DNA of 64,000 nucleotides. Origin: the human T2T-CHM13v2.0 reference genome, Homo sapiens. Made by a program: the position numbers and the translations under genes. Where the stretch lies: NCBI RefSeq assembly GCF_009914755.1, contig NC_060934.1, one strand, 5' to 3'. Shown here in pieces: positions 1 through 64,000 of this stretch (position 1 is the first letter of the stretch; each line of letters opens with the position of its first letter). Under the pieces are notes generated by a model. It ran no database searches and had not been told where the DNA came from. It saw only the letters and a program-made list of their open reading frames with translations.

Positions 1-327
1 AAGAAAAACCTTGTGGCAGTTAGACCATAGTTAAAGTTTAAGGTGCTTGACCTAACACTTGCCTGGCATGGCCTTAGGTATTGTTTATAATTTGGTATCT
101 CATTGCCACAAAAAGTCTGTTCTGCCAGTCTTATGATCTCTATTTTAATGTTAATGCTGGTCAGTTCTTGTGTCTAAACCACAAACATGAGAGGGTATAA
201 TGAGACATGTCTGACCTCCCATCTCGTCATGGCCAGGAACTCAGTTGTAAGGTTTTTCTGGGGTCCCCTTGGCTAAGGGGAGCGTCCTTCAGTTGGTGGG
301 GGCTTAGGATTTTATTTTTAGTTTACA
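1..327 (-). mobile_element. MER4-family ERV1 LTR (partial)
   Basis: Reverse complement starts TGTAAACTAAAAATAAAATCCTAAGCCCCCACCAACTGAA, as in MER4 LTRs. Confidence 0.7.
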
Positions 328-1381
328 ATTTCTGCAAAGGGAAAGGCTACTGATAAACCTTAAACATCCTGCACTTGTGTTTCAAAGCAATAAATCAGAC
401 CTCTTAAGTACTAATGGAATTGTATACAATTTGTATGGTGACCACTTTCCCTTCCATCCTGAAAGCCCTGTGAGAACAGAGGTCTTGGCTTTTTTATTCC
501 TTAACAGTTTTCTTACCCCCAAATTAGCACATAACAGCAGCTAGACAGATGAGAATCTCTCTCTTTGTTCCCCAGTTTCTACCTTGAACAATTCTCCCTG
601 CCAACATGCAGAGTCACCCTGTAGCCTTATAGTTTCCCCAGCATCTAATATATGTTCTTCCAGTAACTGGAGACTGAGATGCTTCAGGGCCAGACAGCTG
701 TGTTCTTAGCCGAGTGACAAGCAAGGCTTTGCTGGGCTTTTTACCTATTCACCTTAGAGTCCAAGCTGACCAACTCAAAACTATACACATGGGGCCAGAA
801 AATCATCACCCTCTGAAGGTCAGCTATATGATCTTACAAGAGCTCATTAGAGATGAAAAACTGCTTTGTGAATTCCAAAGCATATCTCTAGCTCAAGATT
901 GCCTCTCTTCATATTGTCTCCTTTTTTCCAGTGGCTCCAGTAGGCAAAAAACATAGAAAAATTGTTAATTTTGGAGACTTGTTCTGTTTCTAGTATTGAG
1001 AATTTAAATTCCAAGCTGTCCACTAGCTGCAAAAAGCAAGGAAGTTGTCACACTCAATTTCCTCTGCAGCTTTTCCTGATCAGTGTGTTCCGTCTAGAAT
1101 TTATGAAATTGAAAGCATTTAACATTTTATATCAATTTTATCATATTAATACATCTAGATGTAATAGCCACAAAACACAAAGCCATTAAACATTTTTTTT
1201 AATATTGCAAATTAAACCCATAGCAGTAAATCCAGCATTTGCAGTTAGGTTAGCATTACTGCTGTGGGAACTATTCAGGTTGGAAAGCAGATGAGGGAGG
1301 GTACAGGGGTGGCAAAGAAGGAGGCAGCTCTTGCAACAGGGCAGCAGCTGGGCTGAAGAAGAGGCTGGATGGAGTCTTGGA

Positions 1382-1430
1382 ACCCTCCCCACCCTCCCCA
1401 CCCTCCCCACCCTCCCACCCTTCCACCCCA
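1382..1430. repeat. (ACCCTCCCC)n short tandem repeat
   Basis: About four 9-bp units; G-run rich on the minus strand. Confidence 0.8.
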
Positions 1431-1570
1431 GCTTTGCTCCAGCCCTGAGAACTTTTAACAGTTTGGGGCCACCCAACACTCACCTTTATAATTTGTCAAT
1501 GTTGTTTTTCTTACCTCCCACCTGGAGAAGAGAACAAAAAACAAAGGCATCACTAGCAAATTCCACTTCT

Positions 1571-1875
1571 GGGCCAGGTTCAATGAGTCATACCTGTAAT
1601 CTCAGCACTTTGAGAGGCTGAGGGAGGAGGATCACTTGAGGCCAGGAGCTCAAGATAAACCTGGGCAACATAGCAAGACCCCATCTTTACAGAAAAAATA
1701 AAAGAGCCCGGAATGGTGGCACGTGCTTGTAGTCCCAGCTATTCGGCAGGATACATACCTGTAATCCCAGCTGAGGCAGGAGGATCACTTGTGCCCTGGA
1801 GTTCAAGGCTGCAGTGAACTATGATTGTGCCACTGCACTCCAGCCTGGGTGACAGAGTGAGAAGTAAAAAAAAAT
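1571..1875 (+). mobile_element. Alu (J-like)
   Basis: Alu consensus with A tail. Confidence 0.85.
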
Positions 1876-2370
1876 TTGCTTCTGATGCCAGCTGTATTGG
1901 GGTTTCCCAAGAACACTTCTGGGTTAAACAAATTGCTAGGAGGACTGACAGGACTCACAGTATGGCTATGACTTATTACAGCAAGGTCAGCAAAGGGGAG
2001 AGGTCACAGGGCCATGTCCAGAGGAAACCTGGTACCAGCTTCCAAGCATCCCCTCCTAGTGTAGTCACATAGGATATGCTGAATTCCTCCAGCAACATGT
2101 TGTGACAACATATGCAAAATGTTGCCACAGAAGCTCCTTAGAAACTCAGTGCCTGGGCTTTTAATTAGGGGCTGGTCATGTAGACACTGTCTATTGTGCA
2201 CAAATCAAAATTCCAGATTCCCAGAAAAAAACCAGGTGTTCCGCAGAAACCATATTGTTTATGTACAATGGAGCCATTTGATCAGTGAGGGTTGGGGGAA
2301 CCCTTCTGAAATCCAGGTTCCCAAACCTTCCCAAAATTCACATTCCCAGATACCAGCCAAGGATAGGATA
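1876..2370. mobile_element. MER21-like LTR
   Basis: Matches recalled MER21 segments (ggaggactcacaggactca, caaaattccagattcccag, aaccatattgttt). Confidence 0.6.
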
Positions 2371-2371
2371 G

Positions 2372-2716
<345 letters not shown>

Positions 2717-3116
2717 ACTTCAATTGATTATTAATTTGCAAGTTTGTAATGCTTTCAATGGTTCAACCCGTTTGATGTTAGTTCTGAGTTCAGACTTGTG
2801 AGTGACAGACACACAAAGGCAGCTACGAGACTATCAAATTCACTCAGCTTAATTTTTGTGGTGGTTGCTATTATCTATTTTTATTTGTGTATATTTGAAT
2901 GCCAAATACCAAAATTCAAGCATAAACTTTGTGATGGATTGTTTGAAAAGTGGAGATTTATTAAATGAGGAACGATTCCTTTTGAAACTTTTTGTGCAGT
3001 ATGCAAAAATGGAGAAAGACACCAGCACATAATAACAGCTAAACATGGAAGATATATGATTTCCTCAACTAATATATAAAATTGTAAACAGTTTTTTTTT
3101 ATTAAAAAGAATTCAA

Positions 3117-3470
<354 letters not shown>

Positions 3471-4170
3471 CTATATAACAGCAGCAGTCTTTCAGCTCAA
3501 ATGACAGTTTGAAAGTATTACTGAAAGTATTACTGCTAGAAGTATTTTCTGATTCCAAAGATGCAATCAAATTTTGAAGAGCCAAGAGGAAATCTACTAC
3601 AACAACAAAAGTAATAGCTTCACTATGATCACAGAGATGATCAATGATCTAAATGCCTCACCTATTTTCAGCAGAGCCATGGATACAAGTAATCACAAGG
3701 CAGAAGATATTTTCCCTTTGCTTCTGAACTGCTTTTGGTGGCAATGATACAAATACAAATTGTGGTTGATGTTTGCATAAGGGCACAGACATGCTTGGTC
3801 CAAGCTGAAGTAAAGATTCCAAGTTGTGGGCCGTCCTGCCCACATTCTGCATCATGATGTCAAAATAGCATCTGATGTTCTTTGCATTTTCATTGAAGTA
3901 ATTATCACAAAATTGTTCTCTTACTTCAGCATTTACACTATTAGAATTGAGTGATTAAAGGATTGTGTGATTTTTTTTTTGGCATTCGATATTCTTCATT
4001 TCCTTTGCAGTTAGAAACTCATTGGCTCCTGTAACTAACACAGTTGATAAAGTTGTTAGTTTACGTAAAGTCTTGAAATAATAATTTTAATTTTCAAGAA
4101 AAGACTCCAAAATTTTTGTTTACTTTAAAAATACTCCATTGAGTGAAGTTTACTTGTTTTTTATTCATAG

Positions 4171-6096
<1,926 letters not shown>

Positions 6097-6227
6097 CCTA
6101 AGAGTGGCATGTCCCTAGTTTTCAATCTCTTTAGGGATAGGATTATGCAAATTGAAAGAAGAGCAAACAATGTTACTGAAATAATCCATGGCATAATGGA
6201 ACCTGAATGCATTAAAGAAATAATGGA

Positions 6228-6563
<336 letters not shown>

Positions 6564-6581
6564 TTAAAATGCAAAAGCATT

Positions 6582-6886
<305 letters not shown>

Positions 6887-7106
6887 CATTATGAGCAGGA
6901 AAATAAATTGTGTCTCGAAGTGATAATCATTGTTGTACTTACCATGACTGTCTTCTGAAATGCATCTCAACCCTTGAATAATTTGATTCTTTTACATGGA
7001 TGGTACTAAATGCTTTTCCAGCATGGGAACAAGTGGGATTATCATCAGTGGTGGTAAAGAAGGGAATAGAAATGGAGAAAAATGCTTCTTTTTTGGTCAG
7101 TGGACA

Positions 7107-7705
<599 letters not shown>

Positions 7706-8203
7706 CCTCTGCCTGTGAACTTTAAAAAGTTATCGTGATCAAGAGATCCTGCATACTCCTGAAGAATGGAAAATGCATGTTTGCCATGCAAGATGGTATT
7801 ACGTGGTTTAACAAATAAAATTTGAAGAGCAATTCCGAGTTATCTTTACGACAGCTTACAGGCTGGTAATGCTCATGTCCAGCGTGTTTTCTCACGGTTA
7901 GCGTCCAATGGACCAGAAAGGAGCAAGTGAAGCTCTCCACACTGGCGCAAGTGTAGGTGGTGCTGCGGCAGCGTCGCGGGGCCACAGGAACCGACCTCGT
8001 CTGGAGAAATTCCACTCGTGAATTCTGCCAAATGAGGAAGTGTTGAGGACGGCCAAATCATCAGGGGGATGTAATTCATGAGAAAGCTGTGTAATTTAAA
8101 TACTCATAATTTATTTCAGCTAACGAATAAAACTGCAGTACTGCACTTGCCGCATCTGGGAACTAACTGCCCAATGCGGCTGAAACCTCATGCCCTTTCA
8201 AAA

Positions 8204-8340
8204 GGAGTGGCGCGAGGGCTTGTGGGAAATGTAGTCTGCACTTTCTAAGGGAGCGGCGCGAGGGCTTGTGGGAAATGAAGCGTGCACTTTCTAAGGGAGC
8301 GGCGCGAGGACTTGTGGGAGATGTAGTGTGCACTTTTCGG
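8204..8340. promoter_or_regulatory. Three tandem 46-bp units, each with a ZNF143/SBS-type motif (TGGGAAATGTAGT = ACTACATTTCCCA)
   Basis: Units start at 8204, 8250 and 8296. Motif variants are tgggaaatgtagt, tgggaaatgaagc and tgggagatgtagt. Confidence 0.8.
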
Positions 8341-8471
8341 CCCCCGTCGCGGGAGCCGCTTCGGGCCTTCTGGGCATGTCTGCCATATGGCTCCAGGTTT
8401 GTTTTTCTCCCCGGCACTCTGACGGGGAGGGCTCCCGGCATCTCCTGGCGTCCGGGTAGAGGACGCGGAGG
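8320..8471 (+). other. ZNF37A: ZNF37A non-coding exon 1 (TSS approximate)
   Basis: Strong donor gtgagt at 8472 just downstream of the ZNF143 motifs; the 5' boundary is inferred. Confidence 0.6.
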
Positions 8472-9724
8472 GTGAGTAAGGGAGGGCAGGGGCGAGGGTG
8501 GACTGGGGGTTCCGCGCGGCCTGGGGGTGGGAGAGAGGGAACGCCTTTGCCGCCTGGCCTGGGTCCGAATCCTGCCTTGGTTCTTGTGCTCCCAAAGGGA
8601 ATGCGCAAGTCCCGCGCCTGTGACAAGTGAGGTTGGATTTTCTCTTCCCTGAGGTGAAGGATGCCCGGAGGCCTCCGCAGGACGGCGCAGAAACGGGCCT
8701 TCTGCCCAATAGATGCGCGCTTCTCTCATTCTTTCCCCTCAGAATCTCGCTGTCCTCACAACCACCTGTGGTCGGCGTCGCCGCGGTGTCACTGCGATGC
8801 CGAGGCGAATGGGGTGGGGGGAAGCGCCCGCGGGGCGGGGAGGGACCCTGCAGGCGCGGACTCCACACCCAGCCTCTGGCCAGCGTCACTCGGCTTGCTG
8901 TGTCCTCGCAGGTCGCAGCTTCATTGCCTGATGTCTTCGGGAAGTATTTTGAAGTCATCGTGGCTGTGGATTGGGGAATTTCTTGTTTCCACTGACCTGT
9001 GAGGCCGCGCACGCGGAGGGAGGCACCCCAGGCCCTCCGGCACTGTCCAGCCTCGCCTGTGTCCCCATTAGCACCAGTGGGCATTTTCAGAGGGTCCAGC
9101 TCATGGCTCAAGTGACAGGAAGATGTAGGAGCTTTCTGTCTTGAATGAGGATTCGAACCAAAGGGCTTAGGCCCAGCTGTCTTGGAGCAAAGCAGCTGTT
9201 GTGGGGTAAGAAGGGAAGGGTGGGGGGCGAGGGCCCAGGGGCCCTCCTAGGAGGACACCCAACCCGTTGGGCTGACACCTCACTAGAGATCTAGAGCACG
9301 GGTGGGAGGAGCAGAGGCTCGATTTGTGTCCTTTCCAGACCCCCACAGGCTGGGAGCTTTGTGCCCATTCAGATGTGGGGGCAGAAGAGGGCAAGGCCGA
9401 AGGAGCAGACAGCACCGCTTCTTGGGGAGTTGTGAAGGCATCATGCGGAGGGAAGAGCTTAGCAGCCAAGTGGAGGACAGCACCCTCCATGCCTGGATTC
9501 GTTACTCGCTCGTTCTAGATGCTGAGCTGCTGGCGCACTGCAGCACAACTAGAGATGTACGGATGCCCCCATCTTGATCTTACAGAATCAGAGGTACAGC
9601 CGCGAGAAAGGTCTGTAAGTTATCTATTTACGCTTTATTTAAAAGATGGGATGGGGTGGGGTGGACAGGAAACGAGCTTAACGTGTTAAGTTACTGATGA
9701 CATTGACACATTTTGTTGTGGCAG

Positions 9725-9785
9725 AGTCAAGAACAGACAGAGTCGCTTGAGGACTCAGGAGGGTGTTTGCTGCGTTGACAACAGA
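9725..9785 (+). other. ZNF37A: ZNF37A candidate non-coding 5' UTR exon
   Basis: ttttgttgtggcag|AGTC...AACAGA|gtaagt. Confidence 0.65.
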
Positions 9786-9885
9786 GTAAGTAAAAATCAG
9801 TTTGCTTTTTTAAATCCAAAGATTGTTTTGAGAACCTCAAATCAAGTTAGAGCAAGTTCGTTTTCCTTCCAAAAAAACTGGGCTG

Positions 9886-10172
9886 GGCTGGGCACGGTGG
9901 TTCACGCCAGTAATCCCAGCACTTTGGGAGGCTGAGGGGGGTGGATCAAGAGGTCAGGAGTTCGAGACCAGCCTGGCCAACATGGTGAAACCCCGTCTCT
10001 ACTAAAAATGCAAAAAATTAGCCGGGTGTGGTGGTGCGCACCTGTAGTCCCAGCGACTTGGGAGGCTGAGGCAGGAGGTTGCGGTGAGTCGAGATCATGC
10101 CATCGCACTCCAGCCTGGGCAACAAACAGGGCAGGACTCTGTCTCAAAAAAGCAAACAAACAAACAAAAAAA
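9886..10172 (+). mobile_element. Alu
   Basis: TSD aaaaaactgggctg. Confidence 0.9.
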
Positions 10173-10554
10173 ACTGGGCTGAAAAATACCACATCGCTTT
10201 TTTCAAAACCTTGTTGGGATTCTCTGGTTTGTAATAAAGATTAAAACCTGAGTATTTTTGTTTAGCATCAGTTTTAATGAAAGTATTATGTTCCACTCTT
10301 TGGCTTTTCCTAACTTGCTTAATTAGTTTAATATATCGGTTTGCATACTCTGTTAGAGTACAGCATAAATTGTTTTTAAGTCAGTAGAAAACAAACGTTT
10401 TTACATTTGAAAACTAATGAGTCCAAGCAGTACATAATCATGCCAGAGTCATGCATGGGCGTGTGAGTATCTCCCTTTCAGAGATGTTTTGCCGGCTGCG
10501 AAGTGGACCTTTTAAGGCAAGTGACATCACTCATGATCTTTTCTTATTTCTCAG

Positions 10555-10598
10555 CTACACCCTCACAGTTTGCTCTGCTCTTCCAACACCAGTGGAAG

Positions 10599-10613
<15 letters not shown>
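10555..10613 (+). CDS. ZNF37A: ZNF37A start-codon exon (ATG at 10599, MITSQ)
   Basis: ttttcttatttctcag|ctac...gaagATGATCACATCCCAG|gtaagt; typical short first coding exon of KRAB genes. Confidence 0.9.
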
Positions 10614-33362
<22,749 letters not shown>

Positions 33363-34113
33363 TAGGAAAGCATTTACTATGAGGTTATATTTTATGGAGT
33401 ATATGTAATAAGAAGTAGCTTCTCAGTGAACATCAGATAGTAGAGAAAGTATTTTTAACTGTATCCAATGTGTGGATGTTTTAAGTTAAAATCTAAATTT
33501 AATATAGAACAGAGGTGTTGAGTTGCAGGATATCTAGCAATTTAAGAAAATGTGGAAAAAATATTTTTATTGAGAAATAGCATTTTACTTTGTTAATATC
33601 TAGTTTAGTTCATTGTCAAGACTGCTATTTTCTAAGAGACTTCTAAAGACGCCACTCAAGCCAATGGCTATAAGTAGTTCAAAGGTTTATTGCTTAGCCA
33701 TATGAAAAATAAGGGAAGATTTTTTAGCAAGGGGACCCACAAACAAGAGTGCTCTTGTATGTCCAGAAGAAAGAGAAAGACCATCAATCAGGGGCCATAG
33801 TACAGGAGCCCACCAGCAGGATTTTTGAATAATCCTAGGGCAGACTAAATTCAGACGACCCATCTCAGAATGGTGGATCAAAGCAGCAAGTCAATTTGCC
33901 TTGTATGCAACTTATGAGGATTAGTAGAAGAGAGTGGGTCCAGATTTCTGGTGGTTTCTGCCCTGCAGATGTCTAACACATAAGCCAGGACATTCTGCTG
34001 TGAGTGACTTATTGTACCCAACTCTATTTCTCTCCATACTGAAACATGTCTTTCATAGGTGATACAACTTTTTAAAATGTATGTGTAGATATAACTTAAA
34101 TATGGAGCTTTCA

Positions 34114-34420
<307 letters not shown>

Positions 34421-35934
34421 AAAAATATACTTTGCTATTGGGTAAGGTATAGTAGTTGGCAGCAGAATGGACCCATTGAGGATAACTATAAAATTACAGA
34501 AAATATTTAAATGCAACTTATTGCTATAGAAGCAAAGAGGACTAAAGGGCAAAATTCTAGAGAGTGGTAAATCTCAGAAAGCACAAGCATAAAATGCAGC
34601 TCTGGGGGCCCTTTCCACTTCTGGCTATAGGGAAGAACCTGAATACTGAACTTGATTCAGGCAGAGGACCATAACCTGGGGGTCAGGGGAAGGCATGGGG
34701 GGGACCAGAAACCAGAAGAACAATCAAGACTGCAATGAAAAAAATGGATACATTAGGAGCTTCAAACACATATAATTTCTCAAGAAATTTCCAGATGTCT
34801 CATGCTGCATAGGGCAGGAGCCTGAAAAGCTAATTTGAGAAGATAATAAGTAGGATTTTTGTTTTGTTTTGCATTTTGCAGTACAAAGGAGAAATGATTA
34901 GAACTTAGGAAGTGCCAGTGGGTTGGTGAACATGCCATCAGTAAAAGCCCTGGAAACAAGGTCATACTAGAGATTGGTTGTGCCTTGTCACAACTGCAAA
35001 CAATACCTGAGTGGAGTATTCAAAAACTTGCTTAGAAAGAAAACTCTAGGAACAGATGGCTTCACTGAAGTTATTCCAAATATTTAAGAAATAATACCAG
35101 GCTTTTATAAACTTTTCTAGAAGAAAAAAGATGGAACTTTTCCAATTCAGTTTTTGAGGCCAGTACAACCTTGATAACAAAACCTAAAAAAAAAACAACA
35201 AAAAAACCCATAAAGCTATAGACCAAAGTCTCATAGATTTAGATGCAAAATCCTAAAATTGAAAAAAACATCTAGCCATATCCATAAACTATATCATCAC
35301 CAAGAGATGTTTATTAGGGCAATCAAAAGATTTATTATTTTAAAAAAATCAGTGTGGACTTCCATTCCTCTTTCTTTTGATTCCCCCCTTTGACTTTTCA
35401 TGTATCTCTCCTGCCTTCCTTCCCCAGAGTGGAGGAGTTAGACTTGCCTCGTGGGATGAGAGGAGTTGTGGCTTTGTGTCTGCTGGCACCAAGAGGGCTG
35501 AGGGTGAGGTGTGGAAGGGACAGGGGGAGGAGATGGGCAGCATTGTTGAGAGATTGGTAACACTGAGCAAATAAATATGTTGAGAATGATGACAGCAAGA
35601 TTTCTCCATTAGAGAAGGTATTTATAAAAATAGGAATGAGGAGAGCTAGAAAACCTGGAGTGTGGCATTAGAATAGAACTCATATCTTTTAAATATATAG
35701 GAACAAATAAATAAATTGTTGTGTGTGCACATATGCATATATTTTGTGTTCATTCTACTGAGAGGACCTAAACACAATGACACCTCAGTAACAGTAAGCA
35801 CACCAACTGCCAAGTTATTAGTTCCTAAATACTATCCACAAAAAAGGGGAACAGGGATGATTCCTAGTCAGAGATTGGGAGAAATACAAGATGAGCCTGA
35901 ATCATCTCATGTACCTGACAGTAAGAAAATACTC

Positions 35935-36238
35935 TGGCTGGTCTCAGTGGCTCATGTCTGTAATTCTAGCATGTTAGAAGGTCAAGGTGGGTGGGTTGCT
36001 TGAGCTCAGGAGTTTGAGACCAGCCTGGGCAACATGGCACAATTGTCTCTACAAAAAATACAAAAATTAGCCAGGCATGGTGGCATGCACCTGTAGTCCG
36101 AGGTACTCAGGAGGCAGAGACGTGGGAGGATCGCTTGAGCCTGGGAGATTGAGGCTGCACTGAGCTGTGATCGTGCCACTGTACTCTAGCCTGGAAGACA
36201 GAGTGAGACCCCATCTCAGGAAAAAAGAAAAAAAAAAA
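35935..36238 (+). mobile_element. Alu (J-like)
   Basis: Alu consensus. Confidence 0.88.
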
Positions 36239-36284
36239 GATGTCATTCAGCAGGTTAATGGATAAACTGTGGAACATCCAGAAA

Positions 36285-38585
36285 ACTTTAACATTCTTCA
36301 AAGAAATAGAAAACACAATCCTAAAATTTATATGGGAACCACAAAAGACTTAGAATAGTCAGCTATCCTGAGCAAAAGGAATCAAACTGGAGGAATCATA
36401 TTACCTGACTTCCAATTATTCAACAGAGCTACAGTAACCAAAACAGCATGATACTGGCATAACAACAGACACATAGGAACAGTATAGACAACCCAGAAAC
36501 AAATTCATACATCTATGGTGACCACTTTTGACAAAGGAATGAAGAACATACACTGGGGAAAAGATAATGTCTTTAATAAATGGTGCTGGGAAAACTGGAT
36601 ATCCATATGCAGAAGAATGAAACTAGACCCCCATCTCTTAGCATATACAAAAATCAAAATTAATTAAAAAGTTAAATCTAAGACCTCAAACTATGAAACA
36701 GCTAAAAGAAAACATCGGGGAATCTCTCCAGGACATTGGAGTGGGCAAAGATTTCTTGTGTAATACCTGACAAACAGGCAACCAAAGCAAAAGTGGACAA
36801 ATGGGATCACATCAAGTTAAAAATCTTCTGCATTGCAAAGGAAATAACAAAGTGAAGAGACAACCCATAGAATGTGAGATAATATTTGCAAACTATCCAT
36901 CTGTATTAGGCCATTTTTGAAGTACTACAAAGAAATACTTGAGACTGAGTAATTTATAAAGAAGAGGTTTAATTGGCTCACGGTTTTGCAGGCTGTACAG
37001 GAAGCATGGTGCTAACATCTGATCAGCTTGTAGGGAGGCATCAGGAAGTTTCCAACCATGGTGGAAGGCAAAAGGGGAATAAGTATCTCACATGGCAGGT
37101 GCAGGGCAAAGAGAGGGGGGAAGGGAAGTGCCACACAACCAGATCTTGTGAGTACTCAGATTTTGTGAGGGGTGCTTGAGGTCATGGATACCCATTTACC
37201 CTGATGTGTTTATACACATTTCATACCTGTATTAAAATATCTCATGTACCCCATAAACATATACACCTACTTTGTACCCACAAAAATTTAAAAATAAAGT
37301 TAATTTCAATGTTTAAAGACTTGTTATTAAAATAATAGCAGTTTCTATAAATTTAATATTTCAATAAAACTCCCAGTATTTATTGTTAACACTGGAAAAA
37401 GTTTTCCAAAACGTATATGGCAGAAATATGGGCCTTGATGTGAGGACAGCATCAATTAATGAGGGATCCTCTCCCTTGATCAAAACACCTTCCACCAAGA
37501 CCCACCTTTAACGCTGAGCATTACCTCTCAAAGTGAGATTTGGGCAGGGACTAATATCCAAACTGTATCAACATCTGACAAGGTGTTCACAACCAGAATA
37601 TATAAGGAGCTATAACAATTCTATAGAAAAAAAAATCTGATTTAAAACTGGGCAAAAATCTGAATAGACGTTTCTCAAAAGAAGACATACAAATGGCAAA
37701 CAGGCATATGAAAAGGTACTCAACATCATTGATCCATTAGAGAAATGCAAATCAAAACTACAATAAGATATCATCTCACCCCAGTTAAAATGTCTTCTCT
37801 CCAAAAGACAGATAATAACAAATGCTGAAGAGGATGTGGAGAAAAGGGAAACCTCGTGCACTGTGGAAATGTTATTAGTACAACCACTATGGACAACAAT
37901 TTGGAGGTACCTCAAAAACTAAAAATAGAGCTATCATACAATCCCACAATTCCACTGGTAGTTATATACCCCAAAGACAGGAAATCAGTATATTGAAGAT
38001 ATATCTGCACCGTGTTTACTGTAGCACTACTCACAATAGCCAAGATTTGGAAGCAACCTAAGTGTCTAACAGCAGATGAATGGATAAATAAAATATGGTA
38101 CATAAACACAATGGAGTACTATTCAGCCATAAAAAAGAATGAGATCCTGTCATTTGCAACATTGTAGATGGAACTAGAGATCATTAAGTGAAATAAGCCA
38201 GGCACAGCAAGACAGACATCATGTTCTGACGTATTTGTTGGAGCTAAAGATGAAAACAACTGAACTTATAGAGGGTAGAAGGATGTTTACCAGAGGCGGG
38301 AAAGGCAGTGAGGGCATGGTGAGGGGGAAGTGGGGAATGTTAACGGGCACAAAATGTAGAATGACTAAGACCTAGTATTTGATAGCACAAGGTTACTACA
38401 GTCAATAATAATTGTGCATTTTAAAGGTATAATTGAATTGTAACACAAAGGATAAATGCTTGAGGTTATGGATACCCCATTTACCCTGATGTGATTATTA
38501 GACATTGCATGCCTATATCAAAATATATCATGTACCCCATAGATATATACACCTAGTATGTACCCACAAAAATTAAAAATAAAGT
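36285..38585 (+). mobile_element. L1MA-like ORF2 3' part and 3' UTR
   Basis: L1 ORF2 motifs (aacagcatgatactggcat, aatggagtactattcagccataaaaaagaatgag) and an L1MA-type end; interrupted by an MST LTR. Confidence 0.8.
36902..37570. mobile_element. MST (MaLR) LTR split by a 268-bp insertion
   Basis: tgtattaggccatt...aatatccaaactgtatca termini; TSD ccatc/acatc. Confidence 0.75.
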
Positions 38586-39689
38586 AAAATTTCAATGATT
38601 AGGAAGACCATTGTTAATATCAGTTTCCTTTAAATGTTTCTATAAATTTAATACAATTTCAATAAAGCTCCCAATATTTATTCTTAGTACTGGAAAAAGT
38701 TTTCCAAAATGTGTATGGCAGAAATAGGGCCAAAATAGGCAAGAAAACTATTTTCGAGATGTCAGTTTTCCTCAAATTGTTCTATTAATTAAACGCCACC
38801 TGAATTAAAATTTGACAAGTGGATTATAAATTTATGTGGACATTCAAAACAATTATGGATACATGAGTCCAGAATCACAGCCATAAACCATGAGGTGCTT
38901 GGGAGATTTTCAGAAAATATGCCAATGAAATCCAAGGGGAAAGACATGTCTTCAAAAAGTGGTGTTACCTTTGACTCCCCAAAGCATATATAAAGCCTCT
39001 ACTCATCATAGATCTAAATATAAGAGCTCAAACTTAAAACTTGTAGAAGAAAACATGAGAAAATTTTTGTAGGTTTGAGTTAGATGATGATTTCTATATA
39101 GGACAATAAAAATATGGAACATACAAAAATAAATTTAATGCACTTAATTATAATACAAATGATTTACTCACTTTAAACTTTGATAAATTAGATTTTGTTA
39201 AATTCAAAAGCTTGTGTTCTTCAAAGCACACAGTTAAGGAAATGGAAAGGCGAGTAATGGACTAAAAAAAATACCTGTAAAACAGCTTTGGTTAAGAATA
39301 GAAGAAAAATCCTAATAAGAAAATTGGTGAAAGAATGGTGTGGAAAGTTCACTACAGAAAAAATATGAATGGCAAATAATCCTGATTTGGGGGAGAGTGT
39401 TCAATACCAATGCTAATTTTTTAAATGTCCTGTGTTTAATTTTTTGGAGTTTGTGATTTGCAACATGCCCCTACTGCATGGAGGGAGAGGAGATGGTAAA
39501 ATGAACAGAAGTAATAATTGTAAACATAAAATCTCAATGGGTCATAATTTTCCACAGAACAGAATAAAATGTGTAGCTGTCAATTTAAAACACCACTCAG
39601 TAGGAGCACAATACAATAATTCCACTATTCTTAATATGGGCCAAATTTCTGATCTTGAAACCAGCTCAATTTTCCTATACAATTGATGT

Positions 39690-40530
39690 TTATGGGGCTT
39701 TTTTGGGGAATAAACATAGAAATTGACTGTTAGACCATTCTTGCATTGCTATAAAGAAATACCTGAGACTGGGTAATATAAAGGAAAGAGCTTATAAAGG
39801 GAAGAGGTTTAATTGGTTCAGGTTCTGCAGGCTTTACAGGAAGCATGTTGCTGGGATCTACTTGGCTTCTGGTTGAAGCCTCAGCTTTCGGTCATAGCAG
39901 AAGGCAAAACAGGAGCAAGAGAGAGGGAGTTGGGGCAAGTGCCACATACTTTTAGATGACCAGATCTTGGGAGAATTCAGTATCAGGAAGACAGCACTAA
40001 GCCATATGAGGGTTCCATCCCCATGATCACCTCCCACCAGGACTTACCTCCAGCACTGGGAATTACATTCAACATCAGATTTAGGCAGGCAAAAATATCC
40101 AAAGTATAGGATTGACCTCCCAGTCTTAAAGGTTGAGAAATTTAACATTTGTCATCTGAGTTTCTTTCTCAATAAACCAATCGTTAGGACTCTCACATAG
40201 TTTTACGGACCTGAAACTTTACAGAGAACCACAACTGGACAATGAGACCTGTTGGCAGTTGACTAACTCCTCTTCCTTCTCTCTCATTCCTGTTTTCCCA
40301 CAGGTGGTTACAATGAGATGCTAGACCTCTCATCTAACCACCTGCTGCCTGTTGATCATCTTCCTTACTCCCCTTAATTCCTGTCTATATAAACTCCTAA
40401 CTTTAGTTGGGAGAGAGACAGATTTGACGGTTAGACTGACAGCATCCACAATAAAGCTCTTCCCTGGCAATACTCGTCTTAGTGACTGGCTTTCTGTATA
40501 GTGAGCAACCACACCTAGGCCAAACAACAC
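39690..40530. mobile_element. MER34/MER39-like LTR containing an MST LTR (39729-40110)
   Basis: aataaacatagaaattgac|MST|attgacctcccagtctt; nested with attgac duplicated. Confidence 0.6.
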
Positions 40531-42655
40531 ATTTGTTCTACTTGATCCTCTGAGCTAATATCTTTGCCTTATAAAAACTTGCCTCACAGCCACTCAGATC
40601 AGGGGATGGCCAATGAGGAAGAAACCATTAAGAACTATGTTATCCAGTTTTGTCTAGGGCTGCTGTGATCGGGCAGTTCACTGTGCAGTGAGAAGCCTCC
40701 AGAGCAACATGCAGCAGCCCTATCATCACCGTTTTCCTCCTCCATCTAGCAGAAATCTTCGCACACTTGTGAAGCCAACTATAGCCATAACTGCACCCCA
40801 GGCCGAAGCTTTTTGCTAATAACTAATGAGCTAGAAAGGTGGGGTTGGCCCATTTCTCTGTGCATTGTATCTAAGCCATGTAGTTTGGGCCCTAGAAAAG
40901 AGCTCTACCTAATAATGAGCTATTCTGCCAAACAGTCAACTGAGGATTTAAAAACTTGGACTTGTAGGGACTTTCAGTATTCTCTAATAAAGATGCACTC
41001 TATGTCCATATCTTTTCGTGTTTTCAAGTGCAAAAAGTAAACATTTTTGCTCAGATATTCCAGTTACCAAATAATTCATATGATGGTATTGGATTGACCC
41101 CCAAAAAATGTAAGATGAGAAACTGGGAAAGGCTGATATGTTCACCTCCTCCCATGTTCATGGAATGGGAGATGTACCTAGTGAGATTTGTAGTTGTATG
41201 GAGCTTGCCGCTGGCTTTTTCTGGACTAGTTTGAGACACTCAAGCCCCAGAATCCTTTAAAAATCAGTAAGGTCTAGAGCGAGGACCCTCAGAATGTCTG
41301 CTCTTTTCATCTTTTCACTTACGCTAACCACTTTCTTCACTGATGACAAGCACTCAAATTGTATTTCTCTCTTTAATACTAATATACAAGTGTTAGAAAT
41401 GAAAAATAGTAAACAAAGGATGTATATAATGTGTGTGATACTTGGCTTTAAATGAAACCAGTAATGTTCCAACTAAAGATGTGCTTTCCTAGTGTTACAC
41501 AGCTCATTCAGGTGGTGAATTTCTCTAAGTGCACTACTGGTATATGATGAGTAGTTGCAAGGGGCCAGTTTGTTAGTAGAACACCTGGGTTAGAGGCTCT
41601 CCCACTTCCTCCTACATCTGTCTCTGGTTCTCCACTCATTTCAGGACCCCTTTCCTCAGCTTCTCTAACATACCAAGCCTGCATCTACTTTCAGCAGGAT
41701 GCCATTGACACAGAGGTAAATACTAGCCGAATTCGTGACTTCAACAGAATTTGAGCTGAAGTAAGTATTTGCAGAAGTATAACAAACTCAATATAATGCA
41801 TGCCACAAAAGAGGTGTGGTCGTAGTGCCAAGGAAGCAGAATGAAAGAACTGCATTTTCAGGTAGAACAAGAATAAGAAAGTTACCTGAAAAAAGTGACA
41901 ATTTACGCTGATTTTAATACTTGGTATAATTCTAGTGGGCAGAGAAACACATAGGCAGTTGAAACTGAGAGAGGGTGGTTATCTAATGTAATAGTTAGGG
42001 GATGTTTGGGGCTGTGAGTCATGCAGTTTGGTTAATGAGTGGGGAAAAAATGTAAGATCTATGTGGAGAATCTAGAAATTTGCTGTTGGAAACAAACTGA
42101 AGAACATGGAAAGATATCTGCACTAAAGTGTGGGATGTAATTGTGTTTTAGAACCTAATCAGAAGATTTTAATATGCACTGAGCAATAAAAGTCTAGGGG
42201 TGAGGAGGGGGTTAATATAATAGGAGGAAGGATGCACAGAGGACTTAACAGGCTTAACTAATTCATTAATTTATGTCGGGCCCTGGGGTTATGGTGTTAA
42301 GCAAAAATAGCCATATCACAATCAAATGCAGTGGGAGAAATTAAGTAATTGCACACATCTGAGCATAATCATGGCAGAGATGTATACTCAATAGAAGCAA
42401 TCTCAATCTAGGAAGATTTGAGTACTCAGTCCTAGTACTTACTAGGAGTGATTGAGAATATTATACTTTCTGTCACAAATGGTTCCCTGTTAAAAAGTTT
42501 GAGTTTTATCTTTTCGATAATGAGACACCATTGAAAATTTTGGATCAGGAACTAAAATTTAAAAAGTCATTTTTTTCCATATTTCTTCCAATCATGTTTT
42601 CTTCTTTCTAAAGATTTACATTACATGATGTACACCATGACATTCTGGAATCTGA

Positions 42656-43031
<376 letters not shown>

Positions 43032-43250
43032 AATGAAATTCTTTACATAATGTTTCTGTGAGCACTCAGTAACTCATCCATAACAGTGTAGAAACTCAAC
43101 TTACATTGTAGCTTTCTAGATAGTGGATTTTTCCTTCCCTACATTGCATTGTTCAATTTTCTAGAGTTATAATTAGGCATATTTGGTTATATTTTTTGGC
43201 TGGTAAAAAGTCAAAATAAGAGGAGGCATAGTGATCTTAAGAACTTCAGA

Positions 43251-43624
43251 ACTCCAGCCTGGGTGACAGAGCAAGACTCTGTCTAAAAAAAAAAAAAAAA
43301 AACTATTATTTTTTATTTTTAACTTTTATTTTAGGTTCAGGGGTATATGTGCACATTTGTTTTATAGGTAAATTGTGTGTTGCAGGGCTTGGTGTACAGA
43401 TGGCCACCCTCCACCTTGAGTAGTCCCTGGTGTCTGCTGTTCCCTTCTTTGTGTCCATGTGTACTCAATGTTTAGCTTTCACTTATAAGTGAGAACATGA
43501 GGCATTTAGTTTTCTGTTTCTGTGTTAAAAAACTATAACTTGGCTACTCTGCCTATGGAGTAGCCATTCTTTTTCCTTTACTTTCTCAATAAACTTGCTT
43601 TCACTTAAAAAAAGAACTGTAGCT
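43251..43624. mobile_element. Nested cluster: Alu 3' stub (+), L1P 3' fragment (-), poly(A)-tailed LTR fragment (+)
   Basis: See finding; shared aaaaacta-type target repeats. Confidence 0.65.
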
Positions 43625-43849
43625 TCAAAACATGTTTCTATGCATCTCATAAAACTGCCATTAGAGATTTCATGTATTAGGTTTATCATTTTCCACTATA
43701 TTTAGGTACAATTTAAGTACTTGCCTTCAAATTTATTGCCAAAAACCCCTTATCCCAACTAACATATGTTTGTAGTTTTGGGTTTTGTTTGTTTCTAAAA
43801 ATCAGTGTTCTTACTTGTTCCATCCTGATTTCAAAATTGTGAGGATGAT

Positions 43850-47285
<3,436 letters not shown>

Positions 47286-47299
47286 TGTTGCTTGTTTTT

Positions 47300-48853
47300 T
47301 ATTTTTAAATTATACTTTAAGTTCTAGGGTACATGTGCACAACATGCAGGTTTGTTACATATGTATACATGTGCCATGTTGGTGTGCTGCACCCATTGAC
47401 TCATCATATACACTAGGTATATCTCCTAATGCTATCCATCCCCCCTCCCCCCACCCCATGACAGGCCCCAATGTGTGATGTTCCCCACCCTGTGTCCAAG
47501 TGTTCTCATTGTTCAATTCCCACCTATAAGTGAGAACATGCAGTGTTTGGTTTTCTGTCCTTGTGATAGTTTGCTCAGAATGATGGTTTCCACTTTCATC
47601 CATGTCCCTACAAAGGACATGAACTCATCCTTTTTTATGGCTGCATATACTCCATGGTGTATATGTGCCACATTTTCTTAACCCAGTCTATCATTGATGG
47701 ATATTTGGGTTGGTTCCAAGTCTTTGCTATTGTGAATAGTGCCGCAATAAACATACATGTGCGTGTGTTTTTATAGCAGCATGATTTATAGTCCTTTGGG
47801 TATATACCCAGTAATGGGATGGTTGGGTCAAATGGTATTTCTAGTTCCAGATCCTTGAGGAATTGCCACACTATCTTCCACAATGGTTGAACTAGGTACA
47901 CCAATCAGACGTAGATTTGGTCTTTTCACATAGTCCCGTATTTCTTGGAGGCTTTGTTCATTTGTTTTTACTCTTTTTTCCCTAAACTTCTCTTCTTGCT
48001 TCATTTCAATCATTTGATCTTCAATCACTGATACCCTTTCTTCCACTTGATCGAATTGGCTACTGAAGCTTGTGCATGCATCACATAGTTCTCGTGCCAT
48101 GGTTTTCAGCTCCATCAGATCATTTAAGGTCTTCTCTTTGCTGTTTATTCTAGTTAGCCATTCGTCCAATCTTCTTTCAAAGTTTTTAGCTTCTTTGCAA
48201 TGGGCTCGAACATCCTCCTTTAGCTCAGAGAAGTTTGTTATTACCGATCGTCTGAAGCCTTCTTCTCTCAACTCATCAAAGTCATTCTCTGTCCAGCTTT
48301 GTTCTGTTGCTGGCGAGGAGCTGTGTTCCTTTGAAGGAGAAGAGGTTCTCTAATTTTTAGAATTTTTACCTTTTCTGCTCTGGTTTCTCCCCATCTTTGT
48401 GGTTTTATCTACCTTTGGTCTTTGATGATGGTGACATACAGATGGCGTTTTGGTGTGGATGTCCTTTCTGTTTGCTAGTTTTCCTTCTAACAGTCAGGAC
48501 CCTCAGCTGCAGGTCTGTTGGAGTTTGCTGGAGGTCCACTCCAGACTCTGTTTGCCTGGGTATCACCAGCGGAGGCTGCAGAATAGCAAATATTACAGAA
48601 TGGCAAATGTTATTGCCTGATCCTTCCTCTGGAAGCTTTGTCTAAGAGGGGCACCTGGCCGTATGAGGTGTCAGTCGGCCCCTACTGGGAGGTGCCTCCC
48701 AGTTAGGCCACTCAGGGGTCAGGGACCCACTTGAGGAGGCAGTCTGACCATTCTCAGATCTCAAACTCTGTGCTGGGAGGACCACTACTGTCTTCGAAGC
48801 TGTCAGACAGGGACATTTTTAAGTCTGCAGAAGTTTCCACTGCCTTTTGTTCC
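47300..48853 (-). mobile_element. L1PA4/5-like element with a large internal deletion
   Basis: Partial 5' UTR plus ORF1 N-terminus joined directly to the ORF2 C-terminus/3' UTR at 47894-47895; TSD tgttgcttgttttt at 47286-47299 and 48854-48867. Confidence 0.9.
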
Positions 48854-49084
48854 TGTTGCTTGTTTTTGATATGCGTTATAAGTTTTTGTTCCTTACTTCC
48901 TTCATTACTGCCTTTTTACATAATTTTTTGTTATGAAACTTTTGATTCTTATCTCACTTACTTATACGTATATTCTTTAGATATCTACTTGGTAGTTACT
49001 ATAGGGATTACATCTAGCATCCTAAAGTTATAACAATATAATTTGAATGGATACCACTTAAATAGCATACAAAAACTGTTTCTT

Positions 49085-49382
49085 GGCTGGGTGCAGTGGC
49101 TCATGCCTATAATCCCAGCACTTTGGGAGGCCAAGGCAGGTGGATCATGAGATCAAGAGATTGAGACCATCTTGGCCAACATTGTGAAACCCCGTCTCTA
49201 CTAAAAATACAAAAATTAACTAGGCGTGGTGGTGCACACCTGTAGTCCCAGCTACTCAGGAGGCTGAGGCAGGAGAATCGCCTGAAACTGGGAGGCGGAG
49301 GTTGCAGTGAGCTGAGATCATGCCACTTGCACTTCAGCCTGGTGACAGAGTGAGACTCCGTCTCAAAAAAACAAAACAAAAC
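49085..49382 (+). mobile_element. Alu (Sc-like)
   Basis: TSD caaaaactgtttt. Confidence 0.9.
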
Positions 49383-49567
49383 TGTTTTTCTACAATTTCA
49401 TCCTACTTTCTGTTGTTAATGCTACAGACTGCATCTTTATTCATTGTGTGCTTAATAATATAGATTACTAATTATTTTTACACATTTGTCTTTTAAATTC
49501 TATAGAAAATAGAAAGTTAGATTACAAACCAAAATCAGAAAACAAAATTATTCTTTATAATTGTCCA

Positions 49568-49926
49568 TGTATTAGTCTGTTCTCAAATTGCTATTAAGGA
49601 AGTATCTGACACTGGGTATTTAAAAAGAAAAGAGGTTTAATTGACTCAACAGTTCTGCATGGCTGAGGAGGCCTCAGAAAACTTAAAATCATGACAGAAG
49701 GCACCTCCTCACAGGCGGCAGGGGAGAGAATGACATCCAGCAGGGGAAATGTTAGAAGTTTATAAAACCATCAAATCTTGTGAGAAATCACTCTCACAAG
49801 AACAGCATGGGGAAAACCACCCTCATGATTCAATTACCTCCCACCAGTCCCTCTCACAACACATGGGGATCATGGGGATTACAATTCAAGATGAGATTTG
49901 GGTGGAGACACAGCCAAACCATATCA
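49568..49926. mobile_element. THE1D-like MaLR LTR
   Basis: tgtattagtctgttctc...gacacagccaaaccatatca. Confidence 0.8.
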
Positions 49927-50073
49927 GAGGCTTCAGTTACTGTCTAACTTTCTTTCATTTTAACCTGAAGGAATCTCTTTAGCATATATTGCAGGGCAGG
50001 TCTATGGAAAAATGAACCCCTTTAGCTTTAAAAACTTTTTTTGAGAGTGTCTTCATTTATATCTCATTCATGA

Positions 50074-50434
<361 letters not shown>

Positions 50435-53348
50435 CAAAGCATTTTAAATATATTCAGACACTAACTTCTGGCCTCTAAGGTTTCTCATGAGGAATTGGCT
50501 GATAATATCACTGATGGTTTGTTGTATGCGATGAGTCACTTCACTTTTGTTGCTTTCAATATTCTCTGTCTTTTAATATTTTGATTATAATGTATCATAG
50601 TATGAGTATTATTGAGTTTATCCTGTTTGGGGTTTGTTGAGCATCTTTGACTTGTAGATTCATCTTTTTGCATAAAATTTGGGAAGTTTTTAGGCATTAT
50701 TTATTCAAATATTCTTTTTGCCCCAGTCTGTCTTCTCCTACTGGGATTCTCATGCTACATATGTTTGTTTGTTTGATGGTATCTCACATATTCCCTAGGC
50801 TCTCTTCAGTTTTTATCACTTTTTTCCTTTCTTTTCCTCAGAGTCAGTAATTTCAATGGTTCTTTCTTCAAGTGTATTTATTTATTTTTTGGCTTGCTTA
50901 AATCTGCTCTTAAACCCCTCTAGAGTATTTTCAGTTATTGTACTTTTCATTTCTAGAATTTCTTGGCTTTTATAATTTTATATCCTTTTTTGAATAAACA
51001 TTTTTTCAGACATCATTTTCCTGTTTCGTCCATGTCTTCCTTAGCTCTTTGAATACATTTAGGACAGTTGTTTAAAAGTCTTTTTCTAGCAGTAAGTCTG
51101 ACATACTCATCCAGGCTTCCTTGGGTTTTGATTTATTTGGCTCCTTTAAGTGGATTATACTTTCCCCTTTTTTATGCCTTCTTTGTTGTTTTTGTTGTTG
51201 ACTGGACTCTGAACCTTATAATGCAGAAACTGGAAAGCAGATATTCCCTCTTCCTCCAGGGCTTGTTGGGCTTTAAAAAATGTTTTATGGTGTTCCTTAT
51301 TGGAGATCAGCCTGAGGTAAAAACTTAAGGTCTTATTCAGGTCATTACTGGGCCTTTGTCTTTCCCTAGGCAGGTATGTTGGCTTTCTAAATTCTCTCAC
51401 ATATGCAATTACTTTTTAGTCTCCAAAAACAGGTGTATCCCTTTTGAATCCCTTGGTGGCTACTTCAGTTTATGGAGGTTGGATAACTGGTGACCAGCCT
51501 ACATGCCCACACCACATTTATCAGAGAAGCACTCCATAATTAGAACACAGAGCCCTGGTGTTTGGAAGGCCAGGTCTTTATTGTCTACCCTGGCTCCAGC
51601 AAGACCTTTCACCCTTGAATGTGGGTTATGGACCCCAATGCCACATGACATGAGACTATAGAGACTGTGGTTGGGGGATGGTAGTTGCAACCCTGCTCGT
51701 GGCTTAAATAAAGCAAAGATTACCATAATGTACCAGCCAAGCTGTCCCCTGGAAGCTGCAAGTGTTCAAAATAAACTACGGAGGTTTAAAATGTTTGCCT
51801 CAGCCAATTTCTTCCAATATAATTGTGCAGATAGAGATGGATTTTTGGTATTTTGTACTTTGCCATTTGTCTTGACTTCATTCTCCTAAGGATCAGTTTT
51901 AATAGTGAAGCATAATTACTCTTTGAAGCATGTTAGTTTTCCTGTATTGGAAGTCCTAATTTGTTCCTCTTTTGTTAAATTTAAAATGTGTATGACTCAT
52001 TATATTGGCATCCTGAAATAAATAACTCTTTGTAATCCAGACATTTTGATTAATCAGAAAATTACACTAACATCCTAGTCAATTAAATGTCTATGCAGCA
52101 CTGTGGTCCCACTTTGCAGAGTGACTATAATTGCCTTGCTTTGCCATTAGTAATTGTTCTAGAGTGTGAAATAATTGTAAGTGTATGAAAGCTCTTGTAG
52201 AGAGAACTTCACCTAGGCTTGTGGCATTCACTATTAAAGCAATGAGTGCCTTCTGGGGACAGTCAGCTCAACTGACTTCAAATTTTTGCAGAGTGTCATC
52301 ACAAACACTAAGTATAGATTTCAGTTTGAAAAACTTTAAATTTACCTTTTATTGCAGTGTTTGGTGGTATAAATGCAGCTAAAAGCATGAGTTAACAAAG
52401 TGAGATTTAGAAAGGAAATGTCATTGACTGCCTGAGCTATGTACTTCATGGAATATGTTTTTGTAATAAAGCCCCTAGAAAATCGGGAAACTTATGAAAC
52501 AAGCTTTACATATGTATATGCATACATATATGTTTAAAACTTATATTGGACTAAGGTTAGAATACTTAGTGAGGTCTAAAATGACAAATGGGGTGTGAGA
52601 ATGTAAGCAAAGTAAACAAGGACTGTCAGTTCTTAATTTATTAGCAGCACATGCTCACCAGGAACCCGTTGTCTTAAAGCCAATCCCCTGAGAACAAACA
52701 GCATTGAGTCTGAAATTCAAATTTCCCAGAATGGAAAATGATGAGCCCTAGAATTTTAGAGTCTTGTCATTAAATTTGCAAAGTTCAGTTACACCACAGC
52801 CCAGCTACTTACCAAGTGCCTTATTACTCTTCTCTTTGGGCCTACTTAACCCAACTAAAGAATCAGGGAGTCAGACTAAATATCCATAAAGGTCCTCCTA
52901 AAGACACATCCTCTGGTTCATTTTGAATATCTAACTTAACATTCTGTCCCTGCAGGTGTTCTTTTTTATAGCATCATTTTAGAGCTGTAGCCTATCTGCA
53001 GAGGAAGAGCTACAGGCAGGTTTGGAGTGCATGAGTTCATTACAAATACCGTGTTTTATAAATTGATGCCAGTGTTCTTGACCTGTCTTGTGAACAACTG
53101 GGACCTTATTTCCTGTGTCACTCTCTCCCCTTTGCATCTTAACACTTTCAGCTAGTCTTAGAGGTTTCCATTGAGTTCTGAGGACAGACTTTCAGAATCC
53201 TCATTCTCTTGCTTCCTTTCCTCCAGAGATATTTCTGTTCATTATTGTCCTTATTATGTGTTTTTTTTTTCTGATTATGAGGCAACTAAAATCATCTGAT
53301 TATTGATCACTGTGTTGAACCTCTAACTGTATTTCTTCAATGGTTTGA

Positions 53349-53645
<297 letters not shown>

Positions 53646-54279
53646 GACATATTTTTCATAGTTAATATTGCTAGTCAGTATGAGTTTTTAAATGTGCATA
53701 TTTCGTTTACTATTTTTCTTCCTTCAAGCCTCTGAAAATATTGATGGTGTCTCAAAATTAATAATTTATTGATTGAAAAAATTCCATTGATCTATTCATA
53801 TTTATTTATAACGTACCAAATCTAGTGCAATAAGTAGTCCCAGGAATTTGGTTCCCATTTGGGAGTTATACTTGAATTTCATTTATAAACCCAATTTCTC
53901 TCCTCTGGCACATGTATTCATAATCATCTTAGCATGCTTTTAGTTGTTACAGATGAGGTAACTGCAGTTTGATGTTTACTCTACACTCTTTTTCACCTGC
54001 AAATGTTAGCTAGAGCTGCGTGGTCCTATAAGTTTGCTGTACCCTTGATAAAAGAACTTACATTTTATAATCATTGCTATGGCTGTACTGGATCGTGGAT
54101 CCATAACTCTACAGGTTTGTCAAACACTACCAAATGCTACACCACAAACACTGATCTTTATTCTTTGCTTATTAAAACAAGCAACCAACCAGGTTAATGT
54201 ATTCCAAGAGGAAAAAGAAATTGACCAAACTAACTTTGGAAAATGGTAATTTGACTGCATAAGGTTTACACAAACTGAG

Positions 54280-55790
54280 CTGTGTGTAAACACGGTATCT
54301 AGTTGGTAATTTTATCACAGGGACAAAAGTTAATTCTGACATTACTTTTCATTTTCATTTACACTAGGCTAGAGAAAATGAATAAGTTGTAGAGAATGTG
54401 AGCTAGATTCCTCACTGTTACAGAAGGAAGTTATAAGTTAGAAAGGGTACAAGACTAGAAAAAATCCTGTGGTGCCAGATTAGAGTTAAAAATATCAATA
54501 TATACGCAGATAGATATGTAGATAAGATAGACTCACAGAGAGATGGTAGTTAGGCAGATAGATAGATAGACAGATACATATACATAGAGATTGATAGATG
54601 ATGTATATACATGGGTTAGGACACACTATTGCTTGTTCTGTCTGCTAAGAGATACATGCATCCCGTAAGCAATGAGCATAAATCTTGGTTTCTAAATAAC
54701 ATTCTCCAATATAATGATTCAGATCTCTGGAGCAATGTTTGCTTCTAGGACTGGGGCAGTGAAAACATAAGATGATCCTGGAGCATCCTGATGTGCCAGC
54801 AGGCCAGAAAGTGCTCAAAACACAAGGATGTGGCATGCGTCGTAATCCAAAGTAAAATATAAAGAGACGTGAGTCCATACTATGCAAATACATTGTTAAT
54901 TAAATGAATGAGAAGGAAGAGACTAATCTTTCCCATGGAAGAATTTCAAATAATTTATGTAGAAAACATGAGGGCAAAGAAAATCACCATTAGAACACTA
55001 TAGTGATAGTGGCTGTTGGCAAGATCCAATGAGGGACCCATATTAGTGGGTGAAACTTGAGGAGGAAACAGGGTATTTGCAAAGCCTGAAAGTATCTTTA
55101 ACCGAATATTTACTAATTACCATGGTTGTTTTAATATACACTCACAAATATATTGTTATTTCTGCCTTAAAGAGGTGGAGTTTAATTTTCCTCTCCTTAA
55201 GTGTGGGCTGGATTTAGTGACTCAATTTTAACATATAGAGGATGGAAGGGAAAAATAACCTCGCAGAGGAGCAACCTGGCAGACACAAGCTAAACCGAGT
55301 GATTGCGGTTCATGTCACCAGTGATGCCTTATCCCCATAGGATGTGATGAAAAGGCCACCTCACCTCTGCAACATTCTTCCCTCAAATCCATAATCCTAG
55401 TCTAGTCAGACAAACATAAACCAAGGGAACTCCACACATATCCAACTGGTTTTCAGCAAAAGTGCCAAGGTCATGAAAAACAGAAAAGATTGAGACACTG
55501 TCACAGAGTCAAAGACACTAACACATCATGATGAGCAAACATGGCACAGTACCCTGTATTGGATCCTGGAACCAATAATAATAATAGAAAAGTGGCAAAA
55601 TCCAAATGAATTGTATAGTCTACTTATAGTATTATACCAATGTTAATTCTTCTTAGTGTTGTTAAATATATTATAGTTACATGAGATGTTAACCTTAGGG
55701 GAAGTTAAAGGCATATTGAAACCATCCACACTATCTCTGGAACTCTTCTCAAAATCTAAAATTACTTCAAAATAAAAATTTTTTAAATCA
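54280..55790 (+). mobile_element. L1MC/MD-like 3' end
   Basis: Motifs such as ggatcctggaac, gtattataccaatgttaatt, taaaattacttcaaaataaaaa. Confidence 0.6.
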
Positions 55791-55807
55791 GGAAAGAGGC
55801 TAAAGCG

Positions 55808-56133
<326 letters not shown>

Positions 56134-59100
56134 TTAATAAGGAAGTCTGAGAAGTTCTGGCACCATTGTCATATGTTTCTAGCAGAGCAGAATGCCAGGG
56201 CTGGGCCATGTCTGGGGAACAGCCTCAGGATAGAGTAGACAGCATATAAGGGAACTGAGGCCAGACCCCAGGAAGAACAAAAAATATATATTTATGCAGA
56301 GAGAACAATATAAACAAGCTTCTACTGCTCTGATGATAAATGTGAGATGATTCACAGGACACTAATTCATATCTACTCTTACCATCAGAAAATATAAACA
56401 CTATTAAAACAAAATGTTTACATAGATCCAAGCTTATATTGTGAAAATAGAACTTCTCATTGTTCTCTACATGGGGGTGTGTACAACACTGGTGGACCCC
56501 GCAAGCTTGCTCAGGTACAACTCAGGTACAGGATCATTTGGGAACCCTGAGCATGGCCCCTGAGCCAATGTATAACATGATTGGTCAGGCTGGTTCTGCC
56601 TTGAATAACACAGATTCCACTTTAGCTGAGAGAAGGTAATATTTTTTTAAATTCCATTTTGGTTTATCTACACTGTTTTAGAATGTATGGGTTTCTCTAG
56701 ATCCTCTGTTACTTCAGGTGTGACATTTTATGCACGTCACTTGTTGCAGCCCACTGGTGTCCACATTCTGCCATGTGATGTGGAGGATCCTCACCTCCAT
56801 GTAGGCCCATTTCTCCTTCTCACTTTACAACATAATTTACATGCATGAAGAACTATATCAGACCATGGAGTAATTTTTGCTTCAATCATCAAACACAGTT
56901 TAGAAAAACTCAAGAAGGCCAGTCTGTCGTGTTTATCCATGTTTTTATTATTTCTATTTTTCTTCATTCCTGATGTTATGTTTCCTTATTTTATCATTTT
57001 GTTTCTGAATTAAGAACTTCCATTAGCCACACCTTTAAGAAGGTTGCTGTGTCCTTCCTTGAGTCCCAGGTCCCCCTGGCAGCCCACAGTGTGGATCTGG
57101 GATACACAGGGTGAGCACAGGCTGTAGGAGTTCTTGAAATTCTGGCAGGGGTTCTGCACTTGACCTAAGAGGTAAGGCACCAGCACTTCTGAAACCAGAC
57201 AGAATTGGATGGAAGCTGTATTTTAAGGTGATTGTCTGTATTTATGAGGATTAATCTTTTGGATAATCTGGAAGGCCTGGGGGACTCACTGGAAAGATAT
57301 GGTAATAATTTCAATAAATATTTAAGGGCTATACCAAGTTGAGGCTGGTAGGACCAGGGAGAAGCAGCTGCATGCTACATATTGAGATCATCTAAAGACA
57401 GCAAATTGATGTTTTACATGAGGTTGATTTTGAAGAGTAAGGAGGCATATCTGGTCCCCAGTCTCATCTCTGGAAAGAACTGCACCAGACCCAATCCACC
57501 CTAATTACCTGTTCTCTCCTGATTGTGAAGTCTATGAAAAGAAACACATAGGTCATTTTCAGAAAATGAAGACATGGTGTTAGTAGCAAAATCTCACTGT
57601 GGTGTGAATGAGCATTTATGAACTGTCAGGAAGGAGCCCTTCATTGCTCTGTTGTCAAGAATGGCAGACACTAAGAGCTCAGCCAGGGCTTTGACTTAAG
57701 CTCCATGTGAATAACCTTGGCCTATGCTCCCTGGACATGCAGTTCACTGTCCGCAGAGTGTGGCCAGTTTGTCTGATGGGAGGAATCACATGCACTGTGA
57801 GTCACCCCTTGCAGCAAGAAGTCCACAAACAGGACTTTTTCCTGGCAATAGTAAGTGAGGTCAGCTGGGGTGTGGAGCTGCCCAAGACTGGCTGCACACT
57901 CCAGGGATGGGAGTTTTAGTGCCCTGGAGGGAGCCTCCACCTGTGACTGCTTTAGCACTGCCCTGAGAACCATGGTCCACATGGCGCCTGTGAGCAGAGA
58001 TGGGGGAAAGAGGAGACATCACTGGGCTGCAGAGGTCAACAGGGTTGTGGAAGTGTCTTTTATTGCAATTAAGTTTTCTAGTCATGAAACCTCTTCGAGG
58101 TATAGAATCAGCTCTGAAATTCTCAAAGTGTTTTGATCATAGTATTTAAGGATTTATTTTTTTAACTGAGATTTACATTACTATGTATTTGCAGTAATGT
58201 TTTTGTTAAAAGTTGTATCGTAATGTATTTAGCCAGAACTTAGTGTCTGTGAGAAAGAAAAGATACTAGAACTTCTTACTACCTTCTAAGATATAAAGTT
58301 TAAAATTATATAATGTAACCAGTGACTTCCCTGTTTTAAAAAATCACATACTCAAAAAAATAAACTTACTGTCTGTATATTTTTGTTTTAATCAGTATAT
58401 ACTTATACATGGGTACATTAATTTCTCTCACAGTCAAATACAATTATAAAATATATATTTTGGAATAATATGTCCCACAGATTCATGATGCAATATAGTA
58501 TGAATTAATTCTTTTTTATTATAGTTGTCTAATGCTGTGTCAGCTTCTCAACAAGGGGTCAAGCCCACAAAGACCCAATGAATACACATGGCTTGAGTGT
58601 CCAGTGGAGCCCACGTGGGTGGCACCCCTTGACAACTGAATGTCTGCTGACCTAATTTCTGAAATATTTCTGCACATCAATTACCTATGTCTGCTTGGAT
58701 GAAGTTGAAAAAATTCAATAATCTCATAATAGAATCTTGAATTCTTTAATGTTCCCAGCAGTGAACCCAATGCCATGGGTGTGGTTTAAACCACCCCCAT
58801 GGTTTAAACTAAGTCTCGTATGCAGCACTACCCAGCTGCATACAAAACTCAAGAATCAGAGGTAAGAAGGTGGCTGGAAGTCATCCGGATTCTACAACAT
58901 ATATAGTGCTGGGTCAGTTAAGCTCTAAAACAATGCATTTAGTAAAATGATGGATTTATATAGGAATTTTCCAAATGGGAGGTGAGGGAAATAGCATATG
59001 GAGATTTGACAGCAGATACATTGAAAGTTAAAAAGAAAGGCAGAAATGCAAATCCCTTCTCACTCCTTCACACCTGGGGCAGTTTTGAACGGCTTGGATG

Positions 59101-59794
59101 CTAAACATACAGGAGACAAATTCAACAGCCTTATTGATTTTCACACGCTCCCCATTTTCCGAAACAAAATGAACAACAATAAAAGCGGATCCAGGGAAAA
59201 AAAGGATCAGAATGCCACAAATTCTACGGAGGCTATGGAAATAGTTTTGACTCACACTGCCTGTGACTATTATAATAAAATCAGTCACTAATATAATTTG
59301 AAATTTAGGAAAGAAACAAATTGTCTTGATAGGGTGTCTAGCTCACTGTACCTACTAAGAGAGGCTGTGAGTGCTCCGAGAGTAATTTGAATTCCACATG
59401 TGTCATTTCCCTTTAATAATTTTCTTGCCAGGCATTTTATACTTTAAAATATGTGTGGGAAATTTCTAACAATGGACCTGTTATTATTTTTTCACATTAT
59501 CTCTACATTTTTCATATTATCTATACATTCTCACTAGGGGTCTTTTCTATCAAATGAAAGGATATAAAGAAACTTCTCAGGCACCATTTTCACCCTTTGG
59601 TTCATGGGTCACTGCGCAGCGGAAAACAATGGATGTGCCTATACAGTTCATATTGGCTGGGGGCTCAGTCACTGTGGCAGATTTACTGTGGTAAAAACTA
59701 ATACCAGAAATGTTCCTCAAGAAAACAGAAAGGACCAGCTGAGTGAGACTATATCTATAAAACTGTTTTTCTCAAGAGGAGACTAAAGACTGTG

Positions 59795-60123
<329 letters not shown>

Positions 60124-60254
60124 TCATTGAAATCACTGCCTCTTATCTTGGCATAATTTGAACAACCCAAGCAGGGAGAAGACAGAGCCAGGCACATTTC
60201 CCTGCGACTTAACAACATTTCCAGGCACATTTCCCTGAGACTTAACAAGGGTGT

Positions 60255-60385
60255 TTTATTTATTTATTTATTGGAGACGGAGTTTCGCTCTTGTTGCCCA
60301 GGCTGGAGTACAGTGGCACAATCTCAGCGCACCACATCAGCCTCCCAAAGTGCTGGGATTACAGGTGTGACCACCATGCCCAACC
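60255..60385 (-). mobile_element. Internally deleted Alu (both ends present, middle missing)
   Basis: Right-arm 3' end joined to left-arm 5' end. Confidence 0.75.
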
Positions 60386-60527
60386 CACAACAGGCGTTTT
60401 AATAGTTTATGAGGCCATTGATAAACAGCTAGATTGGACTTAGGGATAAATTAATTAAGCCCTCATATTTTATTGGTGAAAAGACAGATCCCGAGAGACA
60501 ATGACAAAGATACTTGATTTCTACTGT

Positions 60528-61291
60528 TGGGTTGATCCTGGAACAATCTGGGCCTGAACTGTGCAGGTCTACTTTCAGGGGATTTTTAAAAATAAATGCA
60601 GTAGATCCATATAGGCAGTTTCCACATTTGAAACCAAATGTGGCAAGAAAATACAGTATTGGCCAGGTTCCAGGCCTACATGCACAGAGGGTCAACTTTT
60701 CCTACCCACAGGCTCCACAAGGCTGACTTCAGGACCTGGGCCTGCATGGATTTGTGCCGAGACCAGCTCGGTCGTGGAGACTCCAACCGAGCGGCACTAG
60801 AGGAATGAAGACAAAGACAAAGACACAGAAATAAAGTGCAAAGTGGGAATCGGGGATAACAGCCTTCAGAGATGAGAGCCACAAACAGAGTTTGACCCAC
60901 ATGTTTATTGACAGCAAGCCAGTGATAAGCATTGTTTCTATAGGTTATAGATTAGCTAAAAGCATTCCTTACGGGAAACAAAGCATTTTTAGCGAGGAGC
61001 AGAGAAACAGTCTCTGGCTGATTATCTGCAGCAAAAACATGTTGTTAAGGCACAGGCTGCTCATGCTATTTGTGGTTTGAGCAGTTTTCCGCTCTGGGAA
61101 GGCCAGGTGTTCCTTGCCCTGCTCCAGTAAACCAACAACTTCTTGCAGTGTGTGTCATAGCCATCACGAGCATGTCACATTGCTGCAGAAATCCTCTTTA
61201 TGGCCAGTTTCTTTAAGGCCTGTTCCCAGCAAATTTGGGTGTCCAAAGTGGGTCCTGGAACTAATCCTCTGGATACCAAGGGACGACTGTG
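60528..61291. mobile_element. Tigger3/MER8-type TcMar MITE interrupted by MER9
   Basis: ttgatcctggaacaa...gaactgtgcaggtctact and ggtcctggaactaatcctctggataccaagggacgactg ends. Confidence 0.6.
60755..61231 (-). mobile_element. MER9 solo LTR (HERV-K9/HML-3)
   Basis: Reverse complement TGCTGGGAACAGGCC...GGTCTCGGCA; TSD gatttg/aatttg. Confidence 0.82.
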
Positions 61292-62799
61292 TTTAAACCA
61301 TCGTTTGGGTTTGGAGAGATTAATGACAACAGTGGCTAAGCATGGGAAGGGTTTCTATGGTGGGACTGCATTGGACCACCTCTGAATGTGTGTATTAGCA
61401 GTTTAGTAAATAAAACAAATCTAAATTATTATTTGATTGGGGTTAGTGGGATGCAAATAATAAGATTTATTCAGAGTATCCTAAAAATTCCCCCAGTTTT
61501 ATTTAGTTTTGTGGAATTATGTCCTCTTTCTAATTTTGCAACATTTCCTTGCATGTTAAAACATTCTTCCCTGAACCCACAATGAGTCTTTTACAACACA
61601 TCTCTGATACAAGAAAAAAGATATTTCAATGAAAAACAGAGCTTGCTTTTGTACATAAGCTAAAAACAAACAAAACAAACCCAGAAGCATAGCTGCTCTG
61701 CTCATTCCCTTCTACCCAAGAGAAAAAAAGAAAATAAAGACACCATCAAGGAAACTGATGCCACAGGAAATCTTTTATTCATCATTTGGAAATTTATCAC
61801 CAGCACACTGAGGACAATAGGCCTTTCTCTCAGTTGCTTGTAGATAATTCACATCTTTGTCAAAAGACTCTCCTTCAAAAAATGTGGAAAATTGATTTCG
61901 ATGAGTTAAGGAAATACAAGTCATGAGGAATGGAGAAGAAAATAACACATAGATAATCTGTCATGTCACATTTTATGTCTAGATATTGAGGGTATCAAGG
62001 AGATGCATGCCTGGTGATGAATAAAGACAAACAGCTGATCTTGGAGGCATGGAATTGGGACTTGGAACTGCACCCTGCCCCCAGCTCCTATTCTCTTCTG
62101 TTATTGAACATCTGGAGAGACAGGCATATTGGCATCCTTGGTTTATCTACACTAAACCTCTTGCATACAGATGAGCAAACTGAGATCTAGAAAAATGAAC
62201 TGGCCCAAATTTACAGAATTAGGTGACTTTGTCACATGAGTGGGTGAAGAGTCTCAAAGATTAGTGAAGTCTAGAAGATTGTAGGAGAGTCATCAACTAA
62301 GTTATGCAAACTGTCCAATCCCCTCCCAGATTTCACATGGAGAATTTCATGGGAACAGAGCCAAATGAAGAGAGTTGGGTACACAGACGAGGGCTGGTGT
62401 GGCCATTGAGATGCCTGAGCATTTACCAGGGGATTTTTATTTTTAAAGGAAATATCTGCAGCATCTTACCAAACACTCTGCCCAGGATCTCAGAGGCTCT
62501 GAGAACACTAAGCTCTGCCTGTGTTCCTACATTATGAAAAACCAAGAGGGATGTAGCCCTTGTGCTTGTGTTTTACTGAGAGGGAGGCTCATGGCCCCAT
62601 CCAGACAACCTTAACACCCCGCCTTTGATCCCAGAGGCTGATGGAGAATGTCTTAGCCAGCTGCAGCCCTAGGTATGGTTCTAACACATGGAGGCTCCTC
62701 TGAGAAATCTACAGGGCTTCATTATGGCCATCAATAGGTCTGCTTGTCTTGCCACATTTCTGGGACTTTGCAATTTTTTTAATGGTTTGCTTTAATATT

Positions 62800-63095
<296 letters not shown>

Positions 63096-63529
63096 ATATT
63101 TGCTTCAATATTCTAACACAAAATGATAGCTTAACCTATTATCCAATATTCCCACTTCTCAATAGGATGCAACTGCTATGCTTTCTTTGAAATAATTATT
63201 TTTGAAAATATTATTTCAAAGTGTAGTCCTCCTAGACAGTGCTAATTCTATTGGGATTTTAAAGGATTACACAAAATAGCCATCACATTTCACTTAATGT
63301 GCCCTATGTAATGCAGAACCCAGCCTGCTACAGCCACTTGGGAGGCTCTCGCCCACTGTCTCCTCCAGGCTCTCTCACATGCATCAAGGCTATGATCAAA
63401 TGGGACATTCTCACTCCATCCCCTCCTAACCCCCAATTCAGATTGTAGCCCACCCCTCAGCAGTCCCTATCCGCTTTTCTTCATTTTGTTCCATAACTTT
63501 TGACACCTTCCAACATTCTACAGTTGTGC

Positions 63530-63832
63530 TTTTTTTTTTTTTTTTTTTTTGAGAGAGAGTCTAGCTCTGTCGCCCAGGCCAGAGAGCAGTGGCATGATCT
63601 TGGCTCACTGCAAGCTCCGCCTCCTGGGTTCACACCATTCTCCTGCCTCAGCCTCCCGAGTAAATGGGACTACAGGTGCATGCTACGACACCTGGCTAGT
63701 TTTTTTGTATTTTTAGTAGCGACGGGGTTTCACCATGTTAGCCAGGATGATCTCAATCTCCTGACCTCGTGATCCGCCCGCCTTGGTCTCCCAAAGTGCT
63801 GGGATTACAGGCGTGAGCCACCGCACATGCCC
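63530..63832 (-). mobile_element. Alu (Y-like)
   Basis: ctgcaagctccgcctcc, cacaccattctcc diagnostics. Confidence 0.88.
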
Positions 63833-64000
63833 GGTTTTGCTAATTTCTTTAGTGAACTATTTGCTCTTCTGCACAAAATTGTAAGTTCCACGGGGATAGA
63901 ATTTTTTTTATGGCTTTATTCTTTGCGTTATGTCCAGTGCCTAGAAAAGTACCTGGTAAGTGTTGTGAAGTATTTCCTGAATAGAGGTTGAATGTTGTGA

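What the first reader, a model, noticed from the sequence alone, without database searches (positions are those of the whole stretch)
37164..38731. Local templated duplication 3: an L1-end/flank junction copied 1.3 kb upstream into an MST LTR, importing poly(A) signals
Seen: 37173-37434 matches 38457-38731, which spans the L1MA 3' terminus AND the unrelated DNA after it, so the template must be this locus or a paralog. The copy interrupts the MST LTR, is flanked by tgtgagg (37164-37170, 37439-37445), has no poly(A) tail, and carries AATAAA at 37293-37298 and 37363-37368 on the ZNF37A strand. Inference: a repair-templated insertion that may now define the end of the long ZNF37A 3' UTR.
Basis: partly seen in the sequence, partly recalled or inferred. 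Interest (0 to 1): 0.7.

Follow-up and report, generated by a model that had tools for sequence, protein, structure and literature searches.

The report
Old repair-type local DNA duplication
A 268-base piece of DNA was copied about 1.3 kb upstream into the long tail of the human ZNF37A gene tens of millions of years ago, likely during repair of a DNA break; it is an ordinary example of a known kind of local duplication, and the annotated transcript does not end at the stop signals it brought along.

Summary
The duplication is real. A 268-bp insert (37171-37438) splits an MST-type LTR between two copies of a 7-bp target word. Its core 37173-37434 matches 38457-38731 (83% identity, E 3e-70). The copied stretch crosses an L1 3' end and the older DNA behind it. 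That junction was found at only four places in the genome: this pair and the same pair in the 10q11 paralog. So the template was local, and the event is older than the paralog duplication (copy-donor distance 0.10-0.15; paralogs 0.076).

It fits the repair-mediated duplications (RDs) of Pace et al. 2009: an insert in a TE, donor under 5 kb away (peak about 1.2 kb), no poly(A), sometimes TSD plus filler. This locus is not in their chr10 list; their filters drop loci in segmental duplications.

The poly(A) inference is not supported. The selected RefSeq transcript reads through the copy and ends at 38605, 22 nt after the donor's AATAAA. The copy's first AATAAA is lost in the paralog. The 'unrelated' flank is a decayed repeat, probably old L1 ORF2. 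A small background test showed no clear excess of such events here. Verdict: new member of a known kind, low interest.

The parts
36902..37170 (+). Left part of the interrupted MST-type (MaLR) solo LTR; begins TG; family label recalled
37164..37170 (+). Target-site duplication, left copy (7 bp)
   Evidence: 10 of 23 intact LTR copies give exactly 7 bp overlap of the two halves
37171..37172 (+). 2-nt filler at the left junction (GG here, GT in the paralog)
37173..37434 (+). Acceptor copy: about 126 bp of L1 3' end plus about 136 bp of the older flank, with small deletions relative to the donor
37293..37298 (+). AATAAA copied from the L1 end; lost in the paralog's copy; no annotated transcript end follows it
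   Evidence: hub RefSeq table
37363..37368 (+). Second copied AATAAA; kept in the paralog; no annotated end follows it
37435..37438 (+). 4-nt filler at the right junction; no poly(A)
37439..37445 (+). Target-site duplication, right copy (two substitutions in the paralog)
37439..37570 (+). Right part of the LTR; ends CA; the LTR's own flanking 5-mers differ at one base
37571..38583 (+). 3' part of the host L1, into which the LTR had inserted; continuous with the donor
   Evidence: sequence read; L1 identity recalled; 36 dispersed hits to its last 126 bp
38457..38731 (+). Donor (template): L1 3' end plus older flank, continuous with its surroundings on both sides
38578..38583 (+). Donor AATAAA; the selected RefSeq transcript ends 22 nt later at 38605
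   Evidence: hub RefSeq table
38584..38900 (+). Older decayed repeat, probably two remnants of the same old L1 ORF2 stretch

Best explanation
A 268-bp stretch was copied from 1.3 kb downstream into an LTR, likely by DNA-templated repair of a staggered break or a replication template switch, and it is probably a neutral passenger in the ZNF37A 3' UTR. Shown: the order L1 > LTR inside the L1 > insert inside the LTR > duplication of the whole locus to 10q11; the direction (38457-38731 is the donor); the local template; a 7-bp target duplication; 2- and 4-nt fillers; no tail. Inferred: a free 3' end in the LTR invaded the nearby duplex in the same orientation, copied about 270 bp, was released and rejoined 7 bp behind the break (SDSA as proposed by Pace et al., or a FoSTeS/MMBIR-type switch; the sequence cannot separate them). 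Inferred age: about 28-51 Myr depending on the rate used, probably soon after the L1 and LTR had inserted. The two AATAAA came along because the template was an L1 end; the main annotated transcript ends at the original signal in the donor.
For: Junction at 4 of 4 genome-wide hits in this locus or its paralog. In the four-way alignment 27 sites group copies against donors, 0 group by paralog and 1 crosses, so one event preceded the paralog duplication. The copy interrupts an LTR that is intact elsewhere. It has gaps that the donor lacks against an unrelated old element. Gap 1023 bp, start-to-start 1284 bp, size 268 bp, no tail: inside the range of Pace's proximal RDs (peak about 1.2 kb, max 619 bp, 0 of 39 with polyA/T, 6 of 39 with a TSD). 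A near twin is in their table: a 233-bp acceptor in an MSTA with its donor 1362 bp downstream. Distances: copy-donor K2P 0.100-0.148, paralogs 0.076 over 5925 sites; ages. RefSeq end 38605 is 22 nt after the donor hexamer.
Against: No clear flanking microhomology at either junction; plain TSD+filler was 0 of 39 among Pace's proximal cases but 5 of 12 among tail-less interchromosomal ones. The anatomy (L1 3' end + flank + TSD) resembles a truncated 3' transduction. The L1 part alone matches other genomic L1 ends as well as or better than the donor (up to 91%; 87% to the donor). It shares 0 of 121 derived sites with the donor (those 16 comparison L1s were picked as best hits to the copy). So the local origin rests on the flank half and the junction. 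No other primate genome was available to see an empty site. No 3'-end data were available.
Confidence: 0.82

Rival explanations
1. L1-driven retrotransposition (5'-truncated 3' transduction, or retrocopy of the ZNF37A RNA end) that landed nearby and later lost its tail.
For: L1 3' end plus flank plus a 7-bp TSD is the outline of a transduction; the insert is sense to the transcript; TSD+filler without a tail occurred among distant events.
Against: No A-tract. The copied block ends 65 nt after the last donor AATAAA, not 10-30 nt. The target word is not a TTTT/A site (class 1 criteria from PMC5110952). Landing within about 1 kb of the source is very unlikely for genome-wide TPRT (inference).
Confidence: 0.05
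2. Repair in cis templated by nascent ZNF37A RNA or its cDNA, rather than by DNA.
For: Both sites lie in one transcription unit and the copy is in sense orientation. The block runs 126 nt past the annotated end, as nascent RNA would. RNA-derived patches at breaks are described (PMC5110952, first quarter read).
Against: No splice junction or tail marks an RNA origin. Many of Pace's proximal RDs lie outside genes, so DNA templating suffices. In the experimental system the inserts came from distant regions, not nearby.
Confidence: 0.08
3. The insertion supplied a used alternative poly(A) site that shortens the ZNF37A 3' UTR by about 1.3 kb. This is compatible with the best explanation's mechanism and differs only in function.
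For: The copied AATAAA at 37293 is the homologue of the signal used at 38578. It keeps an upstream TGTA and a T-rich downstream stretch (19 vs 18 T in 40 nt).
Against: No listed RefSeq exon ends there. The hexamer is lost in the paralog. The copy has deletions in the downstream segment. It is one of 8 AATAAA in this UTR, 4 of them upstream and also read through by the selected transcript. No paper found (3 hits, none on this by title or abstract; one checked by passage).
Confidence: 0.15
4. The template was a paralogous locus (10q11 or a lost one), not the adjacent donor.
For: The paralog also has a donor-like junction.
Against: The paralog carries both copy and donor, and the copies group together, so the event predates it. 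No other locus has the junction (the search is not exhaustive).
Confidence: 0.04

Closest known systems
Repair-mediated duplications (RDs), proximal class; Pace, Sen, Batzer, Feschotte 2009 (PMC2671141)
   Same: Insert of 50 bp or more that interrupts a TE; single donor within 5 kb (here 1023 bp gap; their peak about 1.2 kb); size under 619 bp; no polyA/T; TSD and filler among the listed signatures; divergence of 10-15% as in many of their older cases.
   Different: The donor is itself repeat-derived and the locus lies in a segmental duplication, both excluded by their pipeline. It is not among their 42 chr10 proximal rows. No clear microhomology; TSD+filler alone was not seen in their 39 inspected proximal cases.
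Templated sequence insertions, class 1 and class 2 (Onozawa and Aplan 2016, PMC5110952)
   Same: Templated patch of 70-400 bp; TSD as in class 1; no tail and filler as in class 2.
   Different: TSIPs come from distant regions and are polymorphic. This one is local and ancient, and lacks the class 1 tail and TTTT/A site.
Doublets (Thomas et al. 2004; known only through the discussion in PMC2671141)
   Same: Short local same-strand duplicate attributed to break repair.
   Different: Those were near-identical and under 100 bp; this is 268 bp and about 12% diverged.
L1 3' transduction (recalled)
   Same: L1 3' end plus downstream flank plus TSD.
   Different: No poly(A), no endonuclease site, end not 10-30 nt after a poly(A) signal, local landing.

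Membership tests
Proximal repair-mediated duplication (Pace 2009) | Insertion of at least 50 bp that splits one TE whose halves are contiguous within 30 bp of consensus | tested here: met
   268 bp; halves overlap by 7 bp in 10 of 23 intact copies
Proximal repair-mediated duplication (Pace 2009) | One identifiable donor, 50 bp to 5 kb away on the same chromosome | tested here: met
   Gap 1023 bp; 4 loci in all, 2 of them the paralog's pair
Proximal repair-mediated duplication (Pace 2009) | No polyA/T tract of 5 bp or more at the ends | tested here: met
Proximal repair-mediated duplication (Pace 2009) | At least one repair signature: filler, deletion or microhomology | tested here: met
   Filler of 2 and 4 nt; TSD of 7 bp
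Proximal repair-mediated duplication (Pace 2009) | Microhomology between acceptor and donor flanks (28 + 3 of 39 in their table; not obligatory) | tested here: inconclusive
   None visible outward from either junction; a 5-nt TGAGG is shared with the start of the donor block; divergence is about 12%
Proximal repair-mediated duplication (Pace 2009) | Empty orthologous site in an outgroup species | not testable with these tools
   No other primate genome held; intact LTR copies served instead, a substitute Pace also used
L1 TPRT product (3' transduction, class 1 TSIP) | Target-site duplication | tested here: met
L1 TPRT product (3' transduction, class 1 TSIP) | Poly(A) tail 10-30 nt after a poly(A) signal | tested here: not met
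   No tail; end 65 nt after the last AATAAA
L1 TPRT product (3' transduction, class 1 TSIP) | Insertion at a TTTT/A endonuclease site | tested here: not met
   Target word is TGTGAGG
TE-derived functional poly(A) site | Transcript cleavage 10-30 nt after the hexamer | tested here: inconclusive
   The RefSeq table shows an end after the donor hexamer and none after the copy's; 3'-seq data not available

The most novel reading that the evidence does not exclude
ZNF37A is a hot spot where breaks were patched in cis from the gene's own nascent RNA, leaving sense-oriented, TSD-flanked, tail-less local copies (this one and 12662-12817), and this copy gave 10p11 ZNF37A a used alternative poly(A) site that its paralog lost.
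Probability: 0.05. Interest if true: 0.55.

Novelty: new member of a known kind. Interest (0 to 1): 0.15.

Why it matters
As it stands, little. It is one more of the many local repair-type duplications fixed in early primate evolution (824 catalogued as a stated minimum), of a sort the 2009 catalogue filtered out: repeat-derived donor, inside a segmental duplication. It is a clean, datable example thanks to nested elements and a paralog. It would matter more if 3'-end data showed the copied signal in use, or if TSD-bearing local copies proved sense-biased in transcribed genes.

Tried and rejected
Junction as part of a repeat consensus: rejected; 0 of 16 unrelated L1 ends continue into the flank and 4 loci were found in all.

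DNA-level match of the flank to the window's own L1 ORF2 stretch: not above shuffles (62 vs mean 64). The L1 ORF2 reading rests on a weak PDB hit, 127 weak genomic hits and a match to one unrelated element (80 vs shuffle max 66).

Hot-spot idea: tested at low power. 120 random 10-kb tiles were drawn; only 5 were obtained, and the 40 chr19 KZNF tiles were not obtained. In those 5 tiles 1 pair passed the filter and was dropped as the two LTRs of one element (recognised from recalled motifs), leaving 0. In 42 short unrelated loci (131 kb) 1 RD-like pair passed (L044). The window has 2 clear events plus 1 zinc-finger-array copy. P = 0.32 (2 of 3) or 0.16 (3 of 4), post hoc: no excess shown.

Templated filler: the right-junction 7-mer recurs 41 bp downstream, too short to count.

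Listing in Pace Table S1: none of the 42 chr10 proximal rows lies between 36.7 and 54.3 Mb hg18, and no ZNF37 row exists; the hg18 position of ZNF37A is recalled.

The original paper on the ZNF33/37 duplication was not held. Literature searches for ZNF37A (30 of 116 listed), ZNF37A plus polyadenylation and ZNF37BP (12 of 16 listed) showed nothing on this insert in titles or abstract starts. Supplements of those papers were not read and could hold poly(A)-site tables.

Full report
Observation. The match is as described: 37173-37434 aligns to 38457-38731 over 277 columns at 83% (E 3e-70), with 231 of 260 ungapped columns identical. The insert is 37171-37438: a 2-nt filler, the copied block, and a 4-nt filler. 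It lies between two TGTGAGG words at 37164-37170 and 37439-37445. To test whether the 7-mer is a real target duplication I aligned the two LTR halves separately to 23 intact LTR copies from elsewhere in the genome. Ten gave an overlap of exactly 7 bp, six gave 5-10 bp, and seven gave other values, mostly with weak left-half alignments; two copies hold the same 7-mer once. Neither end has an A- or T-tract. The family names L1MA and MST are recalled; no repeat library was on hand.

Template. A genome search with the whole insert found the full block at four places: the copy and donor here, and a copy and donor at chr10:43.39 Mb. The other 36 of 40 scored hits cover only the L1 end. Searches with the junction and with the flank returned the same four, plus one 55-bp hit for the flank. 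None of 16 unrelated L1 ends continues into this flank, so the junction is not part of a repeat consensus. The tool warns that such searches are lower bounds. The flank is not unique DNA. Its translation has one weak PDB hit, 8c8j_A, an RNA-directed DNA polymerase that I recall as L1 ORF2p (E 1.3). It has 127 weak dispersed genomic hits, mostly about 40-50% identity, against 77-83% for the two copies. It aligns to an unrelated element above all 100 shuffles. A DNA comparison with the window's own L1 was not above chance. It is probably an old L1 ORF2 remnant.

Direction and order. The 38457 copy is continuous with the L1 upstream and the old flank downstream, while the 37173 copy interrupts an LTR and has gaps that the donor lacks against an unrelated old element. 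So 38457-38731 is the donor. The LTR itself sits in the L1, bounded by TG...CA with flanking 5-mers that differ at one base. The 10q11 paralog (the name ZNF37BP is recalled; the 10p11/10q11 cluster pair is described in a passage of PMC8889308) holds both copy and donor over a 6-kb alignment at 91%. In the four-way alignment 27 sites group copies against donors, 0 group by paralog and 1 crosses. One event therefore preceded the paralog duplication. K2P distances are 0.100-0.148 for copy versus donor on cleanly aligned blocks and 0.076 for the paralogs. That gives about 28 Myr at Pace's 2.2e-9 per year or 51 Myr at an assumed 1.2e-9. Copy and donor share 0 of 121 derived sites against other L1 ends. 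This suggests the copying followed soon after the L1 and LTR insertions, though those L1s were chosen as best hits to the copy.

Mechanism. Shown: local, same-strand, tail-less copy with a 7-bp duplication and short fillers. Inferred: a 3' end at a staggered break, or a stalled fork, in the LTR copied about 270 bp from the duplex 1.3 kb away and rejoined 7 bp behind (SDSA or template switching). No clear flanking microhomology survives. L1 retrotransposition fails two of three class 1 criteria in PMC5110952 (first quarter of the text read): no tail, the end lies 65 nt after the last hexamer, and there is no TTTT/A site. It would also need an improbable local landing. An RNA template in cis cannot be excluded because the block holds no splice junction.

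Poly(A) role. The hub's RefSeq table ends the selected transcript at 38605, 22 nt after the donor's AATAAA. The long UTR therefore reads through the copy, and no listed exon of the 28 transcripts ends at 37315-37390. The copy's first hexamer is destroyed by a deletion in the paralog. It is one of 8 AATAAA in this UTR. In its favour, it keeps an upstream TGTA and a T-rich downstream stretch like the donor's, so minor use is possible. No 3'-end data could be consulted, and a search for ZNF37A with polyadenylation listed 3 papers, none on this point by title or abstract (one checked by passage).

Known class. Pace et al. 2009 (PMC2671141; parts 1-6 of 8 of the text read) found such events exactly as inserts interrupting TEs. 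They report 824 with the donor within 5 kb, a peak near 1.2 kb, sizes to 619 bp, 0 of 39 inspected with polyA/T, 6 of 39 with a TSD, and the highest rate at 30-42 Mya. Against a perfect fit, TSD plus filler alone was 0 of 39 among proximal cases. Their Table S1 (120 of 127 chr10 places seen, including all on the proximal sheet) has no row here. That is expected, since loci present twice with their flanks were discarded. It does list a near twin in an MSTA with the donor 1362 bp downstream.

Surroundings. The window holds a second clear event: 10834-10989 copied to 12662-12817, 90% identical, with a flanking duplication matching at 22 of 26 bases, also present in the paralog. It also holds a copy of zinc-finger repeats at about 33068-33327. 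A small background test used 5 of 120 drawn random tiles plus 42 short loci. It found 1 RD-like pair in about 100 kb of effective sequence after one LTR pair was dropped, and showed no significant excess (P 0.32 or 0.16). The test has low power.

Verdict. Real, ancient, local repair-type duplication; new member of a known kind; poly(A) function not supported. Interest 0.15.

Noticed in passing
window 10834-10989 and 12662-12817: Second RD-type event in a ZNF37A intron: a 156-bp piece of a dispersed repeat copied 1.8 kb downstream into an antisense L1-like stretch. 90% identity (other genomic copies 82% or less), flanking duplication 22 of 26 bases (13 exact), apparent microhomology at both ends; present in the paralog.
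   Followed up: partly
window 32404-32656 and 33068-33327: Degenerate copy of about three zinc-finger repeats in the 3' UTR with a scrambled 40-bp middle and no TSD; may be ordinary array duplication.
   Followed up: partly
window 38590-38745 and 38750-38900: Both stretches align to the same part of one unrelated old element (L029), so the flank holds two remnants of one old L1-like segment side by side.
   Followed up: partly
L044 328-465 and 1953-2084 (G000:C21:13593137-13596252): 138-bp direct local duplicate, 89% identity, 1.5 kb apart, no other hit among the loci held; another RD candidate.
   Followed up: partly
window 39730-40108: A second MST-type LTR 2.8 kb downstream of the interrupted one.
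   Followed up: no
L030 (paralog), right end of the LTR: The paralog diverges from the window just after the LTR's right end, over about 30 bp; a small later rearrangement, not studied.
   Followed up: no
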